In this document: positions 1-64,000 of the stretch, piece by piece
Position numbering within the stretch: position 1 is the first letter of the stretch
How the letters are laid out: each line of letters opens with the position of its first letter
Source of the DNA: Gaiellales bacterium
GTDB lineage: Bacteria; Actinomycetota; Thermoleophilia; Gaiellales; JAICJC01
Direction of reading: 5' to 3'
Length of the DNA stretch: 64,000 nt
Assembly: GCA_038212095.1 (NCBI GenBank)
Contig: JBBQUW010000012.1
Span: 3,526 to 67,525, forward strand
Notes under the pieces: generated by a model
Told to the model about the DNA's origin: nothing
Databases searched by the model: none
The model's input: only the letters and a program-made list of their open reading frames with translations
Translations under genes and position numbers: made by a program

Positions 1-746
1 AGCTCGTGCTCCTGGGTAGCTGCGGTTGAATCGTCGATAAGCGTTTCGTAGCTGTGCACGACGCTGTCGGATTTTGCGAGGCGCTGGTCGCGAGCGGTGA
101 GGTGGTATCGCACCAGCTCGTCGGGATCGGAAGGGATCGTCCGCTCGATCCACTGCACGCGGCTGATCGGGGTGCCCTCCCGGCACATGTTGGTCAAAAG
201 TCCCGACCATGCATCCAAGCGCCGGTGCTGCTCGTCACTCGACAACAGCCCGAAGGCCGATACGCGCACCTTCAGGACAGCGGCATAGGTGCGGGCGGTG
301 CGGTCCTTGACCACGCCGATCGAGTGCCGGTCGAGTGACGCCTCGATGATCTCGGTCCCGCGAAGCGACGGCGGAAGCGGCGGGTCGGGGGGCTCTCCCG
401 CGGCGCTCGGATCGCTGGCCGAGCCGCGAAAGCCGGCCCCTATCGACGGCGCGACGTGACGGTTGCTACCAAGCAGGCGTCGCATGCCCGCATAGGCAGC
501 AAGCGGAAGCCACTCCACGGGTTCACGTCCTCGGATCGGGACGAACACAACAACGGCTGTGGCGAGAACGGTGCCCACGGCCAGGATGAGCCCAATCGAT
601 GAGGTGTGTGCGAATGCTCGATACGCGGCGTAGAGGCCCGCGCCGAGAACAGCGATTTGCAGCCACGAGAACGGTGATCCGAATGCGCCGCTCACGGACG
701 CTGGGCCGAATCGGTACATGCGCTGAGTGCTGGTTGGTGTGCTCAT
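1..746 (-). CDS. SCO6880-family (PrgI-like) conjugation membrane protein, 3' end outside window
   Basis: Manual translation from ATG at 746 (overlapping the upstream stop): MSTPTSTQRMYRFGP, two TM segments, then RRLDAWSGLLTNMCREGTPISRVQWIERT. Open to the window edge; lies directly downstream of the VirB6-like gene. Confidence 0.7.
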   Translation of the reverse strand, partial: MSTPTSTQRMYRFGPASVSGAFGSPFSWLQIAVLGAGLYAAYRAFAHTSSIGLILAVGTVLATAVVVFVPIRGREPVEWLPLAAYAGMRRLLGSNRHVAPSIGAGFRGSASDPSAAGEPPDPPLPPSLRGTEIIEASLDRHSIGVVKDRTARTYAAVLKVRVSAFGLLSSDEQHRRLDAWSGLLTNMCREGTPISRVQWIERTIPSDPDELVRYHLTARDQRLAKSDSVVHSYETLIDDSTAATQEHE

Positions 747-2248
747 GTCGACTCCAGGGTGAATGGCTGACGGGTGGAAACGCTCGAGAAGCCATCAGCG
801 GTCTGCGACGCAGCAGGGACCGGCATCGACGCCGTTGCAGCAACAGACGCGCGTGAATCGTTCATGGCTGCTGCTGTGGGAGATGTCCGGTGAGCGTCGG
901 CGGCGCCACCGGGGCTTCGTTGGGGTGATTGATCGGCGGTCCCGCCGGTCTGTCGGGGAGGCATGGCTGCGCCTGCGACCGGCGGCAGGAGCGTTCGCGA
1001 CTCCCCAGCCGCTGCCACCGCAGCGCCCGCGACCGGGCCAGCTGCCCCCGACGCTGCGCCCGCGACAGCGCCAGCGCTGCTTGCCGTTCCCGCAGCGCGA
1101 CCGGTGTGTGCTGACTCCATGAGTGCCGAGCGACTGCTCCCGCGCGACTGCGCTGCGCCAGAGCGCCCGTCGGAACTGGACCCCGATTCTCCATGGGAGT
1201 GGCTGCTTCGCGTGCGGCGAACTGTCTGCACGTTGCTGAGCGTGCTGCGCATCACCTGCGCGGCGCTGGTCACGCCAACGGCGCCTCGGGCGCCGACGCC
1301 TGCCCCGGGGCTCGAAAACGTACCTGCGATTCCCGGGATGATCGACATCAGCAGCATGGGTGAGAAGGCCGCTGCGGCCATCACGCCGAGGCCGACGATC
1401 GCACTCTGGATCGGCGAAGCTGTGCCTTGTCCGGCTGAGGTGAAGGCGCCGGCGCCGAGTGCGAAGCAGGTGAAGATCGCGAACTTCGAGAAGATGAGGA
1501 CAGCGAGCATCTCAAGTGCTTTGCGTGTCATGTGGCGCGTCGCAGGCCATACCTGCACGGCGAGGACCAGCGGCAGGAACAGCGTCACGATGTAGATCAG
1601 CGCAGTGCGGATGACCAGCACCGCGAGGATCACGAGCTGCGCCACGATCACGAACAGGCCGACGATCAGCGCCACCCCGGGTGAGAGCGAATCAGCGGCG
1701 ACCCCCTGCGCGCCGTCGTAGCTTGCGAAGGTCGTTCCCATGTCGTGCAGGAACTGCTGGATCTGGGGGATCGAGCTGCGAAAGGTGTACGCGGTCATCG
1801 CATCGACGAGGCCCAGTGCCAGATCGACGCCGACGGTGACGAGCATCATTGCGACGACCGAGCCGGGAATGTTCACCAGCAGGACGCCGACCATGTCGCC
1901 GATCTTGCCGCGCACGCCTGCGCCGACGATCGCGATCATTGCGGCGATCGCCATGAGCCACATGCTCACGCCCACGGTCCGGCGATACGATTCCGTGAAC
2001 CAGGTGTTGCCTACCCCCACCTGCGGCGCGCCAACGGTCGCGGACGCCTTGATGATCTCGTTGGTCAGCGACCCGACAGCGTCGGCGATCATGCCGACGA
2101 TCGCCTTGCTGGCCGCGTCGATCGCATCCGTCGCCACCCCGCCGGCGGTGGGGAGGTCCACGAACGGTAGTCCCAACGCGCTCGCAGCCGGAGGCATCAC
2201 TGCCACGATCAGCGCAAGCGCCGCCAGCGCCACCAGGGCGCTTCTCAT
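743..2248 (-). CDS. VirB6/TrbL-like polytopic conjugation membrane protein
   Basis: Several TM helices, motif LFLPLVLAVQVWP, low-complexity Ala/Gly/Ser tail; T4SS gene context. Confidence 0.7.
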   Translation of the reverse strand: MRSALVALAALALIVAVMPPAASALGLPFVDLPTAGGVATDAIDAASKAIVGMIADAVGSLTNEIIKASATVGAPQVGVGNTWFTESYRRTVGVSMWLMAIAAMIAIVGAGVRGKIGDMVGVLLVNIPGSVVAMMLVTVGVDLALGLVDAMTAYTFRSSIPQIQQFLHDMGTTFASYDGAQGVAADSLSPGVALIVGLFVIVAQLVILAVLVIRTALIYIVTLFLPLVLAVQVWPATRHMTRKALEMLAVLIFSKFAIFTCFALGAGAFTSAGQGTASPIQSAIVGLGVMAAAAFSPMLLMSIIPGIAGTFSSPGAGVGARGAVGVTSAAQVMRSTLSNVQTVRRTRSSHSHGESGSSSDGRSGAAQSRGSSRSALMESAHTGRAAGTASSAGAVAGAASGAAGPVAGAAVAAAGESRTLLPPVAGAAMPPRQTGGTADQSPQRSPGGAADAHRTSPTAAAMNDSRASVAATASMPVPAASQTADGFSSVSTRQPFTLEST

Positions 2249-2283
2249 GCGATGACGCCACCGGCCGTGTGTCGGGCTTCGTG

Positions 2284-2583
2284 TCACACGAACCACCGAT
2301 TGATGATCGGGATGATGATCGGGATCGCGAGCAGGGTTCCGAATCCTGACATAAGCAGTCCCTTGCCGGTCACCGAGAAGCCGTGGTTTCCGCCGCGGTT
2401 TCCGGCCCACAGCAGTGCAGCGCCGGCGAGGGCTGCGGCAGAGCCGCCGAGTAGTCCGATCAGCTTGATCAGCGCGATCACGTCGGACGCCTTGGCGGCG
2501 ATGTCGGGGTCGTTTGCGGGTGCGGGGTTGGGGATCGCTGCAGCGAGCAGCTGCAGTGCAGTCAGGGTGTGCATGGGTGTCAC
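2284..2583 (-). CDS. TrbC/VirB2-like pilin-type small membrane protein
   Basis: 99 aa, PNPAP motif, two hydrophobic helices, directly upstream of the VirB6-like gene. Confidence 0.6.
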   Translation of the reverse strand: MTPMHTLTALQLLAAAIPNPAPANDPDIAAKASDVIALIKLIGLLGGSAAALAGAALLWAGNRGGNHGFSVTGKGLLMSGFGTLLAIPIIIPIINRWFV

Positions 2584-2930
2584 CTTTCGGGGTCGGGTTG
2601 GAGGTAGGCCGCGCGATACAGTGCGCAGTAGAGAAGTCGTAGATCGCGCTCGCGGCGCGAGATACCGAGGTTCAATCCGCTGACGGCGAGAAGCAGCGCG
2701 CGAAAGCCCAATGTGGGAACGGGACAGGCGATCCAGTCGAGTGCGCGCTGGACGAGCTCGGGAGAGGCATCCGCAGGATGCACGAGCCTGGACACCTGGA
2801 CCGAGTTGGGTAGGACGGTGTCACCCGCGAGCGCGGGCGCGTCGAAGCGTGCTGGCGTGACGAATGGCACGGGTGCGTCGTCGTCATCGTTCAGCAGCAG
2901 GCCAGTATTGGCTGACGTGTTGGCGGCCAT
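2580..2930 (-). CDS. hypothetical protein, first gene of conjugation operon
   Basis: RBS GAAGGAG upstream; stop overlaps the next gene. Confidence 0.55.
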   Translation of the reverse strand: MAANTSANTGLLLNDDDDAPVPFVTPARFDAPALAGDTVLPNSVQVSRLVHPADASPELVQRALDWIACPVPTLGFRALLLAVSGLNLGISRRERDLRLLYCALYRAAYLQPDPER

Positions 2931-2961
2931 GTCGCGCAGGCTCCTTCGCAGAGGCGTCGGA

Positions 2962-3108
2962 GGCTGCGCGCGGGCGACAGAGGCGGTATGGAGAAGAGAA
3001 CTCGAGAAGCGAATAGGAGCTCAGCAGACCGCAGCCAAGTCGCAACCCGCATTCACGGGCTGCTACTACAATCATCGGCACGGTACCCCAACCCTTGAGC
3101 CAACTTTT
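2962..3108 (-). promoter_or_regulatory. sigma28-like promoter plus conserved structured leader, copy 1
   Basis: Minus strand AAAGTTGGC-TCAAG-N14-GCCGATGA, then GGCTGCGGTCTG...CTGTCGCCCGCGCGCAGCC. Confidence 0.7.
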
Positions 3109-3114
3109 CAAGTT

Positions 3115-4116
3115 TTACCGATTGAATCCAAGGTGGATGTGGTCGCAGTGGTCGGATGCAGCGAACGCGTCACCAGATGCTGCTCCGTCGGGGTCGAAGC
3201 AGTAGATGAGCTCTGTGGAGTGCAGTGGCCCGCGAAGGCGCGCAAGTTGCACGACGAGACGCCCGCAGTTACCGGTGCGGGTGCCGGTACAAGCCTCGCC
3301 ATCGACGTCGGAAATGTCGACTGCGCGACCGAATCCGTGGTTCGAGAGGTTGCCACTGCTCGTGAATGGAGAGTGGTCACATTTCAGCGATGAGATTCCA
3401 ACCTTGTGCTGCTGAGCAGTGGTTGCGATCACCGTCACGACGCGCGGGTCGATTCGGCCACCCAGCAAATCGGCGCGCTGGCACGCACTGTGCAGTAGCA
3501 CGTTCGGGTTCGATGCGACGTCTTGGGGAGAGGCAAAGCCCGCGATCGGTGACATCTCCGATGCCTGGTGGTACTTGTCGGCCCATTGCATGACTTCGAG
3601 GTAGTAGGCCTCGGATTGGTTGTAGCGCAGGAGCGCGCGGTGCCAATCCGTCGGTGCGCCGTTTGCGTTTGTGTAGCGGGCCGCTCCGGGGATCGCGTCT
3701 GCGGGGTCGTAGACGTCTCGCGTACCGTCGTGGTTGCCGTCGACACCGTAGGAGCCCCAGGTGTCGCCGACGCACACGCGGCAGCCCGCGGCCGTGCTGA
3801 CGGCGAACTGCATGGGGCCTGCGCAGCAGCCGTACGCGTTGACGCCGCTGTGCACACCGGCTGCGGTGGAGCGTCCGTGATCGGTCTCGATCTTGCCGAT
3901 GCCAGCCAGCATCCACCAGTCGGTTTGGTACTTCGCGCCGGCATCGAGGTACAGCTGCAGGTAGGCGGGCGGGATGTCCGACAGTGCAAGGCTGCTCGGC
4001 AGTCCCGTGCTCGACTGGGTCGACGATGCGCCAGCCATGATCAGCATCAGGAACGCTGTGAGCCCGAGGACAAGTAGGGCGGGGACAGTGATCGCAAGTT
4101 TCCGGCTGCGACTCAT
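3115..4116 (-). CDS. lytic transglycosylase (SLT-like, VirB1 analogue) with C-terminal peptidase-like domain
   Basis: N-terminal TM, LAGIGKIETDHG, AGPMQF, ALLRYN motifs; C-terminal SNHGFGRAVD and DHIH. Confidence 0.8.
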   Translation of the reverse strand: MSRSRKLAITVPALLVLGLTAFLMLIMAGASSTQSSTGLPSSLALSDIPPAYLQLYLDAGAKYQTDWWMLAGIGKIETDHGRSTAAGVHSGVNAYGCCAGPMQFAVSTAAGCRVCVGDTWGSYGVDGNHDGTRDVYDPADAIPGAARYTNANGAPTDWHRALLRYNQSEAYYLEVMQWADKYHQASEMSPIAGFASPQDVASNPNVLLHSACQRADLLGGRIDPRVVTVIATTAQQHKVGISSLKCDHSPFTSSGNLSNHGFGRAVDISDVDGEACTGTRTGNCGRLVVQLARLRGPLHSTELIYCFDPDGAASGDAFAASDHCDHIHLGFNR

Positions 4117-4227
4117 GACCGACTCCGAAATGGTGGCGGGCGGCGGCCCCATGTCAGGGGGGAGCCGGAGGGGACGGGAATGGAGCCGCCGCCGCGCCTG
4201 GTGGGGGTGGTCATGGTCGTCGCGAAA

Positions 4228-6336
4228 TCATCCACACACCGGGAACGTGTACCGGGCCGGAGCGATCTTGTTGCCAGCGGGGTCGACTGCTGTCAGCGTT
4301 ACCGGAAGGCGCAAGCACTTGCCGGGCTTGAGACCGAGCTTGAGCGCAACGGCCCCACGCACCACGATCCTGATGTGGTTGGTTCGCCCAGGAAGCACCG
4401 TGGCTGATCGGGTGATTCGCTTGGGAAGCGTGAGCTTCGCGGAAGCCCTTTCGGTGGTCTTGAGCTGGAAGTCCAAGCCGCGTCGGATCACGTTCCGGCG
4501 GAGCGGCAACGCCATGCTCACGATCGGAGCGACGTGGTCGAGGCCGGGGATGCCGCTTGTGCCGAACGCCTTGTCACACGCCGGGTCGGGGTAGAAGGAC
4601 CGACACCACGGAGCCGAGCCGACCGCGTTGAATGCGTACGCGAAGCTGGCCGGGGCGAGCGTGGTTCCGGTGAGCGACATCGCCAGCGGGCCGGGCGTCG
4701 TGATCGTGGCGACCATGTCGACACTGCCGTCGGGCGATGCGTCCTTGCCGGCGATGACCGTTCCGTCTTTGCTGATCTCGAAGCGTCCCGAGCCAACCGG
4801 ACGACCGTGCACCACCGCGATGGCAACGACTTCGTAGGACTGTCGCTCGAACACCATTGCCGGTGAGGACATGACGTACAGACCGTCGAAGCCGGGAGGC
4901 GTGATCGCGTCACTCGATGCGGTATAGGTGATCGGAACGTCGAGACGGTTGCCGGCAACATCGGAGATGCTGACTACGAAGGTGTGCTCGCCGTTGACGA
5001 TATGACCGACCGCAGCCTGCAGACGATCGGTCGAACCCGTGACCGCCAGCGGTTGCCCGTCGATGGTCACTGACCAGCTCGCTGGATTCACACCGCTCTT
5101 GTCATCGGATGCTTGCACGTCGATCGTCGGGCTGTTGCCGTTGTCGATCGCTGCTGGCAGCGTGACGACGAGCGTGGGCTTGGTCGTGTCGACGACCTCG
5201 ATCGACCGGTTGGTGGTCGTCGCGTTGCCGACGTTGTCCACCACCCGCAGCGATACGGCGTGCGTACCAAGCGAGAGATCGGCAGGAGCCGCGAACGTGG
5301 CAGCTCCACCGCTGGAGGCCGTCTGAACGGCGACGCCGTCAATGCTCGCCTGCACGCTCGCAACGCCGCTGTCCGCATCGCTTGCCGCAAACTCGAAGCT
5401 GGGACGGTAGGTGGAGTAGTTCTGTCCATCGACGATAGAGGTCGACGCAGCTGGGCTTGTGAGATCCCAGCGCTGCGTGGCGATCGTGGTGGATACCTGA
5501 TTGCCCGAGTAGTCCGACGCGGCGATGGCGTAGGAGTGCACACCCGTCGATCCGGGATTGGCGAGGCACACGCCGAACGGCGCGCTCGATGCCCCAGGCT
5601 GGGGCCCGGTGACCGCCGCGGGGTTCTGCCAGGCGTACTCGACCTGTCCATCGCGGTAGAGCTGGCTGCGCCACGCTCCAGAGCCGGAATCTCCCACGGT
5701 CCACCGAAGCGAGTTGCAGGTGTTTGGGCCGATCCATCCGCTTGGTGCAACGACTCCGCTGACGACAGGGTTGCTCGTGTCATGGAACGAAAGCACCGCC
5801 GAGTTGATGGTGACGTTGTTGGTGGTGCTCGTAACGGAGGTCGACCTGTCGAAGATGAGCGCAATGTCGACGTGATGGCCAGCGGTATAGGTGTCATAGC
5901 TCGGCGCCCCGGGAGAGCATGTCCCGCGCGTGCCAGCGCCGTAGGTCTTGCCGTAGATGATGCTGTTGTCGCCGTCGACGATGTAGTACAGGAAGTCGTT
6001 GCTGGTGTTGACCGTGCTGGTGAAGCAGAACCGATAGAGGCTCAGGCCTGTTGGCACGTAGAACTGGTACTGGCCGTACGAGCCGCCTGAGTAGGTGCTG
6101 GGCGGGGCGTAGATCCGGTTCGTGGTGATCTGCCACGGCGGGCTTCCCGAGCTTGACCCGCGCCAGTACGGACCGGCAACGTTGATCGGTAGGCCAGACG
6201 AGCCATAGGTGATCGAGTAGTCACCAGCATGCGCCGGCGCAGCGAGTGATGCCAGCGCGGCGATCATGACGATCAGGCAGATGACGAGCCGCCGGACGCG
6301 AGAGCGTCGACAGTTGGCAGTGAGGTTGCTTTGCAT
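4228..6336 (-). CDS. secreted Ig-like repeat protein (adhesin candidate)
   Basis: Signal peptide (AAPAHA); repeated SD-x-x-SGV...D-x-(A/V)GN bacterial Ig-like motifs. Confidence 0.7.
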   Translation of the reverse strand: MQSNLTANCRRSRVRRLVICLIVMIAALASLAAPAHAGDYSITYGSSGLPINVAGPYWRGSSSGSPPWQITTNRIYAPPSTYSGGSYGQYQFYVPTGLSLYRFCFTSTVNTSNDFLYYIVDGDNSIIYGKTYGAGTRGTCSPGAPSYDTYTAGHHVDIALIFDRSTSVTSTTNNVTINSAVLSFHDTSNPVVSGVVAPSGWIGPNTCNSLRWTVGDSGSGAWRSQLYRDGQVEYAWQNPAAVTGPQPGASSAPFGVCLANPGSTGVHSYAIAASDYSGNQVSTTIATQRWDLTSPAASTSIVDGQNYSTYRPSFEFAASDADSGVASVQASIDGVAVQTASSGGAATFAAPADLSLGTHAVSLRVVDNVGNATTTNRSIEVVDTTKPTLVVTLPAAIDNGNSPTIDVQASDDKSGVNPASWSVTIDGQPLAVTGSTDRLQAAVGHIVNGEHTFVVSISDVAGNRLDVPITYTASSDAITPPGFDGLYVMSSPAMVFERQSYEVVAIAVVHGRPVGSGRFEISKDGTVIAGKDASPDGSVDMVATITTPGPLAMSLTGTTLAPASFAYAFNAVGSAPWCRSFYPDPACDKAFGTSGIPGLDHVAPIVSMALPLRRNVIRRGLDFQLKTTERASAKLTLPKRITRSATVLPGRTNHIRIVVRGAVALKLGLKPGKCLRLPVTLTAVDPAGNKIAPARYTFPVCG

Positions 6337-6373
6337 CGCACGAGCTCCTTCGAGACACAACTACGTGGTCGAA

Positions 6374-6512
6374 GGCTGCGCGAGGCGACAGAGGCGGTAG
6401 GGTTGAATCAAGCGAAGCGAAAAAGCTCAACAGACCGCAGCCAGTAGGACAACCGTGTCGGTGGCCCTATCTCAACTATCGGCCGAGTTGGGGAACCCTT
6501 GAGCCAACTTTT
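6374..6512 (-). promoter_or_regulatory. sigma28-like promoter plus conserved structured leader, copy 2
   Basis: AAAGTTGGC-TCAAG-N14-GCCGATAG, then GGCTGCGGTCTGTTGAGC...CTGTCGCCTCGCGCAGCC. Confidence 0.7.
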
Positions 6513-6951
6513 TCGGGAGCCGGGCCTCTTCGCGAGCGCGAGATGTCAGTCGAGAAGCGATCCGCGAAGACATTGGTGCCCGGGCAGGCAACGCTTCAAG
6601 TCATGCAACCACCCCCACCGGGAATCGTCGCGGCGTCGTCTCCAACCCGGGCACCCAATGCCCACATGGTAGCGGTCTTCGCAGCTCGCGCAAATCAAGA
6701 CGAAACGCGTGCAGGCATTTTGCGGATCGAGAAAATGCCAGAAACCCCTTGTATGCGCGGAATTGCCGCTACTATGTGGTTCAAGTCCGATAGATGTCAG
6801 TCGGGCGTGGAACTGACAAGCGACTGACACCCGAGGAAGGCGCATGAAGTGCATTACCGCTGCGAACCCGAACATCGATCCATGTCGACTGACACGAGCG
6901 CAGCGCCTGACAGCGCCACACGTACCATGAGATTGCGAAGGAGCACCGAAG

Positions 6952-7284
6952 ATGTGGATGAACGTAGCCTGCCTCGTCGGCAGGGCAGCCTCCGAGCCCA
7001 AGAAGCGAACGACAGCCAACGGCACCGAGTACGTGACGTTGCGCGTAGCGGTTCGCCGTAGCAACCAGCACACCGACTTCTTCACGGTCGAGATGTGGGG
7101 GCAGCTCGCCCGCCACGCACTCGACCAGGTGACAGTCGGACGGCTACTTTCGCTGCGATGCGAGCTGCGACAGCAGGAGTGGGGATCTGGCGAGGACCGC
7201 AAAGAGAAGGTGTCACTCGTGGTCCGCAAGCTGGGCTTCCTGACCCCACGCGGAAACGCATCGGTCGAAGCCGACGCTGCATAG
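6952..7284 (+). CDS. ssb: single-stranded DNA-binding protein
   Basis: MNVACLVGR...TDFFTVEMWGQLA OB-fold signature; RBS GAAGGAG. Confidence 0.85.
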   Translation: MWMNVACLVGRAASEPKKRTTANGTEYVTLRVAVRRSNQHTDFFTVEMWGQLARHALDQVTVGRLLSLRCELRQQEWGSGEDRKEKVSLVVRKLGFLTPRGNASVEADAA

Positions 7285-7373
7285 ATGTCGGAGGTCGTTG
7301 AACGGTCGCCTTCTGGCGGACTCTCGTGCCTGCCGCGTACAATCGTGCTCCCAGCAGTCACGAGGAGCATCAG

Positions 7374-7838
7374 ATGGCATCGACAGCCACCCGAACGAAG
7401 CCCGCAGCGAAGCGCAAAGCTGCGCCGAAGCAAGGCGCCGTCAGCAATCTCAACGCCCCACGATGGACCGATCGCGAGGTCAAGATCCTCCTCGACGCCG
7501 TTACCTCCTCGCCAACGGCCAAGGCCGGAATCGAGAATGCCGCCGGCGTGCTCGGCAAGACCGTCGGCACGTGTTCGCAGAAGTATTACTCGCTCAAGCG
7601 CAAGGAGAACGGCGGTCGCAAGCGCACCGGGCGCAAGGCGGCGGCCCCCGCGACGAAGCGAAGCGCAAGCGCGACGCGACAGCCCGCTTCCCGGACCGCT
7701 CCGGCGCCCCGCAAGCCGAGCATCGACGTTGCGTCGATGAGCAACGTCGAGCTGTCGAAGCTCGTTGCGGTCGCCACGACCGAGCTGCAGCGACGCATGG
7801 TTGAGCTCGAGGCCAACGTCCGCAAGCTCTTGGGCTGA
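7374..7838 (+). CDS. Lys/Ala-rich Myb/SANT-like DNA-binding protein
   Basis: RWTDREVKILL...GKTVGTCSQKYY Myb-like pattern, histone-like basic linker, C-terminal coiled coil; RBS GAGGAG. Confidence 0.55.
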   Translation: MASTATRTKPAAKRKAAPKQGAVSNLNAPRWTDREVKILLDAVTSSPTAKAGIENAAGVLGKTVGTCSQKYYSLKRKENGGRKRTGRKAAAPATKRSASATRQPASRTAPAPRKPSIDVASMSNVELSKLVAVATTELQRRMVELEANVRKLLG

Positions 7839-7844
7839 CCGCGA

Positions 7845-8699
7845 ATGCCCGAGATCATCATCCCGGGCGCTGTCGGAAATACGCCCAACCGCACCGACGC
7901 TGCCTCGGCCATCGCGCAGCATGTCGGTTCGTTCGGCGCGTCCAATACACCCGCCGACATCAAGCGCGTGCTCGAGTGGTTCGTCGACGAAGGCTGCGTC
8001 ATGTCGCTCCGAACCGATGGCGCGGGAAAGGTTCACGAAACGCACGCCTGCTATTCGGATGGCAGCGCGATGCAGTTCTACGGCGCGATCGTCGACGTGA
8101 GCGCGAGCCTGCTGCATGGATTCGTCAAGTACGACCTCCATCTGCATGCGGCGACGCCGTACGTGCATCTTGAGCTGTTGCTCAAGAACCCGCTCGAGAG
8201 CGCATCGATGATGAGGCGCCACCTACGTCGGGCCTATGAGTGCCTCGTGCATGCGGGCATCTCGCGCCTGACCCTCGAGGCGGGGCTGAGCGGCGGACCG
8301 ACGTACTGGGCCAACGCAGGCGCGGACTTCCAGGGCGGGCGTGCGCTGCTCAACCACATCCACGTGCTCGCGGCATTTCTCGGGGACTGCGAGCTTGCTG
8401 ATGTCGGGCAACTCGACACGCCCGGCGACGTGAGGCAATTCAACCTCGCCGCGGAGGTGTCGATCGCTGAGGCCTTCAAGTGCTCGCAGCTGCTGAGCTC
8501 GATCGAGGGGACCGGCCAGACCTGGGTCGCGGCAGGACAGCTGGACCATAAGCGCGACACCCTCATGCTCGATATCGACACGCCACGCTCGGTGGGGGAG
8601 GCGATTCTCTTTGCGATCGGCCCGTGGAACGGGGTGTTCGACCTGTCGGAGCCGGGCGTATCGGACGCTCGATTCCGCCGATTCCTGGGTCTTGCGTGA
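7845..8699 (+). CDS. hypothetical protein, possible GNAT-like fold
   Basis: 284-aa ORF; GISRLTLEAGLSGGPTYWANAG resembles GNAT motif B. Confidence 0.5.
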   Translation: MPEIIIPGAVGNTPNRTDAASAIAQHVGSFGASNTPADIKRVLEWFVDEGCVMSLRTDGAGKVHETHACYSDGSAMQFYGAIVDVSASLLHGFVKYDLHLHAATPYVHLELLLKNPLESASMMRRHLRRAYECLVHAGISRLTLEAGLSGGPTYWANAGADFQGGRALLNHIHVLAAFLGDCELADVGQLDTPGDVRQFNLAAEVSIAEAFKCSQLLSSIEGTGQTWVAAGQLDHKRDTLMLDIDTPRSVGEAILFAIGPWNGVFDLSEPGVSDARFRRFLGLA

Positions 8700-8794
8700 A
8701 TCTAGATCGGGTTTTGTGGGGATATACAGGGGTATATCGGTTGCGCAAACGGAATCGCCACGCTACCATGGGACCTGAAACGAAGGAGAACCCC

Positions 8795-9217
8795 ATGTCC
8801 GCGCCACTTGAGTCGATCATCGACTACGACGCTCTCGCGAACGCTGTCGCTCGTGAGCAGCAGGCGCGTGGGCTGGACCAGAAGCGCATCGCGCTGGCAG
8901 CAGGCATCGAGAGCTCCAAGCTGTCGAACCTGCTCAAGCATCGCGGCGGCTTGTCGGTGAACAACCTGTTCGCGATCTGCGATTGGCTCGGAGAGCCGGT
9001 GGACGCATACCGCGTGAAGCAGGCGCCCAAGTGGCTCGTCGAGCGGCTCGCTAGCGGCAATCGCCTCTCGCTTGATGAAGCGCAGCGCCTCGCTGATGAA
9101 CGAGCGGGCGCGGCGCGTCGGCAGCTTGCCGCGGCCAACGAGATCGAATCGCTCTCGACGGATGACGTCGATGCGATCGTCGCAGCCGCAAGTGAGGCAG
9201 CAACGCACGCTCGTTGA
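8795..9217 (+). CDS. XRE-family helix-turn-helix regulator
   Basis: RGLDQKRIALAAGIESSKLSNLL HTH; RBS AAGGAG. Confidence 0.75.
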   Translation: MSAPLESIIDYDALANAVAREQQARGLDQKRIALAAGIESSKLSNLLKHRGGLSVNNLFAICDWLGEPVDAYRVKQAPKWLVERLASGNRLSLDEAQRLADERAGAARRQLAAANEIESLSTDDVDAIVAAASEAATHAR

Positions 9218-9262
9218 CGCCGCGCAAATCGCGCCTGTGCAGTCAGCCGAATTCGCTGTCGT

Positions 9263-9871
9263 TCACGCGAGCGGCGTGCAGCCCGCGGGTGGATCACCCA
9301 TGACGATCGGCGTCGAGAGCTGCGCCCATCCGCCGAACAAGTCGCCGGTTGGGTAGGCGTAGAAGCGAACGGCAGTGATGGTCTTGCCCGCGAAGTAGTC
9401 CCAGTTTTCGATGCGGACTTCCGTGTCGGACCAGGGGAGCTGGAACCACGGCACGACAGATCCCTTCGTGAATCCGTAGGCGGTGCCGTCGAGCGTCACG
9501 TCCAGTTCGGTCGAGGCGTTGAGCCCGCCGTCTGCTTTCGCGACGGCGATACTTCGCGAGGCGGTCTTCGTGACAGTGAACGGCCCCGCTTGGCGGACGA
9601 CCGTGAGGGGACTTGGGGCGGTCGGATCGCAGGTCGCAGGTGGCGGCGGCGGCGGCGGTGGTGGGAGAGTCACCGGCGGCGGATCGACCGGTGGGGGCGG
9701 CGGTGGCGGCACGCAGTGCTTGTTGTGTTCGGCAACGATCGAGCGCGCCGGCGCGGCGGCCTTGGCGCAGGCCGGGACAGGTTGCATTTCGCGCGCGTGC
9801 GCAGGCGTAGTCGTAGCCAGCGCTGTGGTGAGCGCCAGTGTGATGGGGAGGATGTGGCGTGCGGGGTTCAT
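9263..9871 (-). CDS. secreted proline-rich hypothetical protein
   Basis: Signal peptide (TPAHA), poly-Pro linker, paired cysteines. Confidence 0.65.
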   Translation of the reverse strand: MNPARHILPITLALTTALATTTPAHAREMQPVPACAKAAAPARSIVAEHNKHCVPPPPPPPVDPPPVTLPPPPPPPPPATCDPTAPSPLTVVRQAGPFTVTKTASRSIAVAKADGGLNASTELDVTLDGTAYGFTKGSVVPWFQLPWSDTEVRIENWDYFAGKTITAVRFYAYPTGDLFGGWAQLSTPIVMGDPPAGCTPLA

Positions 9872-9897
9872 GGGGAGGGTCTCCAGTTGGGGGTCGG

Positions 9898-10488
9898 TCA
9901 GGCGGTGTCGCGCAGCTGTCGCCAGGAGGGCTCGAGCTGTTGGAGGTCGTGTTCGAGCCGGCGGCGGGTCATGGGTCCGAGGCGTGACATGAGCCGGTAG
10001 GCAGCGGCGAGCGGCGAGTCGATCCGCCGGATCGCGTAGACGCCGGTCAGGCCGTACGGGAAGTCCACGACCAGGTGATCGGGGACGCCTGACTGCTGCG
10101 AGACGCCGTGCAGCATTCGTGCAGGCAGGCCGAGCTCTTCGAGCAGGTACATGGTGGTGACGTCGAGCAGGAGCCCGTGTCCAAGGATCACGAGCGCTGG
10201 CTCGTTCGGTCCGACGAGCAGGGCCTCGCCCTCAACGACCTCGCTCAGTCGCTGGCCCTCGCTGACGGTTGCAGCGAGCGGAGTGGATCGAAGCATCGTG
10301 CGCGCCTTGCGCGTGAGCACGACTCCCTGCACGTAGCCGACCGAGATGTCCGGTAGCGGGCCAGACATCGACAGCAGACGAAGCGCCGCAATCAGCGCGA
10401 GATCCGGCCGGTCTGGATACTGCACCGTGACGAGCGCGCCGAGATCGGAGAGCGACACGGGGCCGGTTGAGATGGTGGAGCGGGTCAT
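9898..10488 (-). CDS. hypothetical protein
   Basis: Start overlaps the upstream stop, in operon with the integrase. Confidence 0.55.
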   Translation of the reverse strand: MTRSTISTGPVSLSDLGALVTVQYPDRPDLALIAALRLLSMSGPLPDISVGYVQGVVLTRKARTMLRSTPLAATVSEGQRLSEVVEGEALLVGPNEPALVILGHGLLLDVTTMYLLEELGLPARMLHGVSQQSGVPDHLVVDFPYGLTGVYAIRRIDSPLAAAYRLMSRLGPMTRRRLEHDLQQLEPSWRQLRDTA

Positions 10489-11072
10489 GCCGGACTCTCC
10501 TTCCGGCTACGCTGGGAGTCGAGCTGCCAGCGGATGCGCGGTGCGCAGCTGGTGGCGAGCTGTCGCGCCATCTGCTCGTAGGTGCGATTGAGCGGCGGCA
10601 GTACGTCGTCGACCCGCTGGTAGGCAATCGCGGCGCCGGTGGAGATACCGTCGACGACGAAGCGTTCATCCACCTCCGGCGGCATGACCCGAACGAACGG
10701 CTGCATGAGAACTCCGGGGTCGTCGTGGTCGTTCCAGGACGCAAGCTCGACGAGTACGTGACCGCCGACGATCAGCACGGCATGCAGCTGGTCGAAGCCA
10801 AGCAGCAGCATCGCCGGACCGACGCGCTCGCGGTAGTGGACCATCTCGAGGTCGGTCTGCGGAAGCATCGGCTCGCCGAGACGGAAGAGCGCCGACCGTC
10901 CGTACGCAATGCCGCGAACGACCTGCACAGTCGGCAGCGACTGGGTGATGTGTGCGATCAGCAACTGGGCCGCCCGGAGACGAACGTGCCAGCTGGCCGC
11001 GAAGCCAAGGTCTGAGATCGCGGCATTGACCGCGACGCAGACGTCTTCGATAGATGACGTGCGTTGGTTCAT
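10485..11072 (-). CDS. hypothetical protein
   Basis: ATGA overlap with the integrase stop. Confidence 0.6.
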   Translation of the reverse strand: MNQRTSSIEDVCVAVNAAISDLGFAASWHVRLRAAQLLIAHITQSLPTVQVVRGIAYGRSALFRLGEPMLPQTDLEMVHYRERVGPAMLLLGFDQLHAVLIVGGHVLVELASWNDHDDPGVLMQPFVRVMPPEVDERFVVDGISTGAAIAYQRVDDVLPPLNRTYEQMARQLATSCAPRIRWQLDSQRSRKESPA

Positions 11073-12058
11073 GGGTTGAACCCCCGAATGGTCGAGCGGC
11101 GTCGGTCCGACGAGGAGAAGGCATAGTGGCGACGGGTGGTGTCGGTTGAGTCGTGGCCGAGGACATCCGCGACCGCGTCGATCGGGTGGCCTTCGTTCAG
11201 GAGGTAGGTGGCGAATGTTCGGCGCAGCGCATGCGGCGAGACCAAGCTGCGGTGCTCGCGATGCGCGGAATCCTGGACATGCAGCCCGGCCGCGCAGGCG
11301 CGACGCTTGAGCTGCTTGTAGATCGCCGTATCCGACAGCTGCCGGCCGGTACGCGTCAGCAAGACGAAGTCGGTGTTGGGGTCGTGGCGCGCGTCTCGGA
11401 GCGCGGGCGTGCGCTCAGCTTCGCTGAGTTGGTGAATCCACCAGTGTCGAAGCTCCACGATCAGCTTGGGGTGGATGTCGACGAATCGAACCTTGCTGCC
11501 CTTGCCATGGATGCGGAGCACCGCGTTGTCGAAGTCGACGTCCGACCACCGCAGGCTTCGCAGCTCACCGGAGCGCGCAGCGGTATAGGCAAGGAGGTAG
11601 GTCTGAATGCGCTCGCGCGCAGACCCCGGGGCATTGAGCAGCTGGTTGAGCTCTTCGGGCGTCAGGTAGATCCCAGGAGTCTGTGTGACGCGCGGCGCGC
11701 GGATCATCGCGGTCGGGTCGCTCGTCACGAGCTCGACGATGAACAGGTAGCGGTACAACGCCCGCAGGGACGCGAGCGCGATCTTGCGAGTGGCGGGTGA
11801 GAGCTCGTCGCCGCGCGTGCGCTGGTACTGCAGCGCCCGGTCGGGAGAGCGCAGGTACGACATGAATCGGTGTACATCGCCGGCCGTCGCTGTTCGTAGC
11901 GACGTGCCATGCGCCGCGAGCCACCCGGCGAAGTTGCGCTGGTGTGCGCGGTAGCTGTGCAAAGTGGCAGGCGACAGTTCGGCTTGGCCGACGTATTCGT
12001 CGATGAGGTCGTCGTCTGTGTATGGCCGCGGTGGCGGAATGAACGCTGTGCGCTGCAT
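11069..12058 (-). CDS. tyrosine recombinase (XerC/D-like), copy A
   Basis: Catalytic set: AARSGEL (R), HGKG (K), HALRR (HxxR), LGH, RHY. Confidence 0.93.
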   Translation of the reverse strand: MQRTAFIPPPRPYTDDDLIDEYVGQAELSPATLHSYRAHQRNFAGWLAAHGTSLRTATAGDVHRFMSYLRSPDRALQYQRTRGDELSPATRKIALASLRALYRYLFIVELVTSDPTAMIRAPRVTQTPGIYLTPEELNQLLNAPGSARERIQTYLLAYTAARSGELRSLRWSDVDFDNAVLRIHGKGSKVRFVDIHPKLIVELRHWWIHQLSEAERTPALRDARHDPNTDFVLLTRTGRQLSDTAIYKQLKRRACAAGLHVQDSAHREHRSLVSPHALRRTFATYLLNEGHPIDAVADVLGHDSTDTTRRHYAFSSSDRRRSTIRGFNP

Positions 12059-12088
12059 CGTGCTGCTCCAATAGAAGCGGTTGACGAT

Positions 12089-12198
12089 GGCTGCGCGCGG
12101 CGACAGAAGCGTTCAAAAAGCGATCAAGGCGAGACAAGCTCACAGACCGCAGCCTACTTCTTCCATCGGCACGTCCAGCAGTTCCTTGAGCCAACTTT
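12089..12198 (-). promoter_or_regulatory. sigma28-like promoter plus conserved structured leader, copy 3
   Basis: AAAGTTGGC-TCAAG-N14-GCCGATGG, then GGCTGCGGTCTGTGAGC...CTGTCGCCGCGCGCAGCC. Confidence 0.7.
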
Positions 12199-12251
12199 GT
12201 TGGGGTGTCAGTTGGTGCGCACTGACAGTGTCAGTCGGACAAGTTGGGGTG

Positions 12252-12454
12252 TCACACGTTGAACCCCTCGATCGTCGATCGACGGCGCTCGCTCGATGAG
12301 AACGCGTAGTGCTTGCGCGTTGTGTCGACCGACTCGTGTCCGAGCACGTCGGCGACCGCGTCGAGGTGGTGTCCCTCGTTGAGCAGCAGCGTCGCGAACG
12401 TCCGTCGGAGCGCGTGCGGTGAGACCTCGCTTCGGCGACCCGCGGTGCTGGCTG
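12252..12454 (-). pseudogene. 3' fragment of tyrosine recombinase, direct repeat of 14266-14468
   Basis: Encodes SEVSPHALRRTFATLLLNEGHHLDAVADVLGHESVDTTRKHY...IEGFNV*, nearly identical to the copy B C-terminus. Confidence 0.85.
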
Positions 12455-12733
12455 TTCGGCTCCGTCAGAGCCGCTTCATGTCGCCCGAGGAGCAATCGGT
12501 GTCCCATGGGATCGACTCGCCGAAGGTGCGAACGTCAGGTCGACCCGGAACGCGAAGCTGCCGACCAGCACCTGCTCGCCGAGCAGCACCCAGGCCGAGG
12601 TGCACCAAGGACGTATACCGCGCAAGGCGCCACGGTTCACCCTGTCATTTGCGCCAGTCTATCGGAAAACTCCCTGCATGGGCGAGGTTTGTCAAAGAGG
12701 CTATATTGGCTTGGTTAGTAACGAGGAGGAGCT

Positions 12734-14194
12734 ATGAAGCAGTGCGCAGTCGCGATCGTGGGAGCAGGGCCGGTGGGCACGATGCTCGCAGCGGAACTGA
12801 TGCTGGGGGGTGTAGCTGCGATCGTCTTTGAGCGTCGGGCGCACGCGGGGATTGAGAGTGTTCGCGCGCTGGGGCTGCACTCGCGCAGCCTCGAGGTGTT
12901 CGAGCAGCGCGGCATCGCGGATCGATTCCTTGCCGCAGGCGATGCCGTGCAGGTTGGGAGCTTGGCTGGGGTGTCGCTTGACCTCACCGACTTTCCTACC
13001 CGACACCCGTACGGTCTCTCGCTGCGGCAGCGCCACACGGAACGCATCCTGAGAGAATGGGCAACGGAGCTCGGCGTGCAGGTGCGCTATGACTGTGAAG
13101 TCACCGGGCTCGTCCAGCGCGGTGATGGCGTCACGGTCGAACTTTCGGACGGCAGCTCCGTGTGGGCGGAGTACGTCGTCGGATGCGACGGTGGCCGGAG
13201 CAGCGTGCGCCGATTCGCAGGCATCGACTTCCCCGGGGTCGAGGCTACTGCGAGCTCGATCATCGCGGAGGTCGAGATGACCGGAAACCCCGAATTCGGT
13301 GTGCGCCCATCCGTACTCGGCGTCAATGCGATGGGCCCGGCGGACGACGGTCTCGTTCGCGTGGTGATCGCGCGTGACTACGCGGACGCCCCTGACAGGG
13401 AGCTCACGCTCGAGGAGTTGCGGTTGGCAATCACTTCGGTCTGGGGCTCTGACTTCGGGCTCGAGTCGGCCAGCTACATCTCGAGCTTCACGGACGCGGC
13501 CCGCCAGGTTGCTGCGTACCGCGATCGTCGTGTGCTGCTGGCCGGCGATGCCGCGCACGTGCACTCACCTGTCGGCGGTCAGGGCATCGGCCTTGGCGTG
13601 CAGGACGCCGTGAACCTCGGTTGGAAGCTCGCACAGGTGGTCCAGGGCGTTGCTCCAGCGAGCCTGCTCGATACCTACCATGCCGAGCGCCACCCCGTGA
13701 TCGCTCGAATTCTCCGCTCCGTCGTGGTTCAAGCGACCCTGCAGCGCGGCGACCAACGCACCACGGCGCTCAATGAAATCATCGCCGATCTCCTCGAGGT
13801 TCCTGCAGCCCGCGACCGGATCACGGGCCTCGTGTCGGGGCTCGACATCCACTATGACCTAGGAGGCGATCACCCGCTCGTGGGTCGGCGTATGCCAGAC
13901 GTTGACCTTGAGACCACCGACGGCGCGAGGCGGGTGTCAACGCTTCTGCACGCCGCGAAACCGGCGCTCGTCGATTTCGACACGCCGGGCCTGCAGGAGA
14001 TTGCTACCGGATGGGCGGACCGGGTGCCGGTGGTGCCTGCCGCATACAACGGGGCGTGGCATTTGCCCGTGCTCGGCCCGATTGCACCGCCTTCCGCGGT
14101 GCTCATTCGGCCTGACGGTTATGTCGCCTGGGCGAGCGAGGGGTCCAGTTGTGGTCTCGCCGATTCATTAGAGGCCTGGTTCGGGGCATCATAG
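12734..14194 (+). CDS. FAD-dependent aromatic monooxygenase (class A, Rox/PheA-like family)
   Basis: GAGPVG, CDGGRS, LAGDAAHVHSPVGGQG, IRPDGYVAW; RBS GAGGAGG. Confidence 0.9.
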   Translation: MKQCAVAIVGAGPVGTMLAAELMLGGVAAIVFERRAHAGIESVRALGLHSRSLEVFEQRGIADRFLAAGDAVQVGSLAGVSLDLTDFPTRHPYGLSLRQRHTERILREWATELGVQVRYDCEVTGLVQRGDGVTVELSDGSSVWAEYVVGCDGGRSSVRRFAGIDFPGVEATASSIIAEVEMTGNPEFGVRPSVLGVNAMGPADDGLVRVVIARDYADAPDRELTLEELRLAITSVWGSDFGLESASYISSFTDAARQVAAYRDRRVLLAGDAAHVHSPVGGQGIGLGVQDAVNLGWKLAQVVQGVAPASLLDTYHAERHPVIARILRSVVVQATLQRGDQRTTALNEIIADLLEVPAARDRITGLVSGLDIHYDLGGDHPLVGRRMPDVDLETTDGARRVSTLLHAAKPALVDFDTPGLQEIATGWADRVPVVPAAYNGAWHLPVLGPIAPPSAVLIRPDGYVAWASEGSSCGLADSLEAWFGAS

Positions 14195-14265
14195 CCCGGT
14201 CGTGCAGCTCGCGACCGCCCGCACCAACTATCCTCGCGAGGTCAATGTGCTTCCCAGTTGGTGCG

Positions 14266-15288
14266 TTATACGTTGAACCCCTCGATCGTCGATCGACGGC
14301 GTTCACTCGATGAGAACGCGTAGTGCTTGCGCGTCGTATCGACTGACTCGTGACCGAGCACGTCGGCGACCGCGTCGAGGTGGTGTCCCTCGTTGAGCAG
14401 CAACGTCGCGAACGTCCGTCGGAGCGCGTGCGGTGAGACTTCGCTTCGCCACTCCCGGTGCTGGCTGTCGAGCGCGAACAGGCCCGCCTTCGCGGCGCGC
14501 CGCTTGAGCTGCTTGTAGATAGCATTCGGGCAGAGCTGTGCGCCGCTGCGCGTGAGCAGCACGAACGCGGTCTCCGGCCGCGACAGCGCCTCGCGCAGCT
14601 GCGGATTGCGTTCGGCCTCGCGGGTCTGCCAGAGCCGGTAGCGGCGAAGCTCGGGCGCGAGGCGCGGGTGGATGTCGATGATCCGGTACTTGTCGTTCTT
14701 GCCGTGCAGCGTCAGTACTCGCTCGTCGAGGTTGACGTCCTGCCAGCGCAGGCAGCGCAGCTCGTTCGTGCGCGCCGCCGTGAACGCGAGCAGGTAGATC
14801 TGCGCGGTGTCGCGGGCAGTGCCCTTGGCATCGAGCAGCATGCGCACCTGCTCGGCGGTCAGCGTCAGCCCGGGCCTCGTTCGCACCTTCGGCCGGTCGA
14901 TCCCGTAGGTCGGGTCGGCGTCGACGAGTTCGACGGTTGCGAGGTAGCGGTAGAACTTGCGCAGCGACGCGAGGAACGTCTTGCGGGTTGATGGGCTCGG
15001 CAGCTTCGCGTGCCGGGGCGACTTGGCAGCTGCGTAGCGATCGCCGCTCTGTAGGTACGCCATGAAGCGTGCAACGTCGGGGCGCCGTGCGTCGAGCAGC
15101 CCGGCGGAGGCGGAGCTTCGCCGCGTGCGAGCGTGCACGAGCCAGGCAGCGAACTCGCGCAGGTGCGCTCGATAGACATCCTTCGTGCGGGCCGCGACCT
15201 CGGCCTGGGCGATGAACTCGGCGATCAGGTTCTGGTCTGGCGCGGCGCAGGCGGCGCCGTCGGCGACGGCTCGTAGATGGCGTGACAT
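14266..15288 (-). CDS. tyrosine recombinase/integrase, copy B, adjacent to att site
   Basis: AARTNEL, HGKNDK, HALRR, LGH, KHY; RBS AAGGAG. Confidence 0.93.
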   Translation of the reverse strand: MSRHLRAVADGAACAAPDQNLIAEFIAQAEVAARTKDVYRAHLREFAAWLVHARTRRSSASAGLLDARRPDVARFMAYLQSGDRYAAAKSPRHAKLPSPSTRKTFLASLRKFYRYLATVELVDADPTYGIDRPKVRTRPGLTLTAEQVRMLLDAKGTARDTAQIYLLAFTAARTNELRCLRWQDVNLDERVLTLHGKNDKYRIIDIHPRLAPELRRYRLWQTREAERNPQLREALSRPETAFVLLTRSGAQLCPNAIYKQLKRRAAKAGLFALDSQHREWRSEVSPHALRRTFATLLLNEGHHLDAVADVLGHESVDTTRKHYAFSSSERRRSTIEGFNV

Positions 15289-15385
15289 GGATTGCTCCTT
15301 CAGTCACGCGCTACAGGGTTCGATTCCCGTATCGGAGGGACCAAACGCCCATTTACGGGAAGGCAACCACGCTAATCATCCTGAA

Positions 15386-15416
15386 GACGCGGGTTCGATT
15401 CCCGCCGCCTCCATCA
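15386..15416 (+). repeat. duplicated 3' end of tmRNA (ssrA), putative att site
   Basis: GACGCGGGTTCGATTCCCGCCGCCTCCATCA is a T-arm plus acceptor strand typical of tmRNA 3' ends. No 5' half upstream; about 100 bp from the integrase start. Confidence 0.7.
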
Positions 15417-15940
15417 ATTTCCGCCATTTCAGCCCGATGTATCAGGGCCGGTCGGCTTGCCGGGCCACCGAATCGGCGAGACAATGGGCGTGGCATGAGA
15501 TCCCGACCGCGGCGGATGGCGGTAGTCCTGGCCGCTTCGGAATCGGCGGCGATCTGGCGGGTCCGAATGCACCGGAGGGCGTCGCGTGCCGGGGGTGTCG
15601 CGTCGTTCACTCGTCGCCATGGCCGTCCGTGCGTGGCGTCATGATGATCCGCATCGATTGGACTACAAGAGCGACTACTTGGAGCTTCCTAGCACTGGGT
15701 TGTCAAGAGCAGGGCGTGGCGCGCCGCTGGCACGAGTTATGGGCAAGCGGCGCGGCTTTGGGCCGCAGTGGTGTCCTGGCTGCTACTCGTTGGTTTGCCA
15801 GCGCTTCTTGTGCCTGGCGCGTCCGTGCTGGTAAGCATGCTGGTCGGTGCCGCCCTCCTACAAGAGTTAGCGCGTCACGAAGGTACCGCGACGCGGTGGT
15901 TCGTCAAACGCGTGCCGCCAGCGAGCGGTGGAAGACCATT

Positions 15941-16378
15941 GTGAAGCGCCGAAGCTCGAAATGCGCGGCCCGCCTGATCATCTCATCGCTTGCCCTACTG
16001 GGCTCCGGTTGCGGCGAGTCCACGTCGGCGAGTAGCTCCCCGACGTCCTCCCCTCCGGCGCTCAAGGCGGCGTTCGAGGCAGTGTTTCCTTGCGCGCGAG
16101 TCCGATCGTTCACAGCGGTCTCGACCACGCCCTCCTACGGACTCGTGTACGCCGACTTCACAGGATGTTCTACCAGTGGGGCTCCGATCCCGGGTAGCCC
16201 CCTGGTTCATACGTTCTTCCGAGACGGGCCGTCCGGTTGGAAGGAAGTTGATCTCCCTGCTCCGGACAACGAAATGAAGTGCCCGCCGAGTACCGTCCCG
16301 TTGTCGGTGGGCGACAAACTGCTCGGCCCGCTTCCGTCCTACTGCGGCACGGCGTTGTCGCTCGGGCAGCAGCCTTGA
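15941..16378 (+). CDS. putative lipoprotein
   Basis: GTG start, basic N-terminus, lipobox LGSGC, several cysteines. Confidence 0.5.
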   Translation: MKRRSSKCAARLIISSLALLGSGCGESTSASSSPTSSPPALKAAFEAVFPCARVRSFTAVSTTPSYGLVYADFTGCSTSGAPIPGSPLVHTFFRDGPSGWKEVDLPAPDNEMKCPPSTVPLSVGDKLLGPLPSYCGTALSLGQQP

Positions 16379-16541
16379 GCGACAAGGAGTCTCTGGTCCC
16401 CGGTAGGTCGCAATCAGGGAGCAAGCTGGGATGAGGGCAGCCTGGTTGAGCCGGCGTTCGCAGTTCTCGTTGCCTTCGCCTCCATCATTTTTCGTTCGAT
16501 ACGACGCCTGGGGTGGCCGGCGACCCTCCCTCAACGCACGA

Positions 16542-16868
16542 TCATGACCGGAGCCGTATCCGGCTGAGCGTTGCGCGGAGGGCGAATCGCCGGCTGATCT
16601 GGACGCGTGGCAGGCGCAGAAGGCGACCGAACAGGCCCGCCTTGGCCTCGTGGCCGGCGACCAGAAGCAGTCGCTCCCCACTGCGCACGTGGAGCGTGCA
16701 ACCGGCTTGAGCGAGATAGCCGGCCAGGGTGGAGAGCGTCCGCCGCTCGACGAGGCCGATCAGCGAAGAAGGCTGATCGACCTCCAGCACAAGTCGCTGT
16801 CCGTCGGCGAGCAGGCGGCCGTGGACGCCGTCGAGCCGAACCTTGACGTCGGCGCGTACGTCCAGCAT
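16542..16868 (-). CDS. hypothetical protein
   Basis: Coding-like ORF in tandem with 16875-17084. Confidence 0.55.
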   Translation of the reverse strand: MLDVRADVKVRLDGVHGRLLADGQRLVLEVDQPSSLIGLVERRTLSTLAGYLAQAGCTLHVRSGERLLLVAGHEAKAGLFGRLLRLPRVQISRRFALRATLSRIRLRS

Positions 16869-16874
16869 CTCCGG

Positions 16875-17084
16875 CTACCGGGTCTTCTCTGTCGTGCTGA
16901 TCCGAATCGTCCCGTCCAACTGCCACTTCGAATGCGGCGAAGTGTCGCTGGCGTCGCGTGGAACGAGGATGTCCAGCTTGTCCAGCTCGTACGCGATCGT
17001 CGCGCCCCGTCCCGTGAGGAATCCGTAGAGGCCCTCCGCCAGCTGCGGCCAGGTCGTCGGCTCGGTTTGCATTTCGGTGTTCAT
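16875..17084 (-). CDS. small hypothetical protein
   Basis: RBS GAAGGGAG; TWPQLAEGLYGFLTGRGATIAYELD...W.LDGTIRI. Confidence 0.65.
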   Translation of the reverse strand: MNTEMQTEPTTWPQLAEGLYGFLTGRGATIAYELDKLDILVPRDASDTSPHSKWQLDGTIRISTTEKTR

Positions 17085-17263
17085 GGTGCTCCCTTCGTAA
17101 GGTGGACGAACAATGTACAAACACTATACCACATCTCACCTTCGAGCTGTTCGGCACGCGGTGAATCGAGGACATTTGGCTATGACACCCGGTGAAGCCC
17201 GGCCCGGTGAGGAGAACGGGGGCGATCTTGTAGATTCCAGGCACCCCCGACTAGGAGGATCCG

Positions 17264-17764
17264 ATGGCAACGACGCCGACCACGCGCACATTCGCGACTC
17301 GTATCAACATCTTGGAGGGCTCTCGCGAGGAGCTGATCCGGCTGCTGAACGCTCGGCTGGCCGACACGTTCGACCTCTACTCGCAGCTGAAGCAGGCGCA
17401 CTGGAACGTGAAGGGCAGCGATTTCATCCAGCTCCACCAGCTCTACGACGACCTCGCGGGAGATGTGCTCGAGCACGTCGACATGATCGCCGAGCGGGCG
17501 ACGGCGCTGGGCGGACTCGCGCTTGGCACCGCACGGATGGCAGCTGCGGCCTCGAGCCTGGACGAGTATCCGGCTGATGCGGTGGCGGGCCTCGAGACGG
17601 TCGCCGTCATCGCTGACCGGCTGAGCTCCTACGGCGCCCTGGTTCGTGACGGCATCGACGCGGCGGCCACGCTCAACGATCAGGACACCGCCGACCTCTT
17701 CACCGAGGTCTCGCGCTCGATCGACAAACACCTCTGGTTCGTCGAGGCACATCTGCAGAGCTAG
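17264..17764 (+). CDS. dps: DNA starvation/stationary phase protection protein Dps
   Basis: KQAHWNVKG..F..LH and DMIAER ferroxidase motifs; RBS AGGAGG. Confidence 0.95.
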   Translation: MATTPTTRTFATRINILEGSREELIRLLNARLADTFDLYSQLKQAHWNVKGSDFIQLHQLYDDLAGDVLEHVDMIAERATALGGLALGTARMAAAASSLDEYPADAVAGLETVAVIADRLSSYGALVRDGIDAAATLNDQDTADLFTEVSRSIDKHLWFVEAHLQS

Positions 17765-17981
17765 CCCATTGCGTTGCCGGTTTGGGAGGGGGCTGGGAGC
17801 TACGCGAAGGGGCTCTCGATCGGTCGTGCGGCGTACGAAACGGTGTCCTCAGAGTATTAAGCCGCATCCACGACCACCCGAAACGTGGCGTCATGTGCCC
17901 CTATCGCGTGTCCACCTCGACCGTCTGGCCGTCGATGCCAGCCGTGAGGGCATCTGGCGGCTCGAGGTGGAAGGAATCGTT

Positions 17982-18392
17982 GTGGAACGGCACCGGGGAT
18001 ACCGGCGACGGGCTCGACATAGGTGGTTTGGACGCGGTCTCAGCGCGGCGATCGTGGCTCTCGCCGTAGCCGGCTCGGGTGTCGCGATGGGCGCTGCGAA
18101 CCAATCGAGCCGGGGCTCGGTCATGACCGTCGCGGGCGTTGGCGGCGGTCAGCAGGTGGGCTTCACCGTGCGCAGGACGATGCTGGTGGTCGTTGATGCG
18201 AGCTGTCGTCCGCTGGAACTGTGGGCGAACTTCACCGGCAGGGCCAGCACTGACGACGTTCGCGCCGCGACCGGGCGTCGGAGCGCTGCCTCAGGGTCGA
18301 CCGTCAGCCTCGCCTGCACGAGATCGGCGATGGCGACGCTGCGGGTCGACCGGTTGAGATGGACGACCCCCGGGGAGATCTGGGCCCAGTAG
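17982..18392 (+). CDS. possible exported hypothetical protein
   Basis: Basic N-terminus plus hydrophobic helix; start uncertain. Confidence 0.35.
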   Translation: MERHRGYRRRARHRWFGRGLSAAIVALAVAGSGVAMGAANQSSRGSVMTVAGVGGGQQVGFTVRRTMLVVVDASCRPLELWANFTGRASTDDVRAATGRRSAASGSTVSLACTRSAMATLRVDRLRWTTPGEIWAQ

Positions 18393-18481
18393 CCGCGCGC
18401 CCGCACCAGCGTGGTCGTCTCGGGCGAAAGAGCATTAGCGGTAGGGGTCTACGAGAAGTGGGCGTCCGAACCGAACGCAGC

Positions 18482-18814
18482 TCAGCGGCCCTCGTAGCGT
18501 GCCTGCTCTTCGCCGGTGCGCTCAGCCGTCGGCACGATCTCGAGCCGCTCGTCGGGAATCGGCGCGTCGCTCTCGATCGAGAGCCCGTATGTGCCCGCCT
18601 TCAGCCGTTCCTCCGCTCGTTGCAGCGCCTCCAGCTGTGAGCGCAGCTCCTCGAGCCGGGTCTGGTCGAGCTCCTCCTGGTACAGGTCGCTGGCGGAATC
18701 AGCGAGGTCAGTGGTCGAGAGATCGTCGTTGGCCTCGAAGCCGAGCGATGCTGCCTCCTCGGTGATTCGTGCCCGCTCGGCGGCGAGCAGCTGTTGTGCG
18801 CGGTCGTTATCCAT
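18482..18814 (-). CDS. DksA/TraR-family protein lacking the Cys4 zinc finger
   Basis: DLADSASD coiled-coil tip; GTYGLSIESDAPIPDERLEIVPTA. Confidence 0.8.
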   Translation of the reverse strand: MDNDRAQQLLAAERARITEEAASLGFEANDDLSTTDLADSASDLYQEELDQTRLEELRSQLEALQRAEERLKAGTYGLSIESDAPIPDERLEIVPTAERTGEEQARYEGR

Positions 18815-18954
18815 CGGGGGTGCCCCTTCTCATCGCAGAAATGTCGGTCTGCGCACCCTACCCGTGATCGCCGGCCCGCCCGCTCCTGAGGGTCGCCCGA
18901 GGGCGCTGCTGGGGCGCGCTTCCCTCGCGCGCCGCTGAACGGCGCGGCTGATCG

Positions 18955-20838
18955 CTACACGGCGATGGCCGCGCGGGCACGAGCCGCCCGAACCGCGGCG
19001 GTCAACGACTCGATGTCGTACGCGCCGTGGTGACGAAGGCCGTTGACAAAGAAGCTGGGCGTGCCCGAGACGCCGCTCAGATCGGCGCTGTCGACGTCCT
19101 CGGCCACACGGGCGGCGCCGTCGTGGCGGTGTAGGTCGGCCCGGAACCGGTCGGCGTCCAGTCCCAGCTGCTCGGCATGGCGCACCAGCTCGGCGGGACG
19201 CAGTGCCTCCTGATGGGTCAGGAGCAGATCGTGCATCTCCCAGAACGCGCCCTGGGCCGCGGCGGCCTCTGCCGCCTCCGCCGCCAGTTGGGAGCGCGGG
19301 TGCACGTCGTTCAGAGGCAGGTGGCGCCATACGTAGCGCACGTCGCCGAAGTCGCTCAGCAGCTCGCGGATCGCGGGCTCGGCCTGGCCGCAGTAGGGGC
19401 ACTCGAAGTCGCCGTACTCGACCAGAGTCACGGGAGCATCGTCCGCCCCGCGGATGTGGTCGCGCTCCGGATCGACGGGCACGGCCAGGTCGACGATCAT
19501 CTCGGCCGTACCCAGCAGCGCCCGGATCTTCATCCGCGTCGGCAGCCGGGCGGTGGCCCGGAACACCAGCCAGGTCGCCACCGATGCCACCAGCGCGGCG
19601 CTCAGCACGCCCAGCTTGGCCTGCTCCAGCTGGCCGCCGGTGAACGCCAGGCTTGCGATCAGGAGCGAGACGGTAAATCCGATGCCGGCGATGCAGCCGC
19701 CGCCGATCACCGCCCCCCAGCCGACCGGCGGTGCCAGCCGCCCGCGACTGCCCCAGGTGACCAGCCACGACAGGCCGATCACGCCCACCGGCTTCCCCGC
19801 CACGTACCCGATCAGGATGCCGAGCGTGATCGGCGAGGTGAACGCGCGCCGCAGCACCGCCGCATCGATCGTGATACCGGCGTTGGCCAGCGCGAACAGC
19901 GGAAACATCACGTAGCTCGTCCAGGGGTGGAACAGGTGCTGAAGCCGTTCGTTGGGAGAGAGTGCCGAGCGCAGCCCGAGGCTGGCGGACTGCGCCAGTT
20001 CCGGCGTCGGCTGCTCGCGGAACAGCCGAAACAGGTCGCTGGCGCGCTCCAGGTCGGCGCGGGCAGCCGGCGAGGCATAGGTGGCGAGCCCAAGCGCCAG
20101 CCCCGCCACCACCGGGTCGACTCCAGATCGGTAGAGCGCGATCCAGATCGCCAGCCCCAGTCTCGCCTGCACCGGTCCGTGAGGCACGTTGAGCAGCGCG
20201 CTGGCCATCACCAGCCCGCACAGGACAGCCGCGATCAGCAGCGGTACCACCACCAGGTGCTGGGTGTAGGCGGTGCCGATCACGAGCAGCGCCACTAGGT
20301 CGTCCACGACCGCCACGGTCAGCATGAACGCGCGCAGGCGGTCGGGGAAGCGCGGTCCCACCAGCGCCAGCATGCCGAGCGCGAAGGCGGTGTCGGTCGA
20401 CATCGCCACGCCCCACCCGTGCGCCGAGCCGTTACCCGCGTTGACGGCGAGGAAGACGGCCACCGGCACCGCCATGCCACCCACCGCTGCGGCCAGCGGC
20501 AGCGCCAGGCGGCGCCGCTGGCGCAGCTCGCCCATGTCGAACTCGCGCCGCGCCTCCAGCCCGACGACGAAGAAGAAGAACGTCATCAGTCCCGAGTTCA
20601 GCCAGTAGCGCAGATTCTGCGAGATGCCGTGCCCGCCGACCCGCACCGTGAGCATCGTCGCCCACAGCGATCGGTACGAGTCGCCGTCCAGGTTGACCCA
20701 TGCCAGCGCCGCCACGGTCGCGGCAAGCAGCACCGCGGCGCTTCCGGTCTCGGTGCGCAGGAAGCTGCGAAGCGGCGTCTGGAGGTTGCGCGCCCAAGCC
20801 GTCCTCTGCGAGAGCGGCTGCGCTGCGTCACTGCTCGT
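18955..20838 (-). CDS. nhaA: Na+/H+ antiporter NhaA fused to C-terminal DsbA/thioredoxin domain
   Basis: STDTAFALG, AVVDD, GIGFT, YGDFECPYC. First canonical start is at 20733, but conserved-looking sequence extends to about 20838 (ACG). Confidence 0.88.
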   Translation of the reverse strand, partial: TSSDAAQPLSQRTAWARNLQTPLRSFLRTETGSAAVLLAATVAALAWVNLDGDSYRSLWATMLTVRVGGHGISQNLRYWLNSGLMTFFFFVVGLEARREFDMGELRQRRRLALPLAAAVGGMAVPVAVFLAVNAGNGSAHGWGVAMSTDTAFALGMLALVGPRFPDRLRAFMLTVAVVDDLVALLVIGTAYTQHLVVVPLLIAAVLCGLVMASALLNVPHGPVQARLGLAIWIALYRSGVDPVVAGLALGLATYASPAARADLERASDLFRLFREQPTPELAQSASLGLRSALSPNERLQHLFHPWTSYVMFPLFALANAGITIDAAVLRRAFTSPITLGILIGYVAGKPVGVIGLSWLVTWGSRGRLAPPVGWGAVIGGGCIAGIGFTVSLLIASLAFTGGQLEQAKLGVLSAALVASVATWLVFRATARLPTRMKIRALLGTAEMIVDLAVPVDPERDHIRGADDAPVTLVEYGDFECPYCGQAEPAIRELLSDFGDVRYVWRHLPLNDVHPRSQLAAEAAEAAAAQGAFWEMHDLLLTHQEALRPAELVRHAEQLGLDADRFRADLHRHDGAARVAEDVDSADLSGVSGTPSFFVNGLRHHGAYDIESLTAAVRAARARAAIAV

Positions 20839-21070
20839 AGCGCTCGACCACCTCTGGCTGGCGAACGTGTGCGCCGTCCGGGTCGAGATGCGCCTCGCGC
20901 AGCGCTCGCCGCTGGCGCAGCAGGTCCCAGCACTGGTCGAGCATGACCTTCACCTCTTCCAGCCGGCTTCCGTCGGCCGCGCTGCCCGTGCCGCTCGATT
21001 CGTCCTTCCAGAGCGCGTGCTCCTCGGCCACCAGCCGTTCGATCTGCTGGTGAAGCTGCGTGTCGTCCAT
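20828..21070 (-). CDS. DUF2630-family protein
   Basis: LVAEEHAL...LDQCWDLLRQRRA...VVERYEQ. Confidence 0.8.
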   Translation of the reverse strand: MDDTQLHQQIERLVAEEHALWKDESSGTGSAADGSRLEEVKVMLDQCWDLLRQRRALREAHLDPDGAHVRQPEVVERYEQ

Positions 21071-21231
21071 CGGTTCCCCCTCGTGGCTGGTTGACGCCCG
21101 TCCGCCATCGAGGATATCGGAGCCGTCAAGCGGACGATGAACCATCTAGGATCGGGGCGCAACCCCACCGAAATGGAGCGGCACATGAACGAGATGACCT
21201 GTCGGCCGGCGTCGCGGGCCGGGTGGCGATC

Positions 21232-21522
21232 ATGGCGGTGAGCTGCGGCCACCTTGACCAGATCGAGCTGACCGAGCCACCCGACTCGATCGCCGGATGC
21301 GAGGACTGCCTACCGATCGGCGCCCGCTGGCTTCACCTGCGCATGTGCGCCGGCTGTGGCCACGTCGGCTGCTGCGACTCGTCGCCGAACCGCCACGCAA
21401 CCGCTCACGCCCAGAGCAGCGGTCATCCGGTGATCCGCTCCGCCGAGCCCGGCGAGGAGTGGTTCTGGTGCTACGTCGACGAGCTGGCCTTCGAGCTCCC
21501 GCGCGGCGGCGGCGCGGCGTGA
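21232..21522 (+). CDS. UBP-type zinc finger protein
   Basis: CEDC...HLRMC..CGHVGCCDSSPNRHATAH. Confidence 0.88.
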   Translation: MAVSCGHLDQIELTEPPDSIAGCEDCLPIGARWLHLRMCAGCGHVGCCDSSPNRHATAHAQSSGHPVIRSAEPGEEWFWCYVDELAFELPRGGGAA

Positions 21523-22964
21523 CCGATGTCGGGGGTGCTGCGGCCACGGGCCGCGGCACCGAACGGCTGCGCAGATTCACGCTGATCGCGACGGTGATCG
21601 GCTCGTCGATGACCTTTGTCGACGGCACGGTGGTGAACATCGCGCTGCCCACCATCGGCCGCGACCTGCACGCCGGGCTGGGCACGCAGCAGTGGATGAT
21701 GCTGTCCTACTCGCTGGCCGTCGCCTCGCTCTACATCGTGTCCGGCGCTCTGGGCGACCGGTTCGGCCGCTGGCGGCTGTTCGTGGCAGGAGTGGTCGGG
21801 TTCGCGATGGCATCGGCGCTGGCCGGCCTGGCCCCGACCAGCGGTCTGCTGGTGCTGGCGCGCGTGCTGCAGGGCGTTGCCGGTGCGTTGCTGACCACCA
21901 ACAGCCTGGCGTTGCTGCGGGCGACGTACGGCCAGGACAGCGGCCGGGCGGTGGGGCAGTGGACGGCCTGGAGTGGGATCGGCACGATGATCGGCCCGCC
22001 GCTGGGCGGGCTGCTGGTGCAGTTCACGTCGTGGCGCCTGATCTTCTTCATCAACCTGCCGGCGGCCGCGGTCGCGCTGGCGCTTGCCTGGATGGGTCGG
22101 CCTGACGAGCACCTGCCAGATCAGCCGCGGCCGGTGCAGATCTCGGGTGCGATCGCCATCGGGCTGACCTTCGGTGCGCTCACCTACGGGCTGATCGAGG
22201 GTGCCCAGGCCGGATTCGGCACGGTGCTGTGGGCATTCGCGCTGTCGCTGGCCGGACTGGCGGCGCTGATCACAACCGAGATCCGCGGCACCAATCCGCT
22301 GCTGCCGCATGATCTATTGCGTGCTCGAATGTTCATCATCGCGAACCTCTACACCCTGTTGGTGTACGCCGCGATCGGCGGCACCACCTTCTATCTCGCG
22401 CTCTACCTCCAGTCCGGGGCTGTTGGATACAGCCCGGCTCGCGCCTCGCTGGTGTTTCTGCCCATCAGCGTGATCATGTTCTTCATCGCCGCCCGATTCG
22501 GCCGGCTGGCCGACCGCAACGGGCCGCGCCGCTACCTGGTGCGTGCGCCCCTGATCCTCAGCGCTGGGTTCGTGCTGCTGACCGTGATCACCGACACCAA
22601 TCCGTTGGCGCCGTTGCCTGGAGTGGTTGTGATGGCGCTCGGATTCGCCACGCTGGTGGCGCCGATCACGGCCACGGCCCTGAAGGCAGCTCCAGAGCAG
22701 CACACGGGCCTGGCGGCCGGCGTCAACACCACGGTCGCCAGGCTCGGCGGCCTGATCGCGACGCCCGTGCTGGGCGTCGTGATCACACTCGTGTTCGCCG
22801 CATCGGCGACCCATCATCAGGTCGATCCGTTCGCCGGTCACCTCACCGATGAGCAGCGCCACGCCACCATCGATGCATTCCGGGCGGCGATCGCCGGGTC
22901 GGTGCTGCTCTGCGTCGCCGGCTCGCTGCTGGCCGAACGCGGCCTGCGCGGCGATGACCGCTGA
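21519..22964 (+). CDS. MFS transporter (DHA2 family)
   Basis: DGTVVNIALP, GALGDRFGR, about 14 TM segments. Confidence 0.9.
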   Translation: MTDVGGAAATGRGTERLRRFTLIATVIGSSMTFVDGTVVNIALPTIGRDLHAGLGTQQWMMLSYSLAVASLYIVSGALGDRFGRWRLFVAGVVGFAMASALAGLAPTSGLLVLARVLQGVAGALLTTNSLALLRATYGQDSGRAVGQWTAWSGIGTMIGPPLGGLLVQFTSWRLIFFINLPAAAVALALAWMGRPDEHLPDQPRPVQISGAIAIGLTFGALTYGLIEGAQAGFGTVLWAFALSLAGLAALITTEIRGTNPLLPHDLLRARMFIIANLYTLLVYAAIGGTTFYLALYLQSGAVGYSPARASLVFLPISVIMFFIAARFGRLADRNGPRRYLVRAPLILSAGFVLLTVITDTNPLAPLPGVVVMALGFATLVAPITATALKAAPEQHTGLAAGVNTTVARLGGLIATPVLGVVITLVFAASATHHQVDPFAGHLTDEQRHATIDAFRAAIAGSVLLCVAGSLLAERGLRGDDR

Positions 22965-23004
22965 TTCGCTTGCGCACCGCCGAGCGCGGGGCGACAATGG
23001 CGCC

Positions 23005-23220
23005 ATGGCGGTGGTGTTCTCGGTGATCGACGCTCCATATCCGCACGTGTGCGCGCTGTATCGATGCCGGTGCGGCTGCGAGTGCGTACGGCACGATGAG
23101 CAGGCTGGGCTCCTGCCGGCGGGGTGGACGTCTGCCCATCAGGGCGAGGGTGACGACGAGCTGGTTCGCTGTCCGGGCTGCTCGGCCGAGACGGGGAACG
23201 ACGGCCCTGAGCCGGTGTAA
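23005..23220 (+). CDS. small Cys-rich, putative zinc-binding protein
   Basis: CRCG...LPAGW...CPGC. Confidence 0.5.
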   Translation: MAVVFSVIDAPYPHVCALYRCRCGCECVRHDEQAGLLPAGWTSAHQGEGDDELVRCPGCSAETGNDGPEPV

Positions 23221-23269
23221 AGCTCATCCCGCACGTTTCGGTGCGCGCCGGTTGAGGTACTGACGGGGA

Positions 23270-24214
23270 GTGATCATACCGTCTGACGCTCAGCCGATCG
23301 GGAGGCCACCAGCTATCCCTGATGTCCGCAACCCGGTGCCGTCCGATCCCGCCCGGCGCCGGCTGTCGCCGTTCGAGTATCCCGCGGTCATTGTGCGGGG
23401 GGCGAAGCGCGCTCAGCGAAACCAGGTCTCACACCTCGCCCAGGCCGTTGCGTTCAACGGCTTCCTGGCCATCCCATCCGTGCTGCTGCTGGCTTTGGGC
23501 CTGTTCAGCACCGTCGCCGGCCCGGGCTCGGTCGACTCCCTGCTTGGCCACCTCGGCGGCGTCGTGCCGACGGCTGCGATCACCCTCGCTCGGGGCAGCA
23601 TGAAGCAGGTGATGGCGGCGCAGCAGGGCGGCGTGATGATCGTGGTCGGTGCGGCACTCGCGCTGTGGTCGCTGAGTGGCGCCATGCAGACCGTGATGTG
23701 GTCGCTGAACACCGCCTATGAGCAGGAGGAGACGCGCGGATTCGTCCGCGCCCGCCTGGTCTCGATCCTGATGGGCCTTTCCGCGCTGGTGGCGGTGGCG
23801 CTGATCGTGCTGGCGTTGGTGCTGGGGCCGCTGATCAGCGTCTGGATCGGCGATCACGTCGGCGCCTCCGGTGTGACGGCCGCGCTGTGGAACATCGGGC
23901 GCTTTCCGGTGCTCGTGCTGGGTCTGCTGGCCTCGTTCGGGATCGTGCTCTACCTGGGTCCTGACGTCGAGGGGCGCCGGTTCCAGCTGGTCACCCCGGG
24001 CGCGGTAGTAGCGCTGTTGCTGTGGCTGGCGGCCTCGGCCGCGTTCGCCTTCTATGCCAACAGCTTTGGCAGCTACAACAAGGCTTGGGGATCGCTGGCG
24101 GCGGTGATCGTGACGCTGACGTGGATGTGGCTCTCGAGCGTCGCCCTGCTGCTGGGCGCCGAGATCAATGCCGAGGCCGATCGCTGCCGTGCCGGCCGCG
24201 GCGCGACCTCCTAG
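23270..24214 (+). CDS. YihY/BrkB-family membrane protein
   Basis: LNTAYE, FGSYNKAWGSLAAVI, LLLGAEINA. Confidence 0.9.
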   Translation: MIIPSDAQPIGRPPAIPDVRNPVPSDPARRRLSPFEYPAVIVRGAKRAQRNQVSHLAQAVAFNGFLAIPSVLLLALGLFSTVAGPGSVDSLLGHLGGVVPTAAITLARGSMKQVMAAQQGGVMIVVGAALALWSLSGAMQTVMWSLNTAYEQEETRGFVRARLVSILMGLSALVAVALIVLALVLGPLISVWIGDHVGASGVTAALWNIGRFPVLVLGLLASFGIVLYLGPDVEGRRFQLVTPGAVVALLLWLAASAAFAFYANSFGSYNKAWGSLAAVIVTLTWMWLSSVALLLGAEINAEADRCRAGRGATS

Positions 24215-24315
24215 GGAATCACGAACCACCGCGGCGGTGCGATCTGCCGCCGCGCCTCGCGCTGACAACAATCAGACACCCGGCGGTATTGTCAAGTCGT
24301 ATACTGGTCAGTCAC

Positions 24316-25401
24316 ATGCCGCAGCGCCGCCGCCGAGGTCTCGACACAACATCAGCCACGGCCGCTCGCGCGGCGCTTCCAGCGTCCGAGCTACAGGATC
24401 TGTTCCAGACGCTGATGATGGAGCTACCGTTGTATGCCGTGATAACGACCGCAGACCGAACGATCAGGTTCTGCAACCGGGCACTCGCGGCGTTGGTGGA
24501 GCTCGAGCCGGACAAGGTGGTTGGTCGCGACTGGGACGACATCTTCGACGGCTTCGCGGAGGATCAGGCGTCCTGGGATCGATTCCTCGTCGGCCTGGTC
24601 ACGCGCCAGTATCACGGTCGCGTACGCGATGCGGCCGGCTTCGTGCACGACGTGTTCTGGTCGAACGTGCTGTTGGGTGGCTCGGGCTCCAGCGCCATGC
24701 TGGCCTCGATTGGACACGACGTCACCGACAGCATCGCTGCCGCCGAGATGCTGGCCGCTGCCAACGCCGATCGCGAGCGGCTGGTCGCGGCGGTGCTCGC
24801 GGCCGAGGTTGAGGAGCGTGCACGGCTTGCCGAGGCGCTGCACGACGACACCGTCCAGGCGCTGACGGCCACGCTGATTCAGCTCGATTCGGCCCTCGCC
24901 GGCCGCGGCCAGCCCACGACGCTGGCTCGCGCCCGTGACACGCTGGCAGACGCGCTGGTTCGGATGCGACGGCTGATGTTCAACCTGCGCCCACGACTGC
25001 TCGACGACGAGGGGTTGTCGGCCGCGATCTCGCAGCTGGCTGACGAGTTCGCTCGCGACGATGGCTTCGAGGCCACGGTGCAGGTGCCCCAACGCCGCCT
25101 CCCGCGCGCGGTGGAGGAGCTCGCCTACCGCACCGTCCGAGAAGCGGTGATCAACTGCGCTCGGCATGGCCGTGCCGGTCATCTCGCCATCACGATCGAG
25201 ATTGTCGACGGCGTGCTGGTCGGCGAGGTGGCGGACGACGGCGTCGGCTTCGATCCAGGTGCGATTGGCGCCCGGCGGGACGCAAACCTGCACGTCGGCA
25301 TCGCGTCGATGGCCGAGCGAGTGCGCTTGGCGCGAGGAGAGATCGAGATTGAGAGCGCGCCCGGGGCCGGCACCACGGTTCGCTTTCGGATGCCTCTCTA
25401 G
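24316..25401 (+). CDS. PAS-domain sensor histidine kinase (HisKA_3)
   Basis: ERARLAEALHDDTVQ, EAVIN, DDGVGF, GAGT. Confidence 0.9.
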   Translation: MPQRRRRGLDTTSATAARAALPASELQDLFQTLMMELPLYAVITTADRTIRFCNRALAALVELEPDKVVGRDWDDIFDGFAEDQASWDRFLVGLVTRQYHGRVRDAAGFVHDVFWSNVLLGGSGSSAMLASIGHDVTDSIAAAEMLAAANADRERLVAAVLAAEVEERARLAEALHDDTVQALTATLIQLDSALAGRGQPTTLARARDTLADALVRMRRLMFNLRPRLLDDEGLSAAISQLADEFARDDGFEATVQVPQRRLPRAVEELAYRTVREAVINCARHGRAGHLAITIEIVDGVLVGEVADDGVGFDPGAIGARRDANLHVGIASMAERVRLARGEIEIESAPGAGTTVRFRMPL

Positions 25402-25428
25402 CCGGTCGGGTCGGCTACGCTGACCGGC

Positions 25429-25851
25429 ATGGGACGGACGCTGCGAGCGGCGGGGGCGGGTATGGCGGCCGCCGCGACCTGGGTGGCGGTGGAGCCAGTG
25501 TTTCGCCGCGCGTTCGGCGGGCCGCATCGCGAGCTGCGGCTGGTCGGCAGGATGCTGGCGCCGGAGCGGGCATGGCTACCGGTGGGCGTTGCCGTTCACC
25601 TCGCCAACGGCGCGATGTTCGGCGTGGCGTTCGATCGGCTTGGCGGGCGGGGCGTCCGTGCGGCCGTGATCGCGGCCCAGGTGGAGAACGCCGTGCTGTG
25701 GCCGACGATGCTGATCGTCGACCGGCTGCATCCCGACGTGCGAAGCGGCGCCTGGCCACGGCTGGCGGGCAATCGGTCGGTGGTGGCCCAGGAGCTGGCC
25801 GGTCACGCGGTGTTCGGCGTGGTGCTGGGCGCGTTGCTGCCCCGTGAGTAG
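25429..25851 (+). CDS. membrane protein
   Basis: Hydrophobic helices; HLANGAMFG and HAVFG. Confidence 0.65.
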   Translation: MGRTLRAAGAGMAAAATWVAVEPVFRRAFGGPHRELRLVGRMLAPERAWLPVGVAVHLANGAMFGVAFDRLGGRGVRAAVIAAQVENAVLWPTMLIVDRLHPDVRSGAWPRLAGNRSVVAQELAGHAVFGVVLGALLPRE

Positions 25852-25855
25852 CCGG

Positions 25856-26890
25856 CTACGCGGCCAGCAGCACGCGACGCTTGCCGGCGCGCTTGGCCCG
25901 AAGCAGCGCGGCGTCTGCGCGGTCGATTACCGCCAGCGGATCTAGCTCGCCTGGAAGCGAGGCGGCCACGCCGATCGAGGCGCCGCAGCCGGCCATCGCG
26001 GCGACCGCCCGCAGGACGCGACGCGCGGATCTCTCGGCGGATGGGACAGGACCAGTCAGGATCATTGCGAACTCGTCGCCGCCGATACGCCCAGCGACGT
26101 CGTACGGCCGGCAGCACGATCTCAACGCCGCGGCCGTCTTGCGCAAGATCGCGTCACCGGCCAGGTGGCCGAGGCTGTCGTTGGCCTGCTTGAAGTCGTC
26201 CAGGTCGAGCACCAGCACCGCCAGCTGCTCGCCGTTTCGGTGGGCGCGTGCCAGCTCGGCGGCGACGCGGCCGTAGAAGGCCCGATGGTTGAGCAGCTCG
26301 GTTAGTGAGTCGTGATCGACGCGATGCTCGAGGTCCTCAAACAGCGAGACGCGAACCACCATCGCCGCCAGCGTGGCCACCATCTGCAGCAGCGCGACGT
26401 CGCGTCGCGCCCATGCGCGGGCGGAGTCGTAGTCCGCCACGTCCATCAGCCCGATCGAGCGCCCCGCGGTGACCAGCGGCAGCTCGACCACCGATCGCCA
26501 CGTCCACTCCTCGAACTCGCGGCGGAACTGTGGCAGCAGCGAGAGATCGGTGACCTGCAGCTCGCTGTAGCCGACGCCGCTTTCCAGCAGGCGGCGCGAC
26601 TCGGGCCGCGCCGCCAGCGAGTACAGCTCGCCGTTGAACTCGCCGTCCGAGCCGTCGGTGAGCGAGCCATCCTGATAGAAGACGGCCGCCGTCTCGATCC
26701 GGTTGTCGTCCGGATGCCAGACCGAGATCGTGCACTCGTTGGCGCGGCCGACCGCCCGCACGACCTCGCGGGCGAGGATATTTGCAGCCGCGTCAAAGGA
26801 TGCCGCCTGGGCGAGCGCCAGCGAGATCCGGTGGAGGACCTCGAGTTCGTGCCGGCCACGGGACCAGCCCTCATCGATCGTGCGGAGCAT
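25856..26890 (-). CDS. GAF-GGDEF diguanylate cyclase
   Basis: HDSLTELLN, DLDDFK..ND..GH..GD, RPYD I-site, GGDEF. Confidence 0.92.
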   Translation of the reverse strand: MLRTIDEGWSRGRHELEVLHRISLALAQAASFDAAANILAREVVRAVGRANECTISVWHPDDNRIETAAVFYQDGSLTDGSDGEFNGELYSLAARPESRRLLESGVGYSELQVTDLSLLPQFRREFEEWTWRSVVELPLVTAGRSIGLMDVADYDSARAWARRDVALLQMVATLAAMVVRVSLFEDLEHRVDHDSLTELLNHRAFYGRVAAELARAHRNGEQLAVLVLDLDDFKQANDSLGHLAGDAILRKTAAALRSCCRPYDVAGRIGGDEFAMILTGPVPSAERSARRVLRAVAAMAGCGASIGVAASLPGELDPLAVIDRADAALLRAKRAGKRRVLLAA

Positions 26891-26896
26891 GGTGCT

Positions 26897-27005
26897 GTAT
26901 CGGCATTGGCGGCGCCGGCTGAAGGCGCTCGACGGCCGAATCGCCTCCCCACTTTGTGGTAAATCGGGCAGGACCGGGTCAACCGCTCCGCGGCTCCGTC
27001 GATTA
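26897..27005. promoter_or_regulatory. divergent sigma28-like promoters for the GGDEF and MCP genes
   Basis: Minus strand TTCAG-N14-GCCGATAC (26923-26897); plus strand TCAAC-N14-GTCGATTA (26979-27005). Confidence 0.6.
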
Positions 27006-27057
27006 CCGGCGAGTGACGCGCCTCGGCGCGACCTGCATACCCGGAAGAGAGGCTCCA

Positions 27058-28227
27058 ATGTTCCAGCGAAGCTCGGCGAACGATCCCGTCATCCTCGAGC
27101 TGATCGACCGGCTCTCGAGCCTCGACCAGAACTGCCTCACCAACCTCAGCGCCGGCATCACGGCGATCGCCGGTGGAGACCTGACCTACGCGGTGAGCCC
27201 GGTCACCACGCCGATCTCGACCCGTGCCCGCAGTGGCGAGGTGCAGCAGCTGGTCGACATCTTCAACTCGATGCTGGGCAAGGCGCAGGCTGCCCTCGAG
27301 GGCTACGAGACGGTGCGCGAGACCTATCGCGCGGCGCTCGGTGACCACTCCTGCCTGCAGGAGCTCGAGACGCAGCTGACCAGCCTGTCGGACAACTGCC
27401 TGACCAATCTCGGTACCGGACTCGAGGCGATGACCCGTGGCGACTTGACCGTGGACGTGCAGCCGGTCACCAGCCATCTGGAGGCGGCACGCGGCAAGGC
27501 GATCGGCACGCTGGGCGAGATCTTCAACGGCATGTTGACCAAGGCTCAGGCCGGGCTGGGGCTGTACAACACCACCCGCACCCAGGTTGCCGGCATGATC
27601 AGCGAGATCGGAGACACCTCGGACAGGCTGTCCGCGGCGGCCGAGACGATGTCGACCACCTCGCACGAGACCAGCCGTGCGATCGAGGAGATCGCCCGCG
27701 CCATTACCGGCGTGGCCGAGGGAGCCGAGCGCCAGGTACAGATGATCACGTCTGCGCAGTCGATCACCGCCGAGGCGGTGGAGATGGGCGAGAACGCCCG
27801 CCAGGTGGCCGAGCAGGGCGTTCGCATGACCGATCAGATCGCGAGCATCGCCGACCAGACCAACCTGCTCGCCCTGAACGCGGCCATCGAGGCCGCGCGG
27901 GCCGGGGAGCAGGGCCGGGGCTTCGCGGTCGTCGCCGACGAGGTGCGCAAGCTGGCCGAGTCCGCCAGCTCCACGGTCGAGGAGACGCGCAAGGCGTTCC
28001 ACGGTCTGGCATCAAGCATCGAGGACGTGACCGGATGCGTCAGCCGCATCTCCGATGCGACCGGCCAGGTGTCCGAGGTTGCCGAGGGCACCAGCGCCGC
28101 CACCGAGGAGGTCTCGGCTTCGACCGAAGAGACGAGCGCGTCCACCCAGAACATCTCGGCGTCCAGCGAGGAGCTGGCGCGCACCGCTGAACATCTCAAG
28201 GGTCTCGTCAGCCGCTTCGTGGTCTGA
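27058..28227 (+). CDS. cytoplasmic methyl-accepting chemotaxis protein
   Basis: [38 protein letters not shown]; duplicated N-terminal NCLTNL..G..A...GDLT units; no TM segment. Confidence 0.93.
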
Positions 28228-28261
28228 CCGCGAACCGAACTGGTTGGGAGAGGAATCTGGG

Positions 28262-28702
28262 ATGCAGCAGCTGGTCGTCTTCTCGCTCGCGGGCGAGCAC
28301 TACGGACTTCCGATAACACAGGTGCAGGAGATCATCCGGTACCAGACGCCGCGCTCGTTGCCAAGCCCGCTGGCCTCGATCCGAGGTGTCATCAATCTGC
28401 GCAACCGGATCATCCCTATCTGCGATCTGCAGTGCGAGATGGGCCTTTCGGCCGCCGGCGAACGCGATGACGGGACGAGCAAGATCGTGATCATCGAGAC
28501 TGCGGTGGGCACGGTCGGCCTGATCGTCGACAGCGTCGACCAGGTGATGAGAGTGGAGGACGAGCAGGTCGAACCGGGCGCCGGCTCGCAGCAGGAGTAC
28601 GTCAGCGGCATCGCCAAGATCGGGAGCGATCTGGTGATCCTGCTCCAGCCGGACGCGCTGGCGACGTCGATCGGCCTCGCGCCGACCGAGTTGGCGGCGT
28701 AG
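28262..28702 (+). CDS. cheW: chemotaxis adaptor CheW
   Basis: LVVF...YGL....VQEII, GVINLRNRIIP, GLIVDSV. Confidence 0.92.
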   Translation: MQQLVVFSLAGEHYGLPITQVQEIIRYQTPRSLPSPLASIRGVINLRNRIIPICDLQCEMGLSAAGERDDGTSKIVIIETAVGTVGLIVDSVDQVMRVEDEQVEPGAGSQQEYVSGIAKIGSDLVILLQPDALATSIGLAPTELAA

Positions 28703-28770
28703 CGCATCGCCGGCCCGGCGCGCGCGCCCGCCCGGCTGATGTGACGCTCCACATGTGAGGGCGCTAGCCT

Positions 28771-30837
28771 GTGCGGGTGACGCGCAGCCCGCGACCCTCT
28801 CACAGCGATCGGCGCGGTCGCAGGGCACGCGCTCGGCGGCGTCGCGCCGTGGCCGGCACGCTGGCAGTGGCGCTGCTGGTGGTGGTGGTGGGCTACCTGG
28901 TCGCCGGCCGTTCGTCGTCGCACCCGACGGCTGCGACCGGTAACTCGTCGAGCCGGTCGACCACCGGTACCGGCGCGACCGGCAACGCGTCGACGGGCGG
29001 CCCTCCGCCCAAGCCGGTGGTGCGTGTGCGCCACCTGGCCACGCTTGCCACCGCAGTACAGGACGCGGCCGTGGCTGCGTTGGGGAATCGGGTGTTCGTG
29101 TTCGGCGGCCTGGACAGCTCGGGCGCGTCGACGACGGCCATCAGCTCGGTGAACGGCGCCCAGGTCACGTCTGCCGGGACGCTGCCGGTGGCGGTGCACG
29201 ATGCCGCCGCCGCCGCCGTGGCCGGCCGGCTGCTGGTGTTGGGAGGTGGACAGGTGCAGAGCTACCCCGGCATCGGCCGCTTCGATCCGGTCAGCGGGCA
29301 GACGCACCTGATCGCCCAGCTGACCACGCCGCTCAGCGATCTTGCCGCCGCCACGATCGGCAGCACCGTGTACGTGGTCGGTGGGTACACCGGCTCGGCC
29401 TGGTCGAACCGTGTCGAGGCCGTCGCGGGCACCAAGGTGACGGTTGTCGGGCACCTGCCGATCGCCCTTCGCTATGCCGCGGTCGCACCGATTGGCAGCG
29501 ACGTGCTGATTGCAGGCGGCCGGACGCAGAACGGCGTCAGCGCCGCCGTCTACCGCTTCACGCCTGCCACCGGGCGGGTTGTCCAGATCGGCTCGTTGCG
29601 CCAGCCGGTGATGCACGCCGGCGCCGGCCTGCTGGGCGGCTCGATGTACGTGGTGGGCGGCATCGACGCCGCAGGCCGTGCGGTGACGGCGGTGCAATCG
29701 GTGTCTGCGAGCGGAGCGTCCAAGGTGGCCGCGCAACTGCCCCACGCCCTGTCGGATGCCGGCGTCGCGACCGGCCACGACAGGATCGTGGTGGTGGGCG
29801 GTAACGATGGCTCGGCTGCCGTCGCCTCGGTGCTCCAGATCGAGCTCGGCCCGGCGACGACCCAGCCGGCTGCGACGCCGGCGACGGGCACAGGTCCGCC
29901 TGCCATGTTCCGCGGCCCGCTGCCTGGCGACCTGCTGATCGCCGACCGCGGCAACAACCGGATGTTGATCGTCAACCCGCTCGGCCACATCATCTGGCGC
30001 TATCCCAGCCGGCCGGGCCAGCGCAAGCTGATGTTCGACGACGACGCCTTCTTCACGCCGGGCGGCCACTCGATCATCTCGAACGAGGAGGACAACCACG
30101 ACATCGTCGAGATCTCCTACCCGTCCGGGCACGTCGTCTGGAGCTACGGCCGCTCCGGCCACCCCGGATCCGCCGCCGGGTACCTGAACACGCCTGACGA
30201 CGCGTATCGGCTCCGCAACGGGCTGGTGATCGTCTCGGACAACAAGAACTGCCGCCTGATCGAGATCCGCGGCAAGAAGATCGTGCGTTCGATCGGCCGC
30301 TCCGGCTACTGCGTCCACAATCCGCCCAGCGGACTGGCGTCGCCCAACGGCGATACACCGCTGCCGAACGGCAACATCCTCGTCTCCGAGATCACCGGAT
30401 CGTGGGTTGACGAGATCACGATGAACGGCAAGCTGGTGCGCAGCCTGCACGCGCCGGTGGCGTACCCGTCCGACCCCCAGCTGACGCTGGACGGCAACAT
30501 CCTGCTGTCGGATTACTCCAGCCCGGGCGGCGTCGTCATCATCGACCGCCAGACCGGCAAGCTGCTGTGGCGCTACCAGGCTGTCAACGCGGCGGCACAG
30601 CTCGATCACCCGAGCCTCGCGGCGATGCTGCCCAACGGCAAGATCATCGTGGTCGACGATTACAACGATCGGATCGTCATCATCAACCCGGGCACACAGC
30701 GGATCGTGTGGCAGTACGGCCATCGGGGCGTGGGTAGCACGGCTGCCGGCTATCTGCACCTGCCCGACGGGTTCGACTTCATCCCTGTCACCGACGCCGG
30801 CAAGCCGAACCCGTCCGCGATCGTGCACGGCCGATGA
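28771..30837 (+). CDS. membrane-anchored Kelch-repeat plus beta-propeller protein
   Basis: N-terminal TM, six Kelch-like (V/Y)xxGG repeats, second propeller with IADRGNNR and PDDA repeats. Confidence 0.75.
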   Translation: MRVTRSPRPSHSDRRGRRARARRRRAVAGTLAVALLVVVVGYLVAGRSSSHPTAATGNSSSRSTTGTGATGNASTGGPPPKPVVRVRHLATLATAVQDAAVAALGNRVFVFGGLDSSGASTTAISSVNGAQVTSAGTLPVAVHDAAAAAVAGRLLVLGGGQVQSYPGIGRFDPVSGQTHLIAQLTTPLSDLAAATIGSTVYVVGGYTGSAWSNRVEAVAGTKVTVVGHLPIALRYAAVAPIGSDVLIAGGRTQNGVSAAVYRFTPATGRVVQIGSLRQPVMHAGAGLLGGSMYVVGGIDAAGRAVTAVQSVSASGASKVAAQLPHALSDAGVATGHDRIVVVGGNDGSAAVASVLQIELGPATTQPAATPATGTGPPAMFRGPLPGDLLIADRGNNRMLIVNPLGHIIWRYPSRPGQRKLMFDDDAFFTPGGHSIISNEEDNHDIVEISYPSGHVVWSYGRSGHPGSAAGYLNTPDDAYRLRNGLVIVSDNKNCRLIEIRGKKIVRSIGRSGYCVHNPPSGLASPNGDTPLPNGNILVSEITGSWVDEITMNGKLVRSLHAPVAYPSDPQLTLDGNILLSDYSSPGGVVIIDRQTGKLLWRYQAVNAAAQLDHPSLAAMLPNGKIIVVDDYNDRIVIINPGTQRIVWQYGHRGVGSTAAGYLHLPDGFDFIPVTDAGKPNPSAIVHGR

Positions 30838-31991
30838 CGGTTGATCGGGGCCACGACGTGATCGAGCCGTTTGCCTCCCAGCTGCCGGTGAGGATCCGGT
30901 TCGGTGAGGGCACGACGGCGTCGCTGCCAGAGCTGGTGGCCGGCCGGCGCGCGCTGGCAATCGTCGAGCGGGCGGTGGTGGAGATCCCATCGGTGGCCGC
31001 GGCGATCGATGGCATCGAGCTGATCGAGAAGCCCCCGGGCGAGCCGACGTTTGCAACGGTGGAGGCGGCGGCGGCGCGCGTCGCCGCGCTCTCGCCGTTG
31101 GTGATCGTGGCGATCGGTGGCGGCTCCGCGATCGATCTCGCCAAGGCCGCGCGCTTGGTGGCAGGCCAGGGCCAGCCGTTCCAGCGGTTCGTGGCCGGCA
31201 AGGTGCCGGTGCTGCCGCCGGTCGTCGAGCTGATCGCGGTGCCGACCACCTCCGGCACCGGCAGCGAGGTGTCGGGCGGAGCGGTGGTCGTGGACAGCCG
31301 GGAGGGGCGCAAGCTTGGTGCCGCGCATCCGCTGATGCGGGCGCAGGACGCGGTGGTCGACCCGCTGCTGACGCTGGGGCTGCCCCGCGACGCGACCGCG
31401 TGGACGGGCGCCGATGCGCTGGCCCAGGCGATCGGCGGCGTGATCGTCTCGAACGGCAATCCGCTCTCGGTGACCGTCGGGCTGGAGGCGTGCCGGCACG
31501 TGGCGGCCGGTCTGGCCGCCGCAGTGAGCGACGGTAGCGACCGTGACGCGCGGGCCGCGATGAGCCTCGGAAGCCTGCTCGCCGGTCTGGCTATGAACCT
31601 GTCTGACTGTGGCGCTGACCATGCGCTCGGTCACTCGATCGGCTCGACGCTCGGGCTGCCGCACGGGCTGACCGTGGGTCTGATGCTGGCAGAGACGCTG
31701 GAGGTCAACCGGCCTTGGTGCGGCGACCGTCTGGAGCGGGTGGCAGATGCTCTGGGCGAGCCGGACGACGATACCGGCGATGGCTCGCGCGCGGTACGCG
31801 CGGTGCGCAGGCTGCTGGCCGAGATCGACCTGCCGACACTGCGAGACGTGGGCGTGGAGGAGGGTCACATCGACCGGTTGGTGGAACTCTCACTGGCGGA
31901 CTACTGCCTGACGGTGAACCCACGCGTGTGGAGCGAAGGGGATGTGCGGTCGGCGTACGCCGCGGCGCTCGCGCTCGAGCGCCGGAGCTAG
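30834..31991 (+). CDS. iron-containing alcohol dehydrogenase family protein
   Basis: GGGSAIDLAK, PTTSGTGSE, HALGH, PHG. Confidence 0.9.
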   Translation: MTVDRGHDVIEPFASQLPVRIRFGEGTTASLPELVAGRRALAIVERAVVEIPSVAAAIDGIELIEKPPGEPTFATVEAAAARVAALSPLVIVAIGGGSAIDLAKAARLVAGQGQPFQRFVAGKVPVLPPVVELIAVPTTSGTGSEVSGGAVVVDSREGRKLGAAHPLMRAQDAVVDPLLTLGLPRDATAWTGADALAQAIGGVIVSNGNPLSVTVGLEACRHVAAGLAAAVSDGSDRDARAAMSLGSLLAGLAMNLSDCGADHALGHSIGSTLGLPHGLTVGLMLAETLEVNRPWCGDRLERVADALGEPDDDTGDGSRAVRAVRRLLAEIDLPTLRDVGVEEGHIDRLVELSLADYCLTVNPRVWSEGDVRSAYAAALALERRS

Positions 31992-32001
31992 GCCCCAGCC
32001 T

Positions 32002-32066
32002 GGTGCCTGGCACCGCAGCCCCGTGCCTGACACCGTGCCTGGCACCACAGCCCCGTGCCTGGCACC
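32002..32066. repeat. cluster of GTGCC(T/A)GGCAC palindromic (REP-like) units
   Basis: Four units between convergent genes; the same unit recurs at 41843-42021. Confidence 0.75.
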
Positions 32067-32123
32067 AGTTCGGCCGGCGTCGACGGGTGGCCTGGCCGGC
32101 TCGGTCGGTCGCGTGGTTCGCGC

Positions 32124-32429
32124 TCACATCTCGACCTGGATCTCGCCGTCCTGCTCACGTACCGGAAACGTCTCCAGCGACGCAACCGCCGGGCCCACCA
32201 GCGCCTCGCCGGTGCGGATGTCGAACACGGCGCCGTGGCAGTAGCACTCGACCCGACGCTCGCTCAGCTGGCCCTGCGAGAGCGGGCACTCCTCGTGGGT
32301 ACACCAGCCCTCGAACGCGTACAGGCCGTCCGTGCGGGCGACCACGATCGGCTCGCCGCGGTTGTCGACCTCGATCATCTCGCCCTCGGGCAGGTCGGCG
32401 CTGCGGCCGACCGTCGTCCACGCGGCCAC
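32124..32429 (-). CDS. Rieske-type [2Fe-2S] ferredoxin
   Basis: CTHE...CYCHG. Confidence 0.9.
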   Translation of the reverse strand: MAAWTTVGRSADLPEGEMIEVDNRGEPIVVARTDGLYAFEGWCTHEECPLSQGQLSERRVECYCHGAVFDIRTGEALVGPAVASLETFPVREQDGEIQVEM

Positions 32430-32463
32430 GATCAGCTCCCCGCCATGCGAACCGGGATCACGA

Positions 32464-33792
32464 TCACAGGTGGTGGGTGTACTCGCGGAACTCCCAGTCG
32501 CTGACCCACGCCTTGTTGCGGGCCAGCTCGGCCGCCTTGATCGTGAGAAACGTCTCCACCAGCTCCGCGCCCATCGCCTGTTTGATGACGGTGTCGGCAT
32601 TGAGCGCCTCGATAGCGGCGTCGAACGTGCGCGGAAGCGGCGTGCAGTGCTCTGCCGCAGGATGCTCGTAGATCAGCCCCTCGAATGGCTCAGGTGGCTC
32701 CAGCTGGCGGCGGATGCCGTCCATGCCGGCGAACAGCGCCGCGGCGGTCGCCAGGTAGGGGTTCGACGAGCCGTCGCCCAGCCGCAGCTCGATCCGGGTC
32801 GCCTTGCCCCGCTCGCGCGGCACCCTCGCCATGCACAGCCGGTTGTCATGCCCCCAGCTCACCAGCGTCGGCACCAGCGCCTCCTCGGTGATGCGGTGAT
32901 AGGCATTGACAGTCGGGTTGAAGAAGGCCATCAGCGCCGGTCCGTGCTCGAGTATTCCAGCCAGGAAGTGGTGAGCCAGCGGCGACAGGCCCTCCGCCTG
33001 GTCGCCGTTCAGCAGGTTCGCGCCGGAGTCGTCGGCCAGTGAGAGGTGGAGGTGGAAGCCGGAGCCTTCGTCGTCGTTCCACGGCTTGCCGATGAACGTC
33101 GCCAGCAGCCCGTTCAGCGCCGACATCTCCTTGACCGTGGTCTTGAACAGGAAAGCGCGATCGGCGGCGTCAAGCGCGTCCGAGTGGCGCAGGTTGATCT
33201 CATATTGCGATCGCCCAAACTCGTGGTTGGCCGCGTACGCGCCCAGGCCCAGGTCGGCGCAGGCGTGCATCATCTGGCGCAGCAGGCCGCGCGGATCGGC
33301 CACCGCGCCCACCGTATAGACGTGGCTGTCGTTGTTGACGTAGCGCGTGTAGCCGTTGGGGGCGTTGGCATCGGCCTGGCAGAGGTAGAACTCAAGCTCC
33401 GGCCCCATCACCGGCACCAGCCCCTCGCTGGTGTACTCGGCCACCGCCCGCCTCAGCACGGCCCGCGAGTCGACGCCAAACGGCGAGCCGTCCATCCGGG
33501 TCAGGTCGGCGATGCACCAGGCCACCTCGGGATCCCACGGGATGCGGGCGATCGTATCCTGATCGGGCCGGGCGACGATGTCCTGGAACCCGTGCTCGAA
33601 CCCCGCCACCACGTTGTGGCGGAGGTCGACCGTCATAATCGCCTCGCAGTGTGCCGCACCGTCGTCGGCGAGATGCTGGAAGAAGCTGGCCGGGAACTCC
33701 TTGCCGCGGCAGATGCCATGCAGGTCGGGGTAGCAGATGCGGACGGTGGTAACGCCGTCCCGTTCGAGCTCTGCCAGCTTGCTTTCCGCCAT
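32464..33792 (-). CDS. glutamine synthetase-family protein (gamma-glutamylamine ligase-like)
   Basis: DLHGICRGK, GPELEFY, HEFGRSQYEIN, GSGFHLH, RIELR. Confidence 0.9.
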   Translation of the reverse strand: MAESKLAELERDGVTTVRICYPDLHGICRGKEFPASFFQHLADDGAAHCEAIMTVDLRHNVVAGFEHGFQDIVARPDQDTIARIPWDPEVAWCIADLTRMDGSPFGVDSRAVLRRAVAEYTSEGLVPVMGPELEFYLCQADANAPNGYTRYVNNDSHVYTVGAVADPRGLLRQMMHACADLGLGAYAANHEFGRSQYEINLRHSDALDAADRAFLFKTTVKEMSALNGLLATFIGKPWNDDEGSGFHLHLSLADDSGANLLNGDQAEGLSPLAHHFLAGILEHGPALMAFFNPTVNAYHRITEEALVPTLVSWGHDNRLCMARVPRERGKATRIELRLGDGSSNPYLATAAALFAGMDGIRRQLEPPEPFEGLIYEHPAAEHCTPLPRTFDAAIEALNADTVIKQAMGAELVETFLTIKAAELARNKAWVSDWEFREYTHHL

Positions 33793-33822
33793 CTAACCGC
33801 CCTTTCCGAGAGTGTCAGTCTG

Positions 33823-35067
33823 TCATGCGCGGGTGACGCGCACTGGCATCGACTTGTACGCGTTTGTGAAGTTCGACTCGACCCGCCGTGCCGGCGCCGT
33901 CTGCTCGATGCTACCCATCCTGGGTAGCAGCTCCTCGAACAGGATCCGCGTCTCCAGCTTGGCCAGATGGGCGCCGAGGCAGAAGTGAGGGCCACCGCGC
34001 CCGAACGTGACGTGGTTGTTGGGTCGCCGCTCGATGTCGAAGCGCAACGGGTCGGGGAACTGCCGCTCGTCGTTGTTGCCCGAGATCAGCCACACCACCA
34101 CCTTGTCACCGGCACTGATACGGCTGCCGTGCATCTCGAGGTCGACCGTGGCGGTGCGCCGGAAGTGGATCACCGGCGATGCCCAGCGCATGATCTCGTC
34201 CACCGCCGTCGACATCAGCTCCGGCTGGGCGCGCAGCCGCGCCATCGCGTCGGGGTGGTCGATCAGCGCCTTCATGCCGTGGGCGATCGACTGGCGGGTG
34301 GTCTCGTTGCCGGCCACTACGAGCAGCAGGAACATCGTGTCGAACTCCTGCTCGGTCAGCCGCCTTCCATCCTCGTCCTCCCAGTTCACGAGCTTGGAGA
34401 CCAGGTCATCCTTGGGATCGTCGCGGCGGATGCCGGCGATCCGGTGCCCGTAACGGAACACCTCCATCGCGTACGGGCTGCGGAACGGATACAGGCGGTA
34501 CTCGGCGCTCTCTGGGCTGGCCGGGTGCAGGCCGCCCATGTCGGGGTCGGTGTTGCCGATCATCTTGTCGCCCCACTCGATCAGCTGGTCGTCATCGGTC
34601 AGCGGCACGCCTAGGATCCGGCACAACACCTGGATCGGCAGCTGCTTGGCGACCTCCTCGATGAAGTCGAACTCGCCCATCGGCAGGGCGTCGTCCAGGA
34701 TCGAGCGGGTCAGCTCCCGCAGCAGCTGCTCGTATGCCGCCACCGCCCGCGGCGTGAAGCCCTTGTTGACGATCGCGCGCAGGCTGGAGTGCTTGGGAGG
34801 ATCGGTGTCGAGCATCGACTTGCGAGCCTCGAGCTGGTCGGGCTCGAGATCCTCCAGCGCGGTCGCTCCGGTCTCACTCGAGAACGATCGCCAGTCCTTC
34901 AGCACCGTCACGACGTCGTCGTAGCGGGTGATGCACCAGAAGCCCTTGCCGTGCTCCCAGTCGTACCAGTGGACGGGAGCCTGGTCGCGCAGTAGGGCGA
35001 ACGTCTCGTACGGGACACGCTCGGCGAAGGCGTCGTTGTCGAGGTGGACGTCGGCCAGCGATGTCAC
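33823..35067 (-). CDS. cytochrome P450
   Basis: AGNETT, EIMR, FGRGGPHFCLG. Confidence 0.96.
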   Translation of the reverse strand: MTSLADVHLDNDAFAERVPYETFALLRDQAPVHWYDWEHGKGFWCITRYDDVVTVLKDWRSFSSETGATALEDLEPDQLEARKSMLDTDPPKHSSLRAIVNKGFTPRAVAAYEQLLRELTRSILDDALPMGEFDFIEEVAKQLPIQVLCRILGVPLTDDDQLIEWGDKMIGNTDPDMGGLHPASPESAEYRLYPFRSPYAMEVFRYGHRIAGIRRDDPKDDLVSKLVNWEDEDGRRLTEQEFDTMFLLLVVAGNETTRQSIAHGMKALIDHPDAMARLRAQPELMSTAVDEIMRWASPVIHFRRTATVDLEMHGSRISAGDKVVVWLISGNNDERQFPDPLRFDIERRPNNHVTFGRGGPHFCLGAHLAKLETRILFEELLPRMGSIEQTAPARRVESNFTNAYKSMPVRVTRA

Positions 35068-36512
35068 GCGGTCGTCCCCTCCATGATCTGCAGCGTCTTG
35101 AGGTCAGAGTAGAAGTCGAGCGCGTACTCGCCGCCCTCGCGGCCGATGCCGCTGATTCCGACTCCGCCGAACGGCGCCGTCAGGTCGCGCACCAGGAAGC
35201 TGTTCACCCACACCGTACCGGCGCGAACGGCGCTGCCGACCCGCTCGGCGCGCGCCTGCGAGCCGGTGTAGATGATCGCCGACAGCCCGTAGGCGGTCGA
35301 GTTCGCGAGCGCAACGGCCTCGGCCTCGTCGCGGAACGTCTGGAAGGTCAGCACGGGGCCGAACACCTCTCGCTGCACCACCTCGGAGTCATTCGATCGC
35401 GGCTCGATCAGGGTCGGCTCGTACCACAGACCGCCTATCTCCGCTCGCCGGCCGCCTCGCGCGATCCGGTCACCGGCGCCGCGCGCACGCTCGACGAAGC
35501 CCTCCACCCGGGCCAGGTGGTCGGGGTGGATGAGGGGCGAGATGGTGGTGCGTCCGTCGCGCGGGTCGCCCAGCACCTGCGCGTCGACGCCGGCGTGGAA
35601 GCGCTCCAGGAACGCATCGCGGATCGACTCCTCCACCAGCAGCCGCGTGCCGGCCAGGCAGACCTGGCCGGCATCGTCATACTGACCGGAGGCCTTCGCC
35701 GCCGCCGCATCGAGGTCGCTGTCGGCGAACACGATCAGCGGGCCCTTGCCGCCCAGCTCGGCGGTGAACGGCACGATGTTGGCGGCCGCTGCGGCGCCTA
35801 TCAGCCGCCCCGTCTCGGGCGAGCCGGTGAAGCTGATCCGCCGCAGTCCTGGGTCGGCCACCAGCAGCGCCCCGGCCTCCTCGCCGATGCCCTGCACAAG
35901 GTTGAACACCCCGGCCGGGATGCCGGCCTCGGCCACCAGGTCGGCCAGCAGCGAGCACGACAGCGGTGCCCACTCTGGCGGCTTCAGGATCACCGTGCAG
36001 CCGGCGGCCAGACCGGGCGCCGTCTTCCACGTGGACAACATGAACGGCGCGTTCCAGGGCGTGATCACCGCCGCCGGGCCGCTCGACATCCGCAGCACGC
36101 GGTTGGCGGTGCCGTTCGAGCTCCACCGCCGCTCCTGGTACGCCTCGGCCAGGTCGGCATAGGCGCGGTAGTTGCGGGCGCCACGGGCGATCACCCGCGC
36201 CCGCAGGGAGCGCTCCAGCATCGCCATGTCGAGGCACTCCACGGTTGCGATGCGATCGACGCTGTCGTCGATAAGGTCGGCCAGCCGCCGCAGATAGACG
36301 GCGCGGCCGGCAGCACCCAGCGCCGCCCAGGCCGGAAACGCGCGGCTGGCGGCGGCCACCGCCAGATCGACCTCGCGGCGGCCGCCTCGCGCGACGTCTG
36401 CCAGCTCGCTCTGGTCGATCGGGCTGATGTCGGTGAACGTGTCGTCCGAGGGCACGCGCTCGCCGTCGATGAAGTGGTCGGGCGAGACAGCGATGCCGGC
36501 CACCGCGGTCAC
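35064..36512 (-). CDS. aldehyde dehydrogenase (hydroxymuconic-semialdehyde dehydrogenase-like)
   Basis: ITPWNAP, FTGS, ELGGK, GQVC, EVFGPV, VRDLTAPFGG. Confidence 0.9.
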   Translation of the reverse strand: MTAVAGIAVSPDHFIDGERVPSDDTFTDISPIDQSELADVARGGRREVDLAVAAASRAFPAWAALGAAGRAVYLRRLADLIDDSVDRIATVECLDMAMLERSLRARVIARGARNYRAYADLAEAYQERRWSSNGTANRVLRMSSGPAAVITPWNAPFMLSTWKTAPGLAAGCTVILKPPEWAPLSCSLLADLVAEAGIPAGVFNLVQGIGEEAGALLVADPGLRRISFTGSPETGRLIGAAAAANIVPFTAELGGKGPLIVFADSDLDAAAAKASGQYDDAGQVCLAGTRLLVEESIRDAFLERFHAGVDAQVLGDPRDGRTTISPLIHPDHLARVEGFVERARGAGDRIARGGRRAEIGGLWYEPTLIEPRSNDSEVVQREVFGPVLTFQTFRDEAEAVALANSTAYGLSAIIYTGSQARAERVGSAVRAGTVWVNSFLVRDLTAPFGGVGISGIGREGGEYALDFYSDLKTLQIMEGTTA

Positions 36513-37291
36513 AGCTCGCGCACCGTCTCCAGGTCGTCGACTGTGTAGGCGAATTGGAAGCGGAACCCCTTGCCGACCCGCACGGGCGCCAGCTCGGCAT
36601 GCTCCTCGCCGGGCGCGGCGTGCAGCACAAGCGTTGCCGCGCCCTCATGGATCGATGAGATCGAGCGGTCGCTGCTGCGCGCCCGCACCAGCTCGTGCAC
36701 GGCCGGCTGCTGCCAGCGCCCGGCCTCCAGGCGCGGAAAGTGGCGGCGGTTGATCAGCGGTGGGTCGTTGTGCGTGGGGCCACTCTCGCTGATCCGCTCC
36801 GGAGTCACCGATCCCTCAGCCAGCAGCCTGCCGTGGGCGGCCAGCGTGCCGGCGAACGTCCGACCCTCGGCCTTGCTGTCCAGCCCGAACCTGCGGGTCA
36901 TGTGCACCTCACCCAGCTTCTTGGGGAAGCCCTGGATCCAGCCCCGGATCAAGGCGAAGTCACGGTCGACCCAGATGTAGGGGCACGTGGTGACGTGCTG
37001 GGAGCCGAGCATCGCGTTGGCAACCAGGAAGAACTCCTTGTACTGGCCGCGCACCGGATCCAGCAGCTCCTCGCCGGAGTCCGAGCAGGACTGCCAGTCG
37101 ACGAACAGCGCAGCGCAGCGGCCCGGATCGTCCGCGAACGGCGTCAGCCCCTCCGGCAGCACCGCCGCCACAGCGTCGGGGTCGGCCCAGTACTCGATCA
37201 CCAGAAAGTCGCCGACGTAGTGCCATGGCGGCGCGGGGATGATCGAGGCCGATCCTCCCGGCGACAGCGGCAGCGAGTAGCCGCGCGTCAC
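36509..37291 (-). CDS. acetoacetate decarboxylase-family protein
   Basis: PAPPWHY, RGWIQGFPKK. Confidence 0.85.
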   Translation of the reverse strand: MTRGYSLPLSPGGSASIIPAPPWHYVGDFLVIEYWADPDAVAAVLPEGLTPFADDPGRCAALFVDWQSCSDSGEELLDPVRGQYKEFFLVANAMLGSQHVTTCPYIWVDRDFALIRGWIQGFPKKLGEVHMTRRFGLDSKAEGRTFAGTLAAHGRLLAEGSVTPERISESGPTHNDPPLINRRHFPRLEAGRWQQPAVHELVRARSSDRSISSIHEGAATLVLHAAPGEEHAELAPVRVGKGFRFQFAYTVDDLETVREL

Positions 37292-38760
37292 GCCGCGCCC
37301 TCGGTCAGGAACTGCTCCACCAGCGACTCGGCGAAGGTCTTGTCGGCGATCGTGTAGGCCAGCGCCGTCATCCGATATGAGTCCGACAGGTAGAAGCGCT
37401 CGTACAGCTCGCCGCGTCCACCCAGGTCGCTGCCGATGTAGTCCCACGCCAGCCGGAACAGCCGGATCCGCCGTTCGGCGTCGGCCCCGGCCGCCTGGTA
37501 GTACTTGGCGATCTCGTCGGCCAGCGGCCCGCGCAAGTCGGCCTCGGACGGCGTGCACATGAAGCCGCCGCCCCCGATCAGCTGCAACAGCTCGCTGGCG
37601 TAGGGCAGCCACTTGGGCATCTCGCCGCGCAGCGCCAGGAACGGCCGGTCATCGGGATACCAGACGCCCCCCTCGTCGAGGGCCGAGCCTGCTTCGGCCG
37701 AGACCAGCCCGGAGCGGGTCAGCTCGACCATGTTCCAGATCTGGCCCAGCTTCTCCTGGATGTGGTCGAAACGGACAACGCCGGTGGTGTTGGCGATCAG
37801 GTGGCCGAGGCCGAGCGCGAACGAGAGCTTGACGTATGCGCGGGTGAACGCCTGGTGCATGATGTGGCCGCGCCAGCCGGTGTCGGTGATCACCTCCGAG
37901 TAGGACTCGGTGTCGCCGCAGAGGAACAGCCGATCCTTCGGCACCTCAACGTCGTCAAAGATGACGACTGCGTCCATCTCGTCGAACCGCGACGAGAGCG
38001 GGTAGTCGAAGCGACTGCGCTGCTTGGAGTAGCTGTCGCGGCAGATGAACTTGAGCCCCGGCGTGCCCATCGGCAGCGCGAACGCGAGCGCGTAGTTGCC
38101 GTCCTGGGGGCGGATGTCCGAGCCGGGGTAGATGGTCAGCTCGTCGGCGTAGGGGGCTAGCGTCGCCAGCATGCGGGCACCGCGCACGGTGATGTGGTTC
38201 TCGGTCTCGCCCACCTTGTGCAGGGCCACCTCGCCCATCGCCTGCTCCGCCTCGGGCTTGCTGCGGTCGACCTGCGGGTTCATGATCGAGTGGGTGGTGG
38301 AGAGGTCGCGGTCGCGCATCAGCTTCTGGTAGGCGACCAGGTTGGCTGCACCCTGCTCGTTGCCGCGGCGGGCCCACACGTCGGCGCGCCCGGCGAAGCA
38401 CGCGAAGGTGACGTTCAGGTAGTCCGGCGTGCGGCCCATCATGCCGGCCGTGACCGCTGCAGTCAGCTCGATCGCGTGGCGGCGGCGCTCCAGGTCGGCC
38501 TTGCTGCGCGGGATCAGGTGTGTGACGTTGACCAGCCGACCGTCGTCGGGCGAGGGGGCAAGCATCTCGTCGGCGTGTTCGTGCTGGAGGTCGTACACGC
38601 GCGCCATCGTCTCGGCCGCCGCGCGCAGTTGCGGGTGCTCGAGCGGGTGGCTGATCTTCTCGCCGTTCAGCCAGATCTCGCGGGCGTCGTCGCGCAGTCC
38701 GTCCAGGAACTCGCTGCCGGTGCGGGCCGCGATCGGTGTGGTCGTCTCGGTGGTCGCCAT
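37288..38760 (-). CDS. hpaB: 4-hydroxyphenylacetate 3-monooxygenase-type oxygenase component
   Basis: MGRTPDYLN, GLKFICR, LSSRFDEMDA, RGELYERFY. Confidence 0.85.
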   Translation of the reverse strand: MATTETTTPIAARTGSEFLDGLRDDAREIWLNGEKISHPLEHPQLRAAAETMARVYDLQHEHADEMLAPSPDDGRLVNVTHLIPRSKADLERRRHAIELTAAVTAGMMGRTPDYLNVTFACFAGRADVWARRGNEQGAANLVAYQKLMRDRDLSTTHSIMNPQVDRSKPEAEQAMGEVALHKVGETENHITVRGARMLATLAPYADELTIYPGSDIRPQDGNYALAFALPMGTPGLKFICRDSYSKQRSRFDYPLSSRFDEMDAVVIFDDVEVPKDRLFLCGDTESYSEVITDTGWRGHIMHQAFTRAYVKLSFALGLGHLIANTTGVVRFDHIQEKLGQIWNMVELTRSGLVSAEAGSALDEGGVWYPDDRPFLALRGEMPKWLPYASELLQLIGGGGFMCTPSEADLRGPLADEIAKYYQAAGADAERRIRLFRLAWDYIGSDLGGRGELYERFYLSDSYRMTALAYTIADKTFAESLVEQFLTEGAA

Positions 38761-39680
38761 CAGGCCTCCAGTGGTGGCAGCGGATGTCCCTGTGCCTGCA
38801 GGCCGTCCCGCTCGTAGCGGACGGCATCGGCATCGAAGCGGAAGTAGGAACGTGGTGGAAGGATGCCCCAGACGTTCGAGGAGTGGGGGGTGTCGGCCCA
38901 CTCTCGCGGCTCGTGGTCGGGCTCCACCTGTTCCATGTCGCAGTAGCACTCGACCAGCAACGGCTCCTCGGTGATGCGCACATATGCGCACAGGTTCTGT
39001 GCCAGCGCGTGGCGCAGCGGCCCCCACACAAGCCAGCGGCCGTGCTGGCCGAGGTGGTCGAAGAGCACCCGCAGCTCGCCCCAATCGACGTACTCCCAGG
39101 CGAGGTGGTGGAAGTGGGCGTACTCGAACTGCACCAGCGCCATCGCGTGGTGGTCGCTGTTGATCGTGAACCAGTTGCCGGCTCCCAGCAGCCGGTCGGA
39201 TATGCGCATGCCCAGCACGTCGGTGTAGAAGGCGGTCTGTGCGTCCAGATCGGTTGTCAGCAGGTTGACGTGGCCCAGCTTGCGCGGGCGCAACCCGGGC
39301 AGGGTGGTGGTGCTGCGGGCCACCGGCGGCCGGCTGTCGGGCTGCGGGCGGTAGGGCGCGATCTCGATCCCGTTGCCGTCCAGGTCGGCCAGGTGCAGAT
39401 GGCCGTCGCGGTGCTCGAACTCGACGCCGTGGTGGCTGAGGTGGCGGGCGGCGTCGTCAAGCGAGCAGCCGCGCCTCAGCTCCCAGCCGGTGTGGTCGTG
39501 GCCGGGTTCACCACCGCCGATCAGCTCCAGCGAGTAAGGCTCGTACCCGCAGCGAAGGTAGGCGTGGTGGCCGGTGCGCTCCACCTCGCTCAGTCCGAAC
39601 TGGAGGCTCCAGCGCTCGATGGCCTGGTCGAGGTCGCCCACGCGCAGCGCGACGTGGTCGATCCGCCGCAACGCGATCAC
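38760..39680 (-). CDS. VOC-family extradiol ring-cleavage dioxygenase
   Basis: Two VOC domains; LGHVNL, DHH, HHLAW, GPLRH, VE. Confidence 0.85.
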   Translation of the reverse strand: MIALRRIDHVALRVGDLDQAIERWSLQFGLSEVERTGHHAYLRCGYEPYSLELIGGGEPGHDHTGWELRRGCSLDDAARHLSHHGVEFEHRDGHLHLADLDGNGIEIAPYRPQPDSRPPVARSTTTLPGLRPRKLGHVNLLTTDLDAQTAFYTDVLGMRISDRLLGAGNWFTINSDHHAMALVQFEYAHFHHLAWEYVDWGELRVLFDHLGQHGRWLVWGPLRHALAQNLCAYVRITEEPLLVECYCDMEQVEPDHEPREWADTPHSSNVWGILPPRSYFRFDADAVRYERDGLQAQGHPLPPLEA

Positions 39681-40546
39681 GTCCGCTCCGCCGCGGTTAT
39701 CCGCTCGGCCTCGTCCTCGGGAATCGCGAGCGCGACGTGCAGCGTGTTGGCTGATACCTGCAGCTGGTCGCCGGCGCCGGTCAGATCGACGTCCCAGTCG
39801 ACGACCGTGTTGGAGAGCCGTCCCAGCCCGGAGATCTCGACCTCGACCAGGTCGCCCGGCTCCATCGGCCGCGAGTTGGCGGGCGTTCCGGACAGGACGA
39901 CGTCGCCCGGCTCGAGCGTGATCAGCCGGCAGAGGTCAGCCAGCAGGTAGGCGATCGGCCAGATCAGGTCGGCGGCGGTGCCGCGCTGGACAACCTCGCC
40001 GTTCAGGTATGTGCGGAGCTCGAACTCGGTGGGATCGAACTGGTCCGCCGGCACCAGCTCGGGGCCGAAGGGACAGAAGCCGTCCTGTCCCTTCACCCGC
40101 AGCATCGAGCCGCGGTCGGCGTGGCGGAAGTCGTGCAGTCCGACGTCGTTGGCGCAGGCGTACCCGGCGACGTGCGACAGCACCTCGGACTCGGGGACAC
40201 CGTGCATCCGGCGTCCCACGACCACGGCCACTTCTCCCTCGTAGTTCAGGAAGCGCGCACCTCGCGGCCGCCGCAGCGTGCCGTTGTGGCCGTTCAGGGT
40301 GGTGGGGGGTTTCATGAAGTACGACGGCTCAGGGGGCGTGCTGGCGGCGTACTCCTCGACCCGGCTGCGGTAGGTGAGATGGGTGGCGATGATCTTGCTC
40401 GGCTCGACCGGGGCCATGAACCGGGCCTCGGCGATCGCGACCCGGCGCCCGGATTCCAGCAGCACGTCGTCACCATCCAGCCGACCCCAGCTGGGCGACC
40501 CATCGACGTTAAGGCGAACTCGACGCTCGACCACGATTGGATACAA
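39677..40546 (-). CDS. fumarylacetoacetate hydrolase-family protein
   Basis: YEGEV, ANDV, KGQDGFCP, GDVVLSGTP. Confidence 0.9.
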   Translation of the reverse strand: MYPIVVERRVRLNVDGSPSWGRLDGDDVLLESGRRVAIAEARFMAPVEPSKIIATHLTYRSRVEEYAASTPPEPSYFMKPPTTLNGHNGTLRRPRGARFLNYEGEVAVVVGRRMHGVPESEVLSHVAGYACANDVGLHDFRHADRGSMLRVKGQDGFCPFGPELVPADQFDPTEFELRTYLNGEVVQRGTAADLIWPIAYLLADLCRLITLEPGDVVLSGTPANSRPMEPGDLVEVEISGLGRLSNTVVDWDVDLTGAGDQLQVSANTLHVALAIPEDEAERITAAERT

Positions 40547-40627
40547 TATGCGCTTGACCGCGGGCGGTCAAGCCGGCCGCCACGGCCGGCTCGCTACAGT
40601 GGCCCAACCACGACGGGAGGATTTCCA

Positions 40628-40993
40628 ATGCAGCAGCAGACCCCGCGGCAGCGCGGATTGGAGCGGCTCGCCGAGCTCGGCGACGAGCCCGGCGGTGACG
40701 CGTTCATCGAGCGCATGGGCAGCCCGATGGGGGAGTGGCTGGTCGACTGGGTGTTCGGCGAGGTGCACACGCGCGACGGACTGACGGCGCGCGAGCGAGA
40801 GCTGATCATCGTCGCCGTGCTGACCGCGATCGGCGGCTCCGAGCCGCAGGTGGCCGCGCACATCCGGGCGCTGCGCGCGATCGACGTGCCGTGGCAGGAG
40901 ATCGAGGAGACGATCCTTCAGACCGCTCCCTACGCCGGCTTCCCGCGCGCGATCAACGCGCTCAAGGTGCTGCGAACGGAGCAGGGGCGATGA
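40628..40993 (+). CDS. carboxymuconolactone decarboxylase-family protein
   Basis: FGEV..R.GL..RERELI, YAGFPRAIN. Confidence 0.88.
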   Translation: MQQQTPRQRGLERLAELGDEPGGDAFIERMGSPMGEWLVDWVFGEVHTRDGLTARERELIIVAVLTAIGGSEPQVAAHIRALRAIDVPWQEIEETILQTAPYAGFPRAINALKVLRTEQGR

Positions 40994-41820
40994 GGGCGGT
41001 GCGGTTCGTCGATCCCTCCGGATCGATCAAGCTGGGTCGGCTCGAGGGTGACGTGATCTACGACGCCGGGCCGGCTGGGCCAAACGGATTTGTTCCCAGT
41101 CCCGAAGGCTGGCAGCAGGTTGCCGACGCTGCCGGGCTGGCCCACCCGCTGGACGACGTCCGCCTGCTTCATCCGACGGTGCCGAACAAGCTGATCGCGA
41201 TCGGCCTCAACTACCGCGACCACGCCGAGGAGTCCGAGCTCGAGATCCCGGCCGTTCCCGTGGTGTTCGCGAAGTGGACGACGTCGCTGATCGGCCATCG
41301 CCAGGCGATCGTGGTACCCCGCGAGGAGACGCGCCCGGACTACGAGGGTGAGGTGGCGGTCGTGCTTGGCCACGAGGTCTACCGAGCCGACGCCGCGCGG
41401 GCGCGGGCGGCGGTGGGTGGACTCAGCGCCTTCCATGACGTGTCCGGCCGTCGCGCCCAACTGGAGACGCCTCTGCGCCAGTTCACGCTCGGCAAGAGCT
41501 TCGACACGTTCGCGCCGATGGGGCCGTGCGTCGCCTCGGCAGAGGGCGTCGACCTTGCCGACATCGAGACCGAGTGCAGCGTCAACGGCGAGCGGCGGCA
41601 GGCGTCCTCGACGCGGAATCTGATCTTTTCGGTGGTCGAACTGATCGTCTACCTGTCGCAGGGGATGACGCTGCAGGCGGGCGACGTGATCGCGACCGGC
41701 ACGCCCGGCGGCGTGGGCGACTCGCGCGTGCCGCCGCTCTACCTGGCCGAAGGCGACGTGGTGGATGTGACCGTGGCGGGCGTGGGCACCCTGTCCAACT
41801 CGGTCACGCTGGAGCGCTAG
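40990..41820 (+). CDS. fumarylacetoacetate hydrolase-family protein
   Basis: GLNYRDH, DYEGE, GKSFDTFAPMGP, GDVIATGTP. Confidence 0.92.
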   Translation: MRAVRFVDPSGSIKLGRLEGDVIYDAGPAGPNGFVPSPEGWQQVADAAGLAHPLDDVRLLHPTVPNKLIAIGLNYRDHAEESELEIPAVPVVFAKWTTSLIGHRQAIVVPREETRPDYEGEVAVVLGHEVYRADAARARAAVGGLSAFHDVSGRRAQLETPLRQFTLGKSFDTFAPMGPCVASAEGVDLADIETECSVNGERRQASSTRNLIFSVVELIVYLSQGMTLQAGDVIATGTPGGVGDSRVPPLYLAEGDVVDVTVAGVGTLSNSVTLER

Positions 41821-41842
41821 CGGCGTACGTCCGTGGGCAGGT

Positions 41843-42021
41843 GGTGCCAGGCACCGCGCGTCCGGTGCCTGGCACCGATCCGCGTTCGGGCGGCAGCCGC
41901 ACGGTGGGCACTGAGCTGGTTTCTGGCTCAACCATGCCCGGCAGCGACCAGTGGGCGCGCGTGCCATGAGCGTGGTCGGCAGACGGTGGTGCCAGGCACC
42001 GCGTGCCGCGTGCCTGGCACC
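41843..42021. repeat. GGTGCC(A/T)GGCACC palindromic repeats (two pairs)
   Basis: Intergenic between convergent genes; same unit as 32002-32066. Confidence 0.75.
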
Positions 42022-42036
42022 GAGGCGCGGCTCGCG

Positions 42037-43641
42037 CTACTCCGCCCGCCAGACCACCCTGCCGTCGACCACCGTCAGCAGCACCGGCAGCTCGACCAGA
42101 TCGTCCGCGTCGCACTCCACCGGATCGTGTGCGAAACCGGTCAGTTCGCCCCGGTACCCGGGTGCGATCCTGCCCGCCACGGCCTGCTCCGAGACCGCCA
42201 GCGCGGCCTGGGTGGTGTAGCCCTCAAGCGACTCGAGCGCGGTCAGCCGCTGGTGTGGCATATACGGCTGCTCCGACCGGCGGCCGGGATGGCGCCGCAG
42301 GCGCGCCCAGGCCATGCCGAGCCGCGGATCGTAGCCGGCCACCGGCCAGTCCGAGCCCAGCGCCAGCACCGCCCCTGACCGGCGCAGATCCGCGGAGCGA
42401 AACCCGCGGCCGCAGCGATCCGGGCCCAGCGCGACGCTCCACGGATCGCTCTGGTCGGCCGTCATCCACTGCAGGTGAAGCGCCTGCTGCGACGCCGCCA
42501 CACCCTCGGCGGCGAACCGCGGCAGTTGGTCGTCGCGCATCGTCTCGATGTGCTCCACCCTGTGCGGGCCGCGCGCGACCCGTCCCGCCGCCCTGTAGGC
42601 GTCGAGCGCGCAACGCACCGCTCGATCGCCGATCGCGTGGGTGATCGAGGGCGCACCGACCTGCGCGAAGCGGCGGATCACGTCGGCATAGCGGGCGGGA
42701 TCGGGCCAGTTGGGCTCCAGCCCGCGGCCGTCGCTGTCCGGCTCCTCCAGCCAGGCGGTGCCCGGTTCGACAACGCCGTCGATGAACAGCTTTGCCCAGC
42801 CCGATCGCCACAGCCGTCCGCCGTCGGCGCCTGCCGCGATCGCCTCGTCGATCTCGTCGTCGGACATCGTCGGCTGGACGGTGAACGGCACCACCTGCCG
42901 CACGGTCAGCAGCCCGCGCCGCTCCAGTTCACGGCACTCACCCGGCGTGGCAAGCGTGCCGTCCATCATGTGCGCAGCCGTCAGGCCAACCTTGTTCATT
43001 GCCGCCAGCCCGGCCGCGATCAGCGCCAGCCGCTGCTCCTGATCCGGCGCCGGCATCGCCGCCGCGACCAACTGGATCGCGTTCTCGCGCAGCTCACCGG
43101 TGGGCCGGCCGTCCGGGCGGCAGACGATCTCGGAGGCGTCGTCGAAGCTACGGGCGCCGGTGATGCCGGCCGTAGCCAGCGCTGGTGGTGTGGCCAGTGC
43201 CGTGTGGAAGTCGAAGAAGCTGAGCAGCGCCGGGTTGCCGCCGACGGCATCCGCGAACAGCTCACCGCTTGCCTCGAGCCCGTCGAAAACGCGGTACTCG
43301 AGCGAGTAGCCGGTGACCCACGCTCCCTCACCGCAGCGTCGCCGCTCGGCGGCCAACCGGTCGCGCACCTCGTCCACCGTCGCCGCGCCGGACAGGTCGG
43401 CTCCCTGCGTCTCGATCGCCCCCATGAAGGAGTGGATGTGCGAGTCGGTCAGACCGGGCACGATCGCGATCCCGGCGCCGTCGATCACCTCAGTGGCGGG
43501 ACGACAGGCGGCGCGCACCTCCTCGTCGCTGCCGACCGCAACGATCTGTCCATCCCGGATGGCGACGGCGCTGGCCGTGGGACGGGCTGGATCGAGCGTG
43601 CGGATGCGAGCGCCGACCACCGCTAGGTCAGGCATCGTCAT
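42037..43641 (-). CDS. amidohydrolase family 3 (YtcJ-like)
   Basis: PGLTDSHIH, KLFIDG, HAIGD, RVEH, GSDWP. Confidence 0.9.
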   Translation of the reverse strand: MTMPDLAVVGARIRTLDPARPTASAVAIRDGQIVAVGSDEEVRAACRPATEVIDGAGIAIVPGLTDSHIHSFMGAIETQGADLSGAATVDEVRDRLAAERRRCGEGAWVTGYSLEYRVFDGLEASGELFADAVGGNPALLSFFDFHTALATPPALATAGITGARSFDDASEIVCRPDGRPTGELRENAIQLVAAAMPAPDQEQRLALIAAGLAAMNKVGLTAAHMMDGTLATPGECRELERRGLLTVRQVVPFTVQPTMSDDEIDEAIAAGADGGRLWRSGWAKLFIDGVVEPGTAWLEEPDSDGRGLEPNWPDPARYADVIRRFAQVGAPSITHAIGDRAVRCALDAYRAAGRVARGPHRVEHIETMRDDQLPRFAAEGVAASQQALHLQWMTADQSDPWSVALGPDRCGRGFRSADLRRSGAVLALGSDWPVAGYDPRLGMAWARLRRHPGRRSEQPYMPHQRLTALESLEGYTTQAALAVSEQAVAGRIAPGYRGELTGFAHDPVECDADDLVELPVLLTVVDGRVVWRAE

Positions 43642-44311
43642 CCTCCTGGAGCGGCGCGACCGGGGGATGCGCCGAGATGTGCTCTCGGGTCAGGCGCTCG
43701 GCCAGCCCGGGGTCGCCGGCCTCGATCGCGTCCACGATCCGCTCGTGCTCATCGGCCCAGTTCGGCTCGGCACCGCGGTCTGCTGCCTGAGCCTCGTAGA
43801 TCGGCATGCCGATCCGGGGCACCCACAGCATCTCGGCGAACCGGGTCAGATGGGGGTTGCCTGAGGCCGCCGCCAGGGCCAGGTGGAAGTCGCGGTTGGC
43901 GGCGTACCTCTGCGCCTTGTCGACGCGCGCCCGTCGCTGCTGGGCGAGAGCCTCGCGCAGGCCGGCGATCGCGGCCGGATCCCGCAGGTGCGCAGCCAGC
44001 CGTGCGGCGCCCGGCTCCAGCGCCACCCGCGCCGACCAGGCGTGGCGCATGTCACCGAAGTCCAGCTCCGACACGGTCGCGCCGCGGTTGGGAGAGAACT
44101 CGACCAGCCCCTCGGTCGAGAGGCGGCGCAGGGCCTCGCGCAGCGGAGTCCGCGAGACGCCCAACTCGTCCGCCAGCAGAGCCTGGCGAAGACGAGTGCC
44201 GCGCGGCAGATCGCCGGACAGGATCCGTTCACGAAGGGCGGCGTAGACGTGGTCGACCACGCTGTGGATCTGCAGCGGTGCGGCGGGCGGGGCGGTCGGC
44301 TGCGCGCTCAT
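43628..44311 (-). CDS. GntR/FadR-family (FCD) transcriptional regulator
   Basis: LGVSRTPLREAL, NRDFH, EH..IV.AI. Confidence 0.92.
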   Translation of the reverse strand: MSAQPTAPPAAPLQIHSVVDHVYAALRERILSGDLPRGTRLRQALLADELGVSRTPLREALRRLSTEGLVEFSPNRGATVSELDFGDMRHAWSARVALEPGAARLAAHLRDPAAIAGLREALAQQRRARVDKAQRYAANRDFHLALAAASGNPHLTRFAEMLWVPRIGMPIYEAQAADRGAEPNWADEHERIVDAIEAGDPGLAERLTREHISAHPPVAPLQEDDDA

Positions 44312-44316
44312 GGTCT

Positions 44317-44398
44317 TTGCATACATTACGCGATCACCCAGGAGGGTCAAGCGGCGGGGATCTTGACATTGATCCGATCAGGATGCGAATGTATCCAA
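44317..44398. promoter_or_regulatory. putative GntR operators (TTGNATACA near-palindrome)
   Basis: TTGCATACAT (44317) and ATGTATCCAA (44389); TTGGATACAA also at 40537, in the other divergent region of the cluster. Confidence 0.45.
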
Positions 44399-44425
44399 GT
44401 TGTTCCGATACCCAGGAGGGTGAAC

Positions 44426-45976
44426 ATGACAGTGTCTGCATCACCAACGCCCGACGGCGGTCAGCTGGGCGAGAAGCGGCTGGGTACCATCCACGCGGTC
44501 GCCCAAGCGCTCGCGATCGGCCCGATGTTCTCGGTCGCGCTGGTGCTGGGAGGCGCCTCGCGGCCCGACATCGGTGCTGGTTGGAACGCCGCCCTGGCCG
44601 TGCTGCTGGCCGGGCTCGGCGTGATGGCGATCGCGTACTCGCTCTCGCTGTTCGCGCGGCGCTACGCCGGCGCCGGCGCCGTGTACGAGTACCTCACGCA
44701 CGGCGCGCACCCAGCGGTCGGCATCTTCACCGCCGGTGTCTTCTTCCTCGGCACGTTGCTGCTTGGCGGCGGTGGTATCTACCTCGGTCTGGGCATCCTC
44801 ACCAACGGCTTCTGGGCGGCTCACATAGGCAACGCCGGCAATGCGCCCGCGTGGTGGGTGCTGGGTCTGGTGGCGCTGGCGATCGTGCTCGCCCTCAACT
44901 ACCTGGGTGTGCGGATCGCGATCCGGGCGATGCTCACGTTCGCCGCCATCTCGTTCATCCCGATGCTGCTGCTGGCGCTGATCATCATCGTCAAAGGTGG
45001 CGACAGCGGCAACACGCTGTCCATGTTCAACCCTGGTGAGACGTCGCTTTTGGGCGTCACCGGTGGCGGCGTGCTGGGAGGCGTCCTGCTGGGAATCCTG
45101 CTGTTCGTCGGCTTCGAGGCCGCCGCGTCGATTGGCGAGGAGAGTTCAGACCCGCACCGCTCGATCCCGCGCGCGCTGCTGTGGACGGTGGGCGTCTCGG
45201 GCGTGTTCTTCGTGATCATGTCCTACGCCTTCTCGATCGGCTACGGCAAGGCCGCCGTCAGCCAGGGCAGCTGGGCGTTTTCGGCCGGCCCGGTGGACGA
45301 GATGGCGACGCGATACGTCGGCTCGTGGTACGCCACGATCCTCGACCTGGTCGTGATCCTCGATGCGACGGCGCTGGCGCTCGCCATCTGCGTCACGATC
45401 GGCCGCGGCTACTTCGCGCTTGGCCGTGACGGTCTGCTGCCGTCCGTGTTCGCCCGCACCTCGCGCCACAACACGCCGTGGGTTGCCAACCTGATGGTGA
45501 TCGTGGGCGGCGTCGGGCTGATGCTGGTGGTGCACTTCATGAACTACGGCACGAAGTTCGTGATCGGCACACCCCAGGGCCCGGTGCCGCTGTTCCCCAA
45601 CGACGAATTCGCGACCTTCATCGTCGCCGCCACCGCCGGTTCGTTTCTGATCGAGTTGGTCTACCTGATCCTGTCCGTGGTCGCGATCCGGCTGCTGGTC
45701 AAGCATGGTGCGGAGTGGTGGCAGTACCTGGTCGTGCTGGTGGCGGTGTTGACGCCGATCGCAGGCTTCTACGGCGCGCTCAACCCATCACCGCACGACC
45801 GCACCAACTACAACTGGGAGGCGTTGTACTGGTCGTTGGGTGTGATCGCTCTGAGTGCGATCTGGTTCGCGGCAGTGCAGGTGCTGCGCCCCGACAACGT
45901 GCGCAACGCGGCATCCCATGCCGCTCAGCACCACGGCGTGACGCCGCTGGATGAGAACCTCGAGACGACGATCTAG
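44426..45976 (+). CDS. APC-family amino acid/amine permease
   Basis: About 12 TM segments; FVGFEAAASIGEE, GRDGLLP. Confidence 0.9.
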   Translation: MTVSASPTPDGGQLGEKRLGTIHAVAQALAIGPMFSVALVLGGASRPDIGAGWNAALAVLLAGLGVMAIAYSLSLFARRYAGAGAVYEYLTHGAHPAVGIFTAGVFFLGTLLLGGGGIYLGLGILTNGFWAAHIGNAGNAPAWWVLGLVALAIVLALNYLGVRIAIRAMLTFAAISFIPMLLLALIIIVKGGDSGNTLSMFNPGETSLLGVTGGGVLGGVLLGILLFVGFEAAASIGEESSDPHRSIPRALLWTVGVSGVFFVIMSYAFSIGYGKAAVSQGSWAFSAGPVDEMATRYVGSWYATILDLVVILDATALALAICVTIGRGYFALGRDGLLPSVFARTSRHNTPWVANLMVIVGGVGLMLVVHFMNYGTKFVIGTPQGPVPLFPNDEFATFIVAATAGSFLIELVYLILSVVAIRLLVKHGAEWWQYLVVLVAVLTPIAGFYGALNPSPHDRTNYNWEALYWSLGVIALSAIWFAAVQVLRPDNVRNAASHAAQHHGVTPLDENLETTI

Positions 45977-45984
45977 GCGGCGTT

Positions 45985-46018
45985 CCTCGCCCGCCGGCCC
46001 TTTCGCCGGCGGGCGAGG
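45985..46018. terminator. GC-rich hairpin downstream of permease
   Basis: CCTCGCCCGCCGGC / GCCGGCGGGCGAGG inverted repeat. Confidence 0.6.
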
Positions 46019-46060
46019 CGTGCTACAACTTGGGCACGCGATTTGTGACAGGAGATACGA

Positions 46061-46501
46061 ATGCGTGTAGCCGAGATCATGCAGACCGAGCTGGTGACCT
46101 GCGATCAGGACACCACCACCGTGGCTGCAACCGTCCTGATGGGGGAGCGCGGCGTGGGAGCGATCCTGGTGATGGACGGGCCGCGGCTGGCCGGCATCTT
46201 TACCGAGCGCGACCTGTTGCGCGTGTTCGCCAGCGGTGACGATCTGCGCGAGCGCACGGTCGGCGAGCTGATGACGCGCGACGTGACCATGGCCCCGCCG
46301 GATGCCGATGTGATCTGGGCGGCCGACACGATGAAGCGGATCAGGTCCCGCCACCTGCCGGTGGGCGAGGATGGCATGGTGGCCGGCATAGTGTCGCTGC
46401 GCGACCTGTTCGTGACCGCGGAGGCGGTGCTGCGGCTCGACCCCGATGGTGCCGCCGCCGCGCGCGAGATGCTGGCAGCCGCCAGCGGTCGCCAAGCGTA
46501 A
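46061..46501 (+). CDS. CBS domain protein
   Basis: VAEIM, GIFTERD, RHLPV, GIVSLRD. Confidence 0.92.
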   Translation: MRVAEIMQTELVTCDQDTTTVAATVLMGERGVGAILVMDGPRLAGIFTERDLLRVFASGDDLRERTVGELMTRDVTMAPPDADVIWAADTMKRIRSRHLPVGEDGMVAGIVSLRDLFVTAEAVLRLDPDGAAAAREMLAAASGRQA

Positions 46502-46523
46502 CGCGCAGCCCGTCGAGAGGTCC

Positions 46524-47786
46524 TTAGGCCGGCGTCGTTGCAGAGACCTGTGACAGCGTCTCGGCGAACACTGAGGCGATCAGCGCGATCTCGCTCTCGC
46601 CGATCACGAACGGCGGCGACACCTGCAGCGAGTGGCCTGCCAGACCGCGCGTCAGCACGCCGCGGTCGCGGCAACCCGCCACGATCCGGTCGACCAGGCC
46701 GGGGTCGGCAGCCCGGGCCCGCTCGTCGATCTCGATCGCGGCCAGGAGCCCGACTCCCGCTCGCACCTCGCTGACCAGCGGCAGCTCGACCAACGGCCGC
46801 ATGGCATCTGCCACCAGCGGCTCGAGCCGCGTGACGCGCTGCAACAGCCCCTCCCGCTCCAGGATCTCGAGGTTGGCAAGCGCGGCGGCGCAGACGCTGG
46901 GATGGCCAGAGTAGGTGTAGCCGTGCCGGAACAGCGCCTTGCCCGGTGTAGTCCAGAACGGCTCCTGGATGCGCGGCGACGCGATCACGGCGCCAAGCGG
47001 CAGATAGCCTGAGGTGATGCCCTTGGCGCAGGTGATGATGTCGGGCGTGATACCGAAGCGATGGCAGCCGAACCATGTCCCCAGCCGGCCGAAGCCGCAG
47101 ACCACCTCGTCGGCGATCAGCAGCACGTCATGGGCGGCGCACAGCTCCTGCACCCGCTGCCAGTAGCCGGGCGTGGGATGGAAGATGCCACCGGCGCCGG
47201 TCACCGGCTCGCCGATGAAGGCGGCGATCGAGTCGCCGCTCTGCTCGAACAGCCGCTCCAGCGCCGCGGTGTCGTCATTGCCGACGGTGGCCGTTTCGGT
47301 CAGCAGCGGGCCGAACCCCTCGCGGTTGGCCGGAATGCCGGCCAGGCTGGTGCCGTACGCGTTCATGCCGTGGTAGCTGCGCTCGCGGTGCACGATCGTG
47401 CGCTTCTGCGGCCTGCCCAGCGCGTGCCAGTAGCGCAGCGCGAGCTTGCCCGCGGTATCGACCGCGTCCGATCCGCCGTTGGCGAAGAAGACGGCGCTGC
47501 CGGCCACCGGCGCCAGCGCCGAGACACGCTCTGCCAGCTCGATCGCGGGCCGGTTGGCGGTGCTGCCGAAGATGTCGTAGCAGGCGAGCTCGCGCATCTG
47601 GGCGGCGGCAGCGTCAGCGATCTCGCTGCGGCCATGGCCGACGCTGCAGTACCAGAGGCCGCCCTTCGCATCGACGTACTCGCGTCCCTGCTCGTCCCAG
47701 ACGCGCGCACCCTCACCGCGAGCGACGACGAACTCGCCATCCTTGACGAGTGCCATGTCCGCGAATGGGTGCCACAGCCTGCTCAT
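46524..47786 (-). CDS. class III aminotransferase
   Basis: SYHG, DEVVCGFGRLG, AKGITSGY, HGYTYSGH. Confidence 0.93.
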   Translation of the reverse strand: MSRLWHPFADMALVKDGEFVVARGEGARVWDEQGREYVDAKGGLWYCSVGHGRSEIADAAAAQMRELACYDIFGSTANRPAIELAERVSALAPVAGSAVFFANGGSDAVDTAGKLALRYWHALGRPQKRTIVHRERSYHGMNAYGTSLAGIPANREGFGPLLTETATVGNDDTAALERLFEQSGDSIAAFIGEPVTGAGGIFHPTPGYWQRVQELCAAHDVLLIADEVVCGFGRLGTWFGCHRFGITPDIITCAKGITSGYLPLGAVIASPRIQEPFWTTPGKALFRHGYTYSGHPSVCAAALANLEILEREGLLQRVTRLEPLVADAMRPLVELPLVSEVRAGVGLLAAIEIDERARAADPGLVDRIVAGCRDRGVLTRGLAGHSLQVSPPFVIGESEIALIASVFAETLSQVSATTPA

Positions 47787-47838
47787 GCCGTGGACGATAT
47801 CAGCGCCTGGAACAGCGGCGCGCTGTGCTCACGCGTAC

Positions 47839-48315
47839 TCAGGAAGCGGCGATCGCCGACAGCGTGGCCGCGCCAAGCGCCACCGCGCCGCGATCGATGT
47901 CGCCAACGCGGCGTACCATCTCGTTCTCGAGGGCGTCGCTGGCCTGGCGAGCGAGCCTGCGGCCCTCGTCGGTCAGCCGCGTCTGGCCCTGCGCGCCGCT
48001 TCGTACGGCGTAGCCGCGCGCAGCAAGGCGCAGCGCGATCTGCTTGGCCTGGCTGAGGCTGGCCGCCAGCAGCTCGGCCAGCACACGCGTGTTGACGGCC
48101 TCGCTGTCGGGACAATCACTGAGCAGGAGCAGCGCGTACAGCTCCATGGGGCGCAGGTCGACGTCGCGCGCAATCTCCAACACGGATCGGTCGAGGGTTC
48201 GAAGCAGCCGCAGCCCTGCCGGCACACCGGTGGGCGCGTCCAGTGCAGCGGGAGGGGGATTGGTAACTAGCGCGAGTCGGACAGCGCTGCGGCTGATGGT
48301 GTGATGCACGCCCAT
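47839..48315 (-). CDS. MarR-like winged-helix protein (start uncertain)
   Basis: LAELL..S.SQ...RL..RGY...RLTDEGR. Confidence 0.55.
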   Translation of the reverse strand: MGVHHTISRSAVRLALVTNPPPAALDAPTGVPAGLRLLRTLDRSVLEIARDVDLRPMELYALLLLSDCPDSEAVNTRVLAELLAASLSQAKQIALRLAARGYAVRSGAQGQTRLTDEGRRLARQASDALENEMVRRVGDIDRGAVALGAATLSAIAAS

Positions 48316-48698
48316 GGCGGCATGATCCCTCAGCCGCGGCCGCGGCGCCCTCGCCGTTTTGCGGTATCTTTTGGCTGCGTTGTGGTGACGTCAGCGATCG
48401 CCGTCGCGCCGCTCACCCTCGCCGGGCGGGTCGTCCGACAGCTCGCCGAAGCCGTGTTGTTCGAGCAGCTTGGCGACCGCGATCCAGCTTCGTGGCTGGT
48501 TCGTGGTGGTCGCGGCGGCGTCGGGGCTGTCGGCAGAAGGGTGCATGGGCGCGTGACGCTAGCTGCCGCGGACGCCCCGCGCAACTCCCATCCACGCAGT
48601 TTGCGAAGATCTGCTGAAGGCGCGGGAAGCGGGTGCGGTGGGACTACCATGCGCCCGCTGGCCGGCGGTCATTCGGCATCCGACGAACGGAGATCTCC

Positions 48699-49583
48699 GT
48701 GGAGCAACGAGAGCATGGGATCGTGGTTGACGGTGGACGCACGTTGCACTTTCGCGAGTCCGGCGATCTCGACGGGCCGTTGGTGTTTGTGCACCACGGA
48801 TCGCCCGGCGCGGGCCTGCAGCAGCCCAAGGTCGTCCGCGATGCCGCCGGGCGGGGACTGCGACTGATCGCGCACGACCGTCCCGGATACGGCGGGTCGA
48901 CGCGGCTTCCCGGCCGCCGAGTCGATCATGTCGCCGCCGACGTCGCGGCGATTGCCGATTACCTCGGCGTGCAGCGGTTCGCCGTGTGGGGTGCGTCCGG
49001 TGGCGGGCCGCACGCGCTGGCCTGCGCAGCGCTGCTCCCTGACCGGGTGGTTGCCTGCGCTGCGATCGCCTCGCCGGCGCCGTACGCCGCGGAGGGCCTC
49101 GACTGGACTGCGGGCATGGGTGAGCTGAACGTGTCCGAGTTCGCGATTCTCGCCCAAGGCCCGGAAGCTCATATGGCGTTTCTGCGCGGCGAGGCGAACG
49201 GGTTGCTGTCGGCCGGCCCCGGGGAGCTGCGGGCGGCCCTCTCCACGGTGCTGTCGGAGGTCGACCGCGAGGCGCTGACCGACGAGCTGGCCGTCCACCT
49301 GACCGAGAATCTCCGGCTGGGGCTCGAGCAGGGTGTTGAGGGCTGGCATGACGAGTCGGTCGCGACCTACGAGCCGTGGGGCTTTGACCCCGCCGCGATC
49401 GACGTGCCGACCCAGGTCTGGCATGGCGAGCAGGATCGGTTCGTGCCGGCGGCGCACGGCCGCTGGCTGGCCGAGCGGATCCCAGCGGCTGACGCCCACA
49501 TCAGCGCCGAGCATGGCCATGTCAGCCTGATCTCGATGAGCGTTCCGCGCGTGCATGCGTGGATGGCGGAGCTCCTCGCCTGA
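48699..49583 (+). CDS. alpha/beta hydrolase
   Basis: HHGSPG, DRPGYG, GASGG nucleophile elbow, GEQD, GH. Confidence 0.92.
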   Translation: MEQREHGIVVDGGRTLHFRESGDLDGPLVFVHHGSPGAGLQQPKVVRDAAGRGLRLIAHDRPGYGGSTRLPGRRVDHVAADVAAIADYLGVQRFAVWGASGGGPHALACAALLPDRVVACAAIASPAPYAAEGLDWTAGMGELNVSEFAILAQGPEAHMAFLRGEANGLLSAGPGELRAALSTVLSEVDREALTDELAVHLTENLRLGLEQGVEGWHDESVATYEPWGFDPAAIDVPTQVWHGEQDRFVPAAHGRWLAERIPAADAHISAEHGHVSLISMSVPRVHAWMAELLA

Positions 49584-49874
49584 TCAGCGGCCGTCGAGCC
49601 TGATCGTCCAGCGGTCGATCGATGCGATCTGCAGGTGCGACGGGTGCCATGGATCGCGGGCGAGGGTGGCGCGCACATCGTCCTCGGATGCGGACTCGAC
49701 GACCAGCGTGACGCGGTACTCGTCGGCCAGCGGGCCGCCCAGCACCACGAAGCCGGACTTCACCAACCCGTCCATGAACGCGGCGTGTGCAGCCCAGTCC
49801 GACTGCTCCTCCAGTGGCCGTCCGACGACCAAATCGGGGCCCGACCGGGTGAGGCCGATCAGGAACGTCGCCAT
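49584..49874 (-). CDS. YciI-family protein
   Basis: HAAFM...LGGPL...DPW. Confidence 0.8.
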   Translation of the reverse strand: MATFLIGLTRSGPDLVVGRPLEEQSDWAAHAAFMDGLVKSGFVVLGGPLADEYRVTLVVESASEDDVRATLARDPWHPSHLQIASIDRWTIRLDGR

Positions 49875-50376
49875 GCGCGGACTCTAGTACGTCAGAAAGC
49901 CAGGCCGCTGCCTGATGGGACAGCTATAAGAAGTCCCTGCGCCGCCTGGTTGGGCGAGCTGGCCGCTATTTCTGAACACGCTACTTGCAGCGTTCAGAAA
50001 TAGATTGTGCGGATTGGCACAGTGATTTGTGGCGCCGCGCGTCGTGCTGACCGGGCACTCGCGAGAGTTGGTGGCAAGCACACGCAACGCGAGATGGGGA
50101 TGCGGATCGGCATCAGCCTCGACGTCTGCCGCCGCCTCGAACGCGGGAAGTATTCCAATCCGCCGATCCGGTGCTGACGAACGCGGCACTCGTCCTTGAC
50201 TGCCGACTCTCTGACATCCCGGAGGAGGTTGCTGCGCTGGACACGCTTCCGCTCGATGCAGCCTCCCAGGCTCTCTAGTCAACCGACTGGTGGTCGCGAG
50301 GCGCACTTCGGGTTCTGACTCACGGTCTAGGCAGTCAGCGGCAAACAACGACCGCGCCGGAGACTACGATCGAACG

Positions 50377-50973
50377 ATGAGCCAGTCCGCCGACTCCTCG
50401 AACTGGGAGGAATTATGGCCCTCGATCTGGGGTCAGGTTGAGATCGTCCCCATCGGTGCGAGTGGGAGCCATCGAATCGTTATCGACCACCTGCTGCCGC
50501 CGAGCGCCGGTACTGGTCAGTCTGGGCTCCGCATCTCAACCAAACGCGCCGCCAGGCTCACAAGTGGCGACTTCGATCCCGATGCCGCCGAAATTGTCCA
50601 CCAGCGAATGGCCGCGAAGAAAGGACGTGTGATCGTAGCTTTCGATTCCGGATCCGGACTTGTTCTGAGCGCGCTTGCGTTTCACATTGAGACTACGAAG
50701 CCGGTGCTAGTCAAGGCCTTTGCTGTGGAACTTCAAGAGGGTCGCCCAACCATCCGTGGCCTAGCCGCGCGACGGATCCTCAAGGCGTACGCCCACGTGG
50801 TGAGCGCAAAGCTGAACAAAACCGGGGACGTCTACTTCGGCAAGCCCAAGAGGGCTGATGAAGCACTAAAGGCCGAGTTGAAAGCGTTGGGGTTTCAGCT
50901 CGGCAGGCAGAATATGTTCGAACGAGCCGCTGAATACTACCGCCAGCCAGCTGACCAAACGTCGGAGCTTTAG
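50377..50973 (+). CDS. hypothetical protein
   Basis: Long ORF with atypical codon usage; possible degenerate GNAT fold (LKALGF). Confidence 0.5.
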   Translation: MSQSADSSNWEELWPSIWGQVEIVPIGASGSHRIVIDHLLPPSAGTGQSGLRISTKRAARLTSGDFDPDAAEIVHQRMAAKKGRVIVAFDSGSGLVLSALAFHIETTKPVLVKAFAVELQEGRPTIRGLAARRILKAYAHVVSAKLNKTGDVYFGKPKRADEALKAELKALGFQLGRQNMFERAAEYYRQPADQTSEL

Positions 50974-51416
50974 TCGTCTTCATTTGATCCTGAGACGCCG
51001 ATCAGCGACCCTCGTGGATCACCCCGCGTCTCTTGAACGGCGGCTGCGGCTTGGACGTACAACTCGGCAGGGAGGTACTTCTTCGCTTGCGCGAGCCACT
51101 CCTGGCGATCGGCCTCGGGCTGGCGTAGCTTCCGAAGGAACGCATCAACCTCCTGCTCGACGAGGCCAGCGTGCTTCGCGCAATGGACATTCGCGTACTC
51201 GACGAGGTCGAATGCGACTTCGCTGACGAGTCGATTGCGGTAGCGCGTACGCGCCAGCTCCAGCACTTGGCGGGCAGGTATGTGCTTCGCCTTGCCGCTT
51301 TTGATCCGTTCCACATCATGCCGGCTAAGCGTCGACTCGTTAACGCCCAGCATCAACGCCGCGGCACCCTGGGTTGGGTATGCGATTGCTGGGATCCTCT
51401 CTACTGCGATAGCCAT
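50970..51416 (-). CDS. HTH-containing hypothetical protein
   Basis: TQGAAALMLGVNESTLSR HTH-like segment. Confidence 0.55.
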   Translation of the reverse strand: MAIAVERIPAIAYPTQGAAALMLGVNESTLSRHDVERIKSGKAKHIPARQVLELARTRYRNRLVSEVAFDLVEYANVHCAKHAGLVEQEVDAFLRKLRQPEADRQEWLAQAKKYLPAELYVQAAAAVQETRGDPRGSLIGVSGSNEDD

Positions 51417-51955
51417 TTCATCCTCATCTGCCCTCAGTGTAGGCAAGGATTGCAAGGATTGCAAGGATTTCACGGATTGAGTAGCTGTATCGACCTTCGG
51501 AGACGCATCCTTGAGACGCGCTCCCGGCACTCTCCATGTCGGACCTCCTCGCTCCCACACACCTGAGTAGCTCCCGCCCGGGTGATCACGCGCTAACCGA
51601 GGCGCGGTGGTCACAAGGGAGCGCCAGGCTGAACTGATCGAGGGTGAAGCGGCCCCAACGGCCTCACGCAGAGCGATTGAACGGCAACCAGAGCGCGCTG
51701 GCTCGATTCGAGCAGGGCCGCTACCGCTCGCTCGATGCAAAGCCCGCTCACCCCTGCGTGTTGAAGGTGCGATTTGAGCTCCGGGGAATTTATGCCAGAT
51801 CTCCCGCAACTCTCGAATCGCCCTCACATCGCAAGGCGTACTGCAAAATCATGAGGGATATGGCTCGACGGGGTCGAGGTGTCGATCGAGAGCCTTAGCG
51901 ATGCTCATCCCAGGACGCGGCCCGTCGCCGAGGAGCTCTCGATAGAAGGTTCAAC

Positions 51956-52440
51956 TCAGGCATCAAACGGCCGAATGCGAGTGTGCCGCAGGGTTTCCTC
52001 CTTCGTGTCCCAAAGAAAGCCGCCGAGTTCCCCCAACCTGACCTTTCTACCGTGCGCACTGGTGGCTTGGATGAGCACGACCGGCGCCGGGAGAGCGGGG
52101 CCTGGATCGTTCGCGATCGTTCTAGCGGCCGTCGAGTCGCGTCCGCTGGGCCTGGCGACGCCTCTTGGGTGTGTGTGCCAGTCTCCGAGGTATCGCAATT
52201 GGCTATCGGACTCGCGGTAAACGTGGTCAATGAGCCTTTGGGTGTGCTCGCGGTCCGGCCCGTATCCCCACAGCCGGTGCTTTGCAGCTGGGCCTGGCCC
52301 GAACGCCTGGACGACGACGGACCGTCGTTCTCGGCCAGGTAGCCAAACAGGCTTCCGCCTGTTTCTCTGAGCCAATGGCGCCTCGACTCTCGCTCGATCA
52401 CTGCCTTGGCGTCCTCCTGAATCCAAATCACGCTGGACAC
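51956..52440 (-). pseudogene. JAB/MPN (Prok-JAB) peptidase, frameshifted near 52322
   Basis: One frame gives ETGGSLFGY; the other gives GPGP...YLGDWHTHP...PS..D. Confidence 0.75.
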
Positions 52441-53430
52441 ACAGGACACTCCGGGTGTCGCGGCAGCTTGCCTTCGTGCCAGCGGTCGGCGGCAGCCCGA
52501 AGCTTGAGCACGATCCAGTCCGGGCCGGTGGGATAGTCGGTGATCGCGGCTGTTTGGACGGTCATGCGCGCGGTCGCTGCGATCACCTCTTGAGTGTCGA
52601 AGCCAGCGCACGAGGCGGCCGGGTGAGAACAGCCGTAGGGCGTGAAGTGATCGAGGATTCCCTCAGGCACCATCGGAATCGAGCCGCTTCGTTGGTGTAT
52701 CCTGAAGCACTCGGGGCAACCGCCACCGGGCTTGAAGGCGACGACGCGGCCGCCGACACCGCCCGGCGTGATCGCCGCCATGATCAGCGGCACACCCTCT
52801 GCCATGCAGTGTCTCCAGAGGGCGTCGGTGACCATCGCGGATCCTGTTGCATCCACCACGACAGCGGATGCGCTGATCAGATCATGGATCCTCTGTCTTG
52901 ACTCGATGCTCCCGCCCACCTGAAGCACGTGTGCACGCGTGGAGACCAGCGGATTGGCGCGCGCGGCCAGCTCAGCCACCGCCTCGGCCTTGAACCGCCC
53001 GGCATGATCAACGGTCAGCACGTGACGCACACCGTTGTTCACATCAAAGACGTCGCTGTCGACCAGATCGATGGCACCGGCTCCGGCGCGAGCTATCTCA
53101 AGTGCGAGCGGGCCACCGAGTGAGCCCGCACCAACGATCGTGATCACGGCCTTCTCGAATCCCCTGAGCTCTCGAGTGCGTGCCCGTTGGACAAGCCGGC
53201 TCAGGGCCTGGGTAGCGAACTCCCGTACCCGCTCAACCGACTCATCAGCGCGCTGGGTAATCTCAAACACCCGCCACGCGCGGCGATGATCGCCTCGACG
53301 CGGCGCCTCCTCGAAGTAGGAGACCGCGACCACAAACGTCTTTGACTGAAGACGCCGGCCTTTCTTGTGGCCCTTCTTGCCCACCGACACGTTCCTTGGC
53401 AGTTGCCGGACGGCCTCCCTGAGCGGTTCG
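52428..53430 (-). pseudogene. ThiF/E1-like adenylyltransferase, N-terminally truncated
   Basis: IVGAGSLG, DSDVFDVNNGVRH, DATG, CPEC and CPVC; upstream sequence is HsdS. Confidence 0.75.
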
Positions 53431-54307
53431 AACCGTCCACGGGCGCGACTCCAACCTTCTTGAAGTACGGACGCAGCTTGCCGAAGAGAATATCCCCCGC
53501 CTTGAATCGGCTCGTCGTCCCAGAAACGCTTGATCGCTCTCCCCAGGCGGAGAGAACAGTTGATCCGCGAGGCATGACGTCCAGTCCGATGTAGGGACTG
53601 TGATCGTCTCGTGTGCCGGCGGGCGCCGTATCCTTGACCAACTGGACGACCTCCCGCAGTTCGACCACGCGCCATGCCCTGGGAATCATCCCAATCTCCG
53701 AATCGACTAAGTCGTCTGCGCCGTCGAAGTCGATGAACCGAGACCGGAACACAGCCTCGCCGATCTGTTCGAGCGTCAAGCAAATACGTCGATTCAACTC
53801 GATCTTCTCGTCGAAGACGCCCAACGTGGTCGCGACGGCGCGTTGCCGGGGCAGCGATGGCAGCGCGATGGGAAGCGACGAAAACGTCTTTTTGTTCAGA
53901 ATCGGCTGCGCGGATCCACCCGCCGCGAGCTGTCTGAACTCGGCGCGACGAGCGAGCAGAGCGTAATAGACGAACATTGGATCCGCGATGTCTTCCCGGA
54001 CAATGATCGAGTTGATCTGCTGGTTTGTGACTGAGTTCGCGCCTGCTATGGCAACCTTTCCCATGTCCGAACCGATGCAGGACACCATTACGCTGCCGCA
54101 GGGGATGGTGGCGCTCACCACAGACCCAAGTCCATGCGGGCTGAGGTTACGGAGTGTCCGCTCGATCACTCGCCTGCCGTCCATGTCACTAGGCGTAACG
54201 AATGGGACGTCGCCCCCAAAGTCCTCCGGGAGCGCTCCGGGAGGGGTTCGCCCAGTTACGACTCGCCCGAGATCAGAGATGGTGACGGTCGAACCATGCT
54301 TACTCAA
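53430..54307 (-). pseudogene. hsdS: type I restriction-modification specificity subunit, truncated
   Basis: TGRTP, TNQQI, GGSAQP, LPRQRAV...LEQIGEAVFRSRF, GDILFGKLRPYFKK; second TRD breaks off. Confidence 0.8.
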
Positions 54308-55910
54308 GCCGCAGCCCTCGGAGCTTGACGCGAATCTCATCTTCCAGCCGTCGTCCGCACCCAAACTGACCTTCGAGGATCGCTGTCAGGTGTGCGACGC
54401 GCTCGTTGAACGGCTCATCCCAGGCAAGATCTGTGCCGGCGGTGCCAACATACCGCCCTGGCGTCAGTATGTAGTCGCGCTTTTCGATGTCGTTATGTCG
54501 GGCCGCGAAGGAGAATCCCGCCTCGTCGACGTACTCGCCCGCCTCCGGTCCGCCGCGCCAGGCGTGGTAGGCGTCGGTAATGCAAAAGATCTCGTTTTCG
54601 GTTAGCTCGATCTGAGTTCGGTTGACCTTGACGCCCATCTTCCGGGCGTCGATGAAGAGCGTCTCGCCTCGGCGGTCTCGCTCGCCGGCCGAGGCTTTGT
54701 TTCGGTCAAGGAACCACAGGCACACTGGGATCCCGGTGGTGAAGAAGAGTTGAGGCGGAAGCGCGACGATGCAGTCAATGAGATCGTCGAGGATGATCTT
54801 CTCGCGGATCTTGCCCTCTTGACCGCCGGCTGAAAGCGAGCCGTTGGCCATGACGAACCCGGCTTTGCCGTCCGGCGCGAGATGGTGGATGAAGTGCTGA
54901 ATCCAGGCGTAGTTGGCGTTTCCATCAGTCGGAGCGCCATAGACCCAGCGCACGTCGTCTGCGACCTGGTCGGCGCCCCACTTCTTCATGTTGAAGGGCG
55001 GGTTGGCCATGATGTAGTCGGCTCGCAAATCCTTGTGCTGGTCATCAAGTAGCGTGTCTCCCAGCGCGAGGCTGCCTGAGAGGCCGTGGATGGCCAGGTT
55101 CATCTTGCCGATGCGCCAGGTAGCCTGGTTCATCTCTTGGCCGTAGAGCGCGATGTCCTGGGCGCGGCCGCCGTGCGCCTCGACGAAACGGCCCGACTGG
55201 ATGAAGAGACCGGCCGAGCCAAAGGCAGGCTCGTAGATTCGGCCCTTGAACGGCTCGAGCATCTCAACCAGGAGCCGCGTGACCGAGGCTGGGGTGTAGA
55301 ACTCGCCGCCGCGATGGCCCTCGGCGCGGGCGAAGGTCTTGATGAAGTACTCGTAGGTGCGGCCGAGAATGTCTCGCGCCTCCTCAGCGCTCTGGCCAAA
55401 TCCGATTTTGGCGATAGTCGTCACCAGTTCACCGAGCTTGGCCGGCGAGAGAGCAGCGCGCGCGTAGATCCTGGGCAGTACGCCTCGAAGCGAGGTGTTC
55501 TCCTGCTCGATCAGCTCGAGCGCGCGGTCGATCCTGACGCCGATGTCAGCCTGGTTGGCGCTGGCGAGCAGGCCCTCGTCGATGCCCTCAGGGTTCGTCC
55601 AGTGCCAACGGGCCCGCTCGGGCACCCAGAAGACGTTCTCAGCCGTGTACTCGTCCCGATCCTCGAGGATATCTGAGCGCTCGGCCTCATCCTCCGTGAA
55701 CAGATCACTTGCCGGGTCGTGCGTCTCAGCCTCGAGGGTCTCGCGCTTGATCGTGAAGGCGTCTGAGACGTACTTCAGGAACAAGAGGCCGAGCACGAGA
55801 TGCTTGTACTCGGAGGACTCGACGCTGCCGCGCAGGCCGTCAGCCGCTTCAAACAGGGTTCTGGCGAAGGGCAGGTCGGTGCCGTTGCCGCCGGTGGGGT
55901 TCGTCGCCAT
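54300..55910 (-). CDS. hsdM: type I restriction-modification methyltransferase subunit
   Basis: LGLLFLKY, GEFYTP, EPAFGSAG, ANPPFN, LTPGRYVG. Confidence 0.93.
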   Translation of the reverse strand: MATNPTGGNGTDLPFARTLFEAADGLRGSVESSEYKHLVLGLLFLKYVSDAFTIKRETLEAETHDPASDLFTEDEAERSDILEDRDEYTAENVFWVPERARWHWTNPEGIDEGLLASANQADIGVRIDRALELIEQENTSLRGVLPRIYARAALSPAKLGELVTTIAKIGFGQSAEEARDILGRTYEYFIKTFARAEGHRGGEFYTPASVTRLLVEMLEPFKGRIYEPAFGSAGLFIQSGRFVEAHGGRAQDIALYGQEMNQATWRIGKMNLAIHGLSGSLALGDTLLDDQHKDLRADYIMANPPFNMKKWGADQVADDVRWVYGAPTDGNANYAWIQHFIHHLAPDGKAGFVMANGSLSAGGQEGKIREKIILDDLIDCIVALPPQLFFTTGIPVCLWFLDRNKASAGERDRRGETLFIDARKMGVKVNRTQIELTENEIFCITDAYHAWRGGPEAGEYVDEAGFSFAARHNDIEKRDYILTPGRYVGTAGTDLAWDEPFNERVAHLTAILEGQFGCGRRLEDEIRVKLRGLRLE

Positions 55911-55965
55911 GGGCTCTATTATCACCGGAGTTTGGGCGGCACGGCGGTTGTGTGCGCCCTCGAAG

Positions 55966-56715
55966 CTAGCAGTTCACGTAGCGCACCGGTGATTGGCTGC
56001 CACGCTTGGTCAGGTGATCGACGCTGCCGAGCCGGTACTTCTCGTCCATCTCTGGCGAGCGGTGGCCGTTGAAGCCGACTCGGCCGGCGACGTGCGGCGC
56101 TGGGTACCAGTCATCGATCACGTAGCAGCCCCGGATGATGCCTCGCGCCACTGCGAAGGCGTAGGCGGCACCTTCGCGTCGGGTGCCGAGCTTCCATTCC
56201 TGCTTGACCGCCTGGTAGAGCTCGTCGCCGTCGATATTCGGCGTGCGACTCCACACCTTCTCGATCTTGATCAAAAGCACCGGCTCCGTGATGTCGACCC
56301 GCTCAGCGCGGTACTCGGCGACGAGGTCGTCGAGCGGTCGCCAACCGCGGGCGGTGCCGTGCCCGCGTTGCAGGTTTGTCAGCCAGTCGTGACCGGCCAG
56401 TCGCAAGGCGTCGATCACGGCAGCCTCGACCTGGTAGGCCTCGTCGCTGCTCTCAAGATGATGGCGGAGTATTTCGACCCCGACCTGCTTGCCAGCCTGG
56501 TGGATTTCCTGTATGCCGGCCATCTTCAGCTCACGCTTTGACTCGCCAGCCTGCCACGCGCCACTGGCCGCCTTGGCGTGTTGTATGCACGCGATCTCCG
56601 ACACCCTTGCCGACGTAGAAGATGCGGTTGTCGCGGAGCGAAGCGCGTAGACGTACCAGCCGAGCTTCTCTGCCACGCCGGGGAGGAAGCGGAAAGATTT
56701 TGATTCGTCGGTCAC
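55966..56715 (-). pseudogene. GIY-YIG (LEM-3-like) nuclease with internal frameshifts
   Basis: WYVYAL in one frame, IFYVGKG..DR in another, then EAAVID...LTN back in the first frame. Confidence 0.7.
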
Positions 56716-57105
56716 TTTGGTTGCTCCTATTGAGGTCAGTTGAATAGTCGCGGCGCTGCTTCCAGTCTGTCGCGACCAAATCGGGCCCGCTTACGCCCAG
56801 TCGATCGGCGACGAGCCTGATGGTCTCCTCGTCGCGAAGGCGGCAGACCGTCATCTGGTTGGAAAACAGGCCGCCTCGAGGATCGCATCGGCGACCGATC
56901 GAGTGGTGAGCCAGTCGACCCCCAACGACGTACTCGCAGTTATCGGCATCGTTAGCGTCCAAGCTGAACCGGGCGTCGATGCCCTGGCGTTCGAAGGGCT
57001 GGCCGGCTAGGGCAGGTCGCTCGGAGTGGTAAACCTGAAGAGGCCCCGCTGGTGGCGGGGCCTCTTGGGTTCGGGTGTGGATTGGTCGCACGCTTTGGCT
57101 GTCCC

Positions 57106-57207
57106 CTAGATGTAGTGACCGAGGCCGGCCGTGGCGGCGAGGCTGACGGCCGTGGCGGCCAAGAGGGCGAGTCGGGCGAGGCGGTGGTTGGTGGTGATGC
57201 GGGTCAT
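57106..57207 (-). CDS. 33-aa secreted-type peptide precursor, copy E (MTRITTNHRLARLALLAATAVSLAATAGLGHYI)
   Basis: RBS AAGGAG, ATG...TAG; paralogous to the four peptides at 62.5-63.1 kb. Confidence 0.85.
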   Translation of the reverse strand: MTRITTNHRLARLALLAATAVSLAATAGLGHYI

Positions 57208-57255
57208 GGTGTGTGCTCCTTGTGATGTGGGTCGCGGGGTGCGTCCCTTGTGTGG

Positions 57256-57299
57256 AGTGTCGGAGCGAGTCCTAAAGCGGCGCATACGGCTGGCTAAAG
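57256..57299 (-). promoter_or_regulatory. SARP-type direct-repeat promoter 1
   Basis: Minus strand CTTTAG-N16-CTTTAG-N10-GACACT. Confidence 0.7.
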
Positions 57300-57393
57300 T
57301 CGGGGGAGGCGGCTGTGGCCGAGCTTGGTTGGCTGGTCGGCAGCGACTCCTGGTTGACAGGCTGGGTGGTGTGGGCGAGTCTTGCTTGTGCTG

Positions 57394-60300
57394 ATGAGTG
57401 CGAGCGTTGAGATTGGTGTGCTTGGGTCGCTGGTGGTGTGCCGCGATGGCACGGTCGTAGAGGTCGCGGCGCCCAAGCAGCGAGCTCTGCTCGCCTTGCT
57501 CGCATTGGAGGCTCCACGGGCGGTTTCCACCGATTCGTTGGTCGATCAACTCTGGGAGGGCGAAGCGCCCAGGTCGGCGAGTACTGCGGTGCAGGTGTAC
57601 GTCTCGCAGCTGCGCAAGGCGTTGGGCAAGGTGGCGATCGCGACCCGCCCGCCCGGCTACGCACTTGATGTGGCTGTCGGCGGCGTCGACGCGCTGGCGT
57701 TCGAGCAGTTGGCGGCCGAGGGACGGTCGCTGGTTCGGAGCGGCGAGGTTGAGGCGGCCGCCCGCGTGCTGAATCAGGCGCTGGGTCTCTGGCGTGGTCA
57801 GGCGCTGGCCGAGTTCGTGTACCAGGGATGGGCGGCGGGACCGGCGGAGCGGTTGGAGGAGCTGCGTGTGGTCGCCCGCGAGGATCTCGTGGATGCGCGG
57901 TTGGGGTTTGGGGAAGCGCGGGAGATGGTCGCTGAGTTGGAAGCCTTGGTTGCCGCGTTTCCGCTCCGCGAGCGGCTACGTGGGCAGCTGATGTTGGCGC
58001 TGTATCGTGCTGGCCGGCAGGCTGATGCGCTGGCTGTGTATCAGGATGCGCGGCGCGTGCTGGTCGACGAGCTCGGGATCGATCCCTCGCCTGGTTTGGC
58101 GGAGCTCGAGCGGCGCATCCTGCAGCAGGACCCGGAGCTCGGATCAACGTCGATGCCTTTGACGGCGGTTATCTCAGATACCGAGAGCGATCAGGCGCGC
58201 GCCGCTCGCGTCGATGGCTCCGCCGGCGGGGGCACACAGCTGTCCAGCGCTAAGGCGGACGCTCCCCGTCGGGAGCGCAAGGTCGTGACGATCCTGTTCT
58301 GTGACCTGGTCGAGTTCACGGCCGCTGCTGAGGCGAGCGATCCCGAGGATGTGGACGTGATCCTCGGTCGCTACTACGCGATGGCGCGGGGCGAGGTTGA
58401 GCGGTTTGGCGGGACGATTGAGAAGTTCATCGGCGACGCTGTGATGGCGGTGTTCGGCGCACCTGTTGCACGCGAGGACGATCCCGAACGGGCGGTGCGC
58501 GCAGCCTTGGCCATCATCGAGCGGGCCGCCTCGCTTCGCCAAGAGGACGCAACCGCACACCTCGAGGTCAGGCTCGGCGTCACCACCGGAGAGGCACTCG
58601 TCAAGGTCGACGCAGACACTGCTCGCGGTGAGGCAATGGTCTCCGGCGACGTTGTCAACACGGCAGCGCGCCTGCAGGCCGCCGCACCGATCGGTGGCGT
58701 GCTGGTTGATGCGCTCACCATGCGCGCGACCGCTCACGCGATCCAGTATGGAAGGAATGACCCGCTGGTCGTGAAGGGCAAGCGCGAGCCGGTTTCGGTC
58801 TGGCTGGCACTCGAAGCGCTCGCTGTATCTGGTGAAACCAACGACTCGTCAGTGCCGCTGGTGGGGCGGGCGTATGAGCTTGGCGCGCTTCTGAACGCGT
58901 TCGCTCGCACCTGCGAGGACGAGTCGGTGCAGCTTCTCTCGCTTGTCGGGGTACCCGGCATCGGGAAGAGTCGGCTGGTCGCCGAGCTGCGCCAGCATGT
59001 CGATACAGAGCCGGGTCTCGTGACCTGGCTTGAGGGCCGATCGCTTGCCTATGGCGAGGGCCTCGCGTTGTGGGCGCTGGGTGAGATCGTCAAGGGTCGT
59101 TGCGGGGTCAGCGAGGCGGATCCGGCAAAGGTCGCCGCCGAGAAGGTCGAAGCGACGGTCACTCAGCTGATCGATGATCCGGCCGACGCGGCCTGGGTAG
59201 CAGGGCAGCTTGCCTTCTTGGTTGGTGCGGAGGTGGCAGGTGCCACGAGCGGCGTGACTGATCGCGGCGAGGCGTTCGCTGCCTGGCAGAGGTTCGCTGA
59301 GTCCATTGCCGATCAGGGTCCGACAGTGATGGTGTTTGAGGATTTGCACTGGGCAGATGATGCGCTGCTTGACTTCATCGACTTGCTGGCCGACCGCGCC
59401 AGCTCGGTGCCACTGCTTGTGGTCTGTACGGCGCGCCCTGAGCTTCTGCAACGCCGTGCATCCTGGGGCGGCGGCAAGCAGAACGCCACCACGCTGAGCC
59501 TGGCGCCGCTTGCAGACCAGGAGACCGGCCAGCTCGTAACCGAGTTCCTAGGCGAAGACGACGCATTGGGCGAGATGAAGTCACGGGTCATCGCACAGTC
59601 GGAGGGAAACCCCCTGTTCATACGTGAATATGTGCGCATGCTGCGCGACGAGCGTGCCTCCGACTCGGCGAGCGCAGGGAGTGGATCGCTTCCGATTAGC
59701 ATCCAGGGGCTGATCGCCGCCCGCCTGGACGCGCTTTCATCAGAGGAGAAACAGGTCGCACAGGTAGCCTCGGTGATTGGCCGGGTCTCTTGGATCGGGG
59801 CAATCTCGCATCTGCGTGGTACTTCGCCAGCAGGGCTTGACGAGATACTCCACCGACTTGAACGGCGGCAGCTGTTTCGCCGGAACCGGCACACGACGAT
59901 CCCCGGCCACGTCGAGGTCACGTTCACTCATGCCCTGATCCAAGATGTCACCTACCACCAGATTCCCCGCGCCGAGCGCGCGAGCTATCACCGTGCAGCT
60001 GCCGAGTGGATCGAGGGCGTGAGCGGCGAGCGCGACGATCGCCTGGAACTGCTCGCACATCACCTCGGGGCCGCGGCCAGCCTCGACTGCCAAACCGGCA
60101 ACGAGGACGCACGGTTTGCCGAGCGAGCGTCTCGAGCACTCAAGAGCGCCGGTGATCGCGCGGCCAGCCTCGGGGCGTACTCGGCCGCCGCCAATCACTA
60201 CGCGGCAGCGCTTGCGCTGGCAACGGAGGAGGACGATCTCGCGACGGGGCTGTTGCTGCTTGACCGTGGCAAAGTGCTCTTCCAGATCGCCGAGACGTTC

Positions 60301-61437
60301 CCAAACGAGCTCCAGCGCGCGACCGAGATGCTCAGCCGCCTGGGCGACACAACCCACGCCGCGGAGGCCGAAGCCTACCGGGCCGCGTGGCTTGTCAACC
60401 ATAATCAAGCAGTTGAGTCCTACGAGCACATAAAGCACGCCTGCGAACTGCTCCGGGACGAACCGGACTCCCCCGAGAAGGCATTCGCCGTAGTCGGGCG
60501 AGGGCGAATCGGCTCCGAGCTCGGTGACCGCGACTGCTGGGATCACATCGTCGAGGGTCGAGCAATGGCGCAGCGGCTTGGGATCCCTGACCTTGAAGCG
60601 CGAACATTGTTTGTGATCGGTGAGGAGCGCCTGTTTCGCGACGATCCGGAGGGCTTGGTCGACATTGAGGCCAGTCTCGCTGTCGCTCGCACCCTCAGGT
60701 CGGGCCATGCCGTTCTCTGCAAGCTCTGCATCCATGGCGACTACCTGGCCCTCGGTCGTATCAGCGAGGCTCGCGAGCTTCATCTCGAGGCAATGCTGCA
60801 GGCCAGAGATCTCGGCCTTCGCACATACCAAGACGTGCTCCATGCCCAGTTTGCCCGCCTCAGCTTCGTCCTCGGCGACTTTGACGCAGCCCGAGTGACC
60901 GTAGAGGAGGCGCTGAGCTCTCTGACCGCCGGGGGTGATGTCGAGCGAAGCGGGACGCTGGTACTCGGCGACGAGGCGACGGTCGCGATCCGAGCGGTCA
61001 TGAATCTCGCTGACGGGCGACCCAAGGAGGCGAAGAGAGACGCCCGACTGTCCCTACAGGTCGCCCCGGCCGGCTCAACTAGCATGGCTTTGCCGCTGGC
61101 GTTGGCGAGCTTCGTTCACTGGTCGCTCGGCGACCCAACCGCTGCCGAAGGAACGGCAGACGAGTGGTTTGCGATGGTCGAAGCCGAGCGCATCTTTCTG
61201 ACCGGGTTCGCATGGCCATTCCTCGCCCAATCCCTGCGCAGCCTCCATCGCGAGCAGGATCTCTTGGCCGCGATCGCGCGGATCCGCGTCACGACACCCT
61301 GGGTCGAATCCGCCAGGCTGATCGCGACCGACCGCTTCGATGACGCCGCGAAGCTCCTCGTTAGTATCGGCGTATCCGATGCGTTCGTCGCCCTCGTGGG
61401 ACTCAGCGCCGAGCATGGCGCACATCGCACCACCTGA
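57394..61437 (+). CDS. AfsR/SARP regulator: wHTH-BTAD, class III adenylate cyclase, STAND ATPase, TPR-like helical C-terminus
   Basis: KQRALLALL/VYVSQLRK, ALGLWRG/PLRERL, FCDL/EKFIGDA/VNTAARL, GVPGIGKS/FEDLHWAD. Confidence 0.92.
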   Translation: MSASVEIGVLGSLVVCRDGTVVEVAAPKQRALLALLALEAPRAVSTDSLVDQLWEGEAPRSASTAVQVYVSQLRKALGKVAIATRPPGYALDVAVGGVDALAFEQLAAEGRSLVRSGEVEAAARVLNQALGLWRGQALAEFVYQGWAAGPAERLEELRVVAREDLVDARLGFGEAREMVAELEALVAAFPLRERLRGQLMLALYRAGRQADALAVYQDARRVLVDELGIDPSPGLAELERRILQQDPELGSTSMPLTAVISDTESDQARAARVDGSAGGGTQLSSAKADAPRRERKVVTILFCDLVEFTAAAEASDPEDVDVILGRYYAMARGEVERFGGTIEKFIGDAVMAVFGAPVAREDDPERAVRAALAIIERAASLRQEDATAHLEVRLGVTTGEALVKVDADTARGEAMVSGDVVNTAARLQAAAPIGGVLVDALTMRATAHAIQYGRNDPLVVKGKREPVSVWLALEALAVSGETNDSSVPLVGRAYELGALLNAFARTCEDESVQLLSLVGVPGIGKSRLVAELRQHVDTEPGLVTWLEGRSLAYGEGLALWALGEIVKGRCGVSEADPAKVAAEKVEATVTQLIDDPADAAWVAGQLAFLVGAEVAGATSGVTDRGEAFAAWQRFAESIADQGPTVMVFEDLHWADDALLDFIDLLADRASSVPLLVVCTARPELLQRRASWGGGKQNATTLSLAPLADQETGQLVTEFLGEDDALGEMKSRVIAQSEGNPLFIREYVRMLRDERASDSASAGSGSLPISIQGLIAARLDALSSEEKQVAQVASVIGRVSWIGAISHLRGTSPAGLDEILHRLERRQLFRRNRHTTIPGHVEVTFTHALIQDVTYHQIPRAERASYHRAAAEWIEGVSGERDDRLELLAHHLGAAASLDCQTGNEDARFAERASRALKSAGDRAASLGAYSAAANHYAAALALATEEDDLATGLLLLDRGKVLFQIAETFPNELQRATEMLSRLGDTTHAAEAEAYRAAWLVNHNQAVESYEHIKHACELLRDEPDSPEKAFAVVGRGRIGSELGDRDCWDHIVEGRAMAQRLGIPDLEARTLFVIGEERLFRDDPEGLVDIEASLAVARTLRSGHAVLCKLCIHGDYLALGRISEARELHLEAMLQARDLGLRTYQDVLHAQFARLSFVLGDFDAARVTVEEALSSLTAGGDVERSGTLVLGDEATVAIRAVMNLADGRPKEAKRDARLSLQVAPAGSTSMALPLALASFVHWSLGDPTAAEGTADEWFAMVEAERIFLTGFAWPFLAQSLRSLHREQDLLAAIARIRVTTPWVESARLIATDRFDDAAKLLVSIGVSDAFVALVGLSAEHGAHRTT

Positions 61438-61526
61438 ACCGACTCCCATTCACGGTACGCGAACGCACGAGTGCGGCGCCGAGCATCTGGATGCCCGGCG
61501 CCGTGGAGCGCGACAACTCGTTTGGT

Positions 61527-61802
61527 TTAGACGCTGAGCATCGGCTGGTTGGTGCAGGTGGAGGCCGGCGTCCGGGTGGCACTGGAGATCGCGAACTGGA
61601 AGTGGGCGTTGGGAAAGGGGCACAGCGGCGTTTGCATCGACCGAACGACCTGCGGGGCATCGGTCGCCGGGGCTTGCGTCGATGCGAAGAACGATTGCAC
61701 CGTGAGGGTGGTCAGGATGGCGAGCAGAAGGACAGCTGCGTAGCGCGCGATGCGCAGCACTGCCGGGGCGAGGTGATCGGTGGGGACGGTGGCCTGGTTC
61801 AT
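61527..61802 (-). CDS. small membrane-anchored/secreted protein with two cysteines
   Basis: RBS AAGGAG, one TM segment, own SARP-type promoter. Confidence 0.7.
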   Translation of the reverse strand: MNQATVPTDHLAPAVLRIARYAAVLLLAILTTLTVQSFFASTQAPATDAPQVVRSMQTPLCPFPNAHFQFAISSATRTPASTCTNQPMLSV

Positions 61803-61843
61803 GACTGCTCCTTGTGTTCGTTGGATTGTTCTGATCTGTGCTG

Positions 61844-61887
61844 AGTCTGCGATGCCGTGCTAAAGCCACGCTGATGGGCTGCTAAAG
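61844..61887 (-). promoter_or_regulatory. SARP-type direct-repeat promoter 2
   Basis: CTTTAG-N16-CTTTAG-N10-CAGACT. Confidence 0.7.
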
Positions 61888-62307
61888 CTGGCCTATGCGA
61901 GGTCGGGGGAGCCGAGCGATCGGCACGGACACGCGCTCGTGATCGCTCCCACGCCGGCTTGCTCGCCGAGCGGTTGAAGGCCGCTCTTCGGGCGGCGGTG
62001 GGTTTGGCGTGATCGGAGTAGTTGGCGCCGCTTGCGGGGAAAGTCGTATCCATGCAGCTGCGCCGAGCAGTCCGGCGCCAAGCAGCAGGGTGGGCAGGAA
62101 GGGGTCGGGCCACCCACCGGTGAGGTGGCGTGGCGGTGTGACGTAGCAGAGCGCGGGCGTGCAGGCGCGTCGCGGAGTCGTCTGGGTGAACGAGGCGGCG
62201 ATCCGGCCGGCAATCCGGGTTCGCAGAGTCTGCGCGGTGAGACTGCCGGCGATGATCGCCACAATCGTGAATACCGCTAGGGCGCGGCGAAGTCGTGCTT
62301 TGTTCAT
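61882..62307 (-). CDS. small two-TM membrane protein
   Basis: RBS GAGGAG, two hydrophobic helices, own SARP-type promoter. Confidence 0.6.
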   Translation of the reverse strand: MNKARLRRALAVFTIVAIIAGSLTAQTLRTRIAGRIAASFTQTTPRRACTPALCYVTPPRHLTGGWPDPFLPTLLLGAGLLGAAAWIRLSPQAAPTTPITPNPPPPEERPSTARRASRRGSDHERVSVPIARLPRPRIGQL

Positions 62308-62353
62308 GGCTCCTCCTCTGGATGGGATCGCCTTTGGGCGATCTGGTGGAGCC

Positions 62354-62397
62354 ACTGTCGAACAGCCCCCTAAAGCGGCAACAAGCGGCGGCTAAAG
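62354..62397 (-). promoter_or_regulatory. SARP-type direct-repeat promoter 3
   Basis: CTTTAG-N16-CTTTAG-N10-GACAGT. Confidence 0.7.
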
Positions 62398-62478
62398 CGA
62401 CGGGATCTGAAGCCCGGAGGTAAGGCCAGAGGGTCAACGCAGCTGAGCACGACCAGTGAGCCACGGGCGGCGGAAAGA

Positions 62479-62516
62479 GACAGCGGAGACCCCACCACGA
62501 CGGGGTCTCCGCTGTC
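62479..62516 (-). terminator. intrinsic terminator of peptide array
   Basis: 15-bp perfect stem GACAGCGGAGACCCC / GGGGTCTCCGCTGTC, followed by TCTTT on the minus strand. Confidence 0.8.
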
Positions 62517-62546
62517 AACGGGTTTGAACGGCTACTGGCAGAGCCG

Positions 62547-62648
62547 CTACTTCCAGTTGCTACCGCCAACAGTCGCGGCGATGCTGATCGCGGTTGCGGC
62601 GAGCAGGGCGAGGCGGGTGATGCGGTGGTTAGTGGTGATGCGGGTCAT
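62547..62648 (-). CDS. 33-aa peptide precursor D (MTRITTNHRITRLALLAATAISIAATVGGSNWK)
   Basis: RBS AAGGAG, 102 nt, TAG stop. Confidence 0.88.
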   Translation of the reverse strand: MTRITTNHRITRLALLAATAISIAATVGGSNWK

Positions 62649-62697
62649 GGTGTGCTCCTTCGCGGGTCGTTGAAGTGGGAAAGGCGCGGGATGTCGC

Positions 62698-62799
62698 CTA
62701 GCTCCAGTGGCTGCCGCCGACGGTGGCGGCGATGCTGATTGCGGTTGCGGCGAGCAGGGCGAGGCGGGCGAAGCGATGGTTGGTGGTGATACGGCTCAT
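62698..62799 (-). CDS. 33-aa peptide precursor C (MSRITTNHRFARLALLAATAISIAATVGGSHWS)
   Basis: RBS AGGAG, 102 nt, TAG stop. Confidence 0.88.
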   Translation of the reverse strand: MSRITTNHRFARLALLAATAISIAATVGGSHWS

Positions 62800-62847
62800 G
62801 ATGTGCTCCTGGTGGGTTGTTGAGGTGGCCGGGGCGCGGTATGAGGC

Positions 62848-62949
62848 CTAGCGCCAGTTGCTGTTGCCGATGGTGGCGGCGATGCTGATCGCGGTTGCGG
62901 CGAGCAGGGCGAGGCGGGTGAGGCGATAGTGGCGGGTGATACGGGTCAT
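62848..62949 (-). CDS. 33-aa peptide precursor B (MTRITRHYRLTRLALLAATAISIAATIGNSNWR)
   Basis: RBS AAGGAG, 102 nt, TAG stop. Confidence 0.88.
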   Translation of the reverse strand: MTRITRHYRLTRLALLAATAISIAATIGNSNWR

Positions 62950-62991
62950 GGTGAGCTCCTTTGATGGTGTTGAGGTGGTCGAGGCTCGGAT

Positions 62992-63093
62992 CTAATGCCA
63001 GTTGCTGCCGCCGACTGTGGCGGCGACGCTGATCGCGGTTGCAGCGAGGAGGGCGAGGCGAGTGAGTCGGTGGTTGCTGGTGATGCGGGTCAT
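62992..63093 (-). CDS. 33-aa peptide precursor A (MTRITSNHRLTRLALLAATAISVAATVGGSNWH)
   Basis: RBS AAGGAG, 102 nt, TAG stop. Confidence 0.88.
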   Translation of the reverse strand: MTRITSNHRLTRLALLAATAISVAATVGGSNWH

Positions 63094-63141
63094 GGTGTGC
63101 TCCTTCTGGTGTGGGTCGCGGTGTGCGTTCCTTGTGTGAGC

Positions 63142-63185
63142 AGTGTCGGGGGAGCGGCTAAAGCGGTGGCTATGGGCGGCTAAAG
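63142..63185 (-). promoter_or_regulatory. SARP-type direct-repeat promoter 4 (peptide array)
   Basis: CTTTAG-N16-CTTTAG-N10-GACACT. Confidence 0.7.
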
Positions 63186-63236
63186 CGGCGGCTCCGACTC
63201 GCTGACAGGGCCCGGTGAGCGGGGAGGGTTGCTTAG

Positions 63237-63313
63237 CTGACGGTTGCGAGCGTTGAGATCAGGTCGTTGGGGTCGCTTGAGGTGCCCGCGACGGTGTCGC
63301 CGTTGACGTGGCC
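63237..63313 (+). pseudogene. 5' remnant of a second SARP regulator gene
   Basis: ASVEIRSLGSLEV/RDGVAVDVA (one frameshift) versus ASVEIGVLGSLVVCRDGTVVEVA at 57394. Confidence 0.65.
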
Positions 63314-63420
63314 AAAACATTCGACGCCCCAAACGGGTGATCGGACGCGGGTCTACCGGTGTGAGCTCCCTATATTCATAGTCCTGTCCGTTACTGGCGC
63401 AATCTGGCGTCGGCAGACGA

Positions 63421-63457
63421 TAGAGTACCGAACATGTGTACCCCGAACATACGTACC
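63421..63457 (+). promoter_or_regulatory. -10 element followed by two LexA-box-like sites
   Basis: TAGAGT, then CGAACATGTGTACC and CGAACATACGTACC (consensus CGAAC-N4-GTTCG). Confidence 0.55.
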
Positions 63458-63480
63458 CCTAGCCCGGAAGGAGCCTCGCT

Positions 63481-64000
63481 GTGAGTCGGCGTCGGAAGGG
63501 CACCAAGAAGGCCGAAGCGGTCTCGCATGTGCGCGGCTCGACGTTCTTTTCGAAGGATCCCAAGCTGTCGCAGACTTACTACGTGCTGAAGTGCCTGCGC
63601 GAGCAGCCGCAGTTCTGGGACGAGTTCGTGCTCGAGACGACGGTGGTCAATGAGATGGGTCGCAAGCGCGAGCCGGGGCTTTGGGGGCCGGCGTTCCTCA
63701 CCTTCATGATGTCGGGCGAGACGGCCATGCAGAAGTTCGCCGACACCCACATCTCTGACCGCATCTGGACTGAGTTGCTCGGGTTTGTCGAGCCGCCTGA
63801 TCGCCAGACTGTTTACTTGCGGTTCGTCGAGATGGAGAAGCTCGAGCGGATGCTCGAGGCACGCGACGGGATCGGCCCCTTCGCCAAGCTGCGAAACCGG
63901 TTGATCCAGCATGCCATGAAGCATGACCCTGAGATCCTGCGCGACGTGATCTTCGACGGCACCTCGGTGCAGACCCATTCCGCTCTTCACAAGGTGGCCG
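63481..64000 (+). CDS. DDE transposase (IS4/IS5-like), partial
   Basis: RBS GAAGGAG, GTG start; LLGFVEPPDRQTVYLRF and VIFDGTSVQTH (first catalytic Asp). Runs off the window. Confidence 0.65.
   Translation, partial: MSRRRKGTKKAEAVSHVRGSTFFSKDPKLSQTYYVLKCLREQPQFWDEFVLETTVVNEMGRKREPGLWGPAFLTFMMSGETAMQKFADTHISDRIWTELLGFVEPPDRQTVYLRFVEMEKLERMLEARDGIGPFAKLRNRLIQHAMKHDPEILRDVIFDGTSVQTHSALHKVA

What the first reader, a model, noticed from the sequence alone, without database searches (positions are those of the whole stretch)
57106..63313. Candidate new peptide-signalling system: five 33-aa peptide genes paired with a SARP-cyclase-STAND-TPR regulator
Seen: five paralogous 102-nt ORFs too short for the ORF track (four in tandem at about 150-bp period, one divergent from the regulator), each with a strong RBS. 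All encode a basic N-region, a near-invariant hydrophobic core (RLALLAATA[IV]S[ILV]AAT) and a variable tail: GGSNWH, GNSNWR, GGSHWS, GGSNWK, GLGHYI. Spacers diverge while coding length is fixed, which points to selection on the peptide. They flank a 1347-aa protein with wHTH-BTAD, adenylate cyclase, STAND ATPase and a helical TPR-like C-terminus. Known: Firmicutes RRNPP systems (Rap/Phr, PlcR/PapR, Rgg/SHP, AimR/AimP) use this precursor layout with a TPR receptor encoded next door, and STAND proteins are activated by ligand binding to C-terminal repeats. Inference: an RRNPP-analogous quorum or kin-sensing circuit built on an NLR-like SARP activator, with several pherotypes and positive feedback. 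No RiPP-modifying enzyme is present in the window.
Basis: partly seen in the sequence, partly recalled or inferred. Interest (0 to 1): 0.92.

Follow-up and report, generated by a model that had tools for sequence, protein, structure and literature searches.

The report
Small peptide genes under SARP switch
Five real 33-residue peptide genes and two other small envelope-protein genes sit behind four identical, genome-unique repeat boxes beside a giant NLR-like SARP regulator on a mobile island, so they are most likely that regulator's private targets; whether they also signal back to it is untested.

Summary
Five 33-aa paralogues (57106-57207 and four in tandem, 62547-63093, minus strand) flank a 1347-aa protein made of SARP, class III cyclase, AAA_16 STAND ATPase and a TPR solenoid (sensor model pLDDT 86).

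New findings:
- Four minus-strand promoters carry GCTTTAG-N15-GCTTTAG. These are the only four such pairs in the 2.94-Mb genome. They precede the lone peptide, the four-peptide operon and two further small membrane or secreted ORFs.
- The peptides belong to a fixed-length family with 33 other members in public protein sets. None was found in about 1,200 sampled genomes of the same order, class and phylum.
One of those regulators keeps the SARP domain (60% identity) but not the sensor (30%).
- The locus lies among defence and mobile-element genes.

Best reading: an AfsR/afsS-like module in which the STAND-SARP protein switches on small envelope peptides as outputs.

The RRNPP-like pheromone loop is neither shown nor excluded. 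It meets three of five published RRNPP criteria and fails on receptor size. The peptide layout (conserved AATVG, then a variable five-residue tail) would suit it. No binding, export or expression evidence was obtainable.

The parts
57038..57066 (-). Perfect 12-bp-stem hairpin 40 nt after the stop of the lone peptide gene; likely terminator (no T tail)
57106..57207 (-). Peptide gene 1, 33 aa, tail GLGHYI, divergent from the regulator (186 bp between the two start codons)
57272..57299 (-). SARP-type box CTTTAG-N16-CTTTAG (22-bp period); GACACT lies 10 nt downstream of the second heptamer; promoter of peptide gene 1
57394..58173 (+). Regulator residues 1-260: SARP domain (OmpR-type winged helix plus BTAD)
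   Evidence: Pfam; AfsR 8hvr E 4e-48 and EmbR 2fez E 8e-41
58261..58818 (+). Regulator residues 290-475: class III nucleotide cyclase domain. Both metal Asp, the Lys of EKFIGD and the Asn/Arg of VNTAARL align with solved cyclases
   Evidence: the roles of these residues are recalled, not computed
58834..60060 (+). Regulator residues 481-889: STAND NTPase module (AAA_16; GVPGIGKS Walker A, FEDLHWAD Walker B) and arm
   Evidence: sequence
60061..61437 (+). Regulator residues 890-1347: TPR-like solenoid sensor (about 24 helices), plus the stop codon
   Evidence: AF2 model with 17-row alignment, pLDDT 86.3; Foldseek matches to LGN/Pins, APPBP2, APC subunits and the STAND-TPR entry 6mfv
61474..61503 (.). 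14-bp-stem hairpin between the convergent regulator and ORF91; likely bidirectional terminator
61527..61802 (-). ORF91: 91-aa protein with an N-terminal signal-anchor-like segment and two Cys; GC3 0.85; no family match
61860..61887 (-). SARP-type box, promoter of ORF91
61882..62310 (-). ORF142: signal-peptide-like N-terminus and a second hydrophobic segment. The C-terminal half has weak coding signal (GC3 0.60), so its true end is uncertain
62370..62397 (-). SARP-type box, promoter of ORF142
62479..62516 (-). Perfect 15-bp-stem hairpin 30 nt after the last tandem peptide gene; likely operon terminator
62547..62648 (-). Tandem peptide gene 4 of 4, tail GGSNWK
62698..62799 (-). Tandem peptide gene 3 of 4, tail GGSHWS
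62848..62949 (-). Tandem peptide gene 2 of 4, tail GNSNWR
62992..63093 (-). Tandem peptide gene 1 of 4, tail GGSNWH
63158..63185 (-). SARP-type box, the single promoter of the four-peptide operon

Best explanation
The locus is a self-contained transcriptional module carried on a mobile defence island. It works like AfsR with afsS, built with extra parts.

The 1347-aa protein is a large SARP. Its DNA-binding SARP domain is followed by a class III cyclase, a STAND (NLR-like) ATPase and a TPR solenoid of about 12 repeats.

Shown:
- Four promoters share GCTTTAG-N15-GCTTTAG with a 22-bp period, followed 10 nt later by a GACACT-like -10 element and an AGGAG ribosome site.
- These are the only four such pairs in the genome.
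- They define five transcription units bounded by hairpins: the lone peptide, the regulator, ORF91, ORF142 and the four-peptide operon.

Inferred:
- An unknown ligand on the TPR sensor releases autoinhibition.
- The STAND module oligomerises.
- Paired SARP domains occupy the two heptamers on one face of the DNA and recruit RNA polymerase. The cyclase domains are brought together and make cAMP.
- The output is a burst of seven small proteins. All have a basic N-terminus followed by a hydrophobic segment, so all are aimed at the membrane or beyond.

I take the 33-aa peptides to be outputs of the regulator, inserted N-in. They then either stay as single-pass peptides (A24xxxG28 is a helix-packing motif) or are cut after the invariant G28. 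What they do in the envelope is not known. My leading guess is a membrane-acting effector role for the mobile element (about 0.3).
For: - **Box statistics.** CTTTAG-N14-18-CTTTAG occurs 4 times in the window against 0 in 100 shuffles. It occurs 4 times in all 61 contigs of the genome, always at this locus.
- **Boxes are not simple duplicates.** In the four-promoter alignment, the ORF91 and ORF142 promoters share little with the peptide promoters besides the two heptamers, the -10-like element and the ribosome site.
- **Geometry fits SARP sites.** SARP sites are described as direct repeats 11 or 22 bp apart, with the 3' repeat about 8 bp from the -10 element (PMC10936776, Introduction passage).
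- **SARP domain identity.** It matches AfsR at E 4e-48.
- **Links elsewhere.** Peptide P0141 and regulator P0014 (59% identity) are both ENA, one contig, 22,551 bp. P0143 and P0015 (58%) are both JGI, 6,197 bp. P0136 and P0020 (40%) are both JGI, two contigs, longest 17,035 bp.
- **The link follows the DNA-binding domain.** P0020 is 60% identical in the SARP domain but 39% in the NOD and 30% in the sensor. It shares the QVY[VI]SQLRK recognition helix of P0013-P0018.
- **The peptides are selected**.
- **The family has a fixed length.** 33 further members were found.
- **Hairpins bound the transcription units**.
Against: - No expression or binding data exist for any step.
- The contig links rest on equal length, source and contig count, not on sequence I could read. 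Adjacency and boxes in those contigs are unseen.
- Regulators ranked 3-6 (P0016-P0019) have no peptide on a contig of the same length. Eight peptide contigs of 6.6-56 kb have no regulator among the 120 listed.
- The genome has two other BTAD proteins that could in principle use the boxes.
- The heptamer-to-GACACT distance is 10 nt, not 8; this depends on where the repeat is taken to end.
- The layout (most conserved segment AATVG, most variable segment the last five residues) and a sensor that resembles peptide-binding TPRs fit the pheromone rival equally well.
- Being a target does not exclude also being a ligand.
Confidence: 0.55

Rival explanations
1. One reading: an RRNPP-like autoinducing loop. 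The 28-residue N-part is a Sec signal peptide (n-region 1-12, h-region 13-23, c-region AATVG). Cleavage after the invariant G28 releases pentapeptides of the form x-[GS]-x-W-x. These accumulate outside, re-enter through an Opp-type permease, bind the TPR sensor and activate the STAND-SARP protein, which then transcribes more peptide.
For: - Three of the five published RRNPP criteria are met: a small propeptide, a TPR receptor, and direct adjacency at 186 bp (criteria from PMC10075063).
- The c-region is the most conserved segment (entropy 0-1.0 bit) and the tail the most variable (1.05-2.95 bits).
- Tail codons show pN about equal to pS.
- SARP boxes in front of the peptide genes would give positive feedback.
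- The genome encodes about 9-10 SBP_bac_5 binding proteins.
- The sensor model resembles TPRs that hold extended peptides, such as LGN and APPBP2.
Against: - The receptor is 1347 aa with an ATPase and a cyclase, against the 250-500 aa criterion.
- The N-terminal 12 residues are conserved far more than a signal peptide needs (M1, T2, R3, I4, R9 and R12 each in at least 30 of 36 sequences).
- Identical tails recur on different contigs, and tails vary as much within one array as between loci.
- One peptide-linked regulator has a sensor only 30% identical while its peptide is typical of the family.
- No export, cleavage, import or binding evidence exists.
Confidence: 0.15
2. The peptides are membrane-active effectors of a defence or competition module. 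Either a STAND sensor detects phage or another insult and drives a burst of small pore-forming or depolarising peptides (abortive infection), or the peptides form a leaderless multi-peptide bacteriocin-like set with ORF91 and ORF142 as co-regulated immunity proteins. This is a specific version of the output reading.
For: - The locus lies next to PD-T4-3 (E 4e-30), type I HsdS/HsdM and an E1-E2/Cap2-like ThiF protein.
- On the other side lie an integrase, VRR-NUC and DUF3631.
- Arrays of 4 and 7 copies would give a high dose.
- Small residues at positions 14, 18, 22, 24 and 28 line one helix face.
- Variable sensors paired with the same output resemble defence STANDs.
- The NOD region hits Avs1b weakly (E 0.0024), and phrog_25255 is hit at E 9.5e-53.
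Against: - The island association rests on one locus.
- Cyclase-AAA_16-TPR paralogues are abundant housekeeping-like signalling proteins in this lineage (14 matches in this genome, 0-18 in 40 relatives).
- The PycC hits only reflect class III cyclase homology.
- No exporter lies in the locus.
- The peptides are not amphipathic or cationic along the helix.
- No toxicity data exist.
Confidence: 0.3
3. The peptides are RiPP precursors: a conserved leader with a short variable core. Modifying enzymes would be encoded elsewhere, and the SARP protein would act as pathway-specific activator.
For: - Multi-copy precursor arrays and SARP activators are typical of natural-product clusters (established knowledge).
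- The best NCBIfam match of the cyclase-NOD part is the TOMM system kinase/cyclase fusion protein, TIGR03903 (E 2e-66).
Against: - That hit scores 224 bits against a cut-off of 706, so it does not establish membership.
- No Radical_SAM, YcaO or LanC match lies on the 73-kb contig. The genome has no YcaO and no Peptidase_C39 match.
- The 'leader' looks like a membrane or signal segment, not a RiPP recognition sequence.
- The boxes occur nowhere else in the genome, so no distant enzyme gene is co-regulated.
Confidence: 0.07

Closest known systems
AfsR-AfsS of Streptomyces (large SARP with NOD and TPR domains, activating a small gene)
   Same: - N-terminal SARP domain (E 4e-48 to AfsR chains 8hvr/8jke/8k60), followed by a STAND NTPase and a TPR sensor.
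- The target promoter carries two direct repeats overlapping the -35 region.
- The target is a small ORF. That afsS lies beside afsR is recalled, not read. The AfsR to afsS activation and the repeat rule come from passages of PMC10936776.
   Different: - A class III cyclase is inserted between the SARP and NOD domains.
- The repeats are 22 bp rather than 11 bp apart.
- There are four promoters and seven targets.
- The targets are hydrophobic 33-aa peptides in tandem, not a hydrophilic 63-aa protein (the AfsS size is recalled).
- The NCBIfam AfsR model scores 209 bits against a cut-off of 1430.
- The locus sits on a mobile island in a probable Thermoleophilia genome.
RRNPP quorum-sensing pairs, especially Rgg/SHP
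   Same: - A small gene with a basic N-terminus and a hydrophobic centre, divergent from and adjacent to a cytoplasmic TPR-bearing transcription factor.
- The factor's binding site lies in front of the peptide gene.
- Both are carried on mobile elements.
   Different: - The receptor is three times too long and carries an ATPase and a cyclase.
- The DNA-binding domain is a SARP winged helix, not an XRE-type HTH.
- No RRNPP receptor appeared among the 50 listed Foldseek matches.
- The peptides come in arrays of 4-7.
- The phylum is Actinomycetota, where the RRNPP_detector paper describes quorum signals as typically small molecules (Introduction passage).
TOMM system kinase/cyclase fusion protein (TIGR03903)
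   Same: An N-terminal output domain followed by a cyclase homology domain, an ATPase and repeats, in a protein of about 1300 aa encoded beside small peptide precursor genes. The family description is recalled. The match covers residues 291-910 at E 2e-66.
   Different: - The score is far below the family cut-off.
- The N-terminal domain is a SARP, not a kinase.
- No cyclodehydratase or YcaO is present in the genome.
Defence STANDs (Avs) and Pycsar cyclases
   Same: - A STAND NTPase with a C-terminal TPR sensor and an N-terminal output domain, in a defence island.
- The cyclase domain hits PycC models (best E 1e-18).
   Different: - The output is a transcription factor rather than a nuclease, protease or other direct effector.
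- The Avs1b hit is marginal (E 0.0024).
- No cNMP-binding effector is present.
- Paralogues without the SARP domain are numerous in ordinary genomes of the lineage.

Membership tests
RRNPP quorum-sensing system (five-criterion signature, PMC10075063) | Propeptide is small (10-100 aa) | tested here: met
   33 aa
RRNPP quorum-sensing system (five-criterion signature, PMC10075063) | Propeptide is exported by Sec (SignalP) or PptAB and matured outside the cell | not testable with these tools
   No signal-peptide predictor was available. By eye: 12-residue basic n-region, 11-residue h-region, AATVG with T at -3 and G at -1. No peptidomics.
RRNPP quorum-sensing system (five-criterion signature, PMC10075063) | Receptor is 250-500 aa | tested here: not met
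   1347 aa, with cyclase and STAND ATPase domains
RRNPP quorum-sensing system (five-criterion signature, PMC10075063) | Receptor carries TPRs that bind the mature peptide | tested here: inconclusive
   The TPR solenoid is confirmed by the model. Binding of the peptide is untested.
RRNPP quorum-sensing system (five-criterion signature, PMC10075063) | Receptor and propeptide genes are direct neighbours (-60 to 400 bp) | tested here: met
   186 bp between the start codons of peptide 1 and the regulator, which are divergent
SARP family transcriptional activator (large, AfsR-like) | OmpR-type winged helix plus BTAD at the N-terminus | tested here: met
   Trans_reg_C E 4e-10, BTAD E 1e-46; AfsR and EmbR structures at E 4e-48 and 8e-41
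SARP family transcriptional activator (large, AfsR-like) | Target promoters carry direct repeats 11 or 22 bp apart, with the 3' repeat about 8 bp from the -10 element | tested here: met
   Four boxes with a 22-bp period; the -10-like GACACT/GACAGT/CAGACT begins 10 nt after the heptamer; rule from PMC10936776. Binding itself is not tested.
SARP family transcriptional activator (large, AfsR-like) | Equivalog of AfsR (NCBIfam NF053617) | tested here: not met
   208.9 bits against a cut-off of 1430; only the SARP part matches
STAND NTPase with TPR sensor | P-loop NTPase with Walker A and B motifs, followed by a helical repeat sensor | tested here: met
   AAA_16 E 2e-21; GVPGIGKS and FEDLHWAD seen in the sequence; solenoid model pLDDT 86
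Class III adenylate/guanylate cyclase | Catalytic domain with two metal-binding Asp, the substrate Lys, and the transition-state Asn and Arg | tested here: met
   Guanylate_cyc E 4e-19. Alignment to 2w01, 6fht and 3r5g shows D, D, K, N and R in the expected columns. Residue roles are recalled. Activity is untested.
TOMM system kinase/cyclase fusion protein (TIGR03903) | Score above the curated cut-off; N-terminal kinase; neighbouring cyclodehydratase | tested here: not met
   224.5 bits against 705.75; no kinase domain; no YcaO in the genome
Pycsar / Avs anti-phage systems | Match to system models plus a cognate effector | tested here: inconclusive
   PycC E 1e-18 reflects the cyclase domain only; Avs1b E 0.0024; no cNMP-binding effector found in the locus
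RiPP precursor cluster | A modifying enzyme encoded with the precursors | tested here: not met
   No Radical_SAM, YcaO or LanC match on contig C12; no Peptidase_C39 in the genome. Other enzyme classes were not searched.

The most novel reading that the evidence does not exclude
This would be the first ribosomal-peptide pheromone circuit of Actinomycetota. Signal peptidase cuts after the invariant G28 and releases C-terminal pentapeptides (x-[GS]-x-W-x, plus a second L-[SG]-H-x-x type). They are re-imported and bind the 12-repeat TPR sensor of an NLR-like SARP activator. That activator then raises peptide transcription and cAMP, which would let a mobile element count its own carriers.
Probability: 0.15. 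Interest if true: 0.9.

Novelty: new variant of a known kind. Interest (0 to 1): 0.6.

Why it matters
Large SARPs are bacterial relatives of NLR immune receptors. Only AfsR has been dissected, and what its sensor sees is still unclear.

This locus offers a compact, closed example. It has one NLR-like activator, four identical boxes found nowhere else in the genome, and a seven-gene output made only of very small envelope proteins. That makes the input-output logic of a STAND transcription factor directly testable with a few reporter fusions.

It also defines a new 33-residue peptide family with no Pfam or NCBIfam model. The family is seen only in environmental assemblies and is missed by standard annotation.

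If the peptides turn out to be exported signals, this would extend peptide quorum sensing of the RRNPP type to Actinomycetota and to an NLR-type receptor. If they are membrane effectors, it would be a defence-island module whose STAND sensor acts through transcription.

Tried and rejected
**Searches for the peptide family**
- Own genome: only the five copies scored.
- Sampled genomes: no other genome gave a full-length match. Order: 0 of 400; 91 weak partial hits to hydrophobic cores inside larger frames, best E 5.4e-4. Class: 0 of 400. Phylum: 0 of 400.
- The first metagenome scan, with the five-peptide alignment, matched 598 patterns but none was confirmed.
- Viral contigs gave nothing for the peptides or the sensor segment.

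**Searches for the regulator and its loci**
It returned 80 loci, mostly SARP-less paralogues. None of the 111 loci then held contained a peptide besides the window's own.
- Six of those loci include a SARP domain. Their upstream 1.5 kb showed no comparable small hydrophobic ORF, apart from one doubtful 35-aa ORF in L092.
- A repeat-pair scan of all loci singled out only the window's own locus.
- A genome-contig scan with a sensor-specific segment found one weak hit, in Allokutzneria (32 residues). It has no peptide.
- A sensor-only protein search found just two close relatives.

**Family and structure searches**
- Pfam, NCBIfam, PHROGs and PADLOC gave nothing for the peptides (PADLOC was not run on them), ORF91, ORF142 or the 645-aa neighbour.
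- The protein atlas gave no usable lead for a peptide or for ORF91.
- ORF91 was not found in 120 relatives.
- The single-sequence fold of the sensor was unreliable (pLDDT 43). It was replaced by the alignment-based model.
- A profile search of solved structures found nothing for the NOD and sensor parts.

**Binding and expression**
- Complex prediction of sensor residues 900-1347 with the peptide alignment returned 'no answer' (score 0.00, controls not run). This is no evidence either way.
- The look-up of sequencing runs listed no RNA holder.
- Read laying showed only DNA contigs of the same organism, plus paralogue noise over the cyclase domain.
- The terminator scan found no T-tailed terminators at the gene ends. 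The hairpins come from the inverted-repeat search.

**Literature**
- Three searches found no paper on a SARP-cyclase-STAND regulator with peptide genes: SARP with adenylate cyclase, TPR and ATPase; RRNPP with Actinobacteria and propeptide; SARP with STAND, small peptide and Streptomyces.
- Only listings and the passages cited in this report were read. Supplements were not seen.

**Ideas rejected**
- Double-glycine leader processed by a C39 transporter: no C39 match in the genome.
- Leader-peptide attenuation: a terminator, not a gene, follows the array.
- Twin-arginine or lipoprotein signal: no RR motif and no Cys.

Full report
**1. What is there**

Five 102-nt ORFs lie on the minus strand at 57106-57207, 62547-62648, 62698-62799, 62848-62949 and 62992-63093. 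They encode 33-aa paralogues with 19 of 33 invariant columns. A tblastn of all five against the 2.94-Mb, 61-contig genome finds no further copy.

Their GC3 is 0.82-0.94 in a 69% GC genome. In codons 2-27, synonymous differences (pS 0.26-0.43) exceed non-synonymous ones (pN 0.05-0.18) in 9 of 10 pairs. The exception is the pair 62698/62848 (pS 0.04, pN 0.14). In the last six codons pN is about equal to pS. The peptides are therefore translated and selected. The tail is under weaker or different constraint.

The tandem units share homologous but indel-ridden spacers of 49, 48 and 42 nt. Each has an AGGAG-type ribosome site.

**2. The regulator**

The large ORF most likely starts at ATG 57394, which gives 1347 aa. 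The public protein set holds it at that length (P0013).

- Pfam finds Trans_reg_C, BTAD (E 1e-46), Guanylate_cyc (E 4e-19) and AAA_16 (E 2e-21).
- The SARP part matches the AfsR chains of three cryo-EM entries at E 4e-48 and EmbR at E 8e-41.
- The cyclase part aligns with solved class III cyclases. Both metal aspartates, the Lys of EKFIGD and the Asn/Arg of VNTAARL fall in the expected columns. The roles of these residues are recalled, not computed.
- The last 458 residues have no significant Pfam TPR hit. Folded with 16 homologous sensor domains taken from fetched loci, they give a confident all-helical hairpin solenoid (pLDDT 86.3, pTM 0.82).
- Its best PDB matches are TPR proteins that hold extended peptides (LGN/Pins, APPBP2, APC subunits, Tom71). 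A STAND-TPR protein, 6mfv, also matches (E from 2.8e-6; TMq 0.36-0.64).

**3. A private set of promoters**

The heptamer CTTTAGC occurs 6 times in the window, against 1.3 expected. The pair CTTTAG-N14-18-CTTTAG occurs 4 times, against 0 in 100 shuffles. It occurs 4 times in the whole genome, always here.

All four pairs are on the minus strand with a 22-bp period, at 57272-57299, 61860-61887, 62370-62397 and 63158-63185. Each is followed after 10 nt by GACACT, GACAGT or CAGACT. About 45 nt further on come an AGGAG site and an ATG.

The genes they precede are:
- peptide 1;
- a 91-aa ORF (61527-61802, GC3 0.85);
- a 142-aa ORF (61882-62310, whose C-terminal half codes weakly);
- the four-peptide operon.

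The ORF91 and ORF142 promoters share little with the peptide promoters beyond the two heptamers, the -10-like element and the ribosome site. The boxes are therefore conserved for function and are not simple duplication remnants.

Perfect or near-perfect hairpins at 57038-57066, 61474-61503 and 62479-62516 close the units.

This geometry matches what is described for SARP sites: direct repeats 11 or 22 bp apart, with the 3' repeat about 8 bp from the -10 element (PMC10936776, Introduction passage).

All seven products begin with a basic stretch followed by a hydrophobic segment.

**4. The peptide family elsewhere**

A profile of the five peptides was run against 1.84 billion representatives. 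It gave 12 hits at E <= 0.001: one of the window's own peptides, one spurious 494-aa repeat protein, and ten proteins of 32-59 aa.

A wider profile was run against 5.8 billion clusters. It gave 38 proteins, all at E <= 2.1e-6. Five are the window's own. The other 33 lie on contigs of 23 other lengths.

- **Length.** It is fixed at 33 residues. Longer entries carry upstream mis-starts.
- **Conservation over 36 sequences.** G28 is invariant. R12 and A25 occur in 35, A24 in 34, M1 in 33, R9 in 32 and W32 in 28. The segment AATVG (24-28) is the most conserved and position 33 the most variable.
- **Tail classes.** There are two: x-[GS]-x-W-x and L-[SG]-H-x-x.
- **Tail recurrence.** There are 28 distinct five-residue tails. 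Six recur on contigs of different length. One 6,678-bp contig carries seven different peptides.

The tail is thus a constrained motif with a few free positions. It is not a hypervariable, locus-specific code.

No Pfam, NCBIfam or PHROGs model matches the peptides.

**5. Link to the regulator class**

The SARP-cyclase-AAA_16 architecture is common in environmental data. Of the 120 best proteins listed, 116 carry BTAD, and 7,899 of 8,000 scored candidates pass E 1e-20.

In 40 relatives of this genome, every listed match outside the window's own genome starts at query residue 208 or later, so it lacks the SARP domain. Paralogues are numerous: 14 matches in this genome and 0-18 in relatives.

| Peptide | Regulator | Regulator identity to P0013 | Shared contig record |
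|---|---|---|---|
| P0141 | P0014 | 59% | ENA, one contig, 22,551 bp |
| P0143 | P0015 | 58% | JGI, 6,197 bp |
| P0136 | P0020 | 40% | JGI, two contigs, longest 17,035 bp |

Each pair shares its contig length, source and contig count. P0014 and P0015 are also the only proteins with a closely related sensor (48-49% identity).

P0020 is the informative case. Its SARP domain is 60% identical to the window's, the same level as P0014-P0018 (59-67%). Its NOD is 39% and its sensor 30% identical, no better than unrelated family members. It also shares the clade's N-terminal signature and its QVY[VI]SQLRK recognition helix. The peptide association therefore follows the DNA-binding domain. This is what is expected if the peptide genes are its targets.

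Caveats:
- I could not read these contigs. Adjacency and boxes there are unseen.
- P0016-P0019 have no peptide on a contig of the same length.
- Eight peptide contigs of 6.6-56 kb have no regulator among the 120 listed.

**6. Context**

Upstream of the locus:
- an E1-E2/Cap2-like ThiF protein (PADLOC E 1e-27);
- HsdS and HsdM;
- a GIY-YIG protein matching PD-T4-3 (E 4e-30).

Downstream, partly beyond the window on the same contig:
- a 645-aa protein with no family match;
- a PilZ protein;
- a tyrosine integrase;
- VRR-NUC and DUF3631 proteins.

Neither the peptides (0 of 400 in each of the order, class and phylum samples) nor ORF91 (0 of 120 relatives) were found in other genomes searched. Names given by a source to distant sensor relatives point to Thermoleophilia. 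The module is therefore probably cargo of a mobile island.

**7. Mechanism**

Shown: the anatomy, the boxes, the selection on the peptides, the family, and the contig links.

Inferred from what is established for AfsR and STAND proteins:
- Ligand binding at the TPR sensor relieves autoinhibition.
- Nucleotide-dependent oligomerisation brings SARP domains onto the paired heptamers.
- The same oligomerisation brings the cyclase domains into active dimers.
- Seven small envelope proteins are then made.

Two fates of the peptide fit the sequence equally well:
- It stays as an N-in single-pass peptide. The invariant A24xxxG28 would be a helix-packing motif and W32 an interface anchor.
- Signal peptidase cleaves it after T26-V27-G28 and releases a pentapeptide.

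The strong conservation of residues 1-12 is more than a signal peptide needs. It hints at a cytoplasmic partner.

**8. The pheromone model**

Scored against the five published RRNPP criteria (PMC10075063, passages read):

| Criterion | Result |
|---|---|
| Small propeptide | met |
| Adjacent genes | met |
| TPR receptor | met |
| Receptor of 250-500 aa | failed (1347 aa) |
| Sec export | untested |

The genome has about 9-10 Opp-type binding proteins, so import is possible. The complex prediction returned no answer, which is not evidence in either direction. No RNA data exist for this locus.

The model is not excluded. Nothing specific supports the ligand step, and points 4 and 5 lean against locus-specific pherotypes. 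I put it at 0.15.

**9. Other rivals**

- RiPP precursors are unlikely. The contig has no Radical_SAM, YcaO or LanC match. The genome has no C39 peptidase match. The boxes occur nowhere else. The TOMM kinase/cyclase hit is far below its cut-off.
- A defence or competition effector role is attractive because of the island and the multi-copy arrays. It rests on a single locus.

**10. Verdict**

The best-supported reading is a new variant of the large-SARP/small-target theme (AfsR-afsS). It comprises a conserved 33-aa peptide family and a genome-unique box regulon on a mobile island.

No paper on such a system appeared in three full-text searches. The RRNPP_detector paper states that quorum signals in Actinomycetota are typically small molecules.

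Noticed in passing
window 52428-56715: A defence-gene run lies directly upstream of the locus. It holds an E1-E2/Cap2-like ThiF protein (52428-53783; PADLOC E 1e-27; NCBIfam 6A-MBL cap2_3, below cut-off), type I HsdS (53201-54364) and HsdM (54300-55925), and a GIY-YIG protein matching PD-T4-3 (55966-56715, E 4e-30). No HsdR was looked for.
   Followed up: partly
window 63481-64000 and L031 507-6904 (same contig beyond the window): Downstream of the peptide operon are a 645-aa protein with CxxC pairs and no family match, a PilZ-domain protein, a tyrosine integrase, a small CxC6-like protein, and VRR-NUC and DUF3631 proteins. These are mobile-element genes that run to the contig end. The island borders were not determined, and the window has no tRNA.
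   Followed up: partly
G000 genome-wide; G001-G040: Cyclase-AAA_16-TPR proteins without a SARP domain are strongly expanded in this lineage: 14 matches in this genome and up to 18 in relatives. The cyclase-NOD part also hits a PHROG of unknown function, phrog_25255, at E 9.5e-53. Phage genomes therefore carry relatives.
   Followed up: no
window 57283-57290, 61871-61878, 62381-62388, 63169-63176: Midway between the two heptamers of each box, 11 bp from each, lies a degenerate heptamer-like stretch, for example GCTTGTT in the ORF142 box. A weak third repeat on the 11-bp register is possible. This was seen by eye and was not tested.
   Followed up: no
window 57144: One contig of a second run from the same study lacks 3 nt inside peptide gene 1 (depth 3.1 of 16.4). 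This may be a 32-aa variant like the database member P0003. It rests on a single low-depth contig.
   Followed up: no
window 56531-57091: A 186-aa minus-strand ORF overlaps the start of the GIY-YIG gene by 185 nt. It has low GC3 (0.66) and a weak PADLOC PDC-S11 hit (E 2e-6, 55 residues). It may not be a real gene.
   Followed up: no
G000:C8:69917-70354 and G000:C5:83588-84025: The genome has two further BTAD (SARP) proteins, in open frames of 778 and 1021 aa. Their targets and any use of the GCTTTAG boxes are unknown.
   Followed up: no

Follow-up and report, generated by a model that had tools for sequence, protein, structure and literature searches.

Paired CTTTAG repeats at four predicted promoters around a SARP-type regulator gene in a Gaiellales bacterium

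Genes and repeat pairs at the locus

In a 64,000-nt stretch of DNA from a Gaiellales bacterium (the window), a gene for a large regulator lies among five genes for 33-residue peptides and two genes for small orphan proteins. The features are listed below by plus-strand position in the window, with the strand in brackets.

57040..57068 (-), hairpin resembling a terminator, behind pepA; GC-rich stem of 12 bp
57106..57207 (-), pepA (stop included), encoding the 33-aa peptide MTRITTNHRLARLALLAATAVSLAATAGLGHYI of peptide family A4; ATG, AAGGAG upstream, GC3 0.94
57256..57299 (-), P1: distal CTTTAG 57294-57299, proximal CTTTAG 57272-57277, 10-nt spacer, -10-like GACACT 57256-57261
57354..57382 (+), putative regulator-gene promoter: TTGACA, 17 nt, GAGTCT; read by eye
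57394..61437 (+), regulator gene, 1347 aa, characterised by Pfam, NCBIfam, PDB sequence search, a C-terminal model and Foldseek
61527..61802 (-), orphan gene, 91 aa; AAGGAG, ATG, GC3 0.85; N-terminal hydrophobic segment, two Cys
61844..61887 (-), P2: CTTTAG 61882-61887, CTTTAG 61860-61865, 10 nt, CAGACT 61844-61849
61882..62307 (-), orphan gene, 141 aa; GAGGAGGAG upstream; two hydrophobic segments, CTPALC motif
62354..62397 (-), P3: CTTTAG 62392-62397, CTTTAG 62370-62375, 10 nt, GACAGT 62354-62359
62479..62516 (-), hairpin resembling a terminator, behind the peptide operon; its 15-16-bp stem is perfect (arms 100% complementary)
62547..63093 (-), peptide operon: four tandem 33-aa genes in 150-nt repeat units, each with its own AGGAG and ATG, GC3 0.82-0.91; pep4 62992-63093, pep3 62848-62949, pep2 62698-62799, pep1 62547-62648
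63142..63185 (-), P4: CTTTAG 63180-63185, CTTTAG 63158-63163, 10 nt, GACACT 63142-63147
63236..63310 (+), dead second copy of the regulator 5' end beside P4; 76% match by alignment

The five peptides are near-identical, with a basic N-terminus, one hydrophobic helix and a tail of the form G-x-[GS]-x-[WY]-x. Their hydrophobic core of 15 residues has a Kyte-Doolittle mean of 2.0-2.6, and the differences among the paralogues are concentrated in the last residues. Across the family, column entropy is highest in the tail (1.43), followed by the core (1.24) and the N-terminus (1.08), and the N-terminal 12 residues, MTRITTNHRxxR, are conserved on a par with the core. The family is rare and metagenomic, with lengths of 32-35 residues; neither peptide nor locus was found in 864 related genomes (64 of the family, 400 of the order and 400 of the class). 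The segment 57030-57105 behind pepA folds at -35.4 kcal/mol (z -4.85), a stability reached by none of 200 shuffles, and the hairpin behind the operon at -40.8 kcal/mol (z -5.37).

An earlier note on this DNA had described two small membrane genes. Each does lie behind a repeat-pair promoter, the 91-aa gene behind P2 and the 141-aa gene behind P3, but both are orphans for which family searches came back empty. The 91-aa protein belongs to no Pfam or NCBIfam family and matched only itself among 5.8e9 proteins, while the 141-aa protein, searched as an in-frame 157-aa reading, likewise has no Pfam or NCBIfam family and a best Atlas score of 0.84. The coding status of the 141-aa gene is the weaker, because its GC3 is only 0.70. 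AGGAG-type ribosome sites precede all seven genes (five peptide, 91-aa and 141-aa).

On the plus strand, CTAAAG-N16-CTAAAG occurs four times in the window, at 57272, 61860, 62370 and 63158. Read on the minus strand, every site consists of CTTTAG-N16-CTTTAG, exactly 10 nt and a weak -10-like hexamer, followed after 41-48 nt by an AGGAG-type Shine-Dalgarno site and ATG. This bears out the claim of four exact 22-bp pairs, each 10 bp from a -10-like hexamer. P1 occupies the divergent intergenic region adjoining the regulator gene; at P2, the stop codon of the 141-aa gene, TAG, falls inside the distal hexamer. The four sites are without a -35 element, and their predicted weak -10 reads SASAST. A consensus promoter scan returned no site at the locus, the predicted -10 hexamers included. 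In the middle slot between the 22-bp-spaced repeats, CTTTAG is matched, by eye, at only 2-4 of 6 positions.

Rarity of the repeat pair

How unusual is this arrangement? In 100 dinucleotide-shuffled versions of the window the paired pattern never arose, and 8 of the 10 CTAAAG/CTTTAG hexamers observed there (3.49 expected) belong to the four pairs. In the whole assembly (2,940,018 bases, 61 contigs, both strands) the hexamer has 61 copies, 8 of them at the locus. Same-orientation pairs less than 100 bp apart number four, all spaced by 22 bp and all at this locus. A look-elsewhere control over all hexamers at spacings of 11 or 22 found no other place in the genome where four pairs fall within 7 kb.

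A weight matrix built from the four sites was used to score 113 prefiltered candidates across the genome. The sites themselves score 53.7-57.0, values inflated by self-training, and the next best genomic site scores 9.6. The genome-wide check proposed earlier, for further regulon members or pairs at random positions, thus found pairs nowhere but here. A search of 400 further genomes from the class for the exact pattern found six copies, spread over five genomes and never clustered, as against about 22 occurrences (our own count) of a reversed-pattern control in the same genomes. Allowing up to one mismatch in 40 relatives gave four genomes with one match each, which is not above control.

The regulator and its proposed mode of action

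The regulator begins with a SARP unit, an OmpR-type winged helix-turn-helix (wHTH) plus BTAD, at residues 1-270. A class III cyclase homology domain (about 295-475), an AAA_16 NTPase (about 492-690) and a C-terminal TPR-fold solenoid (about 880-1347) follow. Its SARP domain is complete (Pfam BTAD E 1e-46, Trans_reg_C E 4e-10), and in the PDB sequence search 247 residues align with AfsR (8hvr, E 4e-48), while EmbR (2fez) matches at E 8e-41. The cyclase domain covers Pfam positions 7-181 of 183. The C-terminal 468 residues were modelled as a TPR solenoid (pLDDT 90.2, pTM 0.87), for which the nearest solved folds in Foldseek are the peptide-binding TPRs TSK/BRU1, APPBP2, LGN and Tom70/71, and MalT domain III. 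The regulator gene itself has a candidate promoter, which scored too low to pass the consensus scan. Between its end and the ATG lie 11 nt with no Shine-Dalgarno site, so the transcript may be leaderless.

In mycobacterial regulators such as Rv0386, a class III cyclase domain precedes an AAA-type NTPase and helical repeats, and the DNA-binding domain is C-terminal and of the LuxR type. The same cyclase-NTPase-helical repeat order is found here, in a module with 14 matches in this genome, but the DNA-binding part is an N-terminal SARP domain. AfsR of Streptomyces coelicolor (8hvr, 8k60, 8jke) is likewise a large SARP with N-terminal wHTH-BTAD, NTPase (NOD) and TPR-type sensor. Its target is a small ORF adjoining the regulator, with a weak -10, a poor or absent -35 and direct repeats overlapping the -35 region. 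The present regulator differs by the extra cyclase domain between SARP and NTPase, by four target promoters and by its host, which belongs to Thermoleophilia and not to Streptomyces. Moreover, T88 and R92, the base-contacting residues of AfsR, align with V68 and Q72 by our reading of the alignment, and the repeats are GCTTTAG units 22 bp apart instead of two adjacent 11-bp units. AfsS is a soluble 63-aa protein, whereas the targets here are hydrophobic 33-aa peptides.

According to a structural account, SARP promoters carry direct repeats 11 or 22 bp apart, and a weak -10 follows the 3' repeat at a distance of about 8 bp (PMC10936776). In the afs box, which extends from -40 to -19, two AfsR protomers sit on adjacent 11-bp repeats and each repeat is contacted over its first 8 bp; at afsS the -10, CACTGT, is weak and the -35 poor (PMC10936776). 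The view that the pairs sit like known SARP boxes agrees with this spacing and with the weak -10. If transcription starts about 7 nt past the hexamer, the proximal GCTTTAG would lie at about -29 to -23 or -22, coinciding with the contacted downstream AfsR repeat as that account places it, and the distal one at about -51 to -45, two helical turns upstream. SARP domains of the regulator would dock on both repeats on one face of the DNA, replace the absent -35 contact and recruit RNA polymerase, like AfsR at afsS. Control of this output would fall to the cyclase, AAA_16 and TPR-fold parts, acting like a STAND switch, which may also produce a cyclic nucleotide.

PimR-type regulators (PimR, PteR, SanG, PolR) share the order of SARP, guanylate-cyclase-homologous region and AAA NTPase and are described as having no LuxR helix-turn-helix (PMC3367932, PMC5930380). 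In PimR the SARP domain recognises directly repeated heptamers in the intergenic DNA beside its own gene (PMC3367932), as the present one would at P1. However, the PimR sites are described as three CGGCAAG heptamers, separated by 4 bp and lying clear of the -35. The guanylate-cyclase N-terminal signature is reportedly absent from PimR, whereas the cyclase match here is nearly full-length. The target of PimR is another regulator, belonging to a polyene cluster, whereas no biosynthetic cluster is present at this locus.

Competing readings of products and binder

What might the products do? One reading, of rather low probability, keeps the same switch and makes its products effectors: a STAND-type regulator would sense stress or phage, and membrane-inserting peptides and proteins would alter or damage the membrane. 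The output could resemble abortive infection or a toxin; alternatively, a peptide used in competition could be paired with immunity proteins. The genes directly upstream encode a PD-T4-3 defence protein (E 4e-30), an E1-E2 (Cap2-like) protein (E 1e-27) and the HsdM/HsdS pair of a type I restriction-modification system, and those downstream a tyrosine integrase, a DUF3631 protein and a protein of the PilZ type. Because the locus sits in this defence and mobile island, a membrane-effector role counts as an equal rival. The failure to find the locus in the family, order and class genomes searched also favours it, as do single-helix peptides whose length is fixed at 32-35 aa and whose cytoplasmic and membrane parts are conserved. 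Five peptide copies suggest a dosage effect, and the NTPase part weakly resembles Avs1b (NCBIfam E 0.0012, far below the cut-off). However, cyclase-AAA_16-TPR proteins are very numerous in the lineage as housekeeping-type signalling proteins, so the island position may be coincidence. PycC matches (best E 1e-18) do not outscore the generic Pfam cyclase match, and an output by way of transcription is slow for abortive infection.

It is unlikely that the peptides are signals. In that reading the 33-aa products would be pro-peptides that leave the cell and are trimmed to a short C-terminal peptide; the regulator would detect this peptide through its TPR domain and switch on P1-P4 in an autoinducing, quorum-sensing-like loop. 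The autoinducing module of the earlier note drew no support from the analyses made here. The basic N-terminus, hydrophobic core and short, most variable tail resemble the layout of RRNPP pro-peptides (PMC10075063), and the solved folds nearest to the regulator C-terminus include peptide-binding TPRs. A regulator-type operator before the peptide genes would give positive feedback. As in the RRNPP systems of Bacillota (Rap/Phr, NprR, PlcR/PapR, Rgg/SHP, PrgX; PMC10075063), a small pro-peptide-like gene here adjoins the gene of a cytoplasmic TPR-fold regulator, which presumably controls the peptide genes. By contrast, their receptors are given there as 250-500 aa, against 1347 aa here with a SARP wHTH, NTPase and cyclase, and Pfam and NCBIfam showed no RRNPP-family homology at the locus. 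The phylum also differs, and secretion and sensing are only proposed. Furthermore, a disposable signal peptide would not usually show the core-like conservation of this N-terminus, family and neighbourhood annotation found no peptidase, exporter or oligopeptide importer gene in the locus, and the two membrane proteins are left without a role.

Which protein binds the repeats? That the adjacent SARP activates P1-P4, as first proposed, is consistent with its full SARP domain and its being the only DNA-binding gene in the locus. However, the genome encodes three SARP-domain proteins, the other two on contigs C8 and C5, and the C8 protein has the identical recognition-helix sequence QVYVSQLRK, so the sequence does not single out the adjacent regulator; the sites are assigned to it by adjacency. 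An operator of another SARP or an unrelated factor, or repression instead of activation, is nevertheless distinctly unlikely. The sites are confined to the surroundings of this regulator gene, and at least one orthologue (P0023, 53% identical along its full length) has at least two peptide genes divergently upstream, read from an over-extended reading frame. A site over a missing -35 beside a weak -10 is an activator position (PMC10936776).

P1/pepA and P4/pep4 are duplicates, including a 44-nt 5'UTR stretch at 91% identity, and the duplicated cassette brought the regulator 5' end along, as the remnant beside P4 attests (ATG changed to ACG, a 1-nt deletion, homology gone near 63310). Of the proposed four-promoter regulon, all four sites are real but only three are independent, because P1 and P4 are duplicated. 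That the motif is a mere relic of such duplication, without binding function, is highly improbable, given that the 16-nt and 10-nt spacers drifted while the rare hexamers stayed intact, and that P2 and P3, before unrelated genes, align with P1/P4 at nothing but the hexamers and the -10.

Within the genome the repeat pair is unique to predicted promoters around the regulator, and it is therefore most likely that regulator's private switch. We put at roughly two in three the probability that P1-P4 are SARP-type activator-dependent promoters and together form the whole private regulon of the regulator encoded among them. Switched on, they would yield four short transcripts (pepA; pep4-pep3-pep2-pep1; the 141-aa gene; the 91-aa gene), and the cell would make two small membrane proteins together with five near-identical peptides of 33 residues, destined for the membrane or for secretion.

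Geometry and occurrence of the repeat pairs

Around the gene of a large regulator with a SARP domain, the plus strand carries four pairs of the direct repeat CTAAAG, starting at 57272, 61860, 62370 and 63158. Read on the minus strand, each pair belongs to a predicted promoter (P1 to P4). On sequence grounds, it is probable (roughly 0.65) that the four sites and the regulator form a private SARP regulon.

Genes and local features of the locus
57040-57068: hairpin after pepA
57106-57207, minus strand: pepA, the fifth 33-codon peptide gene, under P1
57394-61437, plus strand: regulator gene, 1347 codons, between P1 and P2
61527-61802, minus strand: 91-codon orphan gene, under P2
61882-62307, minus strand: 141-codon orphan gene, under P3
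62479-62516: perfect 15-16-bp hairpin, 3' of the four-peptide-gene unit
62992-63093, 62848-62949, 62698-62799 and 62547-62648, minus strand: four tandem 33-codon genes (pep4, pep3, pep2 and pep1), under P4
63236-63310, plus strand: dead relic of a duplicate of the regulator 5' end, beside P4

The earlier note had claimed that the four sites share an identical geometry, and this is borne out. The repeats are spaced exactly 22 bp from start to start in all four. On the minus strand, a stretch of exactly 10 nt (9 nt with the 8-bp GCTTTAGN as the unit) separates each pair from GACACT, CAGACT, GACAGT or GACACT, predicted -10 hexamers in which A2, A4 and T6 are constant. An AGGAG-type ribosome site and an ATG follow the predicted -10 after 41-48 nt at every site. 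P1 to P4 have no -35, and their -10 and transcription start are predicted ones.

How unusual is this arrangement? The window holds no fifth match to CTAAAG-N16-CTAAAG, none of 100 dinucleotide shuffles of the window contains one, and eight of its ten CTAAAG/CTTTAG hexamers form the four pairs. In the whole assembly (2.94 Mb, 61 contigs, 69% G+C) the hexamer occurs 61 times on both strands, and the only same-orientation pairs up to 100 bp apart are these four, all at 22 bp. A genome scan for further sites, proposed in the earlier note, revealed none comparable: the weight matrix, trained on the same four sites that it scores, gives them 53.7-57.0 against 9.6 for the next candidate. When all hexamers at a spacing of 11 or 22 are compared genome-wide, no other word has four pairs in 7 kb. 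Among 400 other genomes of the class there are 6 scattered matches in 5 genomes, compared with about 22 for the reversed-pattern control by our own count, and a one-mismatch search of 40 close relatives gave four single matches. That the four-pair observation lies far beyond chance is confirmed.

The two unpaired hexamers of the window, at 50866 (plus) and 50968 (minus), are in opposite orientation 102 bp apart, with no 22-bp pairing, and sit at the junction of two unannotated ORFs. The runner-up in the phased-repeat genome scan lies outside the window, on another contig (G000:C8:14986-15370); its three repeat units (~145-215 bp) each contain CGGTGCCTGGCA twice, 22 bp apart, and appear to be intergenic. 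At P2, the distal hexamer (61882-61887) includes the TAG stop of the 141-codon gene, so that operator and coding sequence have these bases in common.

PMC10936776 describes two spacings of the direct repeats in SARP targets, 11 and 22 bp, and places the 3' repeat 8 bp from the -10. According to the same source, the afs box spans -40 to -19, each AfsR protomer contacts the first 8 bp of an 11-bp repeat, and afsS is preceded by a weak -10 (CACTGT) with a poor -35. In a SARP-box promoter the 3' repeat would in addition overlap the -35 region of a weak promoter. Assuming a transcription start ~7 nt past the hexamer, the proximal GCTTTAG would lie at -29 to -23, the position given there for the AfsR downstream repeat, and the distal repeat at -51 to -45. 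By eye, the slot between the repeats resembles CTTTAG at 3, 4, 2 and 2 of 6 positions; because this likeness extends to only 2-4 positions, each site may bind either two or three protomers.

Duplicated promoters and the candidate regulator

Are the four promoters independent of each other? Judged by their alignment, P1-pepA and P4-pep4 are duplicates. The similarity covers the peptide gene, a 44-nt UTR stretch (91% identity, compared with ~70% in the coding sequence) and the operator, and extends into the regulator promoter and the first 25 codons. In the remnant beside P4, the ATG has become ACG, 1 nt is deleted, and the homology is gone near 63310, where an AT-richer stretch and the 645-aa orphan gene of an integrase-bearing element start. 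The peptide array may have grown by duplication of the whole divergent unit. As regards INDEPENDENCE of sites, there are three independent promoters, not four, because P1 and P4 are duplicates.

Within this duplicate both hexamers are unchanged, unlike the spacer that separates them and the one that follows, which have diverged. P2 and P3 stand in front of unrelated genes, and only their hexamers and -10 are shared with the other promoters. Since the hexamers are intact where the spacers have diverged, and P2 and P3 are alike only in hexamers and -10, the conservation pattern reads as that of a constrained binding site.

The 5'UTR stretches of pepA and pep4 (57211-57254 and 63095-63138) are CA-rich and weakly structured (z -2.7 and -1.5), and their core CGCACACCGCGACCC recurs as the residues GSRCA in the read-through of P0023, a regulator orthologue from metagenomes. 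These stretches may act as a translation or stability element. A search of Rfam gave no match at E up to 0.1.

Which protein binds the four sites? Three genes of the genome encode a SARP domain. The regulator, its orthologues and the SARP of contig C8 have the recognition helix QVY[VI]SQLRK in common, and because the C8 protein has this same helix, the sequence does not single out the adjacent regulator as the binder. The case for the adjacent regulator is positional: the sites are found around its gene only, P1 lies inside its divergent intergenic region, and the promoter cassette was once duplicated together with the start of its gene. Directly 5' of the regulator ATG, TTGACA-17 nt-GAGTCT may be the regulator's own promoter; no ribosome site is seen there by eye.

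The SARP domain comprises Trans_reg_C (E 4.2e-10) and BTAD (E 1.1e-46 over the full profile) in Pfam, and matches the solved structures of AfsR (8hvr, E 4.2e-48) and EmbR (2fez, E 8.3e-41). It is followed by a nucleotide-binding oligomerisation domain, AAA_16, at residues 492-681 (Pfam, E 1.7e-21). The regulator also has a class III cyclase domain, with a Guanylate_cyc match at E 4.1e-19 that covers profile positions 7-181 of 183. On motif inspection of 58270-58820, what we take to be the two metal-binding Asp seem to be present, as presumably are the Lys that precedes the second Asp by four residues and the Asn/Arg of VN-x-A-x-R. The cyclase may be active.

In Pfam, the C-terminal 468 residues match TPR only below threshold (TPR_12, E 0.19). 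Modelled with 20 relatives, residues 880-1347 form an all-helical solenoid (pLDDT 90.2, pTM 0.87), for which Foldseek returned TPR proteins at probability 1.00 (best E 3e-6). The closest solved folds are peptide- or tail-holding TPR proteins and MalT domain III, with a TM of 0.69 normalised by target for the latter. By this model, the 1347-aa regulator would carry an AfsR-like C-terminal TPR sensor, and it would resemble AfsR in the succession of SARP domain, NTPase and TPR fold.

The combination of a SARP domain with a cyclase-like region and an AAA part is already known from PimR. As described in PMC3367932, the PimR SARP domain recognises heptamer repeats next to the gene that encodes it, at a site without -35 overlap. 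The regulator resembles PimR in its SARP domain, guanylate-cyclase-like region and AAA NTPase, with no match to a GerE/LuxR HTH in Pfam and NCBIfam. It differs from the PimR type in its neighbours, which are defence, restriction and mobile genes and not a biosynthetic cluster to control.

We propose that the regulator would dock on the two repeats under the control of its NTPase and TPR parts, a mode of gating described for AfsR in PMC10936776. The docked protein would then substitute for the absent -35 contact and turn on four short transcripts. The earlier note had assigned the sites to SARP regulation in an autoinducing module. The geometry and the SARP link are supported, with a full domain and one of the published repeat spacings; the label 'autoinducing' has gained no support.

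Relatives and the peptide family

The cyclase-AAA_16-TPR module is very common in this lineage, with 14 matches in the source genome and a presence in 39 of 41 genomes. Four-domain regulators are also frequent in metagenomes, with 6574 matches among 8000 candidates scored, and some of their names point to Thermoleophilia and Gaiellaceae. The closest orthologues (P0012, P0011, P0010, P0017 and P0023) show 53-59% identity over the full length. A metagenome scan with the full-length regulator alignment found at least 80 paralogue loci at 35-53% identity; among those listed, none has a peptide gene. Two DNA runs contained only contigs identical to the window and unrelated paralogue fragments, with no informative variation, and no RNA run is listed for the locus.

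A profile search of 1.84 billion representatives with the peptide returned 12 proteins: ten peptides of 32-35 residues, the window's own, and a repeat protein that is a spurious match. All ten come from short metagenome contigs, and one was called with a long false start. The family follows the pattern MTRITTNHRxxRLALLAAxAISxAATVGxGxWx, in which the tail is most variable and the N-terminal dodecapeptide is conserved as much as the hydrophobic core. Two pairs of peptides have the same listed longest-contig value, which hints at arrays. P0129, a 33-aa member, bears the source name 'short subunit fatty acids transporter', which almost certainly reflects faulty annotation. The best ESM Atlas values, 0.89 for the peptide and 0.84 for the 141-aa orphan protein, are under the 0.9 lead level.

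Is the pairing of regulator and peptides conserved? Upstream of P0023, its over-extended frame reads two or more peptide genes of this kind in antisense, and the pairing is therefore conserved at least once. This frame contains one 'LK', which would fit CTAAAG, and one 'LE', which would fit a variant differing by one base, at a spacing unreadable from protein.

The peptide was not found in other genomes of the family (64), the order (400) or the class (400), and tblastn with the peptide gave no match in the plasmid collection. In species-representative contigs the exact N-terminal peptide DNA pattern had 0 matches, and the orthogroup-specific C-terminal alignment A6 had 44 pattern matches with 0 confirmed; in viral contigs, alignments A6 and A2 gave 54 and 70, again with 0 confirmed. 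The single order-level match was rejected as spurious: it is the signal peptide of a larger protein, of 520 aa or more, whose frame leaves the locus. Similarly, a 'peptide' neighbouring a SARP in G017 belongs to a 103-aa secreted protein as its signal peptide and is not a family member.

Surroundings and possible roles of the locus

Genes on either side of the locus
52428-53783, minus strand: E1-E2 (Cap2-like) gene
53201-54364, minus strand: HsdS, type I restriction-modification
54300-55925, minus strand: HsdM, type I restriction-modification
55966-56715, minus strand: PD-T4-3 (GIY-YIG) defence gene (E 4e-30), nearest to pepA
from 63481: 645-aa orphan ORF, then a PilZ-domain protein (locus L137, G000:C12:66700-73403)
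past the window end: tyrosine integrase, small CxC6-like protein and DUF3631 (also L137)

The listed E1-E2, HsdS and HsdM ORFs overlap, so their true starts are shorter. The L137 genes probably belong to a mobile element integrated next to the locus; a search for tRNA genes near this element and between 55000 and 64000 found none. The locus is an accessory island, which fits its absence from relatives, and it may have a role in defence or competition.

What do the peptides do? With 33 aa and 186 bp from its start to the regulator ATG, pepA resembles the pro-peptides of RRNPP systems, for which PMC10075063 gives criteria of 10-100 aa and -60 to 400 bp. In contrast, RRNPP receptors are placed at 250-500 aa by the same criteria, and the regulator has 1347. 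The TPRs of RRNPP receptors bind the mature peptide; in the regulator, a TPR fold is predicted by the model. An RRNPP pro-peptide is also expected to be secreted by Sec (SignalP) or to match SHP; the pro-peptide features seen in the peptides are a basic N-terminus and a hydrophobic core only. A complex prediction of the TPR domain (880-1346) with the peptide alignment scored 0.01 against a mark of 0.32, a value that counts neither way.

It is unlikely that the peptides are a membrane effector of a stress or defence switch, and somewhat less likely still that they are a secreted autoinducer. Otherwise they would be small membrane proteins with another role. A full peptide-signalling circuit can also be envisaged, in which the TPR solenoid of a STAND-type SARP with an adenylate-cyclase domain would sense the products of its own five peptide genes, by the secreted tail or the conserved cytoplasmic N-terminus, and would answer with transcription from four private SARP boxes and cyclic nucleotide synthesis. 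This would be RRNPP-like logic in a deep-branching lineage of Actinomycetota, assembled from components that are not known for such a task and carried by a mobile or defence island; that all of this holds together is quite improbable.

To our knowledge, SARP activators are known almost only as antibiotic-cluster switches in Streptomyces. As a private SARP regulon, the locus would be a very small, self-contained test system, with one regulator, four near-identical operators and seven tiny products. It would carry the AfsR-afsS theme, in which a large SARP has a small ORF as its target, into an uncultured lineage outside Streptomyces, with an apparently complete cyclase domain as the new element, and it defines a rare peptide family of 32-35 residues. 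If the peptides are ligands or effectors of the regulator, they would give a first view of what STAND-type SARPs respond to and what they control.
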